IMG/VR virus record: IMGVR_UViG_3300039208_000165
Location: 2,356-66,355 of that record
DNA from: a virus
DNA length: 64,000 nucleotides
Direction: 5' to 3' (one strand)
A program made the position numbers and the translations under genes. Below are positions 1 through 64,000 of this stretch, piece by piece. Positions within the stretch are counted from its first letter, which is position 1. Every line of letters begins with the position of its first letter. The notes beneath the pieces were generated by a model. It worked only from the letters and a program-made list of their open reading frames with translations. It was not told where the DNA came from and ran no database searches.

Positions 1-262
1 GACCGTAGGGGTCCCGCTGCTGATTGACAGCCATGGGCCAAATCTTGAAGGGGTAATCATGAGGATCTCCCCAATAGTTGATGCCTAGAATGTCTACATC
101 GTAGCGTCCAGACTCATGTAGGGCAGGTAGAATGTTTCGGGATACCTGTCCGAATCCCGTAGCACACGTGGGGGAATCCCCGTAGAAGATAACCTTGGTC
201 TTCTTCTGAGGTGCCTTCCCAACATTGGGATCAATTCGTTCTAAAAACTTAGGCTGAGCCAT
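1..262 (-). CDS. Glycosyltransferase, GT4/GT-B-like (N-terminal part; runs off the window edge)
   Basis: Not in the ORF track. Manual translation from ATG at 262 gives MAQPKFLERIDPNVGKAPQKKTKVIFYGDSPTCATGFGQVSRNILPALHESGRYDVDILGINYWGDPHDYPFKIWPM..., open to position 1. VIFYGDSPT..TGFGQVSRN is the typical first strand-loop-helix of GT4-like enzymes. GGAGG SD lies upstream. Confidence 0.75.
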   Translation of the reverse strand, partial: MAQPKFLERIDPNVGKAPQKKTKVIFYGDSPTCATGFGQVSRNILPALHESGRYDVDILGINYWGDPHDYPFKIWPMAVNQQRDPYG

Positions 263-476
263 CTGTTTCGTCTCCTCCATCTATAAGCAGGAATGCTCTC
301 TTAATTATACGACGTGGAACGTCGATTATGTCTTTATTTTTGTCTTCAAGGTAGATTTTATATTGGGTGAACTTGGTGACTTTGCCAAAGATCTTTAGCC
401 CGTCTAGACATTCGATCCCAATGTAAGGATAACCTAAATCCTTAAGCTGCGCTTGCGTTCGAGTCAGCTGCGTCAT
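249..476 (-). CDS. Hfq/LSm-like Sm-fold small protein (75 aa)
   Basis: PYIGIECLDGLKIFGKVTKFTQYKIYL aligns by eye with the E. coli Hfq Sm1 region [26 protein letters not shown] (G,K,G,F,Q and the hydrophobic pattern conserved). An N-terminal helix and an Sm2-like strand (IDVPRRII) are present; the YKHAI motif is absent. Confidence 0.5.
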   Translation of the reverse strand: MTQLTRTQAQLKDLGYPYIGIECLDGLKIFGKVTKFTQYKIYLEDKNKDIIDVPRRIIKRAFLLIDGGDETDGSA

Positions 477-1611
477 TTTCTACCTTAGTTTCCCTTACTC
501 GGAAAACCGGAGCGTTATAGCTTACCTTAGCCACCTTGGCCAGTGGGTCCTTGAGATCAGGTCGATCCTTGACGTATCGATCCAGCTTAGACTTGTTGAC
601 TGCCAGCACCGTGAAGAGATCCTCTTCCGGTACAATCTTGACAACATCCTCAATGTCGTAGTTGGTACGTCCTGCCTGGGTACTATACAGTTCCTTGTTG
701 GCTGCTGTAATAGACTCACCTAGGACTGCGCGCTCGGAAGCGATCATCTTCATCTCACGCTGGCGATTCTCAATGATGCTCTTCCTGCTGGCAACATCCT
801 GCCAGTGATTTAGGAACTCCTCGGGCTCCATATCTGCCAACGGAGTTAGAATTACGTTGTCAGAGTTCACTACCTCAGCGTACTGCGGGCAGTATGAGCT
901 GTAGTCACACCAACCGCAAAGATTGTTGATGCGTCCCTTAGTCTCCTCATCCACGACTGCGTTCATCTGCTTCCAAACACTGACCAGGAACTGACGGAAG
1001 GTAGCCTGCTGTTCCTTGGTGCGATAAGAAGAGACGGACTTGTCAATCCGTGGGTATTCCAGGGTCAGAATACGATTAGAGTACTGGGGCCAAACGATGC
1101 TGGCTGCCAGATCATACATGGACAGCTGGATATCATCCTTTAGCTGCCAAGTAGAGAGTGCGGTACGAGAAGTCTTGTAGTCCACAATCTCAATCGTATC
1201 TTCGTTGATGATTCGTACCTTATCAATAGCTCCCACGATAGGAATATCATCGGGAGTGTTAATCTTGAAGAAATGCTCCACCTCCAAGACGTTCTCCGAG
1301 GGGTCGTAACGGTCGATCCACTCGATAATCATGGTCTTTCCGTCCTCGTAGAACTCCATGTTGGTCAGACCCTCTTCTGTCGCCTTGTTCATGAACGTGG
1401 TGACAGCAAATTCATAGTCCGACTGGTCGGGGAAGCTCTGCTTGGACATCATTCGACGGGTGAACTGCTCTAGAGCCTCGTGAACAGCGACACCAATGCG
1501 GGCATGATCATTCATGACACGCGGAATGTCTCTGTCGTAACGGAAAACAGTCTTCAGCTGACACTGAAGAAAGTCCTTGACTCCGGTAGCAGATAGTCCT
1601 TTAATCTGCAT
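442..1611 (-). CDS. PD-(D/E)XK RecB/AddB/Cas4-like exonuclease with probable 4Fe-4S cluster and C-terminal extension
   Basis: N-terminal SAT..DFLQC, catalytic GAIDKV...IVDYKTS, QLSMY (QxxxY) motif, and C-terminal CGWCDYSSYC give the 1+3 Cys arrangement of the Cas4/AddB family. Confidence 0.85.
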   Translation of the reverse strand: MQIKGLSATGVKDFLQCQLKTVFRYDRDIPRVMNDHARIGVAVHEALEQFTRRMMSKQSFPDQSDYEFAVTTFMNKATEEGLTNMEFYEDGKTMIIEWIDRYDPSENVLEVEHFFKINTPDDIPIVGAIDKVRIINEDTIEIVDYKTSRTALSTWQLKDDIQLSMYDLAASIVWPQYSNRILTLEYPRIDKSVSSYRTKEQQATFRQFLVSVWKQMNAVVDEETKGRINNLCGWCDYSSYCPQYAEVVNSDNVILTPLADMEPEEFLNHWQDVASRKSIIENRQREMKMIASERAVLGESITAANKELYSTQAGRTNYDIEDVVKIVPEEDLFTVLAVNKSKLDRYVKDRPDLKDPLAKVAKVSYNAPVFRVRETKVENDAADSNASAA

Positions 1612-1981
1612 CTATAATCTCCTCATCCAGGTCGTCTTTTTCCCATTCTTCTATGAGTGACCTGAGTTCTTGTGCGTGCTCGTCTCTTTGAAAGAGCGGA
1701 CACCGTTTACAGTATGACTCTTCATGCCAAAACTTCCTAATAGCGCATGAGGGAAGGGACATCATGTAGTCCTTGTACCAACATATCACTGTCTTCTGGG
1801 GAAGTTTCTTGGCTACTTCGGGGACGATGTGTCCATAGAAGTGTTGATAGTCTTTACTCCGGACATAGGTACTTCCTTTGCCCTTCTTCTGCGGAGTTAT
1901 GTACTCCGGGGACTTACTCCCTCTTTTTCTTCTTACCGCTCTTCTTCTTAGCGGATTCCTTCTCGGCTTTAATGAGCCCAC
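1601..1981 (-). CDS. Hypothetical protein with Cys cluster (start codon uncertain)
   Basis: The ORF fills the gap between ruvC and the nuclease and its 3' end overlaps the nuclease start. It has C..C..CxxC residues and an acidic tail. The listed ATG lies 68 nt inside ruvC, so the true start is unclear. Confidence 0.5.
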   Translation of the reverse strand: MGSLKPRRNPLRRRAVRRKRGSKSPEYITPQKKGKGSTYVRSKDYQHFYGHIVPEVAKKLPQKTVICWYKDYMMSLPSCAIRKFWHEESYCKRCPLFQRDEHAQELRSLIEEWEKDDLDEEIIDAD

Positions 1982-2432
1982 GATAACCCCACACTAATGC
2001 CATCGCATCGGTAATGTCGTTGTGCTTGGAAAACGTCCAGTCATCCAAATTATACTTCTTTTTGAAGAAGCCAAAGACTTCTTTTTTCTTGAACGGGGAA
2101 TCTTGTGTACCACAACAGTGCTTTCTAGCTGTAGTGGCCGTTATAATCTCGGTCTGAATCTCCAAGGACGCACATAATTCCTGCGCCACTCCTGCAAACT
2201 TGACTAGAGCTTTGAGGGTATGGATGTTACCAAAACCAGCTCGGAAATAAGCATCCTCAATGACTACCAGATCAGGTTTGTACTTCTCAAGGAGAGCTTC
2301 TAGCTCCTTACGGAACACTACCAGCTTCTCCCCGAAAGATAGCTTAGGGTCGGGGGTAATCACACCACACGATCGCTTTGTTATGAACCACCCCGTGCTC
2401 TTAGTAGAGACATCCAACCCTAGAATCTTCAT
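1914..2432 (-). CDS. ruvC: Holliday junction resolvase, RuvC-like
   Basis: [15 protein letters not shown] (catalytic D), PDLVVIED (catalytic E) and NDITDAMAL (two C-terminal D). ATGA overlap with dnaJ. Confidence 0.85.
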
Positions 2433-3226
2433 TTACCTAGCAACTCCTTAAGCTTTTCCTTCTCATCGTCAGACAGAGTGTCCATATTCGGGTAGTTAAT
2501 CTGAACCACCACCATCACATCTCCCGGGGGACCCCCATTAAAACCAGCACCACCTTGTCCCTGCAGACGCATGGTGTTCCCGTGCTGAATTCCCGGAGGA
2601 ACTATGAGGTTAACACCCTTCTTCTCGGGCACAACGCCCCTTCCCTTGCAGGGTTCGCAGGGAGTCTTAACAATCTGACCCTTTCCCTGGCACTGACCGC
2701 AACCTTGCTGGATAAACATGTTACCCTGCTGCTGTTGCTGGAAGCCTCTACCCTGGCACCCGGGACACATCTCAAAATCTGTGCCACCTTTACCCTGACA
2801 AGCAGAGCAGCCCGACTGTAGGTGGTATTCTAGAGACATTTCTGCCCCAAATAGAGCATCGGCAATAGTAACCTCAAGGGGTAGCTGAATGCTCTGACCC
2901 CTCATAGGTGGGTTGGGGTCGTGGTGTTGCTGCTGGAATCCCCCGAAGTGGTTACGGAAGATATCAAAGGGATCCCCTGTGGTTCGGAACCCTCCCGGAC
3001 CCTCCGCATTTGGAGAACCCGTCATATCGTAAGAGCGTCTCCTATCAGGGTCGGACAGCACCGAGTAGGCTTCGGAGATTTCTTTGAACTTCTCCTCGGC
3101 CTCCTCGGTGTTGTCCGGGTTCTTGTCGGGATGATGTTCCTGCGCTAGCGCACGATACGCCTTCTTCAAGGACGCTTCGTCGACATCTCTCTCGACACCA
3201 AGAACCTGATAGTAATCCTTAGTCAT
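2429..3226 (-). CDS. dnaJ: DnaJ (Hsp40) co-chaperone, shortened type I
   Basis: J-domain (KDYYQVLGV...HPDKN...[13 protein letters not shown]), G/F-rich linker, four CxxCxGxG repeats, and one C-terminal peptide-binding domain. Confidence 0.95.
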
Positions 3227-3356
3227 CGGACGTGGCCACGACTACTGTGTTGCCACAGCCACCACAATGGTAGACCGTTTGCTCCCCCTCCCGGCTAATA
3301 AACCATCGAGAGTAGCTGTCGCAATGAATGCAAATCGGATAATCTGCCTGTCCCAT
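3219..3356 (-). CDS. Small zinc-ribbon protein (45 aa; missing from the ORF track)
   Basis: Manual translation [45 protein letters not shown], with two CxxC pairs. GGAG SD, start 2 nt after the upstream stop, and stop overlapping the dnaJ start. Confidence 0.7.
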
Positions 3357-3358
3357 AA

Positions 3359-3700
3359 CTAAGCTCCTACTGACTTAATGATCTCACCATGGATTCGGAT
3401 TACATCCTCATCCTGCTCCAGAGCCACAACATTGAAGCACTCACCGTCTTCCAGAGCGGGGTACTGTGCGTTAGCAAAGAGTACCCGAACCAACTCCCAA
3501 AGCTGGAAGAGTCCGTCATCAAAGATGGTGAATTCATTCTCGCCTGGGATGCTGATACCTAAAGCTAGCTCGTGCTCACGAAGAAAATCCGTGATCTTAC
3601 CAGTATTAGGTACCTCAATGGTGTGTCTGCCCTTAAGCTCCCACTCATATTCCTTTGCAGGGAGTAGGATCAGGCCGGAAATACCTCGTGCTGTGCCCAT
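3359..3700 (-). CDS. Hypothetical protein (113 aa)
   Basis: Coupled to ssb with a 2-nt gap and a GGAG SD; no motif recognised. Confidence 0.7.
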   Translation of the reverse strand: MGTARGISGLILLPAKEYEWELKGRHTIEVPNTGKITDFLREHELALGISIPGENEFTIFDDGLFQLWELVRVLFANAQYPALEDGECFNVVALEQDEDVIRIHGEIIKSVGA

Positions 3701-3702
3701 GA

Positions 3703-4344
3703 TTACGCTCCTGCTGCCTCACCTGCGGTGAAGTTGGTTACAACCGCGTCGGTGAAGATGCGGTTCTGTCCCTCAGGAGAGGTCCACTTTCGCTCCTGGA
3801 TGTGGCCGGAAACCTTGACGGCTCCGCCCTCGCCGATCTCATTGAGCTGCTCAGCGAGTTCATCCCAAGCAGTAATCCGGACATACGAATGTCGTAGGGT
3901 CTCCGGATCGTCGGCGCGGAAGTAAGGCACCTTGACCTTAGCATGGAAGAGCGGGGTACCGTTGGCACCTACGTTCTTTAGCTCAGGCCACTGGAACGTT
4001 CCCTCCAAGACGAAGAAGTTTGCTCCCTCGTCGGTCTCCACAATCTCTGCGGATTCGACCACGAGATCAGTAACCTTACGCTTCTGACCCTCGTGGACGT
4101 AGCTGCGCTCGTTGATTCGGGTGTTGGCCTTGATGGTAGTGCCCTGGGGCAGGCTACCGAGCCACTCAGCCCAATCTTCCCACGCAGTGATGCGCAGAAG
4201 AGACTCACGAGCCTCTCCGGTGCGCTGATCGGTGGTCGGGATCTTAACCTTGCACTTGAAAAGAGCCTTGCCACTGTTGGTGTACTTAAGCTCGGGCCAC
4301 TGAATGGAGCCCTGAACTACTGCGCTGTTCGTTCCTACTGTCAT
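3703..4344 (-). CDS. ssb: Single-stranded DNA-binding protein with two tandem OB folds (SSB/PriB-like)
   Basis: Two homologous halves (QWPELKY...RITAWEDWAE...INERSY and QWPELKN...RITAWDELAE...IQERKW). The start was moved to the ATG at 4344, which follows GGAGGA and the primase stop. There is no acidic DDDIPF tail. Confidence 0.85.
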   Translation of the reverse strand: MTVGTNSAVVQGSIQWPELKYTNSGKALFKCKVKIPTTDQRTGEARESLLRITAWEDWAEWLGSLPQGTTIKANTRINERSYVHEGQKRKVTDLVVESAEIVETDEGANFFVLEGTFQWPELKNVGANGTPLFHAKVKVPYFRADDPETLRHSYVRITAWDELAEQLNEIGEGGAVKVSGHIQERKWTSPEGQNRIFTDAVVTNFTAGEAAGA

Positions 4345-4345
4345 T

Positions 4346-5356
4346 TTATCCTCCAAGATATCGTTTGACATCGTTATAGGTAAAGTCCTTTGGATCCTTA
4401 CCATCTGGCAGGTCGACTACCGTGGTAGTCACTATCTTGCCGAGCATCTTTTGTACGCGTTCTGCGCCTGCCCGTCCTGCTGCATCTGCATCCAACATGA
4501 TAATCACGTTTTCTGCGTATTTTGAGAGAAGATCTCTCTGCGTAGGTGTAATATCCGTTCCCATTGCGGCAACGACATTATACACTCCTTGCATCGCTAA
4601 TCCCCAAACGTCTACAAAACCTTCTACCAGGATGAGAGTTCTATCATCACCCATAGTAATGTCACCAGTGTAGTATTTAGCAACATCTAAGTTGTAGAGC
4701 GTGGTTCCTTTGTTGATATTCTTCATCAACAGGTACTTGGGATCCTCGTTAGAATCTGTCCTTCTTCCGCTGATGGTGAGAAGCCCACCGTCCTCGTCTC
4801 GAATAGGGATAGTTTCCCGATGAACACCCTTACCGTCTGTAAATCCTCCGATTTCATAGAAATCCAGCAATTCTGCAGGAAAACCACGGTCCTCAAAGTA
4901 ACTAGAACGATTGGGTTTTAATTCTTCCAGTACTAGTTCTGGAAAGAAACTGGTAACGGTAGGTGCAGGCTGAGATCTCTTGATCTCCTGCTGCATCTCC
5001 CGTTGTTGCTTCATCTCAAGGTACTTTTCAGAGAGCTGTTCCTGGTTATCCAGGTCAACTCCTGCTAAGTCTGCCAAGAATCGGACAGCCTCAATGAAGG
5101 ACACGCCCAAGGTCTTCTGAACCAGACCCACTAGATCCCTGGAGTCATCACCCTCACAGTGGCGGGTGTAGCAACACCACGTTCGGGTCTCTAAATTGAA
5201 CCGAAAACCGGTAATATTGTCACCGCCGTGGACCTTACAAGGTCCCCGCAGTTCCTTACCACCACGCTTAACGATGTTGAACCCGAGGTGACTGAGCACC
5301 GTCTCGGGGTCAACTGTCAGCTTGATATTAGCTATCGTTTCCGGCTGAATCTTCAC
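4346..5356 (-). CDS. dnaG: DNA primase, DnaG-type (Zn-binding domain + TOPRIM)
   Basis: GPCKVH...WCCYTRHC Zn finger; ISGR...PKY; TOPRIM LVEGFVDV...AMGT...LDADAAG. Confidence 0.92.
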   Translation of the reverse strand: MKIQPETIANIKLTVDPETVLSHLGFNIVKRGGKELRGPCKVHGGDNITGFRFNLETRTWCCYTRHCEGDDSRDLVGLVQKTLGVSFIEAVRFLADLAGVDLDNQEQLSEKYLEMKQQREMQQEIKRSQPAPTVTSFFPELVLEELKPNRSSYFEDRGFPAELLDFYEIGGFTDGKGVHRETIPIRDEDGGLLTISGRRTDSNEDPKYLLMKNINKGTTLYNLDVAKYYTGDITMGDDRTLILVEGFVDVWGLAMQGVYNVVAAMGTDITPTQRDLLSKYAENVIIMLDADAAGRAGAERVQKMLGKIVTTTVVDLPDGKDPKDFTYNDVKRYLGG

Positions 5357-5771
5357 TTAAAGCTCTCACAATTTGCTCAAAAACTACCTTAACATTGGTC
5401 CTGAGTACCTGATCATTGATGTCCGGCACCCCTCTCACACCTGCGTTCTTGTAGCGGTCAAGCTCACGCTTAAGGAAAGCGAAAGCCTCCTCCTCGACAT
5501 CAAGAAAGTTGGTGTTGGTAGGGTCGGTTACTGTCTCTCTGAAGAAAACAGTCAATCTTTCGGTAACTACAAGGGCATCATAAGCGTCGAACACGCCCTT
5601 CTTGTCCTTGACAAAACCCTTTGCGAAGCCGAGTACCATGGGGAGATACTTAAGTCCCTGGTCGACTGCGCTCTTCACCTTAGGATTGGTGAAGTAGAAG
5701 TAAAACAGGAGACCGAGACCAGCTGTCCCGACTACCATGCCTACTAGTTCTAGAATTTCTCTAAAATCCAT
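5328..5771 (-). CDS. Single-pass membrane protein, possibly LL-H-holin-like
   Basis: N-terminal hydrophobic helix (ILELVGMVVGTAGLGLLFYFYF) followed by a helical soluble domain. It overlaps both dnaB and dnaG. The holin resemblance is weak and judged by eye. Confidence 0.45.
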   Translation of the reverse strand: MDFREILELVGMVVGTAGLGLLFYFYFTNPKVKSAVDQGLKYLPMVLGFAKGFVKDKKGVFDAYDALVVTERLTVFFRETVTDPTNTNFLDVEEEAFAFLKRELDRYKNAGVRGVPDINDQVLRTNVKVVFEQIVRALSEDSAGNDS

Positions 5772-7197
5772 CTTCGTCCTCCTCGCCGTTGCCCATCAAA
5801 TCTCTTAGCTGGGTGCGGGCTTCTTCCATTGTTAGAATTTGCTTTCGGAAGTACATATCAATACCACTGAAATCTGTGCCACCTGCCCGAGTGTCTAGAA
5901 TTTGGAGGCGGTGGGTGCCCATACCAAGCGCGGCATCGCGACCGTACTCCTCCTCCAACTTCTTGAACTCATCACGCGTCTTGGGGGCTAGCCCGAGAAG
6001 GGTGTTCGCGTATCGCAGAATACGATCCGAGTCTGCGAAGTCGGTGGCAGTTACGCGCCCCTTATTGGCCCCCTCCCGGCCAATCTGGGCAGCTGTCATT
6101 ACTGGTATCTCCAACTGTCCTGCTAAATTCTTAAGAGCAACGCACAAATAACCCAAGGCTTGGTACTCTTTGACCTTCCCGATCTGCTGGAGATCTGCAT
6201 CTGGGAGCTTAATATAGTCAAAGATTACACAGCCAATATTGTGCTGGTGCTTGTATTTTCGCGTGAGAGCGCTTACTCCCTCCGCGGTGAAGTCGGGGTA
6301 GTACTTGTGTAGAATCTTCCCGCTACGAGCGATTTCGAGCGCCTGATCCACTGCCCTGTTCCACTCTGCATTCGCTGCGTAGGTTCCGTTCTTGATTTCT
6401 TTCTCGGGGACGCCAGAAAGCATGGAAATTAGACGAAACTGCTGCTCTTTGGTACTCATCTCCGTGTCCAGATAGAGGATTGGCTCGTTGATGTGATAAG
6501 CCAAATGCTTTGCGATGTTCATCAGAGTGGCAGACTTACCTGCCTTGGGACGAGCACCCAAAACCGTCAGAGTTCCAGGCTCCAGACCGTTAATAGCGTT
6601 ATCTAGGATCTCAAATCCAGTAGGGAGGCCACGGACACTGGTCGGAGCGGCCTTAGCCTCCTCGACTAGCTCGACTAGTCCCTCCGAAATATCGACGGCG
6701 TCAGTACCCTTGTTGCTTTCGACAGAAATCTGCAGGAATTGCTCCTGAGCGTGACCTACAATGGTCTCAGCGTCCAAGGAATCAGAACTAAGTACCCGGT
6801 TCTGATCAGTAAGCTCTTGGATCTCCGAAGAAGCTTTCATGATCTTGTACTTAGTACTGGCGTCAATGACCTTCTTGATATAGAACTCAATGTTGGTAGG
6901 GTCTACGCTCTTATCGAAGAGAGCATTGACGTAATCGTACCCACCAATCTTATCATCCAACTTCATCGTAGAAGACTGGGTCAAAATAGCGGAAGCATCC
7001 AGGGTTCCTAGCTCTTCACGCATCAGTCCCTTGATAATAGTCCAGATAGCACGGTTGTGAGGAGTAAGAAAATCCCCATCACCCATCTTTGATTCTACTT
7101 CAAAGAAGTTGGTGGGTTCTTTCAACACACATGCGATGATGGCAGCTTCATTTCCCGCTTGGGAGAATTTTACTTTGGTCTGGTCCAGATCCATCAA
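5761..7197 (-). CDS. dnaB: Replicative DNA helicase, DnaB family
   Basis: N-terminal NEAAIIACVL..P domain, LPTGF..LD, Walker A GARPKAGKS, EMS..Q, IFDYIKL, LKNLAGQLEIPV..AAQ and DSD.I motifs. Confidence 0.95.
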   Translation of the reverse strand: MMDLDQTKVKFSQAGNEAAIIACVLKEPTNFFEVESKMGDGDFLTPHNRAIWTIIKGLMREELGTLDASAILTQSSTMKLDDKIGGYDYVNALFDKSVDPTNIEFYIKKVIDASTKYKIMKASSEIQELTDQNRVLSSDSLDAETIVGHAQEQFLQISVESNKGTDAVDISEGLVELVEEAKAAPTSVRGLPTGFEILDNAINGLEPGTLTVLGARPKAGKSATLMNIAKHLAYHINEPILYLDTEMSTKEQQFRLISMLSGVPEKEIKNGTYAANAEWNRAVDQALEIARSGKILHKYYPDFTAEGVSALTRKYKHQHNIGCVIFDYIKLPDADLQQIGKVKEYQALGYLCVALKNLAGQLEIPVMTAAQIGREGANKGRVTATDFADSDRILRYANTLLGLAPKTRDEFKKLEEEYGRDAALGMGTHRLQILDTRAGGTDFSGIDMYFRKQILTMEEARTQLRDLMGNGEEDEDGF

Positions 7198-7679
7198 GTG
7201 CGTTCCCTTGCCGTAATAGCGCGCTCGTCGCGTCGTCGGTTGTTCTCCGCCTTCAGAGCGTTCATAAGCTCAATAATTGGCTTATCTACACCGTCTAGGA
7301 GGTCCCGTTCCGCAGTTGAAATATCCAACTCCTGCTCTAGGATTTGTAGTTCTACATCAGAAGCAATGGCATTAGCTTCCCGTTCCGATAGTGTCTTTCC
7401 TGAGATATTACCTGCTTGTAGAAGGGACTTGACCTTTCGATCGAGTACCTTCTTTTTAGTGCTCGCTTCTACCCGAGCAACGTTGTATCGATACTGCAGC
7501 GTAATGAGGTATTGTCCCAACATAACCACATATTGGGACAGTTTCTGGGTGTCCACAGCTTCCATCTGCCGAGCATTGAAGTTAAACACTTCCTGAATCT
7601 CGGACGGAGGGGCGGCAGAGTGCAAGGACAGATCGTCCGACACCTGCTTAAGTCTGTTTGTTACCAGTTCATCCATCAT
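7194..7679 (-). CDS. All-helical protein, tentatively UvsY-like recombination mediator
   Basis: 161-aa coiled-coil-rich protein two genes from recA. Its size and the segment TLSEREANAIASDVELQILEQEL recall T4 UvsY; by-eye similarity only. Confidence 0.4.
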   Translation of the reverse strand: MMDELVTNRLKQVSDDLSLHSAAPPSEIQEVFNFNARQMEAVDTQKLSQYVVMLGQYLITLQYRYNVARVEASTKKKVLDRKVKSLLQAGNISGKTLSEREANAIASDVELQILEQELDISTAERDLLDGVDKPIIELMNALKAENNRRRDERAITARERT

Positions 7680-8025
7680 TTTGCGCCTCTTCGATCCTTT
7701 CTAACAGATCCCCAGTATCGATAGGGATTTCGTCGAAGTTAATGCACAGGAGGGTCTTGTTGTTGAGACCACACCACTCCTTCTTCATAGCGTCGCGCTT
7801 CTTTTGGGCGCGAAAAGCGGCAGCATCCTGGTGAAAATGCTTATTAAACTCGGTGTGCTGCACCCCCTGAACCTCAACATAAAGATTGAGGGTCGGGAGA
7901 TAGAAGTCAAAGAACAATCTCTGACCCCGGTAGCTGACATACTCCTCGTGTTTAATGAGGGTGTTAGGCAGCGCTGCTTGCAGACTTTCGAGTACGCTTT
8001 TTGCTAGATGGCTTATCATTTGCAC
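7669..8025 (-). CDS. Vsr/DUF559-like PD-(D/E)XK endonuclease
   Basis: LFFDFYLPTLNLYVEVQGVQH...RDAMKKEWC...LLCI is the typical Vsr/DUF559-like pattern. Confidence 0.75.
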   Translation of the reverse strand: MQMISHLAKSVLESLQAALPNTLIKHEEYVSYRGQRLFFDFYLPTLNLYVEVQGVQHTEFNKHFHQDAAAFRAQKKRDAMKKEWCGLNNKTLLCINFDEIPIDTGDLLERIEEAQNDG

Positions 8026-9067
8026 TCTCTTCGACCGGAGTTTCTACCGGCTCCTCGACTACTTCCCCTGAAATAATACGTCGTAATTGCTCTTCTAGGG
8101 AGGATCTTAGGTCAGAATCTTTCTGCAAAGCTAATTTTGCCTTCTCTTTGCCCTGCCACTTGTGCTCTCCATAGGTGAGCCAAGCACCTCCCTTTTCAAT
8201 CAGACCCATATCAATACCAAGGTCGAGAAGCTCGCCGTCGGTATCGTATCCAAGGCCATAAATCAGGTCCACTTCTGCCTGTCGGAACGGAGCGGCTCTC
8301 TTATTCTTCACAACCTTGAACGTAGTCCGGTGACCGTAAAGCTCACCAGTGCCCGGATCCAGCAGCTTGCTTGCCTTGGACTGACCACCCCGCACCTCTA
8401 CTCTGTACGCAGCGTAGAAGGGCAGAGCCTTACCACCTGTGGTGGTCTCGGGGTTACCATAAGCTCCGATCTTGTTTCGGATCTGGTTGATGAAGATAAG
8501 TAGAGTGTTGGTCTTCTTGACCACCGGAAGAATCTTCTGAATACCGGCACTTAGTAGCCGTGCATGCAGTCCGATACTCGCTTGGTCATAATCAGCCTCT
8601 GTTCGGGCCTCAGGAACCAGTGCCGCCACACTGTCGATCATAACCACAGCAAATTCTCCGGTCTCCATCAAGCTCTGAGCGATGCTCAGGTTGGCCTCAC
8701 CCGTAGGTGCACCATCCACAACCAGAACCTGCTTCGGGGGTAGTCCAATCTGGACCAGAAGACTGGGGTCTAGGGAGTTCTCCGCGTCAACAATAGCACA
8801 CTTGTAACCCTGCTTACAGGCTTCAATCATCGTGCTGTAACCAAGGAAGCTCTTACCTGCCCCCTCGTGTCCGAAGATCTCTAGAATGAGTCCCCGCTCG
8901 AAACCACCACGGCCGACGGCGTTATCCAACCCCATACAACCGCTGGAGATATGCTCCCGGGTCTCTTCTGCGGACTCATCTAGCCACTTAATGACATGTC
9001 CGTAATCTTTCTCAATAGCCTTGGTCGCAACGTTGATACGACCCATGCTTTCCTTATCGCTTGCCAT
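7964..9067 (-). CDS. recA: RecA recombinase
   Basis: ISSGC..LD.AVG.GG..RG.I.EIFG; Walker A GHEGAGKS; IDSVAALVP; FINQIR.KIG..YG.PETTTGGKAL.FYA; KVVKNK.AAPF. Start moved to the ATG at 9067 after GGAG. Confidence 0.96.
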   Translation of the reverse strand: MASDKESMGRINVATKAIEKDYGHVIKWLDESAEETREHISSGCMGLDNAVGRGGFERGLILEIFGHEGAGKSFLGYSTMIEACKQGYKCAIVDAENSLDPSLLVQIGLPPKQVLVVDGAPTGEANLSIAQSLMETGEFAVVMIDSVAALVPEARTEADYDQASIGLHARLLSAGIQKILPVVKKTNTLLIFINQIRNKIGAYGNPETTTGGKALPFYAAYRVEVRGGQSKASKLLDPGTGELYGHRTTFKVVKNKRAAPFRQAEVDLIYGLGYDTDGELLDLGIDMGLIEKGGAWLTYGEHKWQGKEKAKLALQKDSDLRSSLEEQLRRIISGEVVEEPVETPVEESANDKPSSKKRTRKSASSAA

Positions 9068-9590
9068 ATAAATTCTCCAACATCTTCTGTCTTTTCTCAG
9101 CAGCCTTTTCAAAATCCCGCTGAGCGTACTCCCGATCGTAGATCTTATTGACCTCGGTAATAAACTCTTCGGTCTTTGCTTCTTCCACCTCAGAAACCTC
9201 GGCGTTCATGAAACTACAAATCCTGTCCATGATGGGACGCTGAGTTAGGATAGTGAGGTGGTTAATGGGTTCCCGGAGCTTCAAAAATCCTTCGTATTTG
9301 AAGAGCGCATCTACCAAAGCGGCTGCTTCTTTGATCGCATTCTTCTTACTAAGACCTAGCTTCATACGGGAACGTACTAAATCCGAAGCAATGATACCGT
9401 CCTGCTTCCAGTCGATGGAAGTAGGAAACTTTCGCTCCGGGTTATAGTAGAAACGGCGAGCATAGAAATACTCCACCAGTTTCCTAGTGGTATTAACCGA
9501 ATCTGTGTCCGGAAAATCCACTTTAATTACACGATAACCTCGATCTTTAAGAGTCTGAATAGCCTCTTCTTCATCGAAGTATAAGGACAT
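9054..9590 (-). CDS. Hypothetical protein (178 aa)
   Basis: Coupled to dnaN (TAATG overlap) and overlapping the recA start; no motif recognised. Confidence 0.75.
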   Translation of the reverse strand: MSLYFDEEEAIQTLKDRGYRVIKVDFPDTDSVNTTRKLVEYFYARRFYYNPERKFPTSIDWKQDGIIASDLVRSRMKLGLSKKNAIKEAAALVDALFKYEGFLKLREPINHLTILTQRPIMDRICSFMNAEVSEVEEAKTEEFITEVNKIYDREYAQRDFEKAAEKRQKMLENLYGKR

Positions 9591-10747
9591 TAGTCAACCT
9601 TCTTAAGGGTACAAACAAACGCCTTGAAATCCTCATCCTTGGGCGACTTCAGCAGGACACCACGAGCATCCTGAGTGAAGTAAAACTCAAACTCCTCACC
9701 CTTCAGCTGTCGCAGAGAATTCTGGAGCAGCATGGAGTCGAAGTGCAGAGTGAACGGTGCCGGGGTAGTGACTTCTAGATCAGAGCTTTCCGCTTCGCCG
9801 GTGATGCTGGAGGTGGAAAGACTTGCGGTCCCGGCCTCGGTAGCGTCAACAACTAGTCGGTGGCTCTTAGCGTCAACTGTCGGCTGCATTCCCTGGAGAA
9901 CAGACATGAAAGCGTCTCGCGGGAAAGTAGCAAGCTCCAGACCATCCGTATCCATGTACGAGGTGTAATCCGGGAAGCTAGTGCTGATCAGAGTACCTAC
10001 GAGAGTAGTACCACCAGTCTTAAGGAAGAACTGATCGTCGTCTACATACATGTCAACGAAGTCATAGGCAGGGTTGACCAGCTTGGAGGCTACGGTAGCA
10101 AACTTTAGCCCCAAAATGAAAGAGCCGCGAAGGCCATTGACCTCGGCGGCTCGTCTGAACTCTGCGATTTGGATGCCGTCTGTTGCGGCAAAAACGACTT
10201 CGTCGTCAGTAAGGGTAAGCTGAATGCAATTGAAGTGAAGCTTGGAAGCGTCCTTGGACGCAGCGTGGCTAACCTGAGAAAGACCGTCCATGAACTGGAA
10301 GGCCGGGAACTCAGTAGACATGTTGTCATCAAACTCCGGCGCTTCAATGAAGAAACCAGAGTTAAGAAGTGGGAAATTCCTTACGTGGTTCAAGGTCTTA
10401 CCCTCGGCCACACGATTACCGCCCTGAACCTTGAGGGTCTGCTTGGAAGTAGTCTCAAGCTTTACCGTATTAGGCTCGTTGTCGAACCCAAAATCCTCAA
10501 AAGTGGCGGAAACAGAACTGGAAACCGACCCTGCCTTAACGAGGGCCTCTCCCGATTCCTTAACTTTGGCGGGTACTTCTACACGTACCCCAAGGGTGTC
10601 ATCAGAAGAAGTAAAGACTGCGGTTTCACCTTCTGCGCGAACAAGGACGCCGGTCTTCTCTTCTGCGATAGCGGAGCTGGCAGGTGCAATTTCGTTGCAC
10701 GTGTTCAGCGCGCGCTTTAAATCTTGCGCAGCGATCTCAATCTTCAT
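9590..10747 (-). CDS. dnaN: DNA polymerase III beta subunit (sliding clamp)
   Basis: ~385 aa with three-fold pseudo-repeat. MKIEI...L..AL, LF..TDD, V.HAASKD.S+..FN.I, AATDG.Q.A, GT.IS..FPDY and F+...L...L match the beta-clamp pattern. Start at the ATG at 10747 after GGAGAGG. Confidence 0.9.
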   Translation of the reverse strand: MKIEIAAQDLKRALNTCNEIAPASSAIAEEKTGVLVRAEGETAVFTSSDDTLGVRVEVPAKVKESGEALVKAGSVSSSVSATFEDFGFDNEPNTVKLETTSKQTLKVQGGNRVAEGKTLNHVRNFPLLNSGFFIEAPEFDDNMSTEFPAFQFMDGLSQVSHAASKDASKLHFNCIQLTLTDDEVVFAATDGIQIAEFRRAAEVNGLRGSFILGLKFATVASKLVNPAYDFVDMYVDDDQFFLKTGGTTLVGTLISTSFPDYTSYMDTDGLELATFPRDAFMSVLQGMQPTVDAKSHRLVVDATEAGTASLSTSSITGEAESSDLEVTTPAPFTLHFDSMLLQNSLRQLKGEEFEFYFTQDARGVLLKSPKDEDFKAFVCTLKKVD

Positions 10748-10770
10748 ATGGACCTCTCCATTAGTAATAC

Positions 10771-10787
10771 GACAGGGGTATCCTGTC
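10771..10787. repeat. Inverted repeat GACAGG-GGTAT-CCTGTC in the dnaN leader
   Basis: Perfect 6-bp stem between the promoter and the dnaN SD. No U-tract follows on the coding strand. Confidence 0.6.
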
Positions 10788-10798
10788 TTTACGCTACA

Positions 10799-10827
10799 AC
10801 TATACGACATCTTCCCCGACTTGTCAA
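10799..10827 (-). promoter_or_regulatory. Sigma70-type promoter for the replication/recombination operon
   Basis: Minus strand TTGACA (10827-10822), 17-nt spacer, TATAGT (10804-10799), in the only sizeable gap between the structural and replication modules. Confidence 0.85.
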
Positions 10828-10830
10828 GAA

Positions 10831-13800
10831 TTATGTTGCTGTGGCAGTAACGATTATGTTGTTAGTACTCTGCTGTCTTGTCATGTGGTGCCCGTTTCCG
10901 GACTTATCTTGTAGAACGGAGAGCGTATCTCCGGCCTCGCCTAGTCTGTACCAGGCAGCGATATTGGAATAAGAGGCCAAAGCTCGGAGATCCGTCTCCG
11001 AAAGGCCATTGTTCCAAATAGCATCGATGTCGGCGGGGCTGAGAACCTTATCCCAAACAGCCACGGAATCAATCTCAGCCTGCCAGTGATCAACAATATT
11101 GTTCTGCCATCTTCCGGCAGCAATGGTGAATTCCGACCAGTCCTTTCTGGTACCGAACAGGGCCGGGGACTGAGCATTTAATGTACCATCCTGATAACTT
11201 CTAAGAACCCCGTCTGACTCATCCCAGGTAACAATCCAATTATACCACACAGTGGAGGTTGTGTCAGAAATAGAATTCAAATCTGCAGTAAACGCAGAAC
11301 CTCCAGTGTTAGCTACAGTGGCGTTAGTGCGATTATTAAAAGAGCTTGATAGTTTCTTAATGCGGAAAGACGGCTCGTTGCCTGCAGTCTGTGAAGAATT
11401 CCAAGCAGCGACTGGAATGTCAAATCCAGTACTGCCTACCCGACACGTAACCATGACGGAGAAGGAGCCAGTACCGGTAATAGGAACACCATTGTCACCA
11501 GTCGTAGTCCTGAAGTAAGTATTAGAAGAGGTAAACTCCATAGAAACATTGTTCCGCACAGGAATTACCTCAACGATAGCGTCATTCTGATCAACAGGAC
11601 CATTAATTACATCACCAGACTCTCCCTTACCGGACCGATCGGCAATAATTGGGTAGGATTCCTGGACGACAGTCTCATCGAAATCCCACCAAAGCTCTAG
11701 ATCAGTCGGGGAATAGTCTGTACCGGCCACTAGGAGGTCAGAATAACCCAGACCATAACTGAAAATCTCAGTTACCTCGTCGTCGGTGAGCGCGCGGCTC
11801 CAAATAGCCGTATCTTCATAGTTACCCCGTCCCCAGCCCCCAGACGGAGTGTCGGTGGATATGGTACCAATGTTAAAATCAGGATCCCCAGTACCGATTG
11901 TCACACCTGGGGTGGACTGGCCCTGTAGAACACCATTGATGTAAAACTTCAGAGTGGTACCGTCGAAACTGCCTACTAAGTGCAACCATTGCAGATTAGA
12001 AGTAAGCGTAGCGGAGTTGATGAAGTAAGAGTTCCATTGATTGAACCAGAATCTAATCTGGTTTGAATTTAACCAATAGAAACCAAACCCATCTTCCCAC
12101 GCACTGTAACTACCAGAGGCCCCTGCTATACTCTCGTAAAGATCTGGAGTGTGACCTCTCTGAGGCCGGAACCAAACAGAGACTGTAAATTCCGTACTGG
12201 CTGCAGAAATTCCTAAATCGCTGATAGGAGGGCCGTTCACATACTCCATCTCAGAATCGCTGCCCGTATTTAAAGCCAATCCGAATTCGTTATTGAAGAC
12301 CTGGAGAGCCGCAGAGAAATCATTGAACTTCCAGACCTTAGGAATAGTACTATTCAGGTCCCCATAACCACCAGTAGCGTTAGTGTACCCATACAGACTG
12401 CTGTCTTCCTGGAAACCGGACAGGGTTCCGGCCAAAGAAGAAGTCAAACTCCCTGTTGGGAAAATGAATGCCCGCAAATCTTCCCGAACAGCGTCGGATC
12501 CTGTAATGGAAGCTGGAAAATCTACAGGGAATACTCTGTTAACGAGTCCCGGCAAATCTCCGAAGGTTTCCTGAACAGATAGGGAAGCGGGAAGATTAAC
12601 CACCGCGCCTCGAACATTGAGTAAAGCGCGCATATCAGATTCCCCAGAAAGACCAATCACCGAAGCGATGCAGGCGCGCACCGCCTCGTCCAGGGAAGCG
12701 AAACCTTTAAGATTACCGATCCTACAAACGCGGCCTGCGGCGAAGTCTCCAAATAGTCCCGCAGCAATCTCCCGGAAGGATCTAATATTGAGCTTCCAGT
12801 CCTCTGTGCCGTCTCTAATGAAAGCCTCATCAGTACCATTGACGTAGAAATAATCAAGGAGCTGACCTTCCATCTGGAGGCGAATCTCCTGAACGTCAAA
12901 CTCACGGGTCGGTCTGAGTTCTACCGCATCAATCCTACTCACGGTGGGCTCAAAGCGTGGGAGCGGAATGGTAGGGTTGATGTAGGCAGAGAGATCAATG
13001 TTGGGGAATCCGGCTTCGATATATGCACCCAGATTCAATCCACGGAACGGGGAGAAGTTAACAGGGATAGTATCTGTGGTCAAGAACTTAACTGGTCGAT
13101 CGGCTCTAGGAGTAAAATTAACCGTAATAGAGTCCATCGTGTAGAAAATGTTGTCCGGGTTGATAGAAGCGGATAGGTTAGCCTCGATGAAAGACTGGAT
13201 GAAACCGCCCACATCCTTAGCGTGTTGAGCCTTAGCGTAAGCCGGAAGGAGAATATTAGCAGACCCGCCACCGCAAGCAGGATTACCAATTGTTGCTCTA
13301 AGATCAAAGGCGTTAAGCGTGCTAATGGTCAGAATAGCGGTAACAAAAGTCTCGGCTGCTCGGATAAACGCGCCCAGATCCGTACTCCCCGCCAAGGAAA
13401 GAATCACAGCACCTAGGTTCTTTAGATTCTCATTAGACTCAATACTGGCAGGGATATCTACCGAGTGTACTGGCTGGAATATAGCTGGAAGGAACGCATC
13501 GTTAACTCCCAAATCCCAAACATTGATGGCCGCAGGAATAGTAGTAGCTGAAAGGAAATTAATGGCTGCAGGTAGATCAAATTCTACCTCAAACTCCTTA
13601 CCGATAGTAGCTTTGAGGTCCGTATCTCCCGGCTGCAAGACATTCATCAATCCCACAAGATTGGTGTGATCACTATCTCCGGAGCCGACAGAAGCAATCA
13701 TGTCGTTGGGTCCGGGGTATTGGGCAGAAACAATGGCGTTCAGCAGCTCTTCCATCCTAGAAGACAACGCGGCTGGAAGATCCTTGTGGCTGGAAGCAAA

Positions 13801-14493
13801 ACCCTTGATGTTGGCAAACAGCTTGGGCTCACGAATACCAAGCATCTCTCCCGAAAGATCCTTGAACTGGAAACCACGGATAGAACCTGGAAGGTCGTTG
13901 AAGAATACAGGGACAAGGTATGCAGGGAGATCGTGTGGGGACCAGATGATTGCGCCGAGGTCAGGAGCATACTGGGAGAAGACCGAAGCGGGAAGGTTCG
14001 GGGCAGCAATACCAAGAATCTCTCCTCCCAAGTCCTCCTGAACAATCTGCAAGATAGCTGGCAGATCCAATCGAGCCAACTCACCAAAGATGTAAGCAGG
14101 GAGATCCTTCTCGAAGAGGCCGAAGACAATAGCTCCCAGATCGGGGAGGAAGGCCACCGGGAAAGTACATGCAGGCATATCGAAAGCGTTCTGAACACGC
14201 AGCAAAGCCTCAAGGTCCTGCTGACCTACCTGCATAACCCGCATGACCGCTTTCAGGTCAGGAAAGTTATAACAAATGGGCGGCTTACGTACAATACCTT
14301 CGATGATATTGAAGTCAGAAATGAAAGAGACCCCGTCCTGGTTCGCAGGAAATCTGGGGTCTCCGCCCACCACGGCCTGAATGTGAGGACCAGTATGGGC
14401 CTGGATGATAGATTTGATAATCCCACCACGGTCCTCACGGCCGGCATTATATAGGGCACTATTGTATGTATTCTGGTTATAGTTGCCGGCCAA
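10831..14493 (-). CDS. Virion fibre-like protein: D-L-x-A repeat shaft + two C-terminal LamG/ConA-like domains (1220 aa)
   Basis: TTG start after GGAG. About 35-40 short [DN]L[PG]A.[hydrophobic] repeats in the N-terminal ~740 aa, then two LamG-like domains (WLHLVGSFDGTTLKFYINGVLQ; WYNWIVTWD...YQDG; D.SGNG motifs). Confidence 0.75.
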   Translation of the reverse strand: MAGNYNQNTYNSALYNAGREDRGGIIKSIIQAHTGPHIQAVVGGDPRFPANQDGVSFISDFNIIEGIVRKPPICYNFPDLKAVMRVMQVGQQDLEALLRVQNAFDMPACTFPVAFLPDLGAIVFGLFEKDLPAYIFGELARLDLPAILQIVQEDLGGEILGIAAPNLPASVFSQYAPDLGAIIWSPHDLPAYLVPVFFNDLPGSIRGFQFKDLSGEMLGIREPKLFANIKGFASSHKDLPAALSSRMEELLNAIVSAQYPGPNDMIASVGSGDSDHTNLVGLMNVLQPGDTDLKATIGKEFEVEFDLPAAINFLSATTIPAAINVWDLGVNDAFLPAIFQPVHSVDIPASIESNENLKNLGAVILSLAGSTDLGAFIRAAETFVTAILTISTLNAFDLRATIGNPACGGGSANILLPAYAKAQHAKDVGGFIQSFIEANLSASINPDNIFYTMDSITVNFTPRADRPVKFLTTDTIPVNFSPFRGLNLGAYIEAGFPNIDLSAYINPTIPLPRFEPTVSRIDAVELRPTREFDVQEIRLQMEGQLLDYFYVNGTDEAFIRDGTEDWKLNIRSFREIAAGLFGDFAAGRVCRIGNLKGFASLDEAVRACIASVIGLSGESDMRALLNVRGAVVNLPASLSVQETFGDLPGLVNRVFPVDFPASITGSDAVREDLRAFIFPTGSLTSSLAGTLSGFQEDSSLYGYTNATGGYGDLNSTIPKVWKFNDFSAALQVFNNEFGLALNTGSDSEMEYVNGPPISDLGISAASTEFTVSVWFRPQRGHTPDLYESIAGASGSYSAWEDGFGFYWLNSNQIRFWFNQWNSYFINSATLTSNLQWLHLVGSFDGTTLKFYINGVLQGQSTPGVTIGTGDPDFNIGTISTDTPSGGWGRGNYEDTAIWSRALTDDEVTEIFSYGLGYSDLLVAGTDYSPTDLELWWDFDETVVQESYPIIADRSGKGESGDVINGPVDQNDAIVEVIPVRNNVSMEFTSSNTYFRTTTGDNGVPITGTGSFSVMVTCRVGSTGFDIPVAAWNSSQTAGNEPSFRIKKLSSSFNNRTNATVANTGGSAFTADLNSISDTTSTVWYNWIVTWDESDGVLRSYQDGTLNAQSPALFGTRKDWSEFTIAAGRWQNNIVDHWQAEIDSVAVWDKVLSPADIDAIWNNGLSETDLRALASYSNIAAWYRLGEAGDTLSVLQDKSGNGHHMTRQQSTNNIIVTATAT

Positions 14494-14494
14494 T

Positions 14495-14983
14495 TTAGTC
14501 TCCTGGTGTGATTAGTTGCTTTTCTAAATACCGTACAGCCCGCTCCAACAGGCTTGGGCTGTCTTGGAAATGCCCGAGACCTATATTACAAGTTCTGCAC
14601 AGAAGTCCTCTTACCTCCTGAGTGTCGTGATCGTGATCCACGTGAAGATCGGGGTAATTATCACCGCAAATTGCGCACTTTCCCGACTGTTTCTTGTACA
14701 TGGTCTCGTAATCTTCTAAGGTTATACCGTACCGAGTACGCAAAGCGGCGGTTTTGATTTTATCTGGATTAGATTTTGACCATTCTCTCTTGTATTCGTT
14801 CAGTCTGACACGATTATTCTTAGAGTATTCTCTACTCCTGCACCTCTCTCGCTCCAAGTTCTTCTTGTACCAGTTACGATTGTTACTACGGGCACAGGTT
14901 AAGCACTTCCTACGACCGTCAGGGTAGGTATAAGTATTATCCTCAGTAAACTCATGTCCTCTTCTACAGTGTGTCTTCTTCAT
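14495..14983 (-). CDS. Free-standing homing-type endonuclease (endonuclease VII/HNH family)
   Basis: N-terminal KTHCRRGHEFTEDNTY...CLTC motif; C-terminal YGIT..DY..M...Q.G.CAIC...LHVDHDH....RGLLC..CN.GLG.F.D (Endo VII-type). Inserted among structural genes. Confidence 0.88.
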   Translation of the reverse strand: MKKTHCRRGHEFTEDNTYTYPDGRRKCLTCARSNNRNWYKKNLERERCRSREYSKNNRVRLNEYKREWSKSNPDKIKTAALRTRYGITLEDYETMYKKQSGKCAICGDNYPDLHVDHDHDTQEVRGLLCRTCNIGLGHFQDSPSLLERAVRYLEKQLITPGD

Positions 14984-14985
14984 CT

Positions 14986-15471
14986 CTAATCACCGGGAGT
15001 AATAACGGAGAATTGTGGTAGTACTGGATAAACTCTCCTATTTTTCTCCGGGAACACACGCTCTCCTGCTCCAGAGAACACGACGGGGAATAGTCTTTGG
15101 TTGATATAAGTAGGTGGTACATAGGGGATCTCGCCTGCGCCCGCGCCGGGATAGAAATTCATGATCACAATGCCGCTGGTAGTGACCGGAGTACTTATAA
15201 TCTCAGTGTCGTCTTCGAAAGAAGGAACAAATCCTGCAGTTACTTCGAAGATAACCTCATTAAAATTAGTCAATAAGATACCAGAAGCGGGGGTATAAAG
15301 ACTGAGATCATTCATGATGAAGGGGATGTCGGAAGTTCGAACCGCAGAGCCTTCCGTAAACTCGGTCAGGGTTGCGACAACAGTTCCCCAATCGGAAGTA
15401 ACGGGGTCAAAGCTATTCGACCCGGAAACAATTACAATCCCGCTTGTGGTTGGCGGACTTTGACCAAACAC
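14986..15471 (-). CDS. Hypothetical virion protein (161 aa)
   Basis: GTG start; internal TTSGIVI duplication; five S-G motifs; ends ITPGD like the next gene. Confidence 0.7.
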   Translation of the reverse strand: MFGQSPPTTSGIVIVSGSNSFDPVTSDWGTVVATLTEFTEGSAVRTSDIPFIMNDLSLYTPASGILLTNFNEVIFEVTAGFVPSFEDDTEIISTPVTTSGIVIMNFYPGAGAGEIPYVPPTYINQRLFPVVFSGAGERVFPEKNRRVYPVLPQFSVITPGD

Positions 15472-15475
15472 GTCT

Positions 15476-16366
15476 TTAGTTCTTCCTTAAGAATAAGGTA
15501 GTAGAGCCTCCAAAAACGGCAAACTCCTGACCAGTGCCAGAAACTACAGCGGTCCCAAAAGGCGGCAATCCGGCGTTCTGATTGGCCCCTGCCCAAACAT
15601 GCCTAATCTGACCAATAACACCCTTACGAACAGGTGAAGCATCGTCTACTGTCCACAGTATGGGATTGGCTGTAAAAATAGCCTCCTGATTACCCAAACC
15701 CTGTCGAGGCTCCTGGGCACTAGTGAGGGCAATAGTCACCGTATCACCATCGGAAGATGTGGTAATAGTCTCCGGGGGATTATTCCCTACAATACCTAGA
15801 GCATTGTTTGAGACCGGGGTCATAGAGCCCGGGGAAAAAACAATAGCACCGTAGGGTTCCAATTCATCATCTAGATACTTATGAATCCTTCCTAGAAAAA
15901 CTACAGGAGTTACACTACCACTATGGTTATTTACCAACGCTACCTGATCCTTGTCCGCAGCGATCCAAAGCCTATTGTAACCATCGGCATCAACAGAGAA
16001 GGTCCTAAGTTGTGAAAGAGTGGTAGTGTTAGGGTTCTTAACTCCAGAAGCGGGAACTGTGTGAGAAACATTGTCGTAAGCCCCAGAAACTTGCATACCC
16101 ACGGTGGCAGCGTTCTGAGCAGCACTATTGCCCGAAGTCAGAGTGACATAAATATTAGGGCTGGTTCCCGATTCACCGCCCTCGTTGCGAAGTACAATCT
16201 TATGGGTGTTAGCCAAAACAGAGCTGCCTGCTTGAGATCTACGATCATCGTCGATCACCCAGCCAGCAGCCACCATCGTATCGGCCACAGCATCTAACAC
16301 GCTGGAGGCCCCAACGATCCCCGCATTCCCTCCTGAAATTGTAACTTCATTGTAACTAAAAACCAT
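15476..16366 (-). CDS. Virion structural protein, paralog of 16376-17323
   Basis: 296 aa; shares GW...DDR..Q.G, TLTSG and G..R..W.G blocks with the upstream gene. Confidence 0.75.
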   Translation of the reverse strand: MVFSYNEVTISGGNAGIVGASSVLDAVADTMVAAGWVIDDDRRSQAGSSVLANTHKIVLRNEGGESGTSPNIYVTLTSGNSAAQNAATVGMQVSGAYDNVSHTVPASGVKNPNTTTLSQLRTFSVDADGYNRLWIAADKDQVALVNNHSGSVTPVVFLGRIHKYLDDELEPYGAIVFSPGSMTPVSNNALGIVGNNPPETITTSSDGDTVTIALTSAQEPRQGLGNQEAIFTANPILWTVDDASPVRKGVIGQIRHVWAGANQNAGLPPFGTAVVSGTGQEFAVFGGSTTLFLRKN

Positions 16367-16375
16367 TTCTTCCTC

Positions 16376-17323
16376 CTAAGATTTTCTAACGATGAGACTG
16401 GGAGTGGTACTTGTGGACGCATGGGTGAAAGTCCTATATGTCTGCTCTCCAAAAGTACCAGAAGCTGTTAAAATAGACAGGTTAAGAAGGCGAGTAGCGT
16501 CTGCCCCCAACCAAGCACCACGTACCATGCCAGCAGCGCCCTTCCAGCCGGGAGACGTGGCGTCGTTATAGACTACCTGCATCGGGTATCCAAAGAAAAT
16601 AGAATCCACTGAATTAATACTGTAAGGCTGAACACCGTCCGCATATGACTGAGGGCTGGTCGATAGAACAGTAGTTTCGCTATTGTTAACAAACCCCCGG
16701 GGAGGCTGACCTCCGATAGAGCGGGGCGAGACCGTTCCCGCGGTGACAATGCCGGTACCGTTAGCTCCATTAATAAGCATGGGATAGGGATTTTCTTCCA
16801 CGGACATGAAGGAATCAAATCTACCAAAAGAAATGCTATCCATGGTCACAGAAGAGTTATTGGTGATCTCTCGGCGAGTAACTAAGTGAACCATCTCTGA
16901 ATCTCCCGCCATGTAAATCTCTGTGTTATCATCCTGGGATCTAACATTCAAAGAGGTGATAGTGTTAGGCATAGTGGTAGCCGCGCCTGTAGTAGTTCGG
17001 GCCCCACTAGCTGGTATACTATTAGTCCCCACATCATAAGCTGTATGGGCAGTAACTCCAAGAAGATTGCTATTAACCGTAGCAGAAGTTCCAGAGGTAA
17101 GGGTCATAAAGAAGGTGGGATATTCCCCGTTCTCCCCATTAGAAGAAAATACATACTTGTGAGTAGTCTCGATATTAGAGGACCCGGGCTGGCTAGACCT
17201 ATCGTCGACTAAAGTCCAACCGCAATTCTGCATGAAAGTAGAAATCTGCTCTAACGCCCCAGACACCCCCTCCACACCTTCGGCGGTTCCGTCAACCTTA
17301 ACCTCACTATACTGATAAACCAT
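16376..17323 (-). CDS. Virion structural protein, paralog of 15476-16366
   Basis: 315 aa; the start MVYQYSEV resembles MVFSYNEV, and the same blocks are conserved. Confidence 0.75.
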   Translation of the reverse strand: MVYQYSEVKVDGTAEGVEGVSGALEQISTFMQNCGWTLVDDRSSQPGSSNIETTHKYVFSSNGENGEYPTFFMTLTSGTSATVNSNLLGVTAHTAYDVGTNSIPASGARTTTGAATTMPNTITSLNVRSQDDNTEIYMAGDSEMVHLVTRREITNNSSVTMDSISFGRFDSFMSVEENPYPMLINGANGTGIVTAGTVSPRSIGGQPPRGFVNNSETTVLSTSPQSYADGVQPYSINSVDSIFFGYPMQVVYNDATSPGWKGAAGMVRGAWLGADATRLLNLSILTASGTFGEQTYRTFTHASTSTTPSLIVRKS

Positions 17324-17727
17324 TATGCAAATGCCTCCGCGGTAATCTCTACAGAAAAAGTACTATTATTAGTACCATCATTAGTGACCTTGAAGTACAG
17401 CTGATTAGAAGCCTCAAGGTCCTCATGAAACCATACATCGTTATCAACGAATGTTCCACTTGCGGTAGCCCTGTACTCCAACTGATTCTCTGCAAAGGAG
17501 GAGTTCTTGTAGAAGTCTACCTGAAACGCCTCGATTGTAGGATCAGTAGGGGTTACCTTTAGCTTGCGAACCAAGGATCTATTGTTGAATCCCGATTCAG
17601 TAATCTCTTCGTTATCACCCTCACCTTCTACAGTGATGGTGGTGAAGCTGATTGTCTGCTTGACAGGAAAAGCATTAAGCGTAATGAACTGACCAGACTG
17701 CTGGTCATAGACCTTTAGTTGTCCCAT
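17323..17727 (-). CDS. Small beta-rich virion protein (134 aa)
   Basis: TAATG-coupled on both sides; beta-sandwich-like composition. Confidence 0.7.
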   Translation of the reverse strand: MGQLKVYDQQSGQFITLNAFPVKQTISFTTITVEGEGDNEEITESGFNNRSLVRKLKVTPTDPTIEAFQVDFYKNSSFAENQLEYRATASGTFVDNDVWFHEDLEASNQLYFKVTNDGTNNSTFSVEITAEAFA

Positions 17728-18572
17728 TAAACTCCTCCTCCTGCTACGTCCTCGTCAAAGTTAGCGCTAGTAATGTCGGTCAGGGTGCCGTGATTACCAT
17801 TACCGGACTTGTCTTTAACACCGTCGGTACCGTCCGTATCTCCATCGTCGCCCAGTCTCCACCAAAGACGTAGATTGTCCGCACTAGTATAAAGACCACT
17901 GTTGATATTGTACTCAAACCCCGCCACACCATTATTATAGAGGGTTGTAATTTCATCCTGCGAGAGGGTAGAATCCCAGATAGCGAACTCGTCCGACTTA
18001 CCTACAGTAAAGTCATCCACACCCCCACTGTCCTGGGAATTCCAGGTCTTGCCCACAGTAATTAGCTGAGTTAGCCCAGTAATATTGGCATTAAGAATGT
18101 CGGTTGTTCCGCCCAGAACCCCATTAGCATAGACTTTGATGTTCTGGGAGCCCAGATTAGCGTCGTAAGTTCCGACAAAGAAATTCCAGTCCGTGGCCGT
18201 CAGCCCAGTAGCGGCGGCTCTATTTGCGCTATAGTTGTTGACCGCCCAAGAAATCTCCGAACTGGTCTGCCAATAGCACATAACTCCATTATTAGCAGCA
18301 CTAAAGCTATTGGAGGCTCCCCACACACAATCGTACAGACCAGGGCCCCCGTCTACAATATCCCACTTGTGCCAAATGGCAAAGGATATATTGGTGGTAA
18401 AAGTGCCTGCGTCCTGCAGAGCGGGTCCTTCCACATGCTCACTGGTATTAGAATCAAAGCGTAGCGAACGTTGATTCTGAAAATGAAAACCACTAGCTTT
18501 CGCCGCGTTTGGATCTACCAAACCCGTCGAACGATTTCCTGTCCCACCTCTACTCCTTACAGCACCTGGCAT
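17727..18572 (-). CDS. LamG/ConA-like lectin-domain protein (281 aa)
   Basis: WNFFVGTYD....IKVYANGVL, GK.DEFAIWD..LS.DEI..LYN.G, LRLWWRL.D...DKSGNGNHGT. Confidence 0.8.
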   Translation of the reverse strand: MPGAVRSRGGTGNRSTGLVDPNAAKASGFHFQNQRSLRFDSNTSEHVEGPALQDAGTFTTNISFAIWHKWDIVDGGPGLYDCVWGASNSFSAANNGVMCYWQTSSEISWAVNNYSANRAAATGLTATDWNFFVGTYDANLGSQNIKVYANGVLGGTTDILNANITGLTQLITVGKTWNSQDSGGVDDFTVGKSDEFAIWDSTLSQDEITTLYNNGVAGFEYNINSGLYTSADNLRLWWRLGDDGDTDGTDGVKDKSGNGNHGTLTDITSANFDEDVAGGGV

Positions 18573-18934
18573 TAGCTAATCCTGTTCACATGTCCACCGA
18601 TATTCACACCGCTGACAGAAGCAGAGGGGTGCGTGGAGTATGCGCGTATACTCAAACCGCCGGCAATGGTCTCACCCGCAACAAGAAGCTGACGACCATT
18701 GGCGGGGGACATACCTACCTGATTAATATCTGCAACATCGTCCGTTCCACCCCACTCGATAGCTACTGTGGCAGAAGCTCCCGTGTTGTTGGTTCCCCAA
18801 AGCCATACCTCGTCCTTCTCGCCAGCCGTGCTGGTGGCAGTGTGAATCAGAGTGCCTGGGGTTCCACTGGTGGTAACGTTGATGTACCGTCCATTGGTAC
18901 TCTCTGATAGAAATTCTCTACTGATTGGGGTCAT
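18572..18934 (-). CDS. Small phage virion protein (120 aa)
   Basis: LSESTNGR.I...T..GTLIHTA...DEVWLW.TN...IEWGG...HVNRI resembles a small protein family I recall from phage metagenomes (not verified). GGAG SD. Confidence 0.7.
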   Translation of the reverse strand: MTPISREFLSESTNGRYINVTTSGTPGTLIHTATSTAGEKDEVWLWGTNNTGASATVAIEWGGTDDVADINQVGMSPANGRQLLVAGETIAGGLSIRAYSTHPSASVSGVNIGGHVNRIS

Positions 18935-18943
18935 AATAATCTC

Positions 18944-21900
18944 CTATAGTGTTGGTAGCGGGATCAATCTACCATGGCCCGCAAGTGAATCCGATGTTAC
19001 ACCGGACGCCACAGCAAAGAAGTCAATCTTACCTGTGGACGTGAATGTTTTATTACTGTTCAGCCCAAACCCGATAGATGCCGGGGTAAATCCAATGGGA
19101 GTAGTTCTTCTAAGCTCGGACCAAGTAATGCCGTCAATAGAATAGGCAAAAATTACTCTATCATCCGAGGTTCGGTACCACAATCTAACCCAAAGATTCT
19201 CCCTAACGCGGCCGCCGATCTCTGAACCAGCAGTTCTAGAGTTATAATCTGACCACTCGGAAGCTTCGAAGATAGCCCAATCTGTACTGGTAGGAGCAAG
19301 ACCATCCCAATGCAAGCTCATAGCTGCCAGATTAGCAGTAGTAGGACTACTACCCAAGTCCTCAGCAATGAAGATTCCCATAGTATTTTCCTCACCGCCC
19401 GCTGAGCCATCAAAAATACCTCTACGAATAGAAACTCGAGCAGTGATGGTGAAATCCCCTGCGGGAGCGGCCTGGTAGTATCCGAGCCAGCCTCCTGTAG
19501 TAGTCCCATCATGAATGACCTGCATAATATTCGTATCGTAAGGTTGTCGGGGCTCAGAGCCGTCGTACATAACAGCGGTCTTGCCGTTATTAGCATGCGC
19601 AACCCCATCAACATCCCACAGAGACCACTTACCCGAGTCAATCAGATGCGTTCCGGTCAGGGTAGGGTTGCCAGAATTATCATCGAACCAATCAGACTTA
19701 GGATGTACAGTAGGAGGCTTAGCAGAAGGGTTAAGATAAAGTCCTTCATAGGAAAAACTAGAACCCTCGCCTCCGATATCGACAGGGACTCCCGAGACAG
19801 TCAGCGTCTGGTCAAACGTACCACTGACCGCAGCAATCTCATTCAGCGCTACAGGCTCACTGTCCTCAACTACCTCAACAGAGAAGAAGTTGAGACGGTT
19901 GGCCGAAGCAGAGGGGAGGGTACTTAAGGTACCCGCAGCGCTGCTGCGTAAACGGAGACCGTAGTACTCACCAGGAACCACGTTGATTACAGGACTGACA
20001 GCCAACTGTGCGGTAGGCTCGTCAGCACCGTTAGCGACACCCGGACCCTGCACAAAGACCTCTACCCGATCAGCGGCGGCAGCAGCATCAGGGAAGCGAA
20101 CAACCTGAATCAAGCGCTCAGTACCCTCCGCAGAGGGCTCGTCATCGTCCCAAGTAATACCGGCTTTGAGGATTACACGGGAGACGCCCGCAGGGATAAG
20201 GATTCTAGAGTCCGTAGCCTTAAAACCTTCGGTGTCGTAAGTCGTGACGTCCCAAGGATGCTCAACCACGACGCTCTCTGCACAGTCCACGCCGGAAGTA
20301 GTGGTGTACAGGGCACCGCGAAACTGCTGCTTACCAGTAATGTTTGGTCCAGGCATGGGGGCAGGGTCAACCACCTCCAACCTCATACCAATGCCGTCCC
20401 CAATAGCTCGGGTGTTTACGGTAGCACTTCCGCCGTGGTCTCGGTGAAAGAGATTGAGCTTAATCTCATCTCCCTCCTCCACATCAATAAGCGCAGAGGT
20501 CTCCATGGCAGTTTCTTGGGCAACGGGCGTATCATAGACAGTTCGCTGCCGGATAAGAGACTGGAATGAGTCCGAACCGCCTCTAATTCTTCTCAGACTC
20601 AGGGTGTAGGTGGACTCATCAAAGCTTACATTATCGTCGTCCCAGTTAATATTAGCGTCAACTCTTACCTTCTTGACGTTAGCCGGAATAGTCATTCCGT
20701 CGTGACCATTAAAGAAACCGTCGGTGTCGAAGATTACCTTATCATATACCATACGAACTGTGGTGTCATCTGCTACAGCAACGCCAGAGGTCGTAGAGAT
20801 ATGAGCACCACGGAACCCAGGAGAGAAGGCCCCGCCGCTTATTGTAATGGTGTTACCGTCAGTGATCGTGTTCACCCCAGAGGTGCCAGTAATTGTCACC
20901 GACGGTCCCGTAGCGGAGGTGTTGATGTCAGTAATGGTTCCGGCCCCGCCGCCAGCACCAATATTAACCGGAACGCCGGATACGGTCAAAGATTGGGAAA
21001 AAGTACCGCTAACCGCGGCGAACTCGTCAATCTGGAAAGACTCGTTAGTCTCTACAGCCTCTACCTGAATCCAAGTGGCATTAGCTGTTCTAATATCTAC
21101 GTTGCCTCCCGAATTCTGGTAAGCATCCACCCTAATGGTATCTCCGGGAGAAACCTCTACGGCACCACTGTGCCTACCAACTGAATGCAGAGTGGCATCA
21201 TTAGGAGCGTCTATGGAATTAAACCCAGTACCGGGACGAGAAGAGCCATTAAATAGCGTATTGTGGGACCTTACACCTAAAGTAGAGTCGTTCCGCCACA
21301 GCAAGTTGTATGTGACGTTAACTTTAGTAACACCTTCGGGCACAATAAATTGATTGTTAGTAAGATCAACCCAGCCGTGAGTATCGTATACCGTCTGGTC
21401 AAAAGTAACGTCCACTGTGGTGTCGTTGGCCACTACCTGGTCGGTAGTCTTTCTAACCAGTGCGCCGTTAAATGCCTTCTTACCCGTAAGTCCGGGCACA
21501 GGGGCAGGGTCTAGGACCTGCAGAGTGAAGAATACCTGACTATCCGCGGGCTGGATCTCAGCCGGTGAGGAGAGTGCATTCTCAGAACGGGACATGACAT
21601 GGTACTCGTCACCCTCTAACACCTCAATGGGCCCTGAAGCTGTATTCATGAGATGTGTGGCGGCATCATCATTAGCGTTGATTCGGGTACCACCAAACGT
21701 AAAGGTACTTCCATCACGTACTCTCTGAATAAATACAGCACGTTCACCGCCTGCATCTACGTTGTATCTAATATTAGTTAACAGATCGATCTTCCTAATT
21801 CCTGCTGGGATCTTGAAGGTAGCTACATTATCAGGGTTATGAAATCCATCTGTATCGTACTCGACCGTGTCCCAAGGCAAGATGGTACTCACGTCATTAG

Positions 21901-22195
21901 GGACATCGATCCCGGAAGAGGTAGTCAGTCGAGCACCTCGGTATCCGGGAGAGAACTGACCAGCCCCGCTGATAGTAACAGTATTACCCTCAGTGATGGT
22001 GTTTATACCCCCGGTGCCTGTAACAGTAATGGAGGGCCCAGACTGGTTGTTGATGTCTGTGATGTTACCGGCACCGCCTCCGGGCCCGATATTAACCGGA
22101 ATTCCCGACACCGTGACAGAATCAAAGACGCCAGATACCGTGGTGACGGCCCCGCTAACAGTTATGTCTGTATTAAACAACTTATTGGGTGACAT
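18944..22195 (-). CDS. Modular tail-fibre/adhesin: 4 C1q-like domains + 1 ConA-like domain (1083 aa)
   Basis: Four [FY]RGA/FNGA...WD...YDT.G[FW]...IP.G domains separated by LTVSGVPV..GGG and ITDIN..GPS linkers, then a C-terminal W..WD..G...GDFTITAR domain. Confidence 0.75.
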   Translation of the reverse strand: MSPNKLFNTDITVSGAVTTVSGVFDSVTVSGIPVNIGPGGGAGNITDINNQSGPSITVTGTGGINTITEGNTVTISGAGQFSPGYRGARLTTSSGIDVPNDVSTILPWDTVEYDTDGFHNPDNVATFKIPAGIRKIDLLTNIRYNVDAGGERAVFIQRVRDGSTFTFGGTRINANDDAATHLMNTASGPIEVLEGDEYHVMSRSENALSSPAEIQPADSQVFFTLQVLDPAPVPGLTGKKAFNGALVRKTTDQVVANDTTVDVTFDQTVYDTHGWVDLTNNQFIVPEGVTKVNVTYNLLWRNDSTLGVRSHNTLFNGSSRPGTGFNSIDAPNDATLHSVGRHSGAVEVSPGDTIRVDAYQNSGGNVDIRTANATWIQVEAVETNESFQIDEFAAVSGTFSQSLTVSGVPVNIGAGGGAGTITDINTSATGPSVTITGTSGVNTITDGNTITISGGAFSPGFRGAHISTTSGVAVADDTTVRMVYDKVIFDTDGFFNGHDGMTIPANVKKVRVDANINWDDDNVSFDESTYTLSLRRIRGGSDSFQSLIRQRTVYDTPVAQETAMETSALIDVEEGDEIKLNLFHRDHGGSATVNTRAIGDGIGMRLEVVDPAPMPGPNITGKQQFRGALYTTTSGVDCAESVVVEHPWDVTTYDTEGFKATDSRILIPAGVSRVILKAGITWDDDEPSAEGTERLIQVVRFPDAAAAADRVEVFVQGPGVANGADEPTAQLAVSPVINVVPGEYYGLRLRSSAAGTLSTLPSASANRLNFFSVEVVEDSEPVALNEIAAVSGTFDQTLTVSGVPVDIGGEGSSFSYEGLYLNPSAKPPTVHPKSDWFDDNSGNPTLTGTHLIDSGKWSLWDVDGVAHANNGKTAVMYDGSEPRQPYDTNIMQVIHDGTTTGGWLGYYQAAPAGDFTITARVSIRRGIFDGSAGGEENTMGIFIAEDLGSSPTTANLAAMSLHWDGLAPTSTDWAIFEASEWSDYNSRTAGSEIGGRVRENLWVRLWYRTSDDRVIFAYSIDGITWSELRRTTPIGFTPASIGFGLNSNKTFTSTGKIDFFAVASGVTSDSLAGHGRLIPLPTL

Positions 22196-22204
22196 CTATA
22201 CTCC

Positions 22205-25200
22205 TTATCCCATTACAATTGCGGAGCCGGATTGGGACTCGCTAAAGGTTACCGTGTCAGTATTCTCACCATACTGAATGGTGGCATCAATTACATAGTT
22301 GTTGTCGTCCAGGATAGTAATCATGTGGACGATGCTTCCGATGTTGTGGGTCACGGAGACCGTGGTCTGGTCTGTAAACATCTGCTGGTACTTAGTTACA
22401 CCAGAACCACCACCGGACCCGATATTAACAGGCACGCCCGATACTGTCAAGGACTCATTAAACGTACCCGAAACAGCAGTGAATTCATCAATCTGGAAGG
22501 AAGAGTTAGTCTCTACTGCCTCGATCTGGATAAAGGTAGAATTGTTAGTAACAACGTCCAAGGACCCACCACTGTTCTGGTAAGTAAGCGCCTTTATGAC
22601 ATCCCCTGCCTGAACAGGGAATACACCTGTAAGTACGTGCGGAACGTCCGAAGTGCCTCCCACAGGAAGCATGCGGGAGAAGCCACGCCCAACCGGGGCC
22701 AAGTCATTAACCGAGAACCAGAGCTGACGATACCCGGTCTGGCTAACGTCCTGCTGGTAAACCACAGTGACATTAACTCTAACCTTGGTAACACCCTCGG
22801 GCACCACGATGGATGAGCTAGGACCATCGACCCAGCCGTCCGTATCGTACCAAGGGCTTACAGGCTCAGCCCAAACCAGCTCTGTGTTAGTAGCGTTGCT
22901 GATAGACTGATTAGCATCAAGAGCAAGTAGGGCACCATTGAACTTCTGCTTACCTACAAATCCTGGGGTCGGGGCCGGATCGACAACCTCAAGAGCGAAC
23001 ACCGCAATATTAGTATTTGGATTCGTGGTGAGGGTGACTCCAGATTCCTGACGTAGTCCGGGGGTAATGATGTCACCCTCCGAAACATCGATAACACCAC
23101 TCTCCGCTCTCTGCACAGTTTCACTTGTGGGGCTAGCCGCTATCCTACTACTAGAAACAGAAGTTCCATTCAAACTAGCAAAAGCTGTTCTCTCTCCAGT
23201 GGAGTTTTCTGGCCAAGCCACTGTGTACAGAACCTTGACCTTGTTGATTCCCGCAGGAATTACAAATCTACCCTGGTGGTCAACGTCAAAGAAACCGTCG
23301 GTGTCATAGTTTACCTGATCAAACGGGATAGCCCCAGTACCTAGGAAAACTGTGGTATTGTGAGGAATATCAATTCCACTAGTACTGGTTACCTCGGCTC
23401 CTCGGAACCCAGGCATATAGGTTCCCAGACCGCTGACCGTAATTGTGTTACCCTCGGTTACAGTACTAATCCCTCCCGCACCTGTGATAGTTACGGAAGG
23501 GCCTGTGGCAACGGTGTTAATGTCCGTAATTGTGCCAGCACCGCCTCCTGCGCCAATGTTAACTGGGACACCAGAGACCGTTAGAGACTCAGTAAAGGTG
23601 CCGCTAATAGAGGTAAATTCCGTACCACTTACGGCTACCGGATTAGCTCTCTCGATAGAGAACCAAGAAGAGGAGTTAAGGGTAGCGTCAGTAACATCCA
23701 AAGCACCGCCCGAGTCCTGGAACACCAGAACTCTAAACGTGTCTCCGGGGGCAGCCGAAATACTAAGAGTATCTGTCTGCTGAGTAAGATGTCCCGCGCT
23801 AGTAACGCCATGGTCTGTACGGTGAAGCTTACCATCCATGATGGAAGCACCGTTCTTCTGGAACTGAACAACACGGCGGCCTGCGGTGGTAGAAGCATTC
23901 CATACCATCTGTGCCTGCAACTTAACGTGGGTAATCCCTATTCCTTCCGGAACAGTAAGGATAGTGTTGTCTGATCCCAAATCAACATATCCATCGGTGT
24001 CGGAAACCAGCTCATCCCACTGGACGATATAGTTAGTAACATTAGCAACGCTTTGATTTGCGTCAAGTCTAACCGTAGCACCGGAAAAACCATCAACTGC
24101 TATAGCAGAAGTGATAGGGCTGCCGTCCACGATCAGAGACGGGGTCTGCACCTTGTCTCCATCAATCCATACGGTACCGCTACCTACCTGGAGAGATTCG
24201 GTGAACTTACCACTACCAGTTACCTGGAAGTCTACGTTACCGTCATACTCATCCCCTGTGATATGCAAGGGTTTACCTGCGACAGTAGTGATTGTACCAT
24301 CACCATTGTCGTATGCGTCTTGTAGGGTATCAGTAGAACCTCCCCCACCGCCTCCTGAAATCTGAGAGCCGCTGGCCGTAGGATCAGTCTCCACATACAT
24401 AAACCCAGCAGGTACCGGACGTACCGTACCTCCGACGTCGTGACCACGGAAGAAATTAAATACCGCCCCCGTAACAAAACCACCTTCCTCCATCATACCA
24501 AGACCGAAGGCGTCGAAAGTGGTCATGGAAGTATCTCCACCACGGTCGACCCCGGCTACCTGATACCAATCCTCTCCCGTAAAGCTGTAATGGATATCCC
24601 ACCGGTCCAAACTACCGGACCCAAACCAGGTAACATTGAGATAAAGGCCGTCTACATTAGCAGCGTCGAAATCGGCAACCGTGGCACTGACTTGGGTCGG
24701 AGATGTATCAGTATAACTGGTAAACTCCCAAGCTCCGATCTCAAATGTCGGAACATCAGCGATACGACGCATCCTAGTACCTAGAAGTAGAATATTAGAG
24801 GTAGTGGGGGCGTCCTTATCTTCCAGATAGATAATACCCTGGAAAGTTTCTACCTGCGTCTGGCTTCCAATTGCATTGGCCACACGAGTATACAACGCGT
24901 GACGCTCTGTAATAGCCGGAGACTCCTGATAAATACCTACAACTTCCTCAGCACCCGTCGGGTCATTGCCCGTGCGAAGACGGACTCTATCCTGACCATC
25001 AATTAAAGGAGGATCTTCGGTAAGATTAGAGCCTGGATCAAAAACAGTCCAACGCCCAGTATCAATGGGATCGTCTTCATTACCGATGAAGTTGTCGTCA
25101 TAAAGGACGCCGTCGATCAGAGTTCCCGTTGCGGGGAGAAGTGGGTTGTAAACACGAGCGGGCTCAAGGAACCTCTGAGAGGAACCGCCTCCGCCACTTG

Positions 25201-25375
25201 TACCGGTAGCAACAGGCTGCCCTGAAACAGTAAGCTGGGTGAAATCCCATGCCCCGGTGATATTCTGATCAGAAGTAGGATCAAAGGAAGAACCAGTTCC
25301 CGCAGCCGCAGGTACAGAGTATACGCGAGCACCGTTGACGGGAATTCTAGATTGGGTGATAACACCCCCCCTCAA
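22205..25375 (-). CDS. Modular tail-fibre/adhesin, 3' part (1056-aa ORF; probably the frameshifted continuation of 25347-27863)
   Basis: One ConA-like and three C1q-like domains plus a C-terminal THNIG domain. It has only a TTG start with no convincing SD and begins with a module that is internal in the 1982-aa fibre. Confidence 0.7.
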   Translation of the reverse strand: MRGGVITQSRIPVNGARVYSVPAAAGTGSSFDPTSDQNITGAWDFTQLTVSGQPVATGTSGGGGSSQRFLEPARVYNPLLPATGTLIDGVLYDDNFIGNEDDPIDTGRWTVFDPGSNLTEDPPLIDGQDRVRLRTGNDPTGAEEVVGIYQESPAITERHALYTRVANAIGSQTQVETFQGIIYLEDKDAPTTSNILLLGTRMRRIADVPTFEIGAWEFTSYTDTSPTQVSATVADFDAANVDGLYLNVTWFGSGSLDRWDIHYSFTGEDWYQVAGVDRGGDTSMTTFDAFGLGMMEEGGFVTGAVFNFFRGHDVGGTVRPVPAGFMYVETDPTASGSQISGGGGGGSTDTLQDAYDNGDGTITTVAGKPLHITGDEYDGNVDFQVTGSGKFTESLQVGSGTVWIDGDKVQTPSLIVDGSPITSAIAVDGFSGATVRLDANQSVANVTNYIVQWDELVSDTDGYVDLGSDNTILTVPEGIGITHVKLQAQMVWNASTTAGRRVVQFQKNGASIMDGKLHRTDHGVTSAGHLTQQTDTLSISAAPGDTFRVLVFQDSGGALDVTDATLNSSSWFSIERANPVAVSGTEFTSISGTFTESLTVSGVPVNIGAGGGAGTITDINTVATGPSVTITGAGGISTVTEGNTITVSGLGTYMPGFRGAEVTSTSGIDIPHNTTVFLGTGAIPFDQVNYDTDGFFDVDHQGRFVIPAGINKVKVLYTVAWPENSTGERTAFASLNGTSVSSSRIAASPTSETVQRAESGVIDVSEGDIITPGLRQESGVTLTTNPNTNIAVFALEVVDPAPTPGFVGKQKFNGALLALDANQSISNATNTELVWAEPVSPWYDTDGWVDGPSSSIVVPEGVTKVRVNVTVVYQQDVSQTGYRQLWFSVNDLAPVGRGFSRMLPVGGTSDVPHVLTGVFPVQAGDVIKALTYQNSGGSLDVVTNNSTFIQIEAVETNSSFQIDEFTAVSGTFNESLTVSGVPVNIGSGGGSGVTKYQQMFTDQTTVSVTHNIGSIVHMITILDDNNYVIDATIQYGENTDTVTFSESQSGSAIVMG

Positions 25376-27863
25376 TATCTCTATTGTTACCCTTCCGGAA
25401 TCGGAAATGGCTAAATCGGGTTAACCAGCCCCCACTTACATCCTCGCCGCGGCCAACAATACCGACCACGTGCGGAGTAAAGTTTAGAGTACCACTAGCT
25501 ATCTGAGGCTGAGTAACAATACTAAAAGCCCTACCATCAGTAGAATAAAGAGCAGAATATTGATTACTAAGACCGTCATACATGATCCGAAGATGCATGT
25601 CGGTTTGGAGAGGTCCGCTAGAATCCGTAGTAGAACTGTTGGTAGTAATGGCGTCATTATAATCCACGCCATTAGTAGACCAGCGGATTTGATATTGTGA
25701 GTTGTTCTCGGAACCTAAACTGGCGTTATTCTCTAGAGCAACGTAGATGAACTTCTCTGTGGTGGGACTACTAATTAAGTCACCACCAATGATTACTCCA
25801 CCCAAACCCCGGATATCGTGACGCTCTGCCATAGAAACATGAACATCAAACCAATAAGACTGCCCTCCCGAAGTGGTAGCAGCCATATCTGCGAGGGGAC
25901 GAATATAACCATTCCAGGTCGGTGTAGCGTTACCGACGTGGCTAAAACCAAAACCAGCCTCGCTCACACCCTCACCGTACTGGTTTCTCATCCGTAAATT
26001 GCCGCCCGGATCCCACTGCGTCCAAACAGGATCAGGGTCTAAAGTAAAGGCTTCACCATCGGCGTCATCAGTGAACTGGTCGAACTCGTCGTCAAACGGG
26101 CTCGGGTATGTTGGAGGAGCCATGGGGTCAAAATAACCACCGGAAGCAGTGGTAGAACCACCGCCGCTCCCGCCTTCTAGCGGAACAGGTACTCCAGAAA
26201 TAGTCAAAGAATCTGTTACGTTAATTGTTCCAATTGTAAGAGGATCTTCTACTCCCCCACCTCCGCCGGTAGGATCAATGTAGTTACCCAGAATCGGAAT
26301 ACCTCTACTCCCCGAACCAAGGAACCTAGGATCGATGCGGAAGAACTTAGCAGTGAAGTTATTCAACGAGGAAGAGTTAGCATTGTTCGCAATAATACCA
26401 ATCTGATCTATATCAAAAGGAAGAGGGTATGGGTACCAAGAGAAAGTACCCCACCCATACCCGTCGAAAGAGTAATGAAGATCAAAGGAATCATTGTTAC
26501 CGTCCCGTGCTGAAATCTTCAGGAACACCCCGGGATACATGAGATCGCCGCCGTCCGTGATGATGTCAGTATTAGAAGGGGTCTCATCATCCCAATCATC
26601 AAAGGTCTCTCTAACAATAGAGAACCCAGTGCTATCTGCCAACAGGCCCATAAAGACAAAATCGGTGGTTCCCGGATTACCTGCCACATCATCAAAGAGG
26701 CCGAAGCCTACTCGAAGACTGCGTCCTGCAGATAGAGTGTCAGTACTTCCAATACTTACGTAAGTAATAGCCTCCCACAAGGACTCTGTAGGGATGTCTT
26801 TGTAAATACCAAAGAACTGAATATCACCAGTCGAGGTGTTACCAAAATTAGACATCCGGAGACCGCCGCCGTCAGCATGCGTCTCAATAATAGAAGCCTG
26901 TCCGCCCTCATCCCATACAGACCAGCCGCCCTGGGCAAGAGTACCAGTCACAGCTACTCCGGCTACGAACTCATCGTCATACTGAGTACCGGAAGCGGGG
27001 GCAAGGAAGGGGCTCCAGACGGTTCCAGAAGAAGGAATCTGACCAATGCCTCCGCCCCCGGACCCGCCAGTAGCAAAATCCAGCGTAATAGAACCGCCAC
27101 CTTCATCAGTCAGGGACCCTGGCGGAACATTAATAACTGAAACTCCAGAAACTACAGGGTCCCCGTCGGTCTCTTGTACCGTTAGAGGGGAAGTCCCCAC
27201 AGCATAGCCCTCGATAGAGAAAGAGCTTTGATCGAAATCCGAATCGATAGTGGCCTGAGTAGCGGCGGCCAGTACCTCAAATCTATCGCCTGCAGAAACA
27301 GGGATTAGGGGAGATACCACTTGCTGTAAGTGAGAAGTAGTGAATCCCACAGTCCTCTTGTCTGCAACAGAGGGTGTCAATGTTGCAGCGTCACCGTCGA
27401 CGATGGCGACAGTTGTAGTATTGGTGGCCGTTGCGGGGTCCCACCTAACCTGGGCAAGAATTCTTACATGAGTAATTCCCAAACCAGCAGGAACTACTAA
27501 CTCGTCGTTAGCTAGATCTGCCCAGGAATCTGTATCATAAACTACTTCTTGCCAAGTTACTCGGGCATTTGAGGGATTAACCTGATCGTTACCGGTAAGC
27601 TTACGGAGCTTAGCAGCAGAAACCATATTACTTACGGCCCCGCCGCCTCCGGACCCGCCCTCAAGAGGCACTGGTACTCCAGAGATGGTCAAGGAGTCGG
27701 AAAATACACCAGAAGCCAAAACTAACGGATCAGGGATAGCTCCGCCCACAGGGCTGTCAGTAGTTAGAACTGGAGCCCCAGACAGCGTTACGGAATCCGT
27801 AAAGATTCCGGACGGTACAGTCAGAGTTCCAACTACATTTAGATCCGCATTATGTTGTGCCAT
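25347..27863 (-). CDS. Modular tail-fibre/adhesin, 5' part (838 aa)
   Basis: ATG with GAGG SD; one C1q-like and two YDDEF/FDDEF...W..WD.GG ConA-like domains; ends 6 codons after a G7 run. Confidence 0.75.
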   Translation of the reverse strand: MAQHNADLNVVGTLTVPSGIFTDSVTLSGAPVLTTDSPVGGAIPDPLVLASGVFSDSLTISGVPVPLEGGSGGGGAVSNMVSAAKLRKLTGNDQVNPSNARVTWQEVVYDTDSWADLANDELVVPAGLGITHVRILAQVRWDPATATNTTTVAIVDGDAATLTPSVADKRTVGFTTSHLQQVVSPLIPVSAGDRFEVLAAATQATIDSDFDQSSFSIEGYAVGTSPLTVQETDGDPVVSGVSVINVPPGSLTDEGGGSITLDFATGGSGGGGIGQIPSSGTVWSPFLAPASGTQYDDEFVAGVAVTGTLAQGGWSVWDEGGQASIIETHADGGGLRMSNFGNTSTGDIQFFGIYKDIPTESLWEAITYVSIGSTDTLSAGRSLRVGFGLFDDVAGNPGTTDFVFMGLLADSTGFSIVRETFDDWDDETPSNTDIITDGGDLMYPGVFLKISARDGNNDSFDLHYSFDGYGWGTFSWYPYPLPFDIDQIGIIANNANSSSLNNFTAKFFRIDPRFLGSGSRGIPILGNYIDPTGGGGGVEDPLTIGTINVTDSLTISGVPVPLEGGSGGGSTTASGGYFDPMAPPTYPSPFDDEFDQFTDDADGEAFTLDPDPVWTQWDPGGNLRMRNQYGEGVSEAGFGFSHVGNATPTWNGYIRPLADMAATTSGGQSYWFDVHVSMAERHDIRGLGGVIIGGDLISSPTTEKFIYVALENNASLGSENNSQYQIRWSTNGVDYNDAITTNSSTTDSSGPLQTDMHLRIMYDGLSNQYSALYSTDGRAFSIVTQPQIASGTLNFTPHVVGIVGRGEDVSGGWLTRFSHFRFRKGNNRDIEGGCYHPI
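25365..25371 (-). repeat. G7 homopolymer (C7 on + strand) at the junction of two fibre ORFs
   Basis: TTGA-GGGGGGG-TGTT. Losing one G, or a +1 shift, joins the 838- and 1056-aa frames. Confidence 0.85.
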
Positions 27864-27873
27864 TAGTCCTCTT

Positions 27874-27895
27874 TAGGTGGAGGTATGTCCACCTA
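27874..27895. repeat. Inverted repeat TAGGTGGA-GGTATG-TCCACCTA
   Basis: Perfect 8-bp stem in the 66-bp intergenic gap, directly upstream of the GAGG SD of the 838-aa gene. Confidence 0.75.
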
Positions 27896-27899
27896 CCTA

Positions 27900-27928
27900 A
27901 TAATATTTCACACATCCAATCTGGGCAA
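27900..27928 (-). promoter_or_regulatory. Possible internal sigma70-type promoter
   Basis: Minus strand TTGCCC (27928-27923), 17-nt spacer, TATTAT (27905-27900), in the only large intergenic gap within the fibre cluster. Confidence 0.45.
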
Positions 27929-27929
27929 C

Positions 27930-30900
27930 CTAGGATCCGAACACCTGGGAAACAAGTGCGACCTGTCCTTCGTCCAAAGAAGAGCTGCCGCCAGAACCAA
28001 CACCCAACTCACCAGCGGGCATTGGGTTAGCATAACCAAACCCGGTCTCTGTATAGCGGAAGAATCGGAAGGAGCCCGAGTTAGCAGACTCGCCATCCGT
28101 GCGTCCGATCAGAGCAACGTGGTTCCAACTCGTCATAGTCGATTGAGTGTCTATATCAACAAGGGCAGTCTCATGCCAGGAGACCCCGTCGTGAGACCAG
28201 GACACTCCAATTCGATTAAGCCCCGCATTCCAGTTCGCCTGAATGAATATACCAGCGGTACTCATGTCCGTAAAAGAACCGTCCGACAAACGAAGAGTAG
28301 GGGAAGCATCATCGTATTGATCAAACTCCCAGACACCAACCCTGCCTGCAGTATCCTGGTTGTATCCCGAACCACTCTTCTCTATGCGAACACCTGCCAA
28401 CATAATATTGGTAGTGGCGGGACTAGAAGAGTCCTCAATGAAAGCCACCCCGTAGAAGTTATCAAACGTGGCGGTTCTACTACTTCGGAAATGGGGCTGA
28501 ATGTAGGTGTAAACAGAGAAGCTGGGAGTATCATCTGTAATCTGACTCAGAAGGCCGCAAAACTCTCCGTTGTTCAGAGTATTTAAATATAACCGTCCAG
28601 GATTGTCCCTAATCTCCAAGGTAGAAATATCAGAACCAGGGTCAAACGTGGTCCACTGAGAGCCCGGAGAAGATCCTGCGGGCAGGTCGAACTCATCATC
28701 GTACTGGGAAGGGCTTGAAGGGGGAACTAACCCATGCCACAAAGAAGAGCCCGTTGTGGTTGCAAGGGGAGCAGGCTTCCAAGTACGCTGGTACTCTGCA
28801 TACATCTCCTCCTCAGTCAGTGCGCGATCAACAACCTTAGCGCAGCCGATCGCAAATTGGGAAGAAGTAGTACCATTACCTGTCTTGATAAACGCAGTAG
28901 TACCTCCGGTAGGAGCAGTCAGCGTAGAGGATGCGGGACCAAACTTCAAACCATTGACATAGAATTGAACAACGTTGTTCTCCCTTACGAAAGCAATTAG
29001 ATAGGTGCTTCCGGCAGTAATACGATAGGAAGCATCTCCTGTGAATGACTGATCCGTCCCCGCAGAGAATTCATGGTTGTAGAACAGCCTACCATCACCT
29101 TGCAAGGCTAGGGAGTACTGGGCGTTAGAAGCCTCAGTTTCTCCCGAGGCGGAGAAGTGTATAAACCTCAGAGGGTTAGTAGTACCATCTAGTGTGTTGA
29201 TAGTAGCAAGAGCCTGGACAGTGATGTCTCCCTGAATTGTCAGAGCGGCGTCATTTGCGGTACCAGTTCTCTCCAACTGATTACCATCTGCCCTGTGCGC
29301 AGAAAGGCCGTTCTCCATGTAGGTTTGCTGGAAAGCGGTGCCGGCCGACATATCAAAACCATTACCTGAGGAATCATTACCGCTGCCCTCAAATAGATAG
29401 AGGGCTACCGGACTATGCTCCAGTCCGAGCTTGCGTCCAATAATACCAGACAAGGTGGTTGCGTTATTACCAGGCAATAATTCCGAACCCCCGACAAACA
29501 TACGAGGCGTTTCGATCTCATCCCCGGTAATAAATGTAGTACCACTTCCGACCTGCAAAGCCTCCGTAAACACACCGCTACCCACCACCTTGAAGTCCGC
29601 ATCCGCATCATACTCAGTGCCGGACACCACAAAAGGCTTACCGAAGGTTGTAGAAACTACACCGTCCCCATTATCGTATGCATCCTGTAGGGTACTTGCA
29701 GAACCACCGCCTCCCAGAGAAACAGGAACACCGCTGATAGTCAGGGACTCACTGAAAGTACCGCTAGCGGCCACGACCTTGTCTGCGTAAGTAGCCAACT
29801 CATTACCTAGACCGTATACAGTTACCTTAGAACCTGCCTTAAGCCCGGTACCATTAAAGCCGCTAAAGGAAATCTTGGTGATCCCATCGGTATTTCTCCA
29901 CCCAAGACCGATAACATCTGTCTTGACATCACCGTCATTAGTGTTCTCTACCGAAGAACCTCTTGCGGTTAGATTCTTGTTACGTGTAGTATCAGAATAG
30001 AAATGAATGTCATAAACACCCTGACCATACTGATTTGCTGCCGCGTTATCCGCCGGAATCTGGAGACCCCGCGCATTAGAAACACCCGCACCGTCTACAC
30101 CAGAACCCGTGTCCGTATTATCTGCATACCAACCTCTCCAAACAACGTCGTAATTAGCCCCCGTATCATCATTAAACTGCACGGTACAAGCATCACTAAC
30201 ATTATTATCATCACTTCGCAAAGATGCGATAATACGAAGGTGGGTGGCGTTCTGGGGAATATTGTCAATGACTAAGTCGCCGTCAGATTCCAGCTCCACA
30301 TTACGTATAAAGACCGTCTCTCCCGGACCAACAACGGGGACAGGATCAACAACTTCCAGCTGCCACCACATGGTCTCGTGTAAGAGATCCAGAGCGCCGC
30401 CGGAGCCTTGACGCCCCAGAACTTCGAAATAATCTCCCTCGACAACTTCCATAATTGGAGACATTGCGTCCTGAACAGTACCTACTCCCGAATCCTCAGT
30501 TGCGTGGGCCTCTACCTCAAATACAACCTGACCATCAGAGGGGTCCTGAGTCAAAGAACCATTGCCGTTCTTCCGCATAATGAGTCTTCGGTCACCGTTT
30601 GTAGACTGGGTCCAGCGGAAGCGTGCGGAAAGGCGGACCTTCCTAATGCCTGCCGGGATCGTAAGTCGAGTAGGCTCAGAAGAAGACCAGAAACTATCGG
30701 TATCGTAGTGCGCTGTGTCCCAAGCAACGAAGGCGGTACTGTCATTGGGCACCGAAGTACCAGAGCTGACAGACATAAGAGCTCCGCGAGCCCCTGAGGT
30801 GTACGCTTCCGGAACATTCACCGTAATAGCGTTACCTAAAGTGATAGTCTCCGCAGCTCCAGTACCTGTAATGGTAATGGAAGGACCTTCCTGGGAGTTG

Positions 30901-33878
30901 ATGTCCGTGATATTACCGTCCCCAGAACCACCCCCACCTGTACCCGTAGATACCGGTACGCCAGAAATAGTTAAAGACTCGGCAACAGCGACAGAGGAGG
31001 CGGTGAAGTCATCGAAAAATACCGTACCTCCGCCACTAGTAATACCTTCCACAGACATCCAAGAATTAGGAGTTTGGACAATATCCAAATTACCTCCAGA
31101 TTCCTGATTAACCGTAAGCTCAAAGTAATCACCAGAAGTAGCTTCGATATTGGGCCAATTAACATTCTGAATGAGTGGGTTGGTTGAGGTTGCCTGTCGG
31201 AAATCCAAATACTGACGGCCGTCGTTAAACAATGCTCCGTTCTTCTTCAGCAGCATTCCTCTTCTTCCGGTGCTATTAGCCGTCCATTCGATCTGACAAG
31301 AAATATTCACCTTATCAATATTAAGTCCCTCAGGGACCGTTAATCTTGTTGGGTTACTGCCGCCCACGTCCGCCCAATCGTCAGGGTCCAATGTGGAGTT
31401 TGTAGTATCCCAGATAACCTCTGTATTAGTAGAGGCATTGATAGTCTGATTGGTGCTATCTCTTCTAACAATAGCCCGGGAGACTACCACATCACCCGAA
31501 ACAGCGGGGGTTCCAGGAACATTAATGTCATGGAGAAGACTCTCGTACTCTCTTCTAATCTGGGCGTCGGAGAGAGCGAAGTCATTGTACTTAACACTGG
31601 CTATTACGCCGGTGAAGAAATTATCTCCTGCGCCGCTGGAGATATCCCCACCGATTCGGAACCGAGTAGCAGAACCATCTACTGGGGCAGACAAGCCGCT
31701 AGAAGAATCATACCTAACACCATCAATATAAACAGTTACATCGTCATTCTCTCGAACAATAGCTAAATGATGTGCGGTTCTAGCCCTACCATTCAACTTC
31801 TGAGCAGAAGTAAAACTAATGTTAGCACCGCCGGTGTCCTCAGCAAAGTATGCCACAGAGTCAGTAGTATTTAAGGACATACGCATCAGGAAGTTATTAG
31901 CATCAACCCCATCGCCCGAAGGTCCCGTCTGTCCCGCGATAGTCTTAGTAGCCGAAACGATGGTGTCTGCTGCATAAATTACGATAGCCTGAATAGTCGC
32001 GTCGCCGGTCAGCTCTAGATCGGAATCGTCTCCAGCCACAAGGATGGTGTCGCCAGCAAAAGCATTACCTTGTAGATAAGGAGCAATACGGACAATATTA
32101 GAAGAACCAACCTCAGCGGTCAGATCATTCCCATTACCAGAACTGTCCGTCAAATCCCCATCAAAGACCCAGAGACCAATGGGATCATAGGAGTTACTTA
32201 GAGGTCGAACAATTGTTCCGGATACAGGCACCACGTACCCGGTACCCGAAGCTGCGGAGAGATCATCTACTGTAGCTACATCCACCCCATCCTTGGTCAA
32301 ATTACCCTGGAAATCCCAATTACCAGTAATTGTCTGATCCTGGGAAGGATCCAAGCTAGCTCCCCCAGAAGTACCCGTGGAAACAGGTACTCCGGAGATA
32401 GTCAGGTGCTCGCTAAAAGTACCGCTGATTGCGACAACATCCTGAGGATTTCCGCCCGCCTGCAAAGCATATACGGCAAACCAACTATTACCAAAGTCAT
32501 CAATTACATTAAAGTTAGAACCAGTATTATTTCTAACCCTGACCTGAAAATAATCACCTTCCTTTACAGGAGTGGGGGCGGTAGTAGATTGCTGAACATG
32601 GGTAACCGCCACGTTATCCAGAGGGACACGCACAATAGAGGAAGCAACAGCATTATTACCCCCATTCTGCTGAATATTTACAAAAGCGCTATTAGCTGCG
32701 TCAAGTCCACTAAGTCCAATCTGGGAAGTCAATATAACATGAGTGATTCCCAGTCCAGAAGGCACTACCAACCTTGTGTTGTCTATAGGATCGACCCAGC
32801 TACCAGTATCATAAACTGTTGTGGGGAACGAAATATCAGCAGTAACGCCGTCGGAAATAACCTGATCTCCATCAGTCTCGGACTTTTCAATCACTGCACC
32901 GAAGAAGCCGGCACCGGTAGCAGATATAGCGGGGGCGGTTGCCCAGGTAGATCTGTACTCGGAGTATACTTGTTCTGCTGTAAGCGCAGAGGCTATAATC
33001 TTAACACAGCAGAGAGTTCCATAGAACGCATTAGCGGCACTGCCGCCGAAAGAACCAATATTTAGAGTAGAGGAACTTCCCCCCGTAGCCCCTGTAAGAG
33101 AGGGAGAGGAATCTGTAGCCACACCGTCAATATATAGAGTAACTACATTGCTATCTCTAACGAAAGCGACGTGATGTAGGGCAGGTAAAGGCGCACCGTC
33201 GAAGTCGTGAATCTGATCTGAACCTGAGCCAAATTCCTGGAACCACCCATAAGGATTACCCGTGGTAGATGCTCTTCTGGCTACGTAAATACCGTTACCC
33301 GCCTCAGCTTCTGATTGATCTGCATACGATAGAAGATAATCAGGGCTATTTCCCGGACCGTCGGCGACCACCAGGAATTCCAAAGTAATGTCACCTAAAA
33401 TCTCCAAGGCGGTTCCGGTGGTACTATAGGTATATCCAGTATCGCCATCGAAACGAACACCCCTTAAACCATTAACAGAGGTGTATAGTTCTACACCAAA
33501 ATCCAAGGAGAGGTCAAATCCATTACCCGAAGAGTCTAATAGATTATCATCAAAACAATACAGAGCTACTGGGTCAAAGGCGGTGGTTAGTTTTCTACCA
33601 ATAATTCCTGAAGTAGTAAGGAGTGAATCACTGCCGCTTCCTCCACCAGTTAGGATGCTAACAGTCCCGCTACCCTCGTCCGTAAGAGTACCGTCGGTTA
33701 CCTTAATAGTGTCAACATCATTTACGATAACGCCGCCGAGCTGGTCCCTGACGGTAAGTGAGGACCCGCCACCTCCCGTACCTGTAGACACGGGGTTTCC
33801 AGACACCGTCAGAGCGTCGAAGATTCCCTCAGGTGCGGAGATCGTTCCGCTAGCAGCTATGTTTGCATCGAATCTCAT
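27930..33878 (-). CDS. Modular tail-fibre/adhesin: 3 LamG + 3 C1q-like + ConA-like domains (1982 aa)
   Basis: Three P[VI][AG]L[YW].F[DE]...DSSGNG LamG domains, three C1q-like domains, a C-terminal YDDEF...W..FDPG domain, and the shared linker modules. Confidence 0.8.
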   Translation of the reverse strand: MRFDANIAASGTISAPEGIFDALTVSGNPVSTGTGGGGSSLTVRDQLGGVIVNDVDTIKVTDGTLTDEGSGTVSILTGGGSGSDSLLTTSGIIGRKLTTAFDPVALYCFDDNLLDSSGNGFDLSLDFGVELYTSVNGLRGVRFDGDTGYTYSTTGTALEILGDITLEFLVVADGPGNSPDYLLSYADQSEAEAGNGIYVARRASTTGNPYGWFQEFGSGSDQIHDFDGAPLPALHHVAFVRDSNVVTLYIDGVATDSSPSLTGATGGSSSTLNIGSFGGSAANAFYGTLCCVKIIASALTAEQVYSEYRSTWATAPAISATGAGFFGAVIEKSETDGDQVISDGVTADISFPTTVYDTGSWVDPIDNTRLVVPSGLGITHVILTSQIGLSGLDAANSAFVNIQQNGGNNAVASSIVRVPLDNVAVTHVQQSTTAPTPVKEGDYFQVRVRNNTGSNFNVIDDFGNSWFAVYALQAGGNPQDVVAISGTFSEHLTISGVPVSTGTSGGASLDPSQDQTITGNWDFQGNLTKDGVDVATVDDLSAASGTGYVVPVSGTIVRPLSNSYDPIGLWVFDGDLTDSSGNGNDLTAEVGSSNIVRIAPYLQGNAFAGDTILVAGDDSDLELTGDATIQAIVIYAADTIVSATKTIAGQTGPSGDGVDANNFLMRMSLNTTDSVAYFAEDTGGANISFTSAQKLNGRARTAHHLAIVRENDDVTVYIDGVRYDSSSGLSAPVDGSATRFRIGGDISSGAGDNFFTGVIASVKYNDFALSDAQIRREYESLLHDINVPGTPAVSGDVVVSRAIVRRDSTNQTINASTNTEVIWDTTNSTLDPDDWADVGGSNPTRLTVPEGLNIDKVNISCQIEWTANSTGRRGMLLKKNGALFNDGRQYLDFRQATSTNPLIQNVNWPNIEATSGDYFELTVNQESGGNLDIVQTPNSWMSVEGITSGGGTVFFDDFTASSVAVAESLTISGVPVSTGTGGGGSGDGNITDINSQEGPSITITGTGAAETITLGNAITVNVPEAYTSGARGALMSVSSGTSVPNDSTAFVAWDTAHYDTDSFWSSSEPTRLTIPAGIRKVRLSARFRWTQSTNGDRRLIMRKNGNGSLTQDPSDGQVVFEVEAHATEDSGVGTVQDAMSPIMEVVEGDYFEVLGRQGSGGALDLLHETMWWQLEVVDPVPVVGPGETVFIRNVELESDGDLVIDNIPQNATHLRIIASLRSDDNNVSDACTVQFNDDTGANYDVVWRGWYADNTDTGSGVDGAGVSNARGLQIPADNAAANQYGQGVYDIHFYSDTTRNKNLTARGSSVENTNDGDVKTDVIGLGWRNTDGITKISFSGFNGTGLKAGSKVTVYGLGNELATYADKVVAASGTFSESLTISGVPVSLGGGGSASTLQDAYDNGDGVVSTTFGKPFVVSGTEYDADADFKVVGSGVFTEALQVGSGTTFITGDEIETPRMFVGGSELLPGNNATTLSGIIGRKLGLEHSPVALYLFEGSGNDSSGNGFDMSAGTAFQQTYMENGLSAHRADGNQLERTGTANDAALTIQGDITVQALATINTLDGTTNPLRFIHFSASGETEASNAQYSLALQGDGRLFYNHEFSAGTDQSFTGDASYRITAGSTYLIAFVRENNVVQFYVNGLKFGPASSTLTAPTGGTTAFIKTGNGTTSSQFAIGCAKVVDRALTEEEMYAEYQRTWKPAPLATTTGSSLWHGLVPPSSPSQYDDEFDLPAGSSPGSQWTTFDPGSDISTLEIRDNPGRLYLNTLNNGEFCGLLSQITDDTPSFSVYTYIQPHFRSSRTATFDNFYGVAFIEDSSSPATTNIMLAGVRIEKSGSGYNQDTAGRVGVWEFDQYDDASPTLRLSDGSFTDMSTAGIFIQANWNAGLNRIGVSWSHDGVSWHETALVDIDTQSTMTSWNHVALIGRTDGESANSGSFRFFRYTETGFGYANPMPAGELGVGSGGSSSLDEGQVALVSQVFGS

Positions 33879-33882
33879 CTAT

Positions 33883-36800
33883 TTACTCCGGGTACCCATA
33901 TAGGTAAGCGGTGGCTGTCAAAGCACCGCCTGCGTTTAGTTCAACTCTAAGACCTGTCAGGGTATTCTTAACATAGCGGGTGGCACCGCCATTGATATTT
34001 ACAAGACGATCATTGTCTGAAAAATAAGTTCCCTCGAAAGTGATGTAAGGATAGGAAGTGGCACTGCCAACATTGACGATATTGATAACACCGTTCCAAG
34101 TCTGGTCCGCATCCCTCCCGATATTCCAGTCGCCGCTATTAGGTACCAGATAGAAGCGGTTAGCAGTCTGGAACACACCGTAATTAATCTCGTTAGCAGT
34201 AGCTCCACCATTAGCGGATTGGGTATTTCTCGCGGCCTTGACCACACCCTCGACATCATTACTGTTGGTATAACCCTCACCCACCCCGTCGCTCTTCAGA
34301 CGAACCTGAAGGGCTTCCAAGGTAGCAGACTGGGACTCAAGTCCCACAATCTGGATCTCAAATCTCCTGTAACCAGAAGGCAGGTCCTCGATATAAAGCC
34401 GGGTACCGTCGTCCGTAAAGGTTCCTAGGAACTCAACGCCGCCGCCGAAGGAGGGAGCCTGGCCGTTAATCTTAAGCTCAGGAGTATCAATCCCAGAACC
34501 TGTGATGTAGGTGGTTCCGGTACCAACCGTAATCCCTGTGGTGAAAGTACCAGTAACTGCCGTTATGCTGGAAAATGAACCGCCCTCAAAAGTAACCTCA
34601 TCATCTACACAGGCAAAGATATTCGCGATGCCTGTACGGTCGGTAACAAAATCAATAGAGACCTGGTTGTCGTCTACAATCGTAAAGTCGTCAGGCTGCA
34701 CCTGACTTCCTGAGTTGTCGAGGACAATGTAGTTGACCGTCTGCGTTCCTAGATTATGATCAACGGTCCAAGTACCCGTCGCTACGGTCTGATTGTGGGA
34801 GTAGCACCCGCTGACAGTAGCAGTTCCGCTAGTTTCCCCACCCCCTGTACCGGAAACAATGATTAGGTTGGGCTCTGTAATTACATCTACCGAACCCGCC
34901 CCAGAGATTGTGATAGAAGGTCCTTCTTGGGTATTGATGTCGGTGATGTTTCCGTCTCCGGTACCACCTCCACCACCAGAACCCGAGATAACAATAGCGC
35001 TCTGCGGAATACCACTGAGAGTTACAAAATCTCCTTGCATAGGTAGAGTAGGATCGATATGCTCTACCACCCGGAAGTACTCGCAGTGGATGACCATCTC
35101 AGTGGTTGTTGCCGAGTTAGCCCAGATTCCAATCTCATCAATAGTGGTGAGGTCCCCAGAGAAGTCGCCAACGATTGCAGGAGACCACTGAATACCGTCT
35201 AGAGAGGCATCGGCAGTTACAGTCCTGGCAGATACATCGACACGGGCCCTTACATAGATGGGCTCATTGGCCGGGAACTGGATAGAACGGAAATCCTTAT
35301 TAGTGTCAAAGGAGGAATAGCTGTTGAAATGCTGAGTCGCTAAACCAAAGTAGTAGGACTCGTCCTCACCACCCGAGCGGTGTGCCGGGACAGCAACAAC
35401 GGCCAGATTATCCGTGCTGGGATTATTGGTGAGATCCTCCGCGAAAAGGAGACCAAACTCATGGAAGTCCCTAGTAATGTTATTGAGGTAATGGAACTTA
35501 GCGTATACAGTAAAATCACCCGAGGGAGCATCCTGGAAAACACCACCAAGGCTAGCCGCAGAGCTAGGGGGATTGTGCTTAAGCTGTAACATCTGGGCGA
35601 TGTTAGGAATGTTAGTAGCCGTTACGGAGCCCGGGTCCCAATCAGTCCACTTAGGATCTAGCGTGTTGTTAGTATCTAACCACTCATCATCGTAAACGGA
35701 AGGATTGGCAGGTGGAGCATCTGGATTCCAAATCTGAGCATCGGAAACCTGATTAGCAAATCCAATCTCGATCTGGTTAGTGTCCCCGCTGGATCTAATT
35801 GCGATGCCTGAGCCTGCAACTAAGCTAACATCTCCCTGAAGAAGATTAACTGTGTTAACCCCCGGAACACCCCTAGTGTCTACAGCCTTAATAGCAAACC
35901 ACTTATCCAAAGGCTCTATGTCTAGATTTCCACCACTACTCTGCTGGACTCTAGTCTCAAAATAATCACCAGGCTCTACCTCCAGAACGGGGGTAAAGGT
36001 CTGCATAAGATGATCAGAAGCGGAGGCGGCCGGAAGAATAGTTACTCCCACCACCCCAGACTGAGTAGTAACAGCAGTATCAGCAGCCCCGTTCTTATAA
36101 ATCTGGATGCGTCTATCACCAGTGCTATTAGAATCAAATCGGAAACCTGCTGCCAGCTCGACACGATTAACCCCCGAAGGGACAATTAACCGCGAGGGGT
36201 AGACAGGATCGACAAAGCCGCCTCTATTATACTCTACCACATCAAAGCCAATGGTGCTCCAGGCACCATTAGAGGTGGTGGTGCCCGTAGAGGCAGCGAC
36301 TAGAGACCCGAGATAACCGCCTGGGAGATTAGAACTAGAGAAAGCAGCACCTGGAGCATCCGTATCGAACCATAGCAGACCTGATGTAACAACTGTTGGA
36401 GCATCATCTTGCATAGCCACAACGCCTGTGTTGTAGATATTGTTACCTTGCATGTTAAGATTACCGGTCATCTCGTCGCCAGAAACCTCAACGAAATCTC
36501 CTGCGGCCACCGGCACTCCTGAAACAGTAAGGGAATCAGAGAAAATACCAGAAGCTAAGACCAGAGGATCTGTAACACCAGCGCCCCCACTAGTACCCGT
36601 AGCAACCGGGACACCCGAGATAGTAAGACTCTGTCTCGCCTGAACGGTATCAGCAACCAAAGAACCTGTCTGGATACTATCGTCATCGATGCAAGTCTGA
36701 GTGATAGGAACAAAAGCGCCAGGAGAATTAAACTCCCAGACAATCATCTCCGAAAGTTCTCCTCCATTATCGTCTTCGTTGCGACCAACTGCAACGTCTC

Positions 36801-39800
36801 CACCACCCTCGCTCCTAAACCTATACCGGTACTCTGTAGCAGAGGTTCTCTGCTCGTAATGTACCATAAAACTATTGTTCAGGTTAATGTTGGTACTACC
36901 GCCCCCACCAATAGCGCTATCTCTAGATCCAGAGTCGTCCCTATAATCTACACCGTCTGTTTCATTTCTGAGAGCGGAAGCAAACCCGCTGTTAGAATTC
37001 TTAGTGTAGGAAGGAGCAGACGCAAAAATGATGACATCCGAATTAGGCTGGGAAGGTGTGATTGTAGTATTCAGAGAAGAGAAATCTACGTAAGAGGTAG
37101 AATTAGTTGTACTGCCTGTAGAGTCAGTAGTATTAAGCACCTGAGAGAAGGCAGCGGTGTTAATAGCGAAGACTCGGCCTCTTCGAAAGTCCGCCTCGCT
37201 TGCTGTACGAGAAGCCACCTTGAGCTGAACAGTCTTATTTCCAGAAGAAGCTATATTTACTGTATTAGCTGCAGCGAGCGTGAAGATAGAACCGGAACCA
37301 CTGGCGTCGTTACTCCGTCCAAATCTAGCAGGACCAACAGTAGTGCCGTCTACCACTAGACGTTCAGAAAAACCGCGTCCAGTAAAGTTACTTGTGGTTC
37401 TTTCATTAGACCAGAGGAAAATCCACTTACCCGCCGCCATGCCATTAAAGGTGTCGCTTACTAAGTTAGTTTCCGGCGGGTCTACCTGAGTAGCATTAGT
37501 GATAACAAATGTATCGTTATTGGCCGTCTGGGAATAATAATAATCTGTACCCTCGGTGTATTGATCCAAAGGAATACATAGAATAGACATAGCCCCTGCA
37601 TAGGCTGTCGAAGAAGACGCGTGTCTGAACTGGAACTTAACAGTATCTACACCGTTACCGGTGACCTTCATGATACCCTGGGTATCCACACCATTATAAT
37701 TGTTATTACCGAAGGTACCTAAGGTACTCTTCAAAGCACTACCTTCACCGAGATTAGTAGAGCCGAACACGCACCGAAGATGGGATCTACTAGAGGTGTT
37801 GCTAGAACCACAGTTACCTGCGTAAATAACCAGGTACTCAATGCCGTCTAGAAGAGGGGTAGTTTCACAATTAGCATCCACCAAAGAACTACTGGTAGTG
37901 GTCTGGACCGTATCTTGAGAAGCAAAGATAATTTCACCGGTAACAGGAGCAGGCGCGGCCTGTCCGAACTTAGCAGTTCCGGATACGGTAAGATCGCTCT
38001 TGATGTCCACATCTTCTACAAAACAAGCGGTACCGGTAGCGGTAATGTTGTTTGTAGTAAGGTCGTAAGTAAAGGTTTCCCCTAGATAAGAAGTACCTTC
38101 AGTTACATCCAGAGTCCCAGTGACTGTGATGTCATCTACGTTTAATTGCTTGGTGGTCAGTACATCAGTAGTGACCTCGTGCGTAGTAATCTCATTACCA
38201 ACGATTGTAGTAACGGGGGTATCTGTAGAAACTACGGGCTGGGAAAGACCCAATACGACCAGAGCGGCGTCAGTTGTAGTGGTCGTTGAGGCCCCGTTAT
38301 AACGCCGATGCTGCAATTCAAAGGTCTTGGGGAGGCTTACGTCATCCAAAGTACGGAAGAAGAAAGACTGCCTGTTGTTAACATCGTCACTAGCGTTATT
38401 TCCAACTCTCTGACCTGAATCTATGGCATAGGATTCGGCATCGGTAGTGTTGGTTATCTGATAGGTGGCACTAGTGTCGTCATTAGTACTGAAGTGACCG
38501 GCAGTTCCCAGAAGCAATACCTGCTCTTGGGTAGCTGGGGTATGGGTAATGGTTCCCACATTGGATAGCTGGGTAAATACTGCAGAGGCCGATGCCTGGT
38601 CAGTAGAACTCCTAGAGTACTGGACCTGACTAAATGAGGCTGCTCGAAGAACAAACATCCTACTACGATAAGTATTAGAAGAACTACCAAAAGCATTATT
38701 ACAAGACTGTTGGAAAGTGGCAGTATGCGCACCTGCTGTAAGATTAACAACTACCGCACCCGCACCTGGAGTTCTCTCATTAGAAGCTCCAGACTCAGCC
38801 TGAGTAAATACAACACTCCCATCCATACGGAAGCGGGTTCTGCTCTGAATACCAGAATCCATCTCGGTGCTGAAGAAGAAGATGTAGTCTCCAGCGTCGG
38901 GAACAGTAAAGTTAAGGGTATTAAATGTTGCAAATGAGGAACTAGTAGTACCTTGTGCCGTATCCTGTCCGTTATCATACCAATAATCGGTGTTCTCTAC
39001 AAGGCCCATTTCCCCCAGAGGAATAGAGACCAAGGCGGCCGCGCCCCACTCATAAGTGCGAGAACCAGCAGCGACGGCTCGGGTCTGTAAGGAAGCGGTG
39101 TTAACCCCATCGCCCGAGACTACCTTAAATCCTGCGACTTCAGCTCCGTGACCATGTCCATTCTTAACACTTGTATTCTGCTCACCCAGTCCCGCCTCGA
39201 TACCAGCAAAAATGGACCTGATGGCCATCTGACCTGTGTTGGCACTGGTAGGATCCCAACCCATATTACCGCGGTAAAGAAGGAGATTGTCTCCAGAGGG
39301 AAGAGGGGGAGTGGTTAGCTGGGTAGTATAAGAATTACCGGTGCCGGTACCCCCGACATCATCAAATACTGAAATAGTCTGGGGCACTGTACTGGCAGGA
39401 AGAACCCCAAACGTAGCCGTACCTGAGACCAGTGTGTTAGTGGCAAAGTAAACATCATCCTTAAACTCCGCCTCTCCACAGACAACAAGATTCCCCGAGG
39501 CAGTAATCCACCCGGCCTCAAAAAGATTCTCAGCTGTTAGAGTTCCTGAAACAATTGCGTTCCCTTGGGCATCCTTAGGAACAAAGTTATGGGAGCCTGA
39601 AACACCAAGGATCTTTTCGATCTCAATGATAGCGTCCTTAAGCTCATTGTGGTGCTCCGCCATCACTGTCAGGTCTACGTTATCCTGGGTGAAGTGTGGG
39701 AAGATAGGCGTACCGCCAGCCCCTCTCTCAACACCACTAAATGTGGTCTCAGAGATACCGTCGTAACGGATAGCCTCCGCCTCGGTAATGTCATCTGGAT

Positions 39801-39966
39801 TCGATAGAATCGTGATGAATCCCTGGCTAGGGAATCCGGACGTTGTGACTACTGGGATTGTTAATTCAGATTCACTAATGCCCGACGTCAGTCGAGTTCT
39901 AGCATTATTAACTGCCAGATACAACGAGACGTCGTCATCAAGTGATCCTGGAAAGTTTGGCATCAA
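33883..39966 (-). CDS. Large tail-fibre/adhesin with N-terminal attachment domain (2027 aa)
   Basis: N-terminal FPGSLDD...TSGFP..G.I.I...E.IRY...RG..GT...H...HHN.LKDAII.IE region typical of phage fibre anchors. Then a tandem ~380-aa duplication, C1q-like, ConA-like and DHNLG domains, and a C-terminal domain. Confidence 0.8.
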   Translation of the reverse strand: MMPNFPGSLDDDVSLYLAVNNARTRLTSGISESELTIPVVTTSGFPSQGFITILSNPDDITEAEAIRYDGISETTFSGVERGAGGTPIFPHFTQDNVDLTVMAEHHNELKDAIIEIEKILGVSGSHNFVPKDAQGNAIVSGTLTAENLFEAGWITASGNLVVCGEAEFKDDVYFATNTLVSGTATFGVLPASTVPQTISVFDDVGGTGTGNSYTTQLTTPPLPSGDNLLLYRGNMGWDPTSANTGQMAIRSIFAGIEAGLGEQNTSVKNGHGHGAEVAGFKVVSGDGVNTASLQTRAVAAGSRTYEWGAAALVSIPLGEMGLVENTDYWYDNGQDTAQGTTSSSFATFNTLNFTVPDAGDYIFFFSTEMDSGIQSRTRFRMDGSVVFTQAESGASNERTPGAGAVVVNLTAGAHTATFQQSCNNAFGSSSNTYRSRMFVLRAASFSQVQYSRSSTDQASASAVFTQLSNVGTITHTPATQEQVLLLGTAGHFSTNDDTSATYQITNTTDAESYAIDSGQRVGNNASDDVNNRQSFFFRTLDDVSLPKTFELQHRRYNGASTTTTTDAALVVLGLSQPVVSTDTPVTTIVGNEITTHEVTTDVLTTKQLNVDDITVTGTLDVTEGTSYLGETFTYDLTTNNITATGTACFVEDVDIKSDLTVSGTAKFGQAAPAPVTGEIIFASQDTVQTTTSSSLVDANCETTPLLDGIEYLVIYAGNCGSSNTSSRSHLRCVFGSTNLGEGSALKSTLGTFGNNNYNGVDTQGIMKVTGNGVDTVKFQFRHASSSTAYAGAMSILCIPLDQYTEGTDYYYSQTANNDTFVITNATQVDPPETNLVSDTFNGMAAGKWIFLWSNERTTSNFTGRGFSERLVVDGTTVGPARFGRSNDASGSGSIFTLAAANTVNIASSGNKTVQLKVASRTASEADFRRGRVFAINTAAFSQVLNTTDSTGSTTNSTSYVDFSSLNTTITPSQPNSDVIIFASAPSYTKNSNSGFASALRNETDGVDYRDDSGSRDSAIGGGGSTNINLNNSFMVHYEQRTSATEYRYRFRSEGGGDVAVGRNEDDNGGELSEMIVWEFNSPGAFVPITQTCIDDDSIQTGSLVADTVQARQSLTISGVPVATGTSGGAGVTDPLVLASGIFSDSLTVSGVPVAAGDFVEVSGDEMTGNLNMQGNNIYNTGVVAMQDDAPTVVTSGLLWFDTDAPGAAFSSSNLPGGYLGSLVAASTGTTTSNGAWSTIGFDVVEYNRGGFVDPVYPSRLIVPSGVNRVELAAGFRFDSNSTGDRRIQIYKNGAADTAVTTQSGVVGVTILPAASASDHLMQTFTPVLEVEPGDYFETRVQQSSGGNLDIEPLDKWFAIKAVDTRGVPGVNTVNLLQGDVSLVAGSGIAIRSSGDTNQIEIGFANQVSDAQIWNPDAPPANPSVYDDEWLDTNNTLDPKWTDWDPGSVTATNIPNIAQMLQLKHNPPSSAASLGGVFQDAPSGDFTVYAKFHYLNNITRDFHEFGLLFAEDLTNNPSTDNLAVVAVPAHRSGGEDESYYFGLATQHFNSYSSFDTNKDFRSIQFPANEPIYVRARVDVSARTVTADASLDGIQWSPAIVGDFSGDLTTIDEIGIWANSATTTEMVIHCEYFRVVEHIDPTLPMQGDFVTLSGIPQSAIVISGSGGGGGTGDGNITDINTQEGPSITISGAGSVDVITEPNLIIVSGTGGGETSGTATVSGCYSHNQTVATGTWTVDHNLGTQTVNYIVLDNSGSQVQPDDFTIVDDNQVSIDFVTDRTGIANIFACVDDEVTFEGGSFSSITAVTGTFTTGITVGTGTTYITGSGIDTPELKINGQAPSFGGGVEFLGTFTDDGTRLYIEDLPSGYRRFEIQIVGLESQSATLEALQVRLKSDGVGEGYTNSNDVEGVVKAARNTQSANGGATANEINYGVFQTANRFYLVPNSGDWNIGRDADQTWNGVINIVNVGSATSYPYITFEGTYFSDNDRLVNINGGATRYVKNTLTGLRVELNAGGALTATAYLYGYPE

Positions 39967-40973
39967 TCATCCTCTTCGGAAGGGGGACAAATACCGGCGT
40001 CCACGGCGCGGACTAGGTTCACAGTACCTGTGACCACAGTCATTCCACGCGTACCCTCCTGTGATGTATGGGTTCCTGAAACAGAGTTGTTGGTCAGATC
40101 GTAGACTCGAACCGATCCTCCAATATTCTCGTCCTTCAGGTTCTTGGTGAAGTCAGGAATACCTGCGTACAAACAACCCCCATTGAAATGAGACTCCGGG
40201 CCAAAGTCTACTGAAACAAAATTCTCAGGGCTCAACAAAACAGTAGGGGCCGAGGCTTCACTTCCGGGCTGCTCTTCGAATACAAAAACCCCACCCGAAG
40301 TGGCAACCCCAATTACGGGGTCTTGCCCTCCGGTGGGCTCAGAAACTGCAATATCTAATGGGGGCTCGGTTGGAAGCGGTGGTGCCGAGAGCTTAGAATA
40401 CTCGTAGTCTACATCAATTATACTTGTTCCGGTAGTCGAAAGCAAGTCGTAATTCACTTCGACCGAACCTTCAAAAACTCCGGAAGCTGTGGCCCAATAC
40501 CCACCATTAGTTGTCAGGTGTACGTGGGACGAACCACTTACCACGGTACGGGTCGCGTACTCGGTCTCGTCCGCAATGAAATCGATGCCTGCTCCAGTTC
40601 CTATCAGCAGACGTCCTGGAAGGACGTCTAAGTCACGAATCTCGTTACTTGATACCGGAGGACTAGTGGAGGTCGTAAAACGCTGTACAAGGTCTCCTGT
40701 GAAGTCTCGCTCTTCTTCACGTACCAAAACGTAGTTCATGTCAAAGATGCCACTATTTGTGGTACCTACGTAAAGCTTACCGCGAATAATCTGCCAATCC
40801 ACGGCCACCGTAGTAGGTTCCGATGGAAGGGTTCCCGAAGAAATCACGTACCCCTTGTACAAATCTACGACATCCAGGCCGCCCGAAGTTACTACAATAG
40901 CATAACGCTCTTCGGCAATATAAACGTCCTTAACTCCGGACGCTGTTAGGGACGTCGTAATCGGAGTGGCCAT
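39963..40973 (-). CDS. Virion protein, probable beta-propeller (336 aa)
   Basis: Repeated blade-like units (YAIVVTSGGLDVV, LYVGTTNSGIF, LLIGTGAGIDF, IGVATSGGVFVF). Confidence 0.65.
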   Translation of the reverse strand: MATPITTSLTASGVKDVYIAEERYAIVVTSGGLDVVDLYKGYVISSGTLPSEPTTVAVDWQIIRGKLYVGTTNSGIFDMNYVLVREEERDFTGDLVQRFTTSTSPPVSSNEIRDLDVLPGRLLIGTGAGIDFIADETEYATRTVVSGSSHVHLTTNGGYWATASGVFEGSVEVNYDLLSTTGTSIIDVDYEYSKLSAPPLPTEPPLDIAVSEPTGGQDPVIGVATSGGVFVFEEQPGSEASAPTVLLSPENFVSVDFGPESHFNGGCLYAGIPDFTKNLKDENIGGSVRVYDLTNNSVSGTHTSQEGTRGMTVVTGTVNLVRAVDAGICPPSEEDD

Positions 40974-43900
40974 TATTCAGGCAGCTCCCAGAATACCTTG
41001 AGCCCTCCTTGAAGATCTCCAATAGCCATACCTTCCGGTAAATTGGTACGAAGATAAATATCTGTTGTGCCTGAGGCCGGGATATCACCAACCCGAATAC
41101 CCTGATCAAGTTGGGAGGTAATCAGCTGGGGGGTGGTGCTAAAGTCCGGGCTAGAGTTCAAAGTATATTCTACCTGGGCATATCTTCCGGTCGGGAAGAG
41201 AACGCTGTTCTGTTGTAAACTATCCCATCCGATAGTTCCAGACAAAGCCCCCCATCTAGGATCACTGCCCCGAGGAACAATAGGAGTATCTCCGTAAGAA
41301 AGACCCAAAGCCCCGCCGTGACAGGAGAAGAATTTCTGAATAGTCTTGTGGTCATAAAGATAGTTATTGGTACGTCTCCAGTTTTCGCGAAGATCATGGT
41401 CGTTCCAAGCTTCCCCCTGATGGGAAGAAATAATATAGAACACATCACGAACCGGGTCGTGACAAGAAGCTGTAAAAAATTCTAGATTCCGGGCAGCGAT
41501 CAGGACGGTGTCGTCGTTAGGGGCATTATACCCCGCCCAATCTCCAGCATACCCGTCCCGCTTCTGACCCAACTCGGGAAGACGAACCCCTCCGATGGTG
41601 GATAGATTACGAGGGTCTTCCAATTCTACCTTAGCAATGGACTGAACCACGTCATTAGAGTCAATAGAAATATCCAATGCGTATACCTCAGGATTTCTGT
41701 ATCGAGGGTCGTCGCCGCTGTTGATAGGGTCCCCAAAGAAAAGATAAAGGAGGCCGTCGTTAGAGTTATAGATTATCTGTTGGGTTTTAGGATTGGCATC
41801 TGCGCCTTCTAATCCAGGAATGGTAGACAGGTCAATGGATGCGATTTCAGAAATAATCGTATTGTCACCGGTTTGCAGATCGCCTCTCTTTATGACACTT
41901 AGTATGTCCCCGTAACTGTGATCAACATTGTTGTTGTTAGTGGTGAGAGCATAGAAGTAGCTACCATCGAAAGTCATACTATTGATATTATTCCATCTGG
42001 TGCCCGAACCTCCAATACTACCATTACGGAAACTGCAACGCAGGAAGTTACCCTCTGTGTCCATAGTAACCGCGTAATAGGTTACAGTGTCAATGTAGAA
42101 AGAATTTTCCCTCTGGTAGACATGAATCTCATTATAAGCAGCGTCATAGATAAAACCAGCAGGCTCAAAGGTCTCGGGCTGGGAACCGTAGTTATCAGCC
42201 CGGTACGTATAATTGAGCTGACCTTTCATGTGATCAGTACGAATATACTCAAGAGAGTCTGGATTATAGACATCCCAAACAGGTCGGATCTCATTAGGCT
42301 GAATACCGCTAGCAAGAACATTCATAACCCACAGTTCATCCTTAACCGGATGGTACATCATGGACCCTGCCAAGTTCTTAATGGCGTTTCCCCCACTGGG
42401 GAACTCCCTATTAGTAACAAACCCATTAATGTGATTGATCATCCAGTCGTTACCTGCCGGAGCGGCGGTTTCCTCATTAATCCATTTACGAACAGGTTTA
42501 GTGCCGTCTCCTGTAGGAAGCTGGCCATCAGGATATCTCTGACGATATTCATGCCCCCAATTAAAGTTCTCATAGTTAAAGGGCTCACCAATTTCAGCAG
42601 AGGTTACTGGTGGGGAGTCGCTGGCCCTAGCTCGGAGAGTCTTAAACGCCTCGCTGGTATTAGAGTCAAGCTTAGACCCCCTAGGCTCAATGGCAACAAA
42701 GGACGAGGATACCAGGGAAGGCTCTACACCCCCATCAAAAACCGGAGTGGTGTAAGTGCCATTGGCCAAATAATCTCCCAACGGGACAGTCTGATACCAA
42801 ACTTCATAAAGACGACTATCGAAATGCCTCCAAGAATCATTTGTGTTTAAATCTGCCTGGCAAACAGCGTTACTTTCCATATCAACAGCGTTGTTACCAT
42901 ACTGGTTAATGTTGGGGGCATACCACGCGCCAGGATTAGGAGCACCACCGGTCACTCTATAATTAACACCCCACCCGGAGTTCTGGCTTTCCCTAGAGAT
43001 ACCAATCATATCTCCAGGATCAGCTCTCCAGAAAACCCAGTGCTCGTTCAGAGATTCGTTCTCACCGTTCATGGTACGAAACTGACAAGTGCCCTTGACG
43101 ATGAAATTGTCCCCGGCCGCACCTCCTGGAGTAGGAGGGTTAGGGAAGGGGTTGTCAACAGGAGGCATTCCCGGCCAATTGTAGTTACCACTATCCTTAT
43201 CCTCCTCATAGAGGAAGATACCCCCTGTATTGCTAGAAGAAGGCGCGCTGGTAACTGCCATAACCTTAGTGATGATGCAAGGACGAAGCACGCGGGTATT
43301 AGGGAACAACCATACGTGATGTCCTCCATCCGTAGAGCCGAACGCATCTATCAAGCTGGGTTTAATTCCCGATTGCGTAGGTTGGTGATCTAGAACAATT
43401 TTATCCTGTCTAGAACTGTGATAGACTTCCACCTCATAAAGATCCCAATTAACCCCAATACCTGTGGCAGTGATGAAAGGATCGATCTGAAGGCCACGAA
43501 TTTGATGGAAGGGAGCCCCCGACCACGTAGTTATCTCAGATACGTTGAAGATGAAATCTTGAGTCTCCCCAGTAAAGTTATTAAAAGCAAACTGACTTAG
43601 GGAAGAGTTCTCGATGGGGAAAGGGTCGGATCCGTCAGCATCATCAATCCACCTCCAGCGAATTCTAGGACCCTCAACGATATCATCTAAGTTTAACGGA
43701 TCTACTCTCATTCGGACGCGAACTGTGTCGTAAAGATCAGTGTCTACTAGAATATTCCGAAGATGGGGAGCATTAATGTTACCTACCCCAGCTGTAACTG
43801 TAGCCCAAGGAGTAAGTCCCTGAGTATAATCACTAGGACTTCTGTAATTAGGATTAACTCCGGTGGTGATCCAACGGAGGAAACCTCCAGTACTAGCCTC

Positions 43901-44710
43901 AGGGTCCGCCTGCCAGGAGTCAAAGAGGATGTTAGTGGGGGTCCAACTCATACCGTTCTGGTACTCATACCAATTTAGATAGTAACCGCTAGCCGTTACG
44001 AGTCGGGTACCGTCAAGAGTACCTGAAACCCAAGGGGTATTGTGAGGCTGCAAGCTCTCCGTAACTTCCCGCCCAAACCAGGGGCCTATGGAAGAGGTTG
44101 AGATCTCAAAAAGTTCGTCGGCAGCGGTCCCAGTATCCTCAATAAACACAAAGGCAGCTCCGGGCTTATGGTACTGATTAAACAGCTTAAGATTCTGCAC
44201 AGTATCGGAAGGTCTCCCAATAGGGGCATCCTCAATCTCTACCTCAGTCTGGGTACCATCCGCACCAAAATCTACTAGGGAATCATCGTTAATAACCTTC
44301 CACTCAAAAACGTCTAGATCACTAGCGGCAGCGTGATTATAACGTACGTATCTTGGGGCTCCCGAAATAGTCGAATCCATAATGTCTCCGACGTATAAAT
44401 TTGGGGAACCAGTCATAGTAACAGGATAGTAATCCACATCATTATCGCTGATCTGCATATCGATATTGTTGTTAGAAGGGTCGTCAGTATAAAGCTCAAT
44501 ACGGGTAATCTTCCAGCGCGCGCCGAGATCCGCAGTCAAGTGAATGTTCTCTGTGGCAGAAACAGTAACGGCCGCTATTGAAGTGTTTTCGTCTGCCATA
44601 GCTGTCATTTGTTGTTCATTAAGAAACTGACTACCTGAGAAGGTGGGGTTAGACGGACTAGTAGCCGTATTATAAACGAACCCCTCTCTGATCATATTTC
44701 GTTCTACCAT
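40973..44710 (-). CDS. Large virion protein with F5/8-like, galactose-binding-like and beta-propeller regions (1245 aa)
   Basis: DLGARWKITRIELY (discoidin-like); YDTVRVRMR...QDFIFNV...W.G..I.GLQIDP; propeller blades (YHPVKDELWV, MTFDGSYFYAL, IYNSNDGLLYL). Confidence 0.65.
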   Translation of the reverse strand: MVERNMIREGFVYNTATSPSNPTFSGSQFLNEQQMTAMADENTSIAAVTVSATENIHLTADLGARWKITRIELYTDDPSNNNIDMQISDNDVDYYPVTMTGSPNLYVGDIMDSTISGAPRYVRYNHAAASDLDVFEWKVINDDSLVDFGADGTQTEVEIEDAPIGRPSDTVQNLKLFNQYHKPGAAFVFIEDTGTAADELFEISTSSIGPWFGREVTESLQPHNTPWVSGTLDGTRLVTASGYYLNWYEYQNGMSWTPTNILFDSWQADPEASTGGFLRWITTGVNPNYRSPSDYTQGLTPWATVTAGVGNINAPHLRNILVDTDLYDTVRVRMRVDPLNLDDIVEGPRIRWRWIDDADGSDPFPIENSSLSQFAFNNFTGETQDFIFNVSEITTWSGAPFHQIRGLQIDPFITATGIGVNWDLYEVEVYHSSRQDKIVLDHQPTQSGIKPSLIDAFGSTDGGHHVWLFPNTRVLRPCIITKVMAVTSAPSSSNTGGIFLYEEDKDSGNYNWPGMPPVDNPFPNPPTPGGAAGDNFIVKGTCQFRTMNGENESLNEHWVFWRADPGDMIGISRESQNSGWGVNYRVTGGAPNPGAWYAPNINQYGNNAVDMESNAVCQADLNTNDSWRHFDSRLYEVWYQTVPLGDYLANGTYTTPVFDGGVEPSLVSSSFVAIEPRGSKLDSNTSEAFKTLRARASDSPPVTSAEIGEPFNYENFNWGHEYRQRYPDGQLPTGDGTKPVRKWINEETAAPAGNDWMINHINGFVTNREFPSGGNAIKNLAGSMMYHPVKDELWVMNVLASGIQPNEIRPVWDVYNPDSLEYIRTDHMKGQLNYTYRADNYGSQPETFEPAGFIYDAAYNEIHVYQRENSFYIDTVTYYAVTMDTEGNFLRCSFRNGSIGGSGTRWNNINSMTFDGSYFYALTTNNNNVDHSYGDILSVIKRGDLQTGDNTIISEIASIDLSTIPGLEGADANPKTQQIIYNSNDGLLYLFFGDPINSGDDPRYRNPEVYALDISIDSNDVVQSIAKVELEDPRNLSTIGGVRLPELGQKRDGYAGDWAGYNAPNDDTVLIAARNLEFFTASCHDPVRDVFYIISSHQGEAWNDHDLRENWRRTNNYLYDHKTIQKFFSCHGGALGLSYGDTPIVPRGSDPRWGALSGTIGWDSLQQNSVLFPTGRYAQVEYTLNSSPDFSTTPQLITSQLDQGIRVGDIPASGTTDIYLRTNLPEGMAIGDLQGGLKVFWELPE

Positions 44711-44719
44711 AGTAACATC

Positions 44720-47700
44720 CTAATCACAATTTACCAGCGGGGTCTTCCACCGCACCAGCAAAGAAGCGTCTCTATTCTCATCCCCAGTAATATCTTTAGG
44801 GATATTGCTTCGAACATAAACAGTGCCTTCCTGTCCCGACTCCACACCCGGCACCACCAAGGGGAGGGAGTCGGAACCGACACCGTGCCAGGTCGTATTG
44901 TCCAAAGAGATTTCTAGCATCTCGGAAGGTTTAAGGAGCTGAGTTCTTGAAAGCTCCCGGTCGTTTCTATCATCAAAATTGGTCTTAGCGTAGTTATAAA
45001 TCTTGATGTTTTCCAGAGACGCCCAAGAGGAAGCAGTGTTATCCTGGGGAAGAGTGGGGACCGCTGTAAAAGTAGTAGCTGTCTCATTATGGGGAGTGGC
45101 TGCAATTCCCTGACCAACCTCACCACCGAACATCAAAGTTGCCCCTCCCTCACGAATAGCATCCCAGGACAGGGTGGTGCCGTAAACCGTCTCACCGTTG
45201 ATGTAAACCTGGAGAGTCGACCCAGTAGCACCAATACGTCCGAGTGTATCCCAAACCACCGCAATGTGCATAGGCTCATACCTGTTAACAGAGTAATGTC
45301 GCAGACGAGTTTGGAAACGATAAAGCCGCTTACGATCATTCACAATGGTAATGAACCCCACGCTAGGACGGTAAAAGAAGGTCATGTACTTACCGTCCGG
45401 TCTTAGGATCTTGAAGATACTAGGGACAATATCACGGCTCTTATCTACCCGCGCAGTGGTGTCCCAATCGGGCTGGAACCAAAACTCAATAGTGCCTGTA
45501 GAAATATCCAATCCGTCCGTGTAGATAGTAAAAGTCTCGCTATTATTCAGATAAAGAGAAGGGGTGAATCTGCAAACATCATCAAACCGGTTTCTGATGA
45601 ACCGCATATCATCCAGGTAAAGTACCAGTTCTCGGTCCACATCCACCCCTCTAAACTCTAACTCGAAGTAACGAATGCCTGGACCTTCTACAATGTTTCT
45701 ACTGTAGTTTCCATCCACGCTGGTAGTGATAACCGCATCTGGGGTAATGAAATCTACTTTACTCAATCCGGTATCTAAGCTGTAGTTAGGTCCGGATTGG
45801 AAAGGAATTTCAGCTCGATCAGCGGCATTCCTGAACTGCAACCTCAATTCATTCCAACCAGAAGTGAGGTTAAGAGTAGAAATCTCCCAGGTATAGGAAG
45901 TCTCTCTGTTATTACCAATTCTGATGGTACCAAAAGAAGTATCCAAAAGAGAGATGTCGTTTATCCAAACCCAAAAAGAGAAGAAGTCTCGCTCAGAAAA
46001 GAATTCGTCATTGTTAGCATCAATGCCGTCTAGGACGACATTGGCCACAGCATTAGAGTTCTTGGCATACGTGATTTGGGTACTTCTCTGATTTGGACTC
46101 CCCGGGCGTCGATCAAAAACATCTGACATTACCACTAAAGGTTCGGACTGCTCTTGTTCCTCGATCAGCCTCAGCTCGTGCATTATGATGGAGTTGGCAT
46201 TCTCATCCTGGCCCTGAACGCTTTCAATTTCCATTATCCACTCATCCGCAGTAACCGGAGGATTGATAGTGCCGCTGTAACTAATTCCCGAGAATTCTGT
46301 TTCAGAAATAACGGTCTCGTATCCGGACAAGAGGGAATTGGCTTTAAGCTTAAAGGTAGCAGGGCAGTTGGTAACAAGACCAGGGCCTACTTGCTTTGCA
46401 TAGTCCTCGTCCATCTCCCACTCAAATCTACTAATAGGTTTAGGTCCGGAAGGGAACTTAATAGTCACTTCGTCCTCAAACCCTGTGGACTGGAAGTAAG
46501 TCCTAAGGTTATTGTCTACCAAAAACTCAGGACCTCTCTCAGGCACCGAGGTAAGAGAAGTGGCTGTAGAGCCCCACGCGTGGTTAGTGTCGATAGTTCC
46601 TTCAAGAACCGCTTCTCGGGACTCCTCCGAGAAGATAGTAACCGAAACTAACCGAGTCTCAAAACCTAGCCGGTCTGTGTTCTGACTAGCCTGATTTAGT
46701 TCATCCAAGGTGTTGGAATCATCTGGTGGATAAACACTATTGGTAATATAGACACGAATACCCGTTGTCTCTATCGCTACCGGCCAGATATGTGTGTACC
46801 CAATACCTTCCTGATAAGAATCCACTCCTACAAAAGTAGACTGGTCTATAGTAGTCCAACTGGTGTTGAGATTGGGATCTGCGCCCTCTGTCAACGTTTG
46901 AATTTGGAAATCAGTGGGGTAATAGTTATCGTCAAAACCCAGGATGGTGATGGCCTTGACTTCCTGGGTCAGGATGTCTCCCCTGTAAGGGTCTTTGAAT
47001 ACCCGCCAAACATAGTGGGGGAAATCATTACCCGACAAAACAAAACCAGAAACACTATCCCTTTCAAAGACAGACCAGTAGTCCTGATTATCGATTGGGT
47101 CGAAAATGCCATCCCACACATTGTAAGGATCTCCTAAGGTTCCCCGATCACTGGAATTATGGCTAGCCCCGTAATCAACTCCCTCTTCGAGACTAAACAA
47201 ATTACCCTGACTGGTGTCAAAGGTGGAGATATCTACCAAGCCCGCCTGCCTAGTCACAAACCAGTTAGAGTTTTCAGTAAACACCTCGTTCTCTTCAGGA
47301 GCAAAAGTTACTCCGAACAGAGTACCGCCTTGTGTTCCAAAATTCCACTGTCTGGGGGTGTTAGATCCGTCAGACTGAAGAAGATTCTCAACGCCCCTAA
47401 TAGCCACCCAACGAATACCTGTCGTAGGTAAGGAGCCTCCCCAGTCACTGTACTCCACATTCTCAGGATTGTTAGCTCCCTTAGCTGCATTTACTGGATA
47501 AGCATAAGAGTCGTCGTTATTCTCATTCCAATACAGCTTGTCGTCTGTAGCAGGTACTGGTCCGGGACTAATGAGGTCTCTTCTCAACACCGTAGCAGCG
47601 CTGGTCTGCTTAAGCTTGTAGGGCCTATTCAAATCGAAACACACTACGGGATAGTCTGAGTAATTAATGAACGTTGTGTTCTTGTTGTCAGTAAGTACTG

Positions 47701-50700
47701 GGCCCAAGTCTTCCCAAAAATGATTAGGCCCTTCTACTGGAATATGAGAAGTCTGCAGCCTCGGATATACTCTAGCTTGGAGAAGAATTGCCTGGGGCAG
47801 GTTGTTGATGCGGTAAGGGGACTGGGCGTTTAGATTTCCTCCCGAATTAGAAACCTGCTCCTTCTCATACTCCTCTTCTCCAGTTGATGTAAACCTAATC
47901 CACCTGGCAAACTGAGAACCTCCAGTCCAGTCCACCTGATTAGGATCATCTGTGTCATCTGCGCTCCAGAGATTAGGGGTAGTAGTCCAAGGTGTCTGAG
48001 TCAGGGTCTGAGAAATAAGCTCAAATAAATCAGAATTAGTCTCCACATCAAAATGTCTACCAAGATCCACTGCCACGTACACAGTACCCCCGGTACCTCC
48101 GCACTCGGCCACACCTGGGGTAAGTTCTCTATCCACTGTGTTATCAACAGGCAAAGTGTTTCTTCCCACGGACTCCAAAGGGGTAAACATGCTAGAGTAG
48201 ATGCCACGAGAAGAGGCGAAGTCCGTAATGAAGAACTGATTGCCGGGGCAGTCCGCTACCTGTTGCATCTGTAACCATCCAGAAAAACCTCCGGGATACT
48301 GAGAGCGCTCAAAGAAGTCACAGTTCTGGGTGTAAACAATTCTAACTCCCTCAGTGGGTACCGGGCCATCTGGGAAAACAAAGGTGTACTGTTTAGAGTG
48401 AGCACCGCCGTAGTTTGCAAAATAGGTCTGAAGCTGGCTGGGGGTATTATCCCGCATACGAGCAGTGACCCGTCGAACTACTTTCCAGTGGTCGTTCATA
48501 TTAGCATCAGGGGGCTGACCTAACTCAGCCTCTGTTTTCAAAACCTCAATATCCCACAGACGGGGATAGTTCTGAGTAAAGACACAACTGCTATTGGTGT
48601 TCTGATGATGGGCTACCCGAATACCTCCAATCTGCCGCTCCCCTTCCCACTGAACACCCAGAATTCCAGGATTTGTGGTGGTCATCCGGGAAAAGGCCTG
48701 AACCCCTTGATTCCTATTCTGGGAAACTCCCTGACTAAAACCCTGAGACTGACCCGCAATGGGCGCAGTGGTGGCATTCTGACGAGCAGGCTGATACCAA
48801 TGATCACTCCCCGTAATGGTAGTGTACAGTGAGGGGTCTACCGGCTCATAAGCAGCGTCGGTATAATCCTTAACTCCCGTGAAATAACTCTTATACCATT
48901 TAGCCAAAGTTACTGCCGGCGCGTTAATATAGAGAGTGTAAGCATCCATGTGCCAAATAAGACGATCAGGATTGCTGTTAACGGCCCCCGTAGCATCCAC
49001 ATAGATATCCAATCTCAGGTAACGAGTACCTCTCTTAATGATGGTATCTCCCCCAAACTGGATAATAGTGGTGTGGCTTGAAGATTCCTGACCTCTAATA
49101 GAGGCTAGAATATTGCTGCCGTATTCAGGATCAACAATGTGGCCCGGAGGCTCTTCAATTCCTGACAGGGTAGGGGAGCCCATAAGCCTGAACGTGCCGG
49201 TATTTCCAGTATGGTAATCTATGTATCGGAAATTCCAATCAGCCCGGGCAGCCCCTTGATCTACGCTGTCTGCATACGCAGAGATGTCGGTATTCTGGCT
49301 AAGGCGGAACGTCTGTCTAGGAAATTGACTCTGCGTAATGGGATCCGTATCGTCCATGTTGGTACCAAAAGAATAGGAACCGCCCTGGATGCTAGCGGTA
49401 GTTGAGCCAGAAAAATCATCTACTCTGGGTATCTGATAAGATTGGGTACCGGAGTTAATAACATCTAGTTCCCACCCAGTCAAATCTCCTGTGGCAAAAC
49501 CGCCGTTAACAGAAAGATTGGGAGAGCGAAAAGAATCTGTACCGCTGACCAAACTAATCAGACCGTAGGCCTTAGCGTTCATCATAACGCTAGTCTCTTC
49601 TTCTAGAATCTTATCGTCTACAAAATCTACGCGCCCTGGTGCTCCAATCTGTGGGGCCTGGATATCTTCCGCAGAGTTGAGCTGATTAAAATACAGCAAC
49701 TGCTTAGCTGTTTCAATATCTTCTGGGATGTCTACAATCAAATCCGCAGTCTGTCCCATGGAATTAGAGAACTTAATAGGGGTGGGTTCCCGAATGCCCG
49801 AGAAAGTAGTACCACCGGTGGTAGCCCCTACCCGGGCCTCTTTGAGAAACGTAGAGCCCTGGATCCTACCTTCCTCGCCAAAGCAAACCTGATCCTCCTC
49901 AAAATCGACCTTTATGTCATTAATAGCCGTCTGAAGGGTGGGCCTTACGATGAAACGCATGTACTGAGGAGAGTTACCTACCTTAAACTCTGCCTCTTTT
50001 TCATTAGCGTTAATGATATCGCCGGAAGCAAACAATTCGCCGTCCGAGGAAAAGAAGACCTGAATATTATCTGCTAAAGACTCATCGGACTCAGAGACTC
50101 CATAAACTTCCATCTCAGAGATCTTGGTACTCCAGTGATAATCGCTATACCATCTGATGGCCGGGGTACGAATAGCGTCAAATCCCCACTCAAAGATATT
50201 CCACTGAGCTTCGATGAAGGAAACCTGATCTCTGTAGTTGACACCTCCCAACTCTTCGACACTGTCCACATAGTCAACACCTTTCTGAGGATTAACTGTG
50301 CCATCAGCTGCGATGGTGTCAAACCTAGTAGGATTAGCTAGAAGAAGCTCGGCGCTGGCCGAGGGCTTAAGCGTGGAGAAGGGAGGTAGCGCCTCAAATC
50401 TCTGCTCATCAATCTTAACATACTGAATAGTATCTTCAGGGATAAAGGAGAAACCGGGCTTAGTACCGTTACCTCCCTTACCTCCCTGACCTACTAGATA
50501 CTCAAGGCCCCAAGAGCGCTGGTTCTTCTTGTCCTTGAAATACATGATAACCTTACCCACAGGCTTGTCTAATCTCGGGGTCTGGTTACTGAAAAAACAT
50601 TCTAATCCAACACCGTCTCTCTGGAAATCATATGACTCAGGGGCCTGATTAACAAACTCGTAAACATTGAAAAACTCGCTATCCCCATTGACATAAAAGT

Positions 50701-52624
50701 AAGTGGCTCCGGGAGCAGTGGCTCCTCCCTGACCACTAGGGCCACCGTCTCCGAATGCAGCAACTCCATTTTCTGCCAAACGAATGCCGTCATTCAAAGC
50801 TTGGATATTAAATCCTTCATTTTGACGTTCAACGCAAAATCTAAGAGTAGGTGAAGGACTATAGCAAACCGTGTGCTGACCTTCCGTGTCCGCATTATAA
50901 ATTGCGGAAGTAGCAATACCTAGATTATACTCTAAGTTTACTCTGTCCTCTTCTCCCGTAACCCTTACCTTATCAATGTTTAGTCGTCGTCTAAGATCAA
51001 TATCGATCACGGCCCTGTTCTTAGTCTGGAAACCATGGGCATAGATGGGGAGACCGGCCTCACCAGCACCTGAGGGCTGAGGGGCCACGACGGTGCCTGT
51101 AACATCTCCAGCTATTTGGTAATAAAGAGCGTCGGGTTTAATTGAATTACCGGAGCCTGAATGGAGACCTACGTTATAAATCCCTAAGAGGTCCCCTCTT
51201 CTAACAAAAACATCTGCTGTGGAAACATCAGCGACGAAAACGTCCGGGGAGGGACTACCCACCAAACCCCCATTAGGATCATCTGTGAAATCCTTCTGCC
51301 CAATAACTCCCTCTTTAACGAGGGTGAGGGTTCCATCCAAGGAGGGTCTGAAAATCTTCCACTTACTACCCCCGTTTCTATCCGGGGACCCGTTCATAAA
51401 GATCCTATCTACCTTACCCTCATCACTGAAGGGATGATTAAGATCTATAAAGGTAGAGGCAGAAAGTCCTGGGGTTTCCTGACTAAACTTCTGTCCCTGC
51501 AGGCCCGTATCTCTACCCTCGAAAATGACCTCTGTCTTTAAGCGCTGATGTACTGTATCAAAGTTGATATTACCGGACTGGACAATGGCCTGCTGGGGAT
51601 CTAAGGCAAATGCTGCCAACGAATCGTCGTTATCAAACATTGCTAAGATTTCTAGAGTAGTAGGCCTATAAGCAGACAAGGGCTCGTAACCCACTGCCGG
51701 ATCTGTACCTGCCCCTGATATACCTATAAAGAATCCTACGTCATCTAGCAACCCGAGATCACGGCCTGCAGAATTTGGACCGTCTTTTACAGTAACGCTG
51801 GAATCACTAGCCCTGGTACCAGATTCTATTCTAATCTTCTGGTCGTCTGTGAGGTAAGCTTCGGCCCTAGAGTACCCTCCCACAGCCACCTTACCCAACT
51901 GCAGGGAGATATCCCTAGCCAGCATGAATCCTGTAACTTCCTGGGGAGTCAATGTGATCTGAACGTCCCCGTAACCATCAATATCCACAATCAGCTTATC
52001 ATTAACATCCTTCTCAATCAACACTGAGCCTAGGATAGGGCTCCCAGCTTCTGCAAAACCTGCGGTTCCTGCATCAGCTGCGTCAAAAGAGAAATCAAAA
52101 GCACTGGTACCGATCTCAAAAAATCCCAAGAAGAATTCGTCATTAACAAATCCGTCTTCGCAAGGAAAGAAGCGAACCCTGTTGATCTCACCTACCCAGT
52201 TAGGATTCTCTCCCATGTTGATTTCATATAGGTGCCATCTTCCGTCCGCGATAACCTCAAAAGTCTGGGTCTTTGGCTCATCGAAAAGAGGGTCCGCGGT
52301 AGTGGTCCAAGTAATCTTACCCCACGTAGTAGGCTCTATGCTATTGGGATGTTTGTCGTATTTCATCCGAAAGAAAATTCTATCATTAACCAAAGCGTCC
52401 ACAGCGGGAAAGTCATTAGAAGGACCAATGAAAGAGTTAGACTGGGTCCTCTTAGTAGAGAACAAAAATCCGCCCCAAGCCCCAACGATGTCCATGTTTA
52501 CGAACGTAGTCCAATCTTTCAAGTCCATGTTGGTATCCCAGACTACCTGATACTGAATCACATCAGGTTGTTTGGGGGCAACAGAATGCCGGACTCTAGC
52601 TTCGGATAGAATTGAATATACCAT
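44720..52624 (-). CDS. Giant multidomain virion protein (2634 aa) with galactose-binding-like, CBM-like, F5/8-like and LamG domains
   Basis: N-terminal IFFRMK...W.T...F...DGRWHLYEINM...W.G.I.RVRFFP; NLSVNGGFATGDLTGW; F5/8-like segments; C-terminal GTIEFWFQPDW...MHIAVVWD...VYING LamG domain. Confidence 0.7.
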   Translation of the reverse strand: MVYSILSEARVRHSVAPKQPDVIQYQVVWDTNMDLKDWTTFVNMDIVGAWGGFLFSTKRTQSNSFIGPSNDFPAVDALVNDRIFFRMKYDKHPNSIEPTTWGKITWTTTADPLFDEPKTQTFEVIADGRWHLYEINMGENPNWVGEINRVRFFPCEDGFVNDEFFLGFFEIGTSAFDFSFDAADAGTAGFAEAGSPILGSVLIEKDVNDKLIVDIDGYGDVQITLTPQEVTGFMLARDISLQLGKVAVGGYSRAEAYLTDDQKIRIESGTRASDSSVTVKDGPNSAGRDLGLLDDVGFFIGISGAGTDPAVGYEPLSAYRPTTLEILAMFDNDDSLAAFALDPQQAIVQSGNINFDTVHQRLKTEVIFEGRDTGLQGQKFSQETPGLSASTFIDLNHPFSDEGKVDRIFMNGSPDRNGGSKWKIFRPSLDGTLTLVKEGVIGQKDFTDDPNGGLVGSPSPDVFVADVSTADVFVRRGDLLGIYNVGLHSGSGNSIKPDALYYQIAGDVTGTVVAPQPSGAGEAGLPIYAHGFQTKNRAVIDIDLRRRLNIDKVRVTGEEDRVNLEYNLGIATSAIYNADTEGQHTVCYSPSPTLRFCVERQNEGFNIQALNDGIRLAENGVAAFGDGGPSGQGGATAPGATYFYVNGDSEFFNVYEFVNQAPESYDFQRDGVGLECFFSNQTPRLDKPVGKVIMYFKDKKNQRSWGLEYLVGQGGKGGNGTKPGFSFIPEDTIQYVKIDEQRFEALPPFSTLKPSASAELLLANPTRFDTIAADGTVNPQKGVDYVDSVEELGGVNYRDQVSFIEAQWNIFEWGFDAIRTPAIRWYSDYHWSTKISEMEVYGVSESDESLADNIQVFFSSDGELFASGDIINANEKEAEFKVGNSPQYMRFIVRPTLQTAINDIKVDFEEDQVCFGEEGRIQGSTFLKEARVGATTGGTTFSGIREPTPIKFSNSMGQTADLIVDIPEDIETAKQLLYFNQLNSAEDIQAPQIGAPGRVDFVDDKILEEETSVMMNAKAYGLISLVSGTDSFRSPNLSVNGGFATGDLTGWELDVINSGTQSYQIPRVDDFSGSTTASIQGGSYSFGTNMDDTDPITQSQFPRQTFRLSQNTDISAYADSVDQGAARADWNFRYIDYHTGNTGTFRLMGSPTLSGIEEPPGHIVDPEYGSNILASIRGQESSSHTTIIQFGGDTIIKRGTRYLRLDIYVDATGAVNSNPDRLIWHMDAYTLYINAPAVTLAKWYKSYFTGVKDYTDAAYEPVDPSLYTTITGSDHWYQPARQNATTAPIAGQSQGFSQGVSQNRNQGVQAFSRMTTTNPGILGVQWEGERQIGGIRVAHHQNTNSSCVFTQNYPRLWDIEVLKTEAELGQPPDANMNDHWKVVRRVTARMRDNTPSQLQTYFANYGGAHSKQYTFVFPDGPVPTEGVRIVYTQNCDFFERSQYPGGFSGWLQMQQVADCPGNQFFITDFASSRGIYSSMFTPLESVGRNTLPVDNTVDRELTPGVAECGGTGGTVYVAVDLGRHFDVETNSDLFELISQTLTQTPWTTTPNLWSADDTDDPNQVDWTGGSQFARWIRFTSTGEEEYEKEQVSNSGGNLNAQSPYRINNLPQAILLQARVYPRLQTSHIPVEGPNHFWEDLGPVLTDNKNTTFINYSDYPVVCFDLNRPYKLKQTSAATVLRRDLISPGPVPATDDKLYWNENNDDSYAYPVNAAKGANNPENVEYSDWGGSLPTTGIRWVAIRGVENLLQSDGSNTPRQWNFGTQGGTLFGVTFAPEENEVFTENSNWFVTRQAGLVDISTFDTSQGNLFSLEEGVDYGASHNSSDRGTLGDPYNVWDGIFDPIDNQDYWSVFERDSVSGFVLSGNDFPHYVWRVFKDPYRGDILTQEVKAITILGFDDNYYPTDFQIQTLTEGADPNLNTSWTTIDQSTFVGVDSYQEGIGYTHIWPVAIETTGIRVYITNSVYPPDDSNTLDELNQASQNTDRLGFETRLVSVTIFSEESREAVLEGTIDTNHAWGSTATSLTSVPERGPEFLVDNNLRTYFQSTGFEDEVTIKFPSGPKPISRFEWEMDEDYAKQVGPGLVTNCPATFKLKANSLLSGYETVISETEFSGISYSGTINPPVTADEWIMEIESVQGQDENANSIIMHELRLIEEQEQSEPLVVMSDVFDRRPGSPNQRSTQITYAKNSNAVANVVLDGIDANNDEFFSERDFFSFWVWINDISLLDTSFGTIRIGNNRETSYTWEISTLNLTSGWNELRLQFRNAADRAEIPFQSGPNYSLDTGLSKVDFITPDAVITTSVDGNYSRNIVEGPGIRYFELEFRGVDVDRELVLYLDDMRFIRNRFDDVCRFTPSLYLNNSETFTIYTDGLDISTGTIEFWFQPDWDTTARVDKSRDIVPSIFKILRPDGKYMTFFYRPSVGFITIVNDRKRLYRFQTRLRHYSVNRYEPMHIAVVWDTLGRIGATGSTLQVYINGETVYGTTLSWDAIREGGATLMFGGEVGQGIAATPHNETATTFTAVPTLPQDNTASSWASLENIKIYNYAKTNFDDRNDRELSRTQLLKPSEMLEISLDNTTWHGVGSDSLPLVVPGVESGQEGTVYVRSNIPKDITGDENRDASLLVRWKTPLVNCD

Positions 52625-52998
52625 TACTCTTTAGCCGTGTACGCCTCTCTAAGTCTCTTAGCTGTAGCCTCTCGATAAGTCTTCTTTGTGGGAACGATAA
52701 CCCGTCCCATCTCATCGTAATCAATAATGTCCAGTTTGTGAAAAATATCACGCATCTTCTCCGACTGCGAACTAAAGAATTCCCTAACAAGACGCTCGAT
52801 ATCCCTAAAGGTATATTTATGCTGAGTACCACAGGTATAGCAGGCATAAATAAGGTAATCCCATACGATGGTGGCAGGATTAATAAAGACGTCCTTCTCC
52901 GGGCGGCCTTCTTGATGATAGGCATTAATGGTAGCCCCATGGTCAATATCCATGCTGCGGCCACACTTCTCACACTTTACAAACTCTAAATAAGGCAT
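52624..52998 (-). CDS. Zinc-finger protein (124 aa)
   Basis: CEKC and CYTC pairs; TAATG-coupled on both sides. Confidence 0.7.
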   Translation of the reverse strand: MPYLEFVKCEKCGRSMDIDHGATINAYHQEGRPEKDVFINPATIVWDYLIYACYTCGTQHKYTFRDIERLVREFFSSQSEKMRDIFHKLDIIDYDEMGRVIVPTKKTYREATAKRLREAYTAKE

Positions 52999-55900
52999 TA
53001 TGTAAAAGCTCCTCCTGGGGTTTCGGGCGGTTCAATAATTACTAACTGTCCAGTCTCAGCATCTCTGCGGAAACCAGAAGCATTAAGAACTTCTACCGGA
53101 ATAGGATCTCCATTAGAATCTAGAAGATCACTAGTCTCCAGATGAGTAACATCTGGATTGTTAGAAATAGACGGAGCGGCTGCAGCAATTCCTGCGTAAG
53201 AATTACCGTTAGAGAAATCATCCCAGAAACCAGCCACTTCCACTTCTGCTAAATCATCATGCAGGTGTAGGTACTTGTACGCAATAACTTGGGTAAATCC
53301 ACAACCCTCACAGCACGGGGTATAGCCCTCAGCGCCCAACTCATGGGCCCAGGCATGTCCCGGCGCAGCCCAGGTAGACCTGACGGGAACACTACCATAA
53401 AGTAGGGTATCGCTTCCATCAGTAGAGACCTTGTCGATATCACTGATGGTAGTGGAACAAATAGTCCCCCAACTAGGAGCCGAGGCCCCCAAGAAGTTCA
53501 TCCAGTTTTGTTCATCGAGTGGGAAGAAACTAGAGAAAGTGAAGGTATAGGGGGACTGCATCAAACGTCTTGCCTTATCATACTCCTCGGCCTGGAGCTG
53601 CTCCAGCTCCCCAACCTCTCCCTGAATGGTCGGCTGACCACCACCCTGACCAACACCAGACTCCTGATTCTCACGGACGCCCCAAGCGTAGGCCCTAAAA
53701 CGATGCCCTCCCTGATCGGCTCCTGTGCTGGTAGATCTCCAATAGGCGGAACAACTATCCATACCTGTTAGATTTTCGTCTGGATTCTTTCCTCCTGCCG
53801 GGGTGAATTTAGAAGTGTAATATCTTCTTTCGGGAATAAAGATCTGCTCCGCTAGAGTGGCTGTCATCGCGTCCACCTGAGTCTCAATAGAATGAATACC
53901 CATAGAGTACTGGCTATTCCTTCCAACAAAGATCAAATGGAACTCCTGGAAGAACTGGTCCCAGAAAGGGGCGTCGGCATAGGATGGGAAGATGGTAACC
54001 GGAAACAGAACCTGTCCCAGCTGAATATTTTGGTTGGTATACCTGTTATCCGGATCAGGAACCTCGATGTCTACCGCAGTGGTGTTCGAGCTACCCAACA
54101 GAATACCCTGACGTTCTGTGACGAAATCGCCGGTGCGCTGGCTTGGAGGAATGCCCACCAGATAGACCGTAGGTACTTCCATCCCTTTACCCGCAAGGAA
54201 ATTAATAACCACATTCTTAACAGAGGCGTAGGTGTCAAAAGTAAAATCTAAAGTAATACGCTCGTCCTGCCCCTGCGAAAGACCGTTCTGTACAGGAGTC
54301 CCTCCTAGAAGCTTCGGATCTCCTGGGGCCAGGGCCCCTGGCACCGGGATAGAGTTCTGAGAAGCCTCAAGGCTAGAAGGAAAATACGCCGTAACCAGAG
54401 TCTTAGCTATGGTGCGTTGACTATCAGCCGGTCGAGCCAGAAGAACCCCCTGCTTCTCTCTATAGTTCTGGGCAGTATTCTCCTGACCATTAACAGCGTC
54501 ATCTCTACCCGTAGTAGAGGAAGTGCCATGAGGAACACGGCTCCAAGTGTAGTTCGTAACCAACGAGTTAGAGTACGCAGGGTCGAAACCTGTGTCTACC
54601 GGAAGAACCGTAGAATCCAATCTAAACCAAATCTGCTCAATGAAATAGTTGCAGATGCAGCAGGGGTCCGTAATGTCCTCACGAGGAATATCTGTAGGAA
54701 AAGCAGGCTCCATGGTCTCACGAGCGTAAAGGGTAACGTAATCCGAGGGGGCCAGCTGGTCCCCGTGAATAAATATAGCGGGCAACTGACCCGGCTGAAC
54801 ATCGGGCAAATCCGCCACGTTACCCTCACAGCTGCATTCGTTAGCCAGCTGGCGGTTACTGGAAGGCTGGACGGTGCAATCCAGCGGAGAGTCTCCTAAA
54901 ATCTTAGAGGTATCATAGACCGTGTCCGGCATAAGAGCCGGACCAAATCTCCGATTAACGAAATCGATAGTGATGTCTCTCTCAGGACCATCACCTAGCT
55001 TCACTTTAGCAGGGGTGGTCATGGCCCCCTGCTGGTCATACTCCGGGGCTGTATAGTTTATTACATACTGACCTTCAGCAGGCCGGAGCCTAACCTCTAA
55101 ACGCCTATTATCAATGAAGTAGTCGGGTAGAAGAAACTGCATCCCCACGATCGGGGAGGTTCCACCCTGACCCCGCCTAACAGGGGTGTCCGATTCTCTC
55201 CAAGCCCAAGCCGTGGTTATTGTTCCCTTAGGTACAGCATCGCCAACTGCGACGCCCTGGTCCTGAGGCTCAAGTCCTAAGAATGAATCAGGCAAGAAGT
55301 TGGGATAGTAGGGGGCGTATGGATATTCAATACCACCCCCGCCTCTATTAGTCAGCAAAGACTTATGGGTATATCTAGAACTCTCTGCTGTAGGAGCCGC
55401 CTCTCCAATACCTCCCAGAGGACAAGTTGCTCCAATTAAGTGGGTGTGGATAGGCTCCAGCTCCTCGCTGAAGGCACCCGCAGTAGCTTTAAGATCTTCC
55501 CGTTCCGGGAACATAGGCATCCACCTAAAAGCCACCGACTCCGCCTTAGGGGTATAGTCTCCAATCTTCTCAGAGATCTCTGCCATAAGTACGGGTCTTC
55601 CGAAATTACCGAAAGGAGGCGGGGACCACTGAGCAGCTTCGTACCAGAACTGATCAATCTCGCCTCTCTTACGAGCGTAGCCTGCAAACTGACCGCCGCC
55701 CTGGGCTACAACATTTCCGTAAGTATAACTTGTGGTACAGGGCCTAATGTTGGAATGCACGTCCAAAATCTTAGCCTGTACCTGATCATAAGTATGGTGG
55801 GTCTCCAGCTTAGGATCCTGCAGCCCGCCCTGAACCCCAGGACCTGGCTGGAAAGTACCAGCTCCGAACTGACCGCTCTCGACGCCCGCTCCTTGGGTGG

Positions 55901-58900
55901 TCTCATTGATTAGCTCAGTGGAATTATTTCCGGAGACCCCACCAGCCTTCGTATTGTACCGAGGCTTCTCGCAAACGTCGTAAGGATACCATAAGGTTCC
56001 TCGCTTCTTTTGCCATTGGGTTCCGGGAGGCTCGGAGGAGATAATCTCACCAGTAACCGCCTGACCCGCGCTAGGATAAACCGCCTTCTGAATAACTACC
56101 GCATCCTCGCCCTCGCCTTCGGAAATATTAACAATGGTTTCAAATTCTTCGCGCAAGGGTCCAAGTCTAAGGATCTCGTGATCGCCGCAATTGGGGGTGT
56201 AAGAACACTTACGAGGACCTAACTGCCCAGCTACCAGGTGACCTAACGTGAGATCGTCTGGGTTAATTGTGCCCTTAGGTGCAATACTAACCGTACCATT
56301 ATCACCGCCCGTGGCTAAGAAAAGATCAGGAAATAAACCGTAGGTAGTACAATCACTACGCCAAGCATAGAATATCTCCACACTAACGCAAGCGATGTTT
56401 GAGTAGACCACCATAAAGCGAACATTTTTCTTACCAATAGGCCTGTTTTCAGAATCTTTAAATACAAAAACATAGTCTTGCTGATCAAACCCAATGGCGT
56501 CTGGACTATCACCTCCAGCTACTAGGCCCCCTTCTGCAAATGTAACGGAATGCGTATGGTCTCGGGTAGTATCCCCGTAGAAGTTATCGTTGACTACCTC
56601 ACCGTTACTCTCAGGGGAAGTCTGAGAATCAGCAGTATCTCTCTTATGGGTCTGAGCACGAAGATAAGTGAACTGAACCGTTATAGAATCCCGATCGGGG
56701 TCAGGACGTCCAAAGAGATTCTCTACTCCAGTACCGGGCCCAAAGATGGCATAGTTTGCAGGTAATCCAATCCCTTCCTCATTTCTGTACAGAAGAACTA
56801 GATCCTTAGACTCACCCCCAATACGGAGAGTGGCCTTCTCAGGAGCCCACTGAGCAACAACACTACCGGTAGCTCCGTTATTAACCAAGACGGGGGATAA
56901 GGCCTTGTACTCTCCCTGCTGATTAGGAAGAGGTAAGACTCTGTTGGCGTCGGTATCAGGAATCTCTACCATTATAGTTCCGCAATTATCTAACAGATAC
57001 CAATTATTAATATTCACAGTCTTACGATATTGCACTACACGGTAAGAGACTGAAGTAATAAAAGCCGAAGCGTCCGATTCCGTTACAAAAGAAGTATCGT
57101 CACCGCTAGTAGAACTACCAGACTGCAAGTCAGAACCTGCGTTAAGGTTACTGAAACGCAAAGAGCGGTCTTTAAATCTCCAGGCATAGTAGCCGTAGTC
57201 CAAGGAAACCGCTTCGGAACCTAGAATTTGCTGAGTAGATGCGGTAATTTGTCCCTTCTTCTTTAGGTCCCCAATAGCGATGCCTAGGGTGCTCTTACCT
57301 CCCCTGTCATTAATAGTAAAATCGGTCCCTTCAAAAGTATCCTGCTTTACAACAGAGTGAAGAACACGACAGTCCACCTTAACCGAATCGAAGATAAAGG
57401 TAAGAGCATCAGTAAGAATGAAAACAAAGATGTCGTTTACAGCATTGTGTACTAGATCCACCTCGACTCTGGATTCCCAAAAACCGGACTGATTTGAGGT
57501 AGTACTATCAAAACCGAGCACGGCCGGAGATTGGTTAGATACCTTCTCTCGGGCAAGATTCTCAAATATAGCTTGCAGTTCAAGGGAAAGAATACCAGCG
57601 AAGTTAGAGTTGGCTCCAGGCAGAGACTCTGGAATCTCGAACATGTTCTGGCTGTCGAAGAACTGATGGTATCTTTGCCTGTTTTGCAGAGCTGTGTTGT
57701 TTACAATATAAATCTGCTGGCTGGGGGTAGCAGAACCAAACAAAGAGATTCTATTAGTAAACTCTGGTGTCCAAGATCTATAGATGAATGGAGTATCAGA
57801 CCTAGGAGGATGATTAATACTCAGCCTTACGGCTTCAGGTACATTTACGGACCTAATGGTTGTGGCATAAGGAGTGGAAGTCTGGGTATCCAGATCTTCC
57901 TGACCTGGAAGAATACGACTAGTAGTCTTAGAAATTGCAAGCTCTGAAAAGTTACCAATACCAACTTTATCCACACGCATAGTCTCGTATGCTGCAGGCA
58001 GAGTGTCAGGATTATCGTCCGGGGCATTAGGGTTGTTCTTCTCACGAGCCAGCATGACCGCAGGCCTATAAAGGAGCATATCCGCCGGATCAGGGGTACC
58101 GCCTACGTTAATAAAATCCTTGTATGCCCAAATAAAAGGAGCGGTGAATCTGTTATTAAACTCCTCTTCCGGGTTACTGTACCTGGCCCAATCGTCGGAA
58201 TAGTATCGAATTTCCTGAATAGCCTCAGCTGTAATCTTCTGGCCCATCTCCATCTTTTCCGTCGTAGCATACTTCCACTCAGGTCCTGTATAGAAAGGGC
58301 AGTCAGAACGCATACCATTACAAGGAAGCGAGCCATCAGAAGGGGAGTTCCACTGGGCTGCGGAATTCTCCTCAGTCAAAGCAAGTTCACACTTAGTAGA
58401 GCCGCCCTGACCTGCAAACTCTAGGGACTGCGCCAAAACATTCAAACGGCGGGACGCTAAAGCCGCGGTGTCCGACGCGGGCTGGCCTCCCGCATTAGTA
58501 TTAGCGATGTCTACCTGAGCGGCCAACTCTCGAAGACTAGTAGCACAGGCCTTTGAAGCAGTAGCAATATCTTCAGTGGTTTCTGCAGCGGTAATCGCCT
58601 GGGCAGAGGTGTTAGCCGCATTAGCTAAAGGCTGGGCCGCCTGCTCGGCCGCAACAATTGCGTTGTATGCGGCCAAGGACTCCTCATAGGAAGCCCGGGC
58701 TGCGTCCTTACGCTCCTCAGGAGCGCTAGTGACAAGAACAGAGTTCAAGAAATCGGCAGCGCTATTGGTTAGCTGCCCCCGCTGCTGCTTACAATAGGCA
58801 ATGGCATCCAAAGCAGCTTGAGTTTCTCTCGGTACGGCCGGGGCCAAACTTTTAGCTTGGGAATTTACAGTGGTTGAATTCTCTTGGGATCTAAAAACAA

Positions 58901-59609
58901 CGCCCTCTCCGGGCTTAACCAGGCCTGTTCGGGGCTCCAAATAAAAAGAAGGCGCATCCCTCCATCCCGCAACGACCGCTAGGCCTACAGGGAAGAAGGA
59001 ACCGCCTTCTGGGTTTGTATCAGTACCGCGATCCTGAGGGAAAGCATCGTTCTTAACACGAATACCCTTAAGAACCTGAACCCCACCGTTAGCACCGGTT
59101 ACTTGGATTTCATCTGGACCATCAATGATGGTGGTAATTACGAACTCACTAGGCTTACCATCACCCCCACTCCAACGACAGCACTTGGCAATCTCTGCCT
59201 GGATGTTACGCAGAATGATGTGGAAGGGCATCTGAGAATGGTACACAGTCTGAACAGCGGCACCGCCAGCCTGGAGCTGAGGAGAAACCAAATCATTATC
59301 GGTCAATCCCTTGTTAAACTCGCGGAAAAACTCTAGCGGTGGGGAATGACTGATCCCCATACGCATGCCTGCTCCGTACTTGTACTTGGTACAAGGAAGG
59401 CATTTACCTTCACCGTTACACTGACCGTCGTCGAAACAACTAATATCTGCTCGTGCGAAGTAATGGTTTGCAATACAACGCCCTAGATTAGCCTGGCTTT
59501 CCAGTTCGGCAAAATCTTCATTAATATCAGTTACTGCTTCTTTACTCCAGTAAGCGCAAGTAGGTACCTGGCTTCCATCATAACTTGTACCGGATAAGAA
59601 CTTAACCAC
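52998..59609 (-). CDS. Giant Cys-rich virion protein (2203 aa), possible baseplate/tail-tip component
   Basis: GTG start after GGAGG. About 30 Cys in clusters, an Ala-rich coiled-coil segment near residues 250-400, and placement among structural genes. Confidence 0.65.
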   Translation of the reverse strand: MVKFLSGTSYDGSQVPTCAYWSKEAVTDINEDFAELESQANLGRCIANHYFARADISCFDDGQCNGEGKCLPCTKYKYGAGMRMGISHSPPLEFFREFNKGLTDNDLVSPQLQAGGAAVQTVYHSQMPFHIILRNIQAEIAKCCRWSGGDGKPSEFVITTIIDGPDEIQVTGANGGVQVLKGIRVKNDAFPQDRGTDTNPEGGSFFPVGLAVVAGWRDAPSFYLEPRTGLVKPGEGVVFRSQENSTTVNSQAKSLAPAVPRETQAALDAIAYCKQQRGQLTNSAADFLNSVLVTSAPEERKDAARASYEESLAAYNAIVAAEQAAQPLANAANTSAQAITAAETTEDIATASKACATSLRELAAQVDIANTNAGGQPASDTAALASRRLNVLAQSLEFAGQGGSTKCELALTEENSAAQWNSPSDGSLPCNGMRSDCPFYTGPEWKYATTEKMEMGQKITAEAIQEIRYYSDDWARYSNPEEEFNNRFTAPFIWAYKDFINVGGTPDPADMLLYRPAVMLAREKNNPNAPDDNPDTLPAAYETMRVDKVGIGNFSELAISKTTSRILPGQEDLDTQTSTPYATTIRSVNVPEAVRLSINHPPRSDTPFIYRSWTPEFTNRISLFGSATPSQQIYIVNNTALQNRQRYHQFFDSQNMFEIPESLPGANSNFAGILSLELQAIFENLAREKVSNQSPAVLGFDSTTSNQSGFWESRVEVDLVHNAVNDIFVFILTDALTFIFDSVKVDCRVLHSVVKQDTFEGTDFTINDRGGKSTLGIAIGDLKKKGQITASTQQILGSEAVSLDYGYYAWRFKDRSLRFSNLNAGSDLQSGSSTSGDDTSFVTESDASAFITSVSYRVVQYRKTVNINNWYLLDNCGTIMVEIPDTDANRVLPLPNQQGEYKALSPVLVNNGATGSVVAQWAPEKATLRIGGESKDLVLLYRNEEGIGLPANYAIFGPGTGVENLFGRPDPDRDSITVQFTYLRAQTHKRDTADSQTSPESNGEVVNDNFYGDTTRDHTHSVTFAEGGLVAGGDSPDAIGFDQQDYVFVFKDSENRPIGKKNVRFMVVYSNIACVSVEIFYAWRSDCTTYGLFPDLFLATGGDNGTVSIAPKGTINPDDLTLGHLVAGQLGPRKCSYTPNCGDHEILRLGPLREEFETIVNISEGEGEDAVVIQKAVYPSAGQAVTGEIISSEPPGTQWQKKRGTLWYPYDVCEKPRYNTKAGGVSGNNSTELINETTQGAGVESGQFGAGTFQPGPGVQGGLQDPKLETHHTYDQVQAKILDVHSNIRPCTTSYTYGNVVAQGGGQFAGYARKRGEIDQFWYEAAQWSPPPFGNFGRPVLMAEISEKIGDYTPKAESVAFRWMPMFPEREDLKATAGAFSEELEPIHTHLIGATCPLGGIGEAAPTAESSRYTHKSLLTNRGGGGIEYPYAPYYPNFLPDSFLGLEPQDQGVAVGDAVPKGTITTAWAWRESDTPVRRGQGGTSPIVGMQFLLPDYFIDNRRLEVRLRPAEGQYVINYTAPEYDQQGAMTTPAKVKLGDGPERDITIDFVNRRFGPALMPDTVYDTSKILGDSPLDCTVQPSSNRQLANECSCEGNVADLPDVQPGQLPAIFIHGDQLAPSDYVTLYARETMEPAFPTDIPREDITDPCCICNYFIEQIWFRLDSTVLPVDTGFDPAYSNSLVTNYTWSRVPHGTSSTTGRDDAVNGQENTAQNYREKQGVLLARPADSQRTIAKTLVTAYFPSSLEASQNSIPVPGALAPGDPKLLGGTPVQNGLSQGQDERITLDFTFDTYASVKNVVINFLAGKGMEVPTVYLVGIPPSQRTGDFVTERQGILLGSSNTTAVDIEVPDPDNRYTNQNIQLGQVLFPVTIFPSYADAPFWDQFFQEFHLIFVGRNSQYSMGIHSIETQVDAMTATLAEQIFIPERRYYTSKFTPAGGKNPDENLTGMDSCSAYWRSTSTGADQGGHRFRAYAWGVRENQESGVGQGGGQPTIQGEVGELEQLQAEEYDKARRLMQSPYTFTFSSFFPLDEQNWMNFLGASAPSWGTICSTTISDIDKVSTDGSDTLLYGSVPVRSTWAAPGHAWAHELGAEGYTPCCEGCGFTQVIAYKYLHLHDDLAEVEVAGFWDDFSNGNSYAGIAAAAPSISNNPDVTHLETSDLLDSNGDPIPVEVLNASGFRRDAETGQLVIIEPPETPGGAFT

Positions 59610-59630
59610 CTGTTACCTTTTCCTCCCCTC

Positions 59631-59978
59631 TTACTCGAATGGTTCTATATCATAGCGCATCTGGCCCGTGGCTTCTTCCACTCGGATGATTACTTTACAC
59701 TTCTCCTCCATATCATAGTATCCAATAGTCCGGGAGTCAATCCCTTGAGAGGTTCCTCCCGTGTTCACATCAATGTATCCTCTTTTCTTTGGTACGGTGT
59801 AATGCTCTTTGTCTGTAAAGTCCCAGAAGCGATCTTCCCACTTAAGAATCATCCTACGGATATTCTTTTTGTCGGGGACTTTATTCCAAGCCATGTCATC
59901 CTCACAGATGACGGTACCATCTCTAAACTGAGCAATCCAGCCTCTTGGCATGTTAATGTCTCTATCACCAACTCTCAT
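59631..59978 (-). CDS. Hypothetical protein (115 aa)
   Basis: GGAG SD; fills the gap between two structural genes. Confidence 0.7.
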   Translation of the reverse strand: MRVGDRDINMPRGWIAQFRDGTVICEDDMAWNKVPDKKNIRRMILKWEDRFWDFTDKEHYTVPKKRGYIDVNTGGTSQGIDSRTIGYYDMEEKCKVIIRVEEATGQMRYDIEPFE

Positions 59979-59986
59979 GATACTCC

Positions 59987-61618
59987 TTAACTAAAGTCGA
60001 AGAACATTCGGTAATTGATCGTGGAATTAGCTCCAGTCTCATTAGCTCCGAGCTTAATGGCCAACCAGATAAAGTCACTCACCAGGCCTCCCTGGTAATT
60101 ACCGATATCCTCGGCGTTGTCTGCGGAATTGACCACAGGAAGGTCCTGACGGGTAGCATAAAGATAATTCGGTGGGGTATCCGAATCGATGTCCGTTGCA
60201 AGGATTCTACCCTGACCGACAGAGTCTACCGGGAACTCTTCCTGGTTGTTAGCGGTAGGACCACTACCGGGGGCGGACTGACCACCACCGGCCGTTCCAA
60301 AGTGGAACTCGGTGTCGTTATCTCCCTGGTCATGGTGCTGGAAAGTACCATCACTCTGGAGACTGAACTTAACCGTCGACATGGACACAGCACCCGCAAT
60401 GATCTCGAACCAAACGGTTCGAACAGGGCTGTTAGTGGAAACCGTAACGTTACCGAAGTTGAGCTGGGTAACAGGCTCCTCTGCGGGCTGAGGGCCGCGG
60501 GCCATGATTCCAAAAGTCTCACCTGCCGAGAATGTGCCAGTATTCTCAAAGGAAACCGTAACACCGCGGGTACCTACCTGCTCCGGAGAGACAGTGCTGG
60601 TAGCCTTAGGAGAAATACTGAATGCCTTTGAGGAATCACCAAGCCAAGAATCCCAAATGTAAGTAGCGGTGCCTGGGGTACCGTTAACGGTACTGGCTCC
60701 GGAACACACAACCTGGAACTGATCATTGTTACCAAAAACCGCATCCTGGAACTTCATACGAAGTCCTAGGGTTCCGATGTCGTAGTAGTGATCGGGATAT
60801 AGAAGCTCGATCGGACCACCGTTGTCAGTGACGGGGGAGGACGTCCAGCTGATCTGAGGCACGTTAGTAGAACCTGCGCCCATGGTGGAACCATTTGTGG
60901 TATCGATTACCAGACTGTAGGTGGTATCAGTCTGAGAAGCGTGATGATAAAGACCGCCCGTCTGGATGTTACCTACGTTATACGTAGGGGAACCAACCGC
61001 AGTAGGGGGACCAACCACCTCGTTATCGGAAATTAGAAGTGTGTAGAAATCATCGAACTGACCGCCGTAGGTACCAGAAACCTCAACGCTTCCAGTATAC
61101 CCACCGGGGTACAGGGTACTAAAGTCGTTACCGGCCTGGGTGGACTGAGTGTCCCACCCCAGAGTAGCACGAGCATCTCGGGAACCTGGGGACGCCACCG
61201 ATACAAAGTTGTTGGTGGAGTTGTTTCCCAGCTTACCAGTATAAAGAATGAAAGAGTTCTCGTTGTTAGAACCCACGGGGGAAACTCCGTTGTTTCCATT
61301 TCGCCAGTTACACTGGGCGAATCTAAAGGAATCGTCGGAATTAGCTTCGTGGACACGAAACTCAATGTCCCTCGCTACGAAGCGAGGATCTAGATCGGTA
61401 CCAGACGAGAGGGTAATTACCTCCGGCCCGACACCATTGATGGTGATCTGCAACTGATCATTAACTTCCTTCGTGATGGTGAACGAATCGTCACCGGCAC
61501 CTAGATTGGTACCACGACTGAATCCGCGGCTTCCTTTTGCTTCGGAATCCGTTGAGACGCCTGTCGCGAAGGTCTGTGCAGTCACATCGAATCTGACGAA
61601 TCTGCTTACAGCAACCAT
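59987..61618 (-). CDS. Virion structural protein (543 aa), Gly/Thr/Ser-rich, beta-rich
   Basis: GGAGG SD; internal repeats (YDIGTLGLRMKF / QVGTRGVTVSF); C-terminal FIWLAIKL...YRMFF strand pair. Confidence 0.7.
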   Translation of the reverse strand: MVAVSRFVRFDVTAQTFATGVSTDSEAKGSRGFSRGTNLGAGDDSFTITKEVNDQLQITINGVGPEVITLSSGTDLDPRFVARDIEFRVHEANSDDSFRFAQCNWRNGNNGVSPVGSNNENSFILYTGKLGNNSTNNFVSVASPGSRDARATLGWDTQSTQAGNDFSTLYPGGYTGSVEVSGTYGGQFDDFYTLLISDNEVVGPPTAVGSPTYNVGNIQTGGLYHHASQTDTTYSLVIDTTNGSTMGAGSTNVPQISWTSSPVTDNGGPIELLYPDHYYDIGTLGLRMKFQDAVFGNNDQFQVVCSGASTVNGTPGTATYIWDSWLGDSSKAFSISPKATSTVSPEQVGTRGVTVSFENTGTFSAGETFGIMARGPQPAEEPVTQLNFGNVTVSTNSPVRTVWFEIIAGAVSMSTVKFSLQSDGTFQHHDQGDNDTEFHFGTAGGGQSAPGSGPTANNQEEFPVDSVGQGRILATDIDSDTPPNYLYATRQDLPVVNSADNAEDIGNYQGGLVSDFIWLAIKLGANETGANSTINYRMFFDFS

Positions 61619-61633
61619 AATTGGTTATCCTCC

Positions 61634-64000
61634 TTAATTTGGCTTATCCTCAATAGTAAAGGTATGTGTGAAACTGAGTTGATTACCTTCATTGTCCGCA
61701 ACTTCAACTTCCAGAACTATTGTCTTGCCGTACTCAAAGATAGTGTTTAGTGAATTCAGATAGGCGGGGAGATCCGCCGTCTGGATATTGGATACAAGGC
61801 TCGCACCGAGATCAGAACTATTCTGATGCTCGGTCAAGAACCTATAGAAAAGGCTTCCTTGGTTAAAGTTCTTTCCGAAGTTTAAGACCTCAGCAAGAAC
61901 CTGAACATTTGTAGTGTATGGGAAAACGGTCTCGGCCCCGGAACCAATTCCGGTAGAGCGGTTCCACCACTCTACATCATATCCGGGACGTAGGTTAAAA
62001 TTCTCTTCCTTGATTACCGGGAAAGGTCCTGGGAAATTGTTCTCAGCGTAAACATAAACATCCACATCCGTCCTAGGACCAATGTTCCCCGCCGCTGGGA
62101 ATGTATATATGACCTTGTCCGGCCCAGCACCACTAGTAGCGATAGTTAGTCCTGAGGGAACCACCCCGTTAGCAGTAACAAAGGAACCACTTACGTTAAC
62201 TCCATGAGTGAAATCCTCCACACATACCGAGATATCGGTACCCGACTCTACTAGGACAGATTGACCTGCCCCAATAGAGAAATTGGTAATGACCAGAGTG
62301 TCGTCTGGGGTTATGGTAAATTCGTAGCTCTTGCTCGCGAAATTACCAACGTAATCCTCAACCTCAATGGTACCAGTAACTGTCTGACCGAAAGTAAATC
62401 CACCGTCGGGGGTGTATATGTAGTCGAAGCCGCGTTGAGTATTGGCCACTCTTGAGAAGGAACCAACTACCGCCACGTCTTCATCTATCTTCAAAGCCCC
62501 ATTGATATAAAGCTTCAAAGTAGAAGGATCTACTCCAGAAGCATCGTCCGTAACACTCCAAGAGAGTTTGGTATTTGGAGACACCTGAGTATCTAGATCG
62601 TCCGGGTAGTCCAGAATAATAGAAGGCGGGGTACCGTCAGGAGATCCCGAGATAGTCGCATCTAGAGTACCAGATCCCAGAACCGTGAAGTTGTACTCTG
62701 TAATTGCCTGATTACTTACTGGGTCAGCTAGATCGGTCAGCTCTCCACTTACAGTAACCGTAGACTGCTGAGGGTAATCCGTGACGCGAATGAAGTCATA
62801 TCTAATATCACGGGCGCTGATTACAGTTCTATTTCCAGTAGGCCAAGTTGCGCTGGTCTCTACTGTACTGGCGTTAACTACTTGTACCCCATCGACCCAA
62901 ACGTCAATGTTGGTAGTGTCTAGGTCAGAGTGGGCGTCCTTAACGTGGAATCTAAGAATCCCGGCTGTGGGATTGAAGGATGTTCCTGAAGCAGGTGCCG
63001 TCTCGTCAAAGAAGGGAGGGGTCTGGTCAATTTGGGAAACATCATCGGATCCTGAAATTGTAAACGGTAGTTCCGTACCACTGGAAACCGGGGTGTTGGT
63101 CATAACATGCGCAAGATCCGTAGTCTTGAGCAGCTCAGTAGACGGAATAGACATGGTAACAGAAAGGTCGTCTACGTAAGTATTTGTGTCGTTAGAGTCG
63201 GAGGAATCTGTGACCCACCAAACGTCCAGTCTGTCAAAGTCGAATACTGCCTGGGAGGAATCTACTAGGAACTCTCGCAGGTAGGAATTGATTACGTCTT
63301 CCGTAGCGGGAAGCTGACGATTAACATTAGGTGTAGAATCTGGGAACTCGTCCGGCAGATTGGGGAATCCCTGAGAACCGAAATAGTATCTCAAATGATA
63401 AGTGGGATTACCGTTATTGTAAAATACCAGACTAAGCTGGTTACGTCTTTCCGATCCCCCGGTGTAGTCAAAGACCGCGCTCCAAGAGATACGCTTAACT
63501 GCTCGGGAAGAATAATCTCTACCAAATCTGATAGTCTGCTTGAAATAAGCAGAGTCAAAGTTTTGATTAGCCTTAACTATGTAAATCCAGTAGCGTCCGT
63601 CCGGGGGCAGTAAACCTCCCGGAATGCCGCCCTCGTTAAGACTGTCTTCCCGGACCTGAATAGAACCCCCGGTACCGACATCTGTGTCCCAAAAGGCAGT
63701 GTTCCCTGTCTCAAAAGAACCGTTGATAACTACGTTCTCATCAGCCAATTGATCAGAAGAGAACTCCTCACCCTTAGCTGAGATAACAATAGTTTCGCTA
63801 GGCAAAGCCCTAAGAGCCTCATACGTCCTTAGGAATGCTTGGCTGAACAGTAGGAATGGCTCTACTTCTGCTAAGTCTCTTTCTGTATTAGGATCGATCT
63901 CCGAAGGGGTAAAGAAGAAAGGAGACCTGTCAAAATCCTTCTCAATAGTAGACTTAGTCCCAAGAACACCTACAAAGTTCCTGTAATCTACAACCTCATC
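61634..64000 (-). CDS. Virion protein with CBM-like and two Ig-like domains (5' end outside the window)
   Basis: The frame is open from 64000 (DEVVDYRNFVG...YEALRALPSET), so the tracked TTG at 63805 is internal. Contains NGSFETG..FW (CBM4/9-like), two D.TPP...P...+.D..S.+D Ig-like units, and DLGAS/DLPAY repeats at the C-terminus. Confidence 0.75.
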   Translation of the reverse strand, partial: DEVVDYRNFVGVLGTKSTIEKDFDRSPFFFTPSEIDPNTERDLAEVEPFLLFSQAFLRTYEALRALPSETIVISAKGEEFSSDQLADENVVINGSFETGNTAFWDTDVGTGGSIQVREDSLNEGGIPGGLLPPDGRYWIYIVKANQNFDSAYFKQTIRFGRDYSSRAVKRISWSAVFDYTGGSERRNQLSLVFYNNGNPTYHLRYYFGSQGFPNLPDEFPDSTPNVNRQLPATEDVINSYLREFLVDSSQAVFDFDRLDVWWVTDSSDSNDTNTYVDDLSVTMSIPSTELLKTTDLAHVMTNTPVSSGTELPFTISGSDDVSQIDQTPPFFDETAPASGTSFNPTAGILRFHVKDAHSDLDTTNIDVWVDGVQVVNASTVETSATWPTGNRTVISARDIRYDFIRVTDYPQQSTVTVSGELTDLADPVSNQAITEYNFTVLGSGTLDATISGSPDGTPPSIILDYPDDLDTQVSPNTKLSWSVTDDASGVDPSTLKLYINGALKIDEDVAVVGSFSRVANTQRGFDYIYTPDGGFTFGQTVTGTIEVEDYVGNFASKSYEFTITPDDTLVITNFSIGAGQSVLVESGTDISVCVEDFTHGVNVSGSFVTANGVVPSGLTIATSGAGPDKVIYTFPAAGNIGPRTDVDVYVYAENNFPGPFPVIKEENFNLRPGYDVEWWNRSTGIGSGAETVFPYTTNVQVLAEVLNFGKNFNQGSLFYRFLTEHQNSSDLGASLVSNIQTADLPAYLNSLNTIFEYGKTIVLEVEVADNEGNQLSFTHTFTIEDKPN

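Follow-up and report, generated by a model that had tools for sequence, protein, structure and literature searches.

A gene for a free-standing endonuclease lies inside the end of a virion-module gene in this viral DNA, with a substitute gene end upstream of it and the displaced native end reused downstream. This architecture was read in a window of 64,000 nucleotides (the whole stretch of DNA that was analysed), which forms part of a 95,333-base IMG/VR virus record judged to be about 32% complete. The favoured reading, to which a probability of roughly 0.75 is given, is that a DHHRN-type free-standing homing endonuclease cassette sits in the end of the gene for a 161-aa protein together with a replacement end, invasion and rescue having proceeded as proposed below. 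That the unit is a homing-type mobile element is well supported, because its presence is polymorphic among relatives, its nuclease is intact and the arrangement recurs at other loci.

The features of the locus are listed in Table 1. Genes upstream of the 161-aa gene encode virion-type proteins, including adjacent paralogues of 296 and 315 aa.

Table 1. Coordinates of the features of the endonuclease locus, numbered from the first base of the window.
Feature	Position	Strand	Remarks
161-aa gene	14986..15471	-	Full-length ORF, proposed insertion target; virion/tail module; function unassigned
Substitute (recoded) gene end ATT ACT CCC GGT GAT TAG	14986..15003	-	Completes the 161-aa protein
Gene of the probable free-standing homing endonuclease, 162 aa	14495..14983	-	N-terminal Cys/His-rich region and C-terminal Endo VII (DHHRN-type) nuclease
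Catalytic/zinc motif CAIC ... HVDHDH ... R ... CRTC N, residues 103-133	14585..14677	-	From the translation
Native 161-aa gene end TA ATC ACA CCA GGA GAC TAA	14495..14514	-	Now endonuclease tail and stop; contains GGAGA
1220-aa fibre-like gene	10831..14493	-	Laminin_G_3 / ConA-like lectin domains (Pfam); TTG start

The 161-aa ORF closes with TCC GTT ATT ACT CCC GGT GAT TAG (FSVITPGD-stop), and the ATG of the endonuclease lies two bases (AG) past this stop. The endonuclease ORF closes in turn with CAA CTA ATC ACA CCA GGA GAC TAA (QLITPGD-stop), a single base (A) before the TTG of the fibre gene at 14493; it lacks its own stop codon and uses the native stop of the 161-aa gene. The initial annotation, made from the sequence of the window, had stated that both ORFs end in ITPGD-stop with every codon different at its third position, and this was confirmed base for base: all five sense codons and the stop codon differ between the two copies, at the third position alone. 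Given the amino-acid composition of the window, an identical five-residue tail on two unrelated ORFs has a probability of about 1e-6 per pair, and the ITPGD-stop repeat is far beyond chance. The difference of all six codons, given the same peptide, is marginally above what independent codon choice would give (P about 0.05 with the codon usage of the window) and is not compelling alone.

Alignment-based scans succeeded in finding relatives of the locus, whereas a scan of viral contigs with a single protein query retrieved none and a blastn query with this region gave zero matches among 50,697 phage records. The 64 homologues of the 161-aa protein were all metagenomic. The protein itself matched no Pfam or PHROG family, and its AlphaFold model, based on 48 sequences, had a mean pLDDT of 48 and was unusable. 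In the family alignment, the middle is variable and both ends are conserved, the C-terminus reading ...PVLPQFSxxTPGD-stop, with P159 and G160 invariant and T158 and D161 present in at least 90% of the members. Among 111 endonuclease homologues, by comparison, a TPGD tail was found in two, that of the window and P0066, which is this same locus in the related contig L007; the remaining 109 end soon past a conserved ...YL with unrelated residues. An ITPGD ending on endonuclease homologues whatever their context, named in the initial annotation as an observation that would overturn it, was thus absent, and a role of TPGD as a functional tail of the endonuclease family is ruled out by the 109 homologues without it. 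The TPGD-stop tail is thus a native feature of the 161-aa family, foreign to that of the endonuclease and specific to this context.

The 162-aa protein was assigned to the Pfam family Endonuclease_7 (PF02945; 1.6e-25, 89 bits against a cut-off of 23.6) over residues 81-155, the domain ending seven residues short of the endonuclease stop (155 of 162), and it also matched several PHROG endonuclease VII families. The pattern CX2-4C / DHDH / R / CX2C / N was defined for F-CphI and T4 Endo VII, and the Endo VII motif is C-terminal in the endonuclease clade and N-terminal in resolvases (PMC6083498). The protein carries this DHHRN pattern as CAIC (103-106), VDHDH (115-119), R125, CRTC (129-132) and N133, with the catalytic residues all intact, and by the position of its domain the nuclease motif is C-terminal, matching the endonuclease clade. 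Between the window and L007, the endonuclease genes have a dN/dS of about 0.05, which corresponds to purifying selection, and the enzyme has long been maintained in working order. No other Endo VII, HNH or HNH_3 gene was found in the 95-kb record.

The endonuclease does not qualify as intron- or intein-encoded, because the 161-aa gene is complete up to a stop codon of its own and the endonuclease is in a different frame; no Rfam intron family was detected between positions 13500 and 16500. A product fused from the 161-aa and endonuclease genes by read-through or frameshifting was also considered and rejected, as the frame offset varies among lineages (+2 relative to the 161-aa gene in the window and L007, +1 in L002).

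Three occupied lineages were recovered. The first comprises the window and L001, a contig from JGI metagenome 3300038492 with 99% identity that stops 48 bases into the endonuclease gene; the second is L002, with a 161-aa homologue 60% identical and an endonuclease 62% identical to those of the window; and the third comprises L007 and L010, for which these values are about 49% and 77%. In all three, the endonuclease frame continues into ...(L/I)TPGD, with CCA GGA GAC TAA abutting the fibre start. The upstream copies read ACT CCC GGT GAT TAG in the window, ACG CCT GGT GAT TAG in L002 and ACG CCA GGC GAT TAA in L007. In every occupied lineage their glycine is spelled GGT or GGC, against GGA in 17 of 17 endonuclease-free ends (Fisher probability 1/1140, with the three occupied lineages treated as independent).

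The 17 endonuclease-free loci (L003, L004, L009, L011, L013-L024 and L110) without exception end GGA GA(C/T) TA(A/G) with the fibre gene directly after. None ends in GGTGATTAG, the ending that the initial annotation had regarded as fatal to its reading if carried by relatives lacking the endonuclease. In all endonuclease-free relatives, the fibre gene comes immediately after the 161-aa gene, at a stop-to-start distance of 1-11 bases (28 in L025). In one further relative, L006, a GGT GAT ending is separated from the fibre gene by a spacer of 89 bases. The idea that this spacer is what is left of a decayed endonuclease was not upheld: its best match (CGG-ATTTAGAAAAG, to the 3' end of the window endonuclease) was equalled in 17 of 500 shuffles, and it gave nothing against L002.

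The endonuclease is patchily distributed, since the closest relative of the window 161-aa protein (P0002, 63% identical) comes without it and with a 1-base gap to the fibre gene. Presence and absence at the same site were likewise observed among close relatives, L007 being occupied while L011 and L009 are empty, and L002 being occupied while the P0002 contig is empty. This patchy distribution requires either repeated gain or exact loss.

L007, which carries the insert, and L011, which is empty, form a natural pair. Their flanks share about 90% identity, over 980 bases on the upstream side and 1,200 on the downstream side, and their fibre N-termini show 96% protein identity and a dS of 0.36. 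The empty site of L011 reads ...CAA TTC TCG ATA ATC ACA CCA GGA GAC TAA A TTG GCC GGC. The prediction had been that a homologue lacking the endonuclease would carry the native end directly before the fibre gene, and L011 has exactly ATCACACCAGGAGACTAA, then A TTG GCC GGC. The 20 bases TAATCACACCAGGAGACTAA plus the fibre start are identical in the L011 empty site and 3' of the endonuclease in L007 and in the window, and the empty site of L009 is one wobble base off these 20 (ACC for ACA). The insertion five codons before the stop and the fusion of the endonuclease to the original gene end, both put forward in the initial annotation, agree with all three occupied lineages and with the L011 empty site. 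The downstream (native) copy is closer to the uninvaded L011 than is the upstream copy (20 of 20 bases matching versus 7 of 23 differing), a test weakened by the fact that the downstream copy is also under Shine-Dalgarno constraint.

The upstream copy of L007 reads ...TTT TCC GTT ATT ACG CCA GGC GAT TAA, and those 7 differences from L011 in the last 23 bases compare with a background of about 10% (binomial probability about 0.004-0.015). The cluster is modestly unusual, 5.8% of all 33-base flank windows being equally dense in mismatches. Where L007 and L011 disagree within the last 36 bases, L007 sides with the window 5:1, versus 30:35 elsewhere upstream; L007 shares five of eight differing states with the window, over a stretch of about 25-37 bases that was unpolarised for want of a suitable outgroup. 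A substitute end travelling with the endonuclease would be expected to produce both the mismatch cluster between L007 and L011 and the agreement of L007 with the window. These comparisons suggest that the last 25-37 bases of the 161-aa gene arrived with the endonuclease, and were not duplicated on site and then diverged.

Translation signals were compared across the same loci. GGAGA, inside the native end, is the sole Shine-Dalgarno-like element ahead of the fibre start in all relatives, and both this element and the geometry of a stop beside a start before the fibre gene are preserved exactly as in uninvaded genomes. The endonuclease starts 1-2 bases past the 161-aa stop in all three occupied lineages. 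Ahead of it stands GGTGAT, a sequence complementary to the 3' end of 16S rRNA, in the window and L002, and GGCGAT in L007. Of the proposal that each copy supplies the Shine-Dalgarno sequence of the next gene, the part on GGAG(A) and the fibre gene holds in all relatives, and the GGTGAT of the endonuclease is not conserved, the conserved element there being the 1-2 base spacing. The endonuclease is thus placed for re-initiation after the 161-aa gene, and such coupling is the more conserved feature, since L007 has GGCGAT and the spacing is kept in all three lineages. No sigma-70-like promoters and no terminator between the genes were found, and the junctions showed neither a stable RNA structure (z of +1.5 and +0.9) nor an Rfam family.

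Loci with related Endo VII endonucleases were taken from IMG/VR, yielding 42 unique pairs of an endonuclease and its upstream gene. Endonuclease ORFs copying the tail of the upstream gene were found in L031 (ASTN-stop), in L035, L036 and L038 (DTL-stop), in L044 (TNQ(V/I)V-stop) and in L102 (IDY.P-stop). At least four of eight tail residues were common in 3 of the 42 pairs, against 0.14 expected from shuffled pairings, with a maximum of 2 in 2,000 shuffles. In L031, the target is the major capsid gene of phages of about 111 kb; the endonuclease-fused copy reads GCA TCC ACC AAC TAA and the working upstream copy GCG TCT ACA AAT TAA. All 21 capsid relatives without endonuclease end in AAC-stop, and AAT occurs in none of them. 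The codon change in L031 cannot stem from release of a ribosome-binding-site constraint, as there is no coupled downstream gene. The tails shared at these loci are suggestive of the same design recurring in other contexts, with related endonucleases.

Under the favoured reading, the unit would have entered five to six codons ahead of the stop of the 161-aa gene, and would consist of substitute last codons with their own stop, a spacer of 1-2 bases and an endonuclease ORF without a stop. The endonuclease frame continues into the displaced native (I)TPGD and terminates at the native stop, and the 161-aa protein retains its conserved C-terminus through the substitute end. The enzyme would cut or nick uninvaded alleles at or near the candidate site ...TCGATA/ATCACACCAGGAGACTAA..., and repair off the invaded genome would copy the whole unit, substitute end included. 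The different spelling of the substitute end might prevent renewed recognition of the invaded allele, and might likewise prevent recombination between the two copies from excising the insert.

The recoding may in this way confer immunity or stabilise the insert. Immunity through recoding is pure inference, and if the recognition site spans the insertion point, insertion by itself would give immunity. A more specific version, in which the wobble changes are the immunity determinant, the final 20-25 bases of the uninvaded gene are what the enzyme recognises and the whole forms a minimal 'cut, replace and rescue' unit, is offered tentatively, at somewhat worse than even odds. If this version is true, Endo VII-type endonucleases could enter the ends of essential phage genes with no need of an intron, an intein or a ribosome trick, and the stranded native end would gain a new job as the endonuclease C-terminus and the ribosome-binding site of the next gene. 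The L031 capsid gene, L035-38, L044 and L102 would then mark a general, so far undescribed mode of invasion in phages.

The strongest competing account, judged improbable as a full explanation, is a single ancient insertion with a short target-site duplication whose two copies were alike at the outset, after which the upstream copy drifted to preferred codons and the locus was inherited vertically with losses, the recoding having no role in immunity or mobility. Codon usage fits it: four of the five sense codons of the window upstream copy (ATT, ACT, GGT, GAT) are the most frequent for their amino acid, and the native copy uses the rarer ATC, ACA, CCA, GGA and GAC. Release from the ribosome-binding-site constraint could alone make every codon differ while the fibre-proximal copy stays frozen, and because GGAGA is obligatory in any copy before the fibre gene, its conservation is uninformative on history.

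Divergence levels suit that account as well. The endonuclease gene of the window has 74% nucleotide identity with that of L007 and 61% with that of L002, levels like those of the flanks. For the window and L007, synonymous sites have reached saturation, and sliding identity gave no sign of recent endonuclease transfer. That the endonucleases are as diverged as their flanks counts against the homing cassette, long vertical residence with occasional loss fitting equally, and the L007/L011 mismatch cluster is marginally significant. Against drift, L007 and L011 are recent sisters and yet differ at 7 of 9 third positions of the gene end, some of them outside the Shine-Dalgarno sequence, with five of the L007 states common to the distant window. 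Treating L011 and L009 as losses would, moreover, need an exact deletion between repeats that share runs of 5 bases at most. The L031 capsid case, finally, has no coupled downstream gene, and still its working copy carries a codon absent from the 21 endonuclease-free relatives. The L007/L011 pair and L031, a second and independent case, argue against drift as the whole story, and drift remains a live rival for the recoding.

Read the other way round, the endonuclease would have been inserted past the stop, in the 1-base gap, so that the upstream copy is native and the downstream copy with its Shine-Dalgarno sequence imported. Translation of the fibre gene would be kept equally well, and the window taken alone is compatible with this order of events. 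The relatives make it very improbable: the downstream copy equals the L011 empty site at 20 of 20 bases, including wobbles outside the Shine-Dalgarno sequence, whereas the upstream copy departs from that site at 4 of 18 bases (the I, T, G and D wobbles), or at 7 of 23 with the three preceding codons, and the downstream copy of L031 carries the codon state of 21 of 21 uninvaded relatives. Least credible is a Holliday-junction resolvase or housekeeping nuclease whose shared tail is left over from an old rearrangement at the locus, a view that draws on the Pfam and PHROG family name 'recombination endonuclease VII' and on the protein being the sole Endo VII, HNH or HNH_3 match in the 95-kb record (about 32% complete), and that is opposed by the absence of the gene from the same site in sisters (L011 and L009 versus L007; the P0002 contig versus the window), by a C-terminal nuclease motif unlike that of the resolvase clade (PMC6083498), and by a location inside a virion-gene operon and not among replication genes. 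On the first two of these points the protein also falls outside the T4 gp49 type.

The empty and occupied pair shows an endonuclease settling in coding sequence between two coupled virion genes and harming neither. The candidate target, about 30 bases round ...TCGATA/ATCACACCAGGAGACTAAATTGGCC..., is short, exactly defined and directly testable with the enzyme. For annotation, a short peptide tail common to an endonuclease and its upstream neighbour may serve as an insertion signature that marks the true boundary of the mobile unit.

A full-text literature search, not exhaustive, found no published description of this arrangement in phages, and the design is hardly described there. Among free-standing phage endonucleases, F-CphI of cyanophage S-PM2 and its DHHRN family are alike in the motif, on which the comparison is based, in its position in the C-terminal half and in being small free-standing phage proteins (PMC6083498). 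F-CphI differs in adjoining psbA and cutting an intron insertion site, and a duplicated or recoded gene end is not described for it (PMC6083498). In T4, mobE (after nrdA), segC, segF, mobA and mobC overlap or abut upstream genes; like the endonuclease described here, they start at or beside the upstream stop with no clear ribosome-binding site of their own, which was read as a coupling that keeps levels low (PMC2988022). Unlike it, those genes sit between genes, and the text consulted does not mention a copy of the upstream gene's closing codons at their ends (PMC2988022).

The closest published parallels are the T4 MobA element and the mobile ORFs (mORFs) of fungal mitochondria. The T4-like MobA element consists of mobA and the gene 60 bypass cassette in a topoisomerase gene (bioRxiv 10.1101/2022.08.31.505936). 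As here, a phage free-standing HNH-type endonuclease (MobA) moves as a cassette into coding sequence, and the insert brings a stretch that is homologous to the target but divergent. The MobA device keeps the invaded gene functional and guards against renewed nicking, a guarding that in the present case would be conjectural. MobA splits its gene and needs ribosomal bypassing of 50 nt, while the 161-aa gene just ends in its substitute copy, and in MobA the source of the protection proved to be the bypass insert, not the polymorphisms (bioRxiv 10.1101/2022.08.31.505936).

Fungal mitochondrial mORFs form 'gene hybrids' in atp6 of Allomyces macrogynus and in atp6, atp9, cox2 and nad3 of Glomus sp., where they bring a foreign C-terminal gene part and leave the native part stranded downstream, the mORF in some cases being in phase and lacking its own stop (PMC3630166). 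The locus described here resembles them in an endonuclease ORF in the 3' part of a gene, with the C-terminal coding part duplicated on either side and the inserted copy completing the gene, and in a downstream native copy nearer to the uninvaded relative than the inserted one, with no intron or intein needed. It differs in its phage host and in its nuclease, which is of the Endo VII/DHHRN type where mORFs encode LAGLIDADG or GIY-YIG enzymes. The duplicated part is 5-6 codons here against tens of codons in mitochondria, an end too short for phylogeny to trace a foreign origin. The stranded native end is, in addition, alive here, giving the endonuclease its last residues and stop codon and the next gene its ribosome-binding site and point of coupling. 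The principle itself is thus not new, being known from fungal mitochondria and, in a different form, from MobA; what the phage locus adds is a clean example in a phage and a hint that the design is general.

The TPGD-stop ending is not universal in the 161-aa family, as some members (loci L005, L026 and L025) end early, in …VIIP-stop or …TIIP-stop with TAG as the stop codon. GAGG follows the stop in these early-ending members, and their Shine-Dalgarno is located outside the coding sequence. In L006, an endonuclease-free relative, the gene end was of the 'occupied type' (ACC CCT GGT GAT TAA), that is, the type found at loci bearing the endonuclease, and was followed by an 89-base non-coding spacer and then by ...ACGGGAGATAGA and the fibre gene's ATG. 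Such an arrangement may have been left behind by an endonuclease gene that was later lost; the similarity of the spacer to the endonuclease 3' end was not significant (17/500 shuffles).

Three metagenome contigs (L001, L008 and L012) stop where the 161-aa gene reaches its 3' end or no more than about 50 bases from that point; L008 terminates inside ...ACC CCA GG. These breaks could result from the coexistence of occupied and empty variants in the samples, or from variable fibre genes.

TTG is the start codon of the fibre gene in the window, in L007 (occupied) and in the empty loci L009 and L011, but ATG is used in L002 (occupied) and most distant relatives. The distance from the preceding stop to this start was 0-1 base in the window, L007, L009, L011 and L002, and 3-11 bases in distant relatives.

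The 161-aa gene itself looks mosaic, because L009 and L011 share more than 90% identity at its 3' end and are nearly identical downstream of it, but reach only about 45% in its middle. Across the family (alignment A1), this middle part is hypervariable and very different in length. The window protein also contains an internal repeat: PPTTSGIVIVSGSN, close to its N-terminus, recurs as PVTTSGIVIMNFYPGAG around residues 95-111. The two genes upstream (296-aa and 315-aa products) are clearly paralogous, and their N-termini resemble each other (MVFSYNEVTISGG... and MVYQYSEVKVDGT...). A PHROG 'structural protein' hit, and a weak one, was obtained for just one of the two genes.

Concerning possible hosts, a gene for a DNA polymerase III beta clamp of bacterial type is located shortly after the fibre gene in L007. 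The endonuclease-free relative L110 comes from a contig of 18 kb that was binned with a 'Candidatus Altiarchaeales archaeon' MAG, a binning that may be accidental.

Coordinates of the features at the 161-aa locus, its relatives and other gene ends
Feature	Locus	Position	Tail repeating the upstream gene's tail
Fibre start codon	window	14491-14493	
161-aa gene	window	14986-15471	
296-aa and 315-aa paralogues	window	15476-17323	
Fibre start codon	L002	4965	
Early gene end	L005	3480-3540	
Early gene end	L025	1225-1290	
Occupied-type gene end with spacer	L006	100-240	
Capsid gene end with Endo VII endonuclease (204 aa)	L031	2336-3010	
Endo VII endonuclease ORF	L035	2370-2953	DTL
Endo VII endonuclease ORF	L044	2445-2836	TNQ(V/I)V
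Endo VII endonuclease ORF	L102	2075-2767	IDY.P

The same design, in which the last codons of a gene occur twice around an endonuclease ORF, was found in a second, unrelated instance (L031), at the 3' end of the major capsid gene in phages of about 111 kb. ASTN-stop flanks this endonuclease on both sides, with all sense codons different between the copies, and 21 endonuclease-free relatives match the downstream copy in codon state. Further Endo VII endonuclease ORFs (L035, L044 and L102) have tails that repeat the end of the gene upstream.

Follow-up and report, generated by a model that had tools for sequence, protein, structure and literature searches.

We uncovered, in an environmental phage, a single modular tail-fibre gene that is split into two reading frames by one additional base in a run of seven G residues. 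Our analysis points, with moderate confidence, to a slippage-derived frameshift allele of this lineage: a G6 run would have been lengthened to G7, the change would have become fixed in the sampled population with truncation of the fibre as its consequence, and it could still revert. The gene lies in a 64-kb stretch of DNA, hereafter the window, which comprises bases 2356-66355 of a 95,333-bp IMG/VR viral record. Almost every gene in the window is carried on the minus strand. A replication block coding for homologs of DnaB, primase, a RecA-like protein, SSB and the sliding clamp (recognized by synteny with a relative, L016) is followed by a structural block of giant genes with products of 2634, 2203, 2027, 1982, 1245, 1220 and 1083 aa, and the split fibre gene sits among these giant structural genes in the virion structural module.

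The 5′ part of the gene is ORF A (838 aa; 25347-27863, minus strand), which ends in TAG, and the 3′ part is ORF B (1056 aa when counted from a TTG; 22205-25375, minus strand). ORF A begins with a conserved anchor-like segment (residues 1-41) and also contains one beta module of the repeated kind and a pair of ConA-like domains, at about residues 251-560 and 560-833. ORF B opens with the terminal strand of the second ConA-like domain (IPVNGARVYS), which is followed by a third ConA-like domain, by beta modules joined through SGTFxESLTVSGVPVNIG linkers and by a C-terminal domain in common with the homolog P0009. ORF B is related to phrog_13989 (“virion structural protein”; E 4.6e-29), and tblastn recovers 26-31% identity to a “putative tail protein” of Xanthomonas phage Mallos and a “tail fiber protein” of an Arcanobacterium phage. 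On the basis of these similarities, the gene is predicted to code for a tail fibre of the receptor-binding type with a role in virion attachment and receptor binding.

The fibre locus as a whole is expanded: window positions 18944-39966 correspond to L016:10001-17056, and in place of the two fibre genes of L016 (1501 and 715 aa) the window carries four large modular ones (2027, 1982, 838+1056 and 1083 aa). These paralogous fibres carry shuffled modules, including two kinds of ConA-like domains, repeated beta modules and SGTFxESLTVSGVPV linkers. A syntenic relative assembled in Logan SRR22808021 measures 95,546 bp against the 95,333 bp of the present record; CheckV rates the record as 32% complete, and the two may nevertheless be near-complete genomes of ~95 kb.

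The break can be read directly in the sequence. On the minus strand the letters run GAT ATT GAG GGG GGG TGT TAT CAC CCA ATC TAG, with the G7 homopolymer at 25365-25371 (C7 on the plus strand), and removal of one G yields a single open frame of 1885 codons plus a stop, reading ...DIEGGVITQSRIPVNGARVY..., just as the original prediction had it. In this G6 version the codons GAG GGG GGT (E-G-G) lead in frame into ORF B, and a change of one base in either direction at this intragenic run toggles the reading frame. The run lies mid-gene, at codon 832 of 1885. Both frames are open over 25347-25423 of the minus strand, i.e., from the +1-frame TAA (25421-25423) to the 0-frame TAG (25347-25349), an overlap of ~25 codons around the run, and it is here, at the G tract, that the homology to relatives leaves frame 0 and continues in frame +1; the 0-frame TAG lies 6 codons past the run and is not adjacent to it. 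The earlier argument that the fused product resembles its 1982- and 2027-aa neighbours in size carries no weight, since homologs of the gene range from 1062 to 2265 aa.

Such a run is exceptional in this genome. The G7 tract is the only G/C run of at least 7 in the 95,333-bp record, which has ~180 runs of 5 and ten of 6. In the coding DNA of the window, only 3 G/C runs of at least 6 are observed, as against 18.3 ± 4.3 expected from synonymous-codon shuffles, a roughly six-fold depletion; likewise, with the G7 tract itself excluded, runs of at least 7 number 0 against 4.4 ± 2.0 in the shuffles. This depletion suggests that selection acts against slippage-prone runs in this genome. Given that the tract is the sole G/C run of its length in the record and that runs of at least 6 are strongly depleted, the coincidence of a G7 with a split gene is more than one would attribute to chance. 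The depletion holds despite the very glycine-rich proteins encoded by the large minus-strand ORFs. Separately, a single A8 run is found outside the window at genome position 75929-75936.

Comparison with homologs shows that the two ORFs descend from one gene. The ConA-like domain that closes ORF A has few relatives in large protein collections (~15 billion proteins), namely P0009 (1062 aa, with 53-55% identity over the domain), P0010 (1367 aa; 52-54%), P0006 (2265 aa; 45-46%) and P0007 (1501 aa; 47% by BLASTP and 34% in the HMMER listing). In each of these proteins the domain occupies an internal position with further sequence beyond it, and BLASTP aligns the read-through translation to all four without a gap over the break (FRFRKGNNRDIEGGVITQSRIPVNGARVYS versus FRFRTNQDRNAGASRITISRLPLLGRRVFA). 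As a test free of circularity, a profile HMM was built from these four homologs alone: its positions 11-279 match ORF A (E 1e-111), and positions 283-336 match ORF B, which lies in the other frame (i-E 1.4e-5). P0009 and P0010 begin much as ORF A does, with 76-78% identity between the N-terminal segments (76% over 41 residues for P0009). P0009 is collinear with the fused reading, its residues 60-406 corresponding to fused residues 544-894 and spanning the break, such that its N-terminus matches ORF A and its C-terminus matches ORF B. It also occupies the same syntenic slot, being followed by genes for proteins of 1018, 120, 280, 134, 314 and 296 aa, while those downstream of the fibre in the window encode 1083, 120, 281, 134, 315 and 296 aa. 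Thus, the gapless read-through in four relatives, combined with a homolog that joins both ends in the same slot, establishes that the gene was ancestrally one.

The motif evidence is in line with this. When 22 copies of this type of domain, drawn from the window and from relatives, are aligned, the FFR strand is followed by a P-x-x-G motif whose G is conserved to at least 90%, and the corresponding motif of the split gene (IPVNG) is encoded in the +1 frame; the likeness of IPVNG to the segment that follows the other ConA-like domains, which had been noticed earlier, is therefore real. The module FDPTSDQNITGAWDF of ORF B, which had been described as opening this ORF while being internal in the 1982-aa fibre, indeed recurs inside that neighbour as LDPSQDQTITGNWDF. 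Searches of phage collections with 3 kb of the gene at the DNA level returned no match; among viral contigs, the C-terminal part of ORF A recovered no related loci, and the N-terminus of ORF B recovered just a motif of 23-33 residues in unrelated contigs.

One might alternatively view the two ORFs as genuine separate genes, with ORF B made as a distinct fibre subunit through initiation at the TTG (25375) or through reinitiation. What could be taken in its favor is that ORF B starts ~45 residues before LTVSGQPV, a similar motif being placed ~25-30 residues into other fibre proteins of this locus. However, the TTG is the only start candidate, it overlaps the G run, and it has no Shine-Dalgarno sequence before it, the preceding sequence being just AATAGAGATA; the other genes in the window have motifs of the AGGAG/GAGG type and start mostly with ATG, which bears out the original prediction of an ORF with only a TTG and no clear ribosome-binding site. 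The next in-frame ATG lies ~200 codons further downstream. Moreover, homology to the relatives is continuous through both frames, every homolog is a single uninterrupted ORF, and the two-frame layout is conserved in none of them. The outcome that would have spoken against a split gene, namely homologs consistently organized as two genes with independent starts, thus fails to appear, and we regard separate subunits as highly improbable. ORF A and ORF B are better described as one fibre gene split at the G run, with gapless homologs and no credible start for its distal half.

The beginning of the gene has features of its own. ORF A is preceded by a 66-nt gap, which is unusual in this tightly packed operon, and its orthologs have gaps of ~70 nt. 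The gap contains an element (27875-27928, minus strand) comprising a −35-like TTGCCC (27928-27923), a 17-nt spacer, a −10-like TATTAT (27905-27900) and a 7-bp hairpin (27894-27875), which directly precedes the Shine-Dalgarno sequence AAAGAGGA and the ATG of ORF A at 27863. The promoter-like match of 9/12 is, by itself, not above shuffles. Nevertheless, the same layout (TTGCnn-17-TATTAT/TATAAT, a 7-bp hairpin, GAGGA and ATG) is found in four diverged loci whose proteins are only ~50% identical, with counterparts at L019:2655-2727, L021:4889-4958 and L017:4407-4479, and the hairpin displays one compensatory GC-to-AU pair change among them. It is this conservation in four loci, rather than the single-sequence match, that lends weight to the dedicated promoter that had been suggested as a possibility. 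Hence, judged by its conserved layout, the element is probably such a promoter with a 5′-UTR stem-loop.

Homopolymers are a classic site of indel errors, and it might be asked if the true sequence is G6 and the gene intact. G7 is present in three out of three consensus assemblies: the 95-kb record, a contig from JGI 3300038492 (L022) and one from Logan SRR4039775 (L018). Over 5,017 of its 5,036 bp, G7 included, the latter matches the window without a difference, and its two gene calls likewise overlap by 29 nt. L022, which is part of a 39.6-kb contig, represents a different consensus haplotype that differs from the window over 13.3 kb by 12 substitutions, all within 17481-17587. At least two pipelines (JGI and Logan) therefore give G7 in three assemblies, one of which has another haplotype in a neighbouring gene, even if these assemblies possibly derive from related or overlapping read sets, may have a sequencing platform in common, and as consensus sequences hide minority alleles such as G6. 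Further, ~20 neighbouring genes are intact, the replication genes have the order and lengths of their L016 counterparts, and all other long structural ORFs of the 64-kb window are uninterrupted despite the many runs of 5 and 6 in the record. Recovery of G7 from three assemblies, along with neighbours that are intact in spite of these short runs, makes both a pervasive indel problem and an assembler-specific error unlikely. By the test of the assemblies, then, the possibility of an error that the original prediction had raised has only a slight chance of being correct; the G7 is a genuine inherited one-base insertion. The substituted patch of ~100 bp falls in a minus-strand gene for a 134-aa protein, with 9 synonymous and 3 amino-acid-changing differences when counted by nucleotide, two of them in codon 50, and is suggestive of either a patch of recombination or local hypervariability.

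The tract was also sought in other length states. The available consensus sequences are all nearly identical, and no G6 or G8 allele is on record. A scan of viral and metagenome contigs for the pattern with G5-G9 gave no match, near-identical records possibly lying outside the scanned set. An in-frame product of ~1885 aa is absent from ~15 billion proteins, where the clusters of the two halves hold only the calls from this phage. A further contig, L023 (Logan SRR4039776), starts at the equivalent of window position 25315, which places its break 50 nt downstream of the G run, too far for a simple tract-length bubble to be its cause; no repeated 31-mer accounts for the break, and it may represent a coverage gap or a nearby variant in the SRR4039776 sample.

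The run is furthermore restricted to this lineage: none of the five homolog loci (L016, L017, L019, L020 and L021) has a homopolymer at the break site; the residues there are AGTG, AGAS or SSVS, specified by mixed codons such as GCC GGA ACC GGC, GCA GGT GCG TCT and AGT TCA GTC AGC. Most likely, polymerase slippage added one G to a G6 run in the single modular fibre gene. Phage homopolymers of at least 6 slip measurably: in T2/T4, mutants at such repeats were found at frequencies of about 1e-4 to 1e-3 (Gomez et al. 2025, bioRxiv 10.1101/2025.10.21.683753). Translation of the G7 allele would end 6 codons after the run and produce the 838-aa form, which retains the attachment segment at its N-terminus together with both of its ConA-like lectin domains, and the distal ~1,055 codons, coding for the third lectin domain, the beta modules and the C-terminal domain, would remain untranslated save for rare spontaneous slippage. 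A later slip of −1G or +2G would bring back the 1885-aa form. The distal ~1,055 codons are still wholly open, which fits a recent event but equally fits their continued use through reversion or recoding. We accordingly view the G run as a potential contingency locus that arose as a lineage-specific accident in a short run, rather than as a demonstrated or conserved switch.

What the truncation might mean for the protein can be judged from the domain that carries the break. An AF2 model of this domain read across the break attained a pLDDT of 75.8 and a pTM of 0.80 with an alignment of 22 sequences as input (a 5-sequence alignment gave an unusable model with a pLDDT of 37). Foldseek relates it to legume lectins, GH43 C-terminal domains and staphylococcal L-lectin adhesin domains (E about 1e-6), and VIA-align superimposes it on 6ms3_A with a Z of 16.3 and an rmsd of 2.9 over 184 aligned residues, with further matches to the central fibre gp20 of mycobacteriophage Douge (Z 13.3) and the CBM2 of the phage J-1 Dit (Z 12.9). 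By this modelled structure the domain is a ConA-like lectin/glucanase beta-sandwich. Pfam ConA-like families, such as Laminin_G_3, do not match it even at E <= 1; the Laminin_G_3 matches seen in P0003 concern another domain type. In the model the core spans residues 15-257, with its last strand at 242-254, and the break falls at 263, such that the sole piece encoded in the +1 frame is the terminal strand at 275-279 (RVYSV). Since the core strands of the second ConA-like domain are all encoded before the break, the 838-aa form probably still folds and ends in a lectin-like domain. We had considered that ORF A must misfold, in the expectation of a break inside the core, and dropped this notion on finding it past the last core strand. 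The short form would be devoid of the P-x-x-G tail, which is retained even in naturally C-terminal copies of the domain, e.g., P0005, which ends ...GRLIPLPTL.

These observations bear on the switch between short and long adhesin forms that the earlier account proposed. In the fuller reading considered here, the run would be an operating and adaptively maintained phase-variation switch, wherein high-rate flips keep both short- and long-fibre virions in the population as a form of host-range bet-hedging. The location of the run in a gene of the receptor-binding type, where a one-base change toggles the frame, is what one would expect of such a switch, as is the intact distal ORF; the retention of the run stands out in a genome that purges G/C runs, and the short form, ending after a complete lectin-domain core, is plausibly functional. 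Precedents include the polyG tracts in receptor-binding genes of Campylobacter phages, as related in passages of PMC10579305 and PMC10877375, and the contingency loci of T2/T4. Against this, all three assemblies have G7, albeit as consensus sequences blind to minority alleles, the in-frame 1885-aa product is absent from the protein collections, and the run is just 7 long and missing from all five homolog loci. The general avoidance of G/C runs in this genome likewise speaks against an evolved switch or recoding site. A working switch is thus not supported so far, with every consensus at G7 and neither an in-frame allele nor a homopolymer in the homologs, and we consider it unlikely; a frameshift allele born of slippage in this lineage fits better.

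Another reading invokes recoding of a stable G7 message: ribosomes would shift by +1 (or −2) on G GGG GGG, or RNA polymerase would slip, such that the 838-aa and ~1885-aa forms are made in a set ratio. Both would then have a common anchor with different lectin modules, constituting a fibre analogue of the G/GT and 10A/10B pairs, but with a +1 shift. The site does combine a slippery G GGG GGG with two frames open over 25347-25423, tRNA-Gly could re-pair in the new frame anywhere in the run, G7 seems stable in three assemblies, and the distal ORF is intact. However, the site is conserved in 0 homologs, and no stimulatory element is discernible at the G7: the folding of RNA downstream of and around the run is not above that of shuffled controls (z −0.94 and +0.34), and the 0-frame stop, being 6 codons off, is not in the A site when the ribosome is at the run. 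Quadruplet decoding by a phage-encoded frameshift-suppressor tRNA is rejected, as the 95-kb record holds no tRNA genes, and G runs are poor sites for transcriptional slippage relative to A/T runs. A product of the −1 frame was likewise dropped; that frame is open for only 84 codons after the run and is without homology. The lack of structure, the placement of the stop, the missing tRNA and the unconserved run together argue against an evolved frameshift signal, while leaving phase variation unproven. The +1 recoding site of the original prediction thus finds no support so far from RNA structure or from a homopolymer in homologs, and we deem it distinctly improbable. With the lineage-specific slippage allele as the favored explanation, the main practical value of the finding, as things stand, lies in annotation: the public calls of 759/838 aa and 1056 aa are two halves of one frameshifted fibre gene.

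This locus can be set against several known systems. Programmed frameshifts are exemplified by lambda G/GT and T7 10A/10B, both of which are −1, and by prfB, which is +1; their sites are conserved among relatives and come with defined stimulators, which may be an SD-like sequence upstream, a stop in frame where the shift occurs, or a structure downstream. The present gene resembles lambda G/GT and T7 10A/10B in being a structural gene with overlapping frames, a slippery G run and a potential common N-terminus for two products; unlike in lambda, T7 and prfB, neither the stimulators nor the conservation are found at the G7, and the shift needed is +1 or −2. Intragenic homopolymeric tracts also underlie phase variation in bacteria, such as Campylobacter, Neisseria and Bordetella (e.g., PMC1891110, PMC2831843). 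As in these, a coding G/C run in a surface-interaction gene would be subject to slipped-strand mispairing; here, however, the gene belongs to a phage and the consensus is G7 throughout.

A further comparison is with the contingency loci of T2/T4, namely single-base repeats of at least 6 in genes such as agt and rIIA (Gomez, Barrick & Waters 2025, bioRxiv 10.1101/2025.10.21.683753). Like the G7 tract, they are short homopolymers in phage genes. Polymerase slippage, also the likely source of the G7, adds or removes single bases in them, with reversion far more frequent than for point mutations. These runs, however, consist of A and lie in accessory genes, their mutant frequencies have been measured, and such repeats are reported to be under-represented in genes of the tail-fibre type (Gomez et al. 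2025). Another parallel is with the Campylobacter Fletchervirus phages, for which hypermutable polyG tracts in receptor-binding protein genes are described (Sorensen et al. 2021, Cell Rep 35:109214, as cited in passages of PMC10579305 and PMC10877375): there too, a G homopolymer in a phage host-recognition gene toggles the frame, and with it the form of the fibre, by a change of one base. In the Fletchervirus case the citing passages report both tract-length variation and the attendant phenotype, whereas the tract described here is G7 in three of three consensus assemblies, short, mid-gene and absent from relatives. If the run does switch, the few phage groups with demonstrated homopolymer-driven variation of their fibres would be joined by an environmental phage with an expanded array of giant lectin-domain fibres, and the locus would provide a natural pair of short and long isoforms for the study of modular host recognition.
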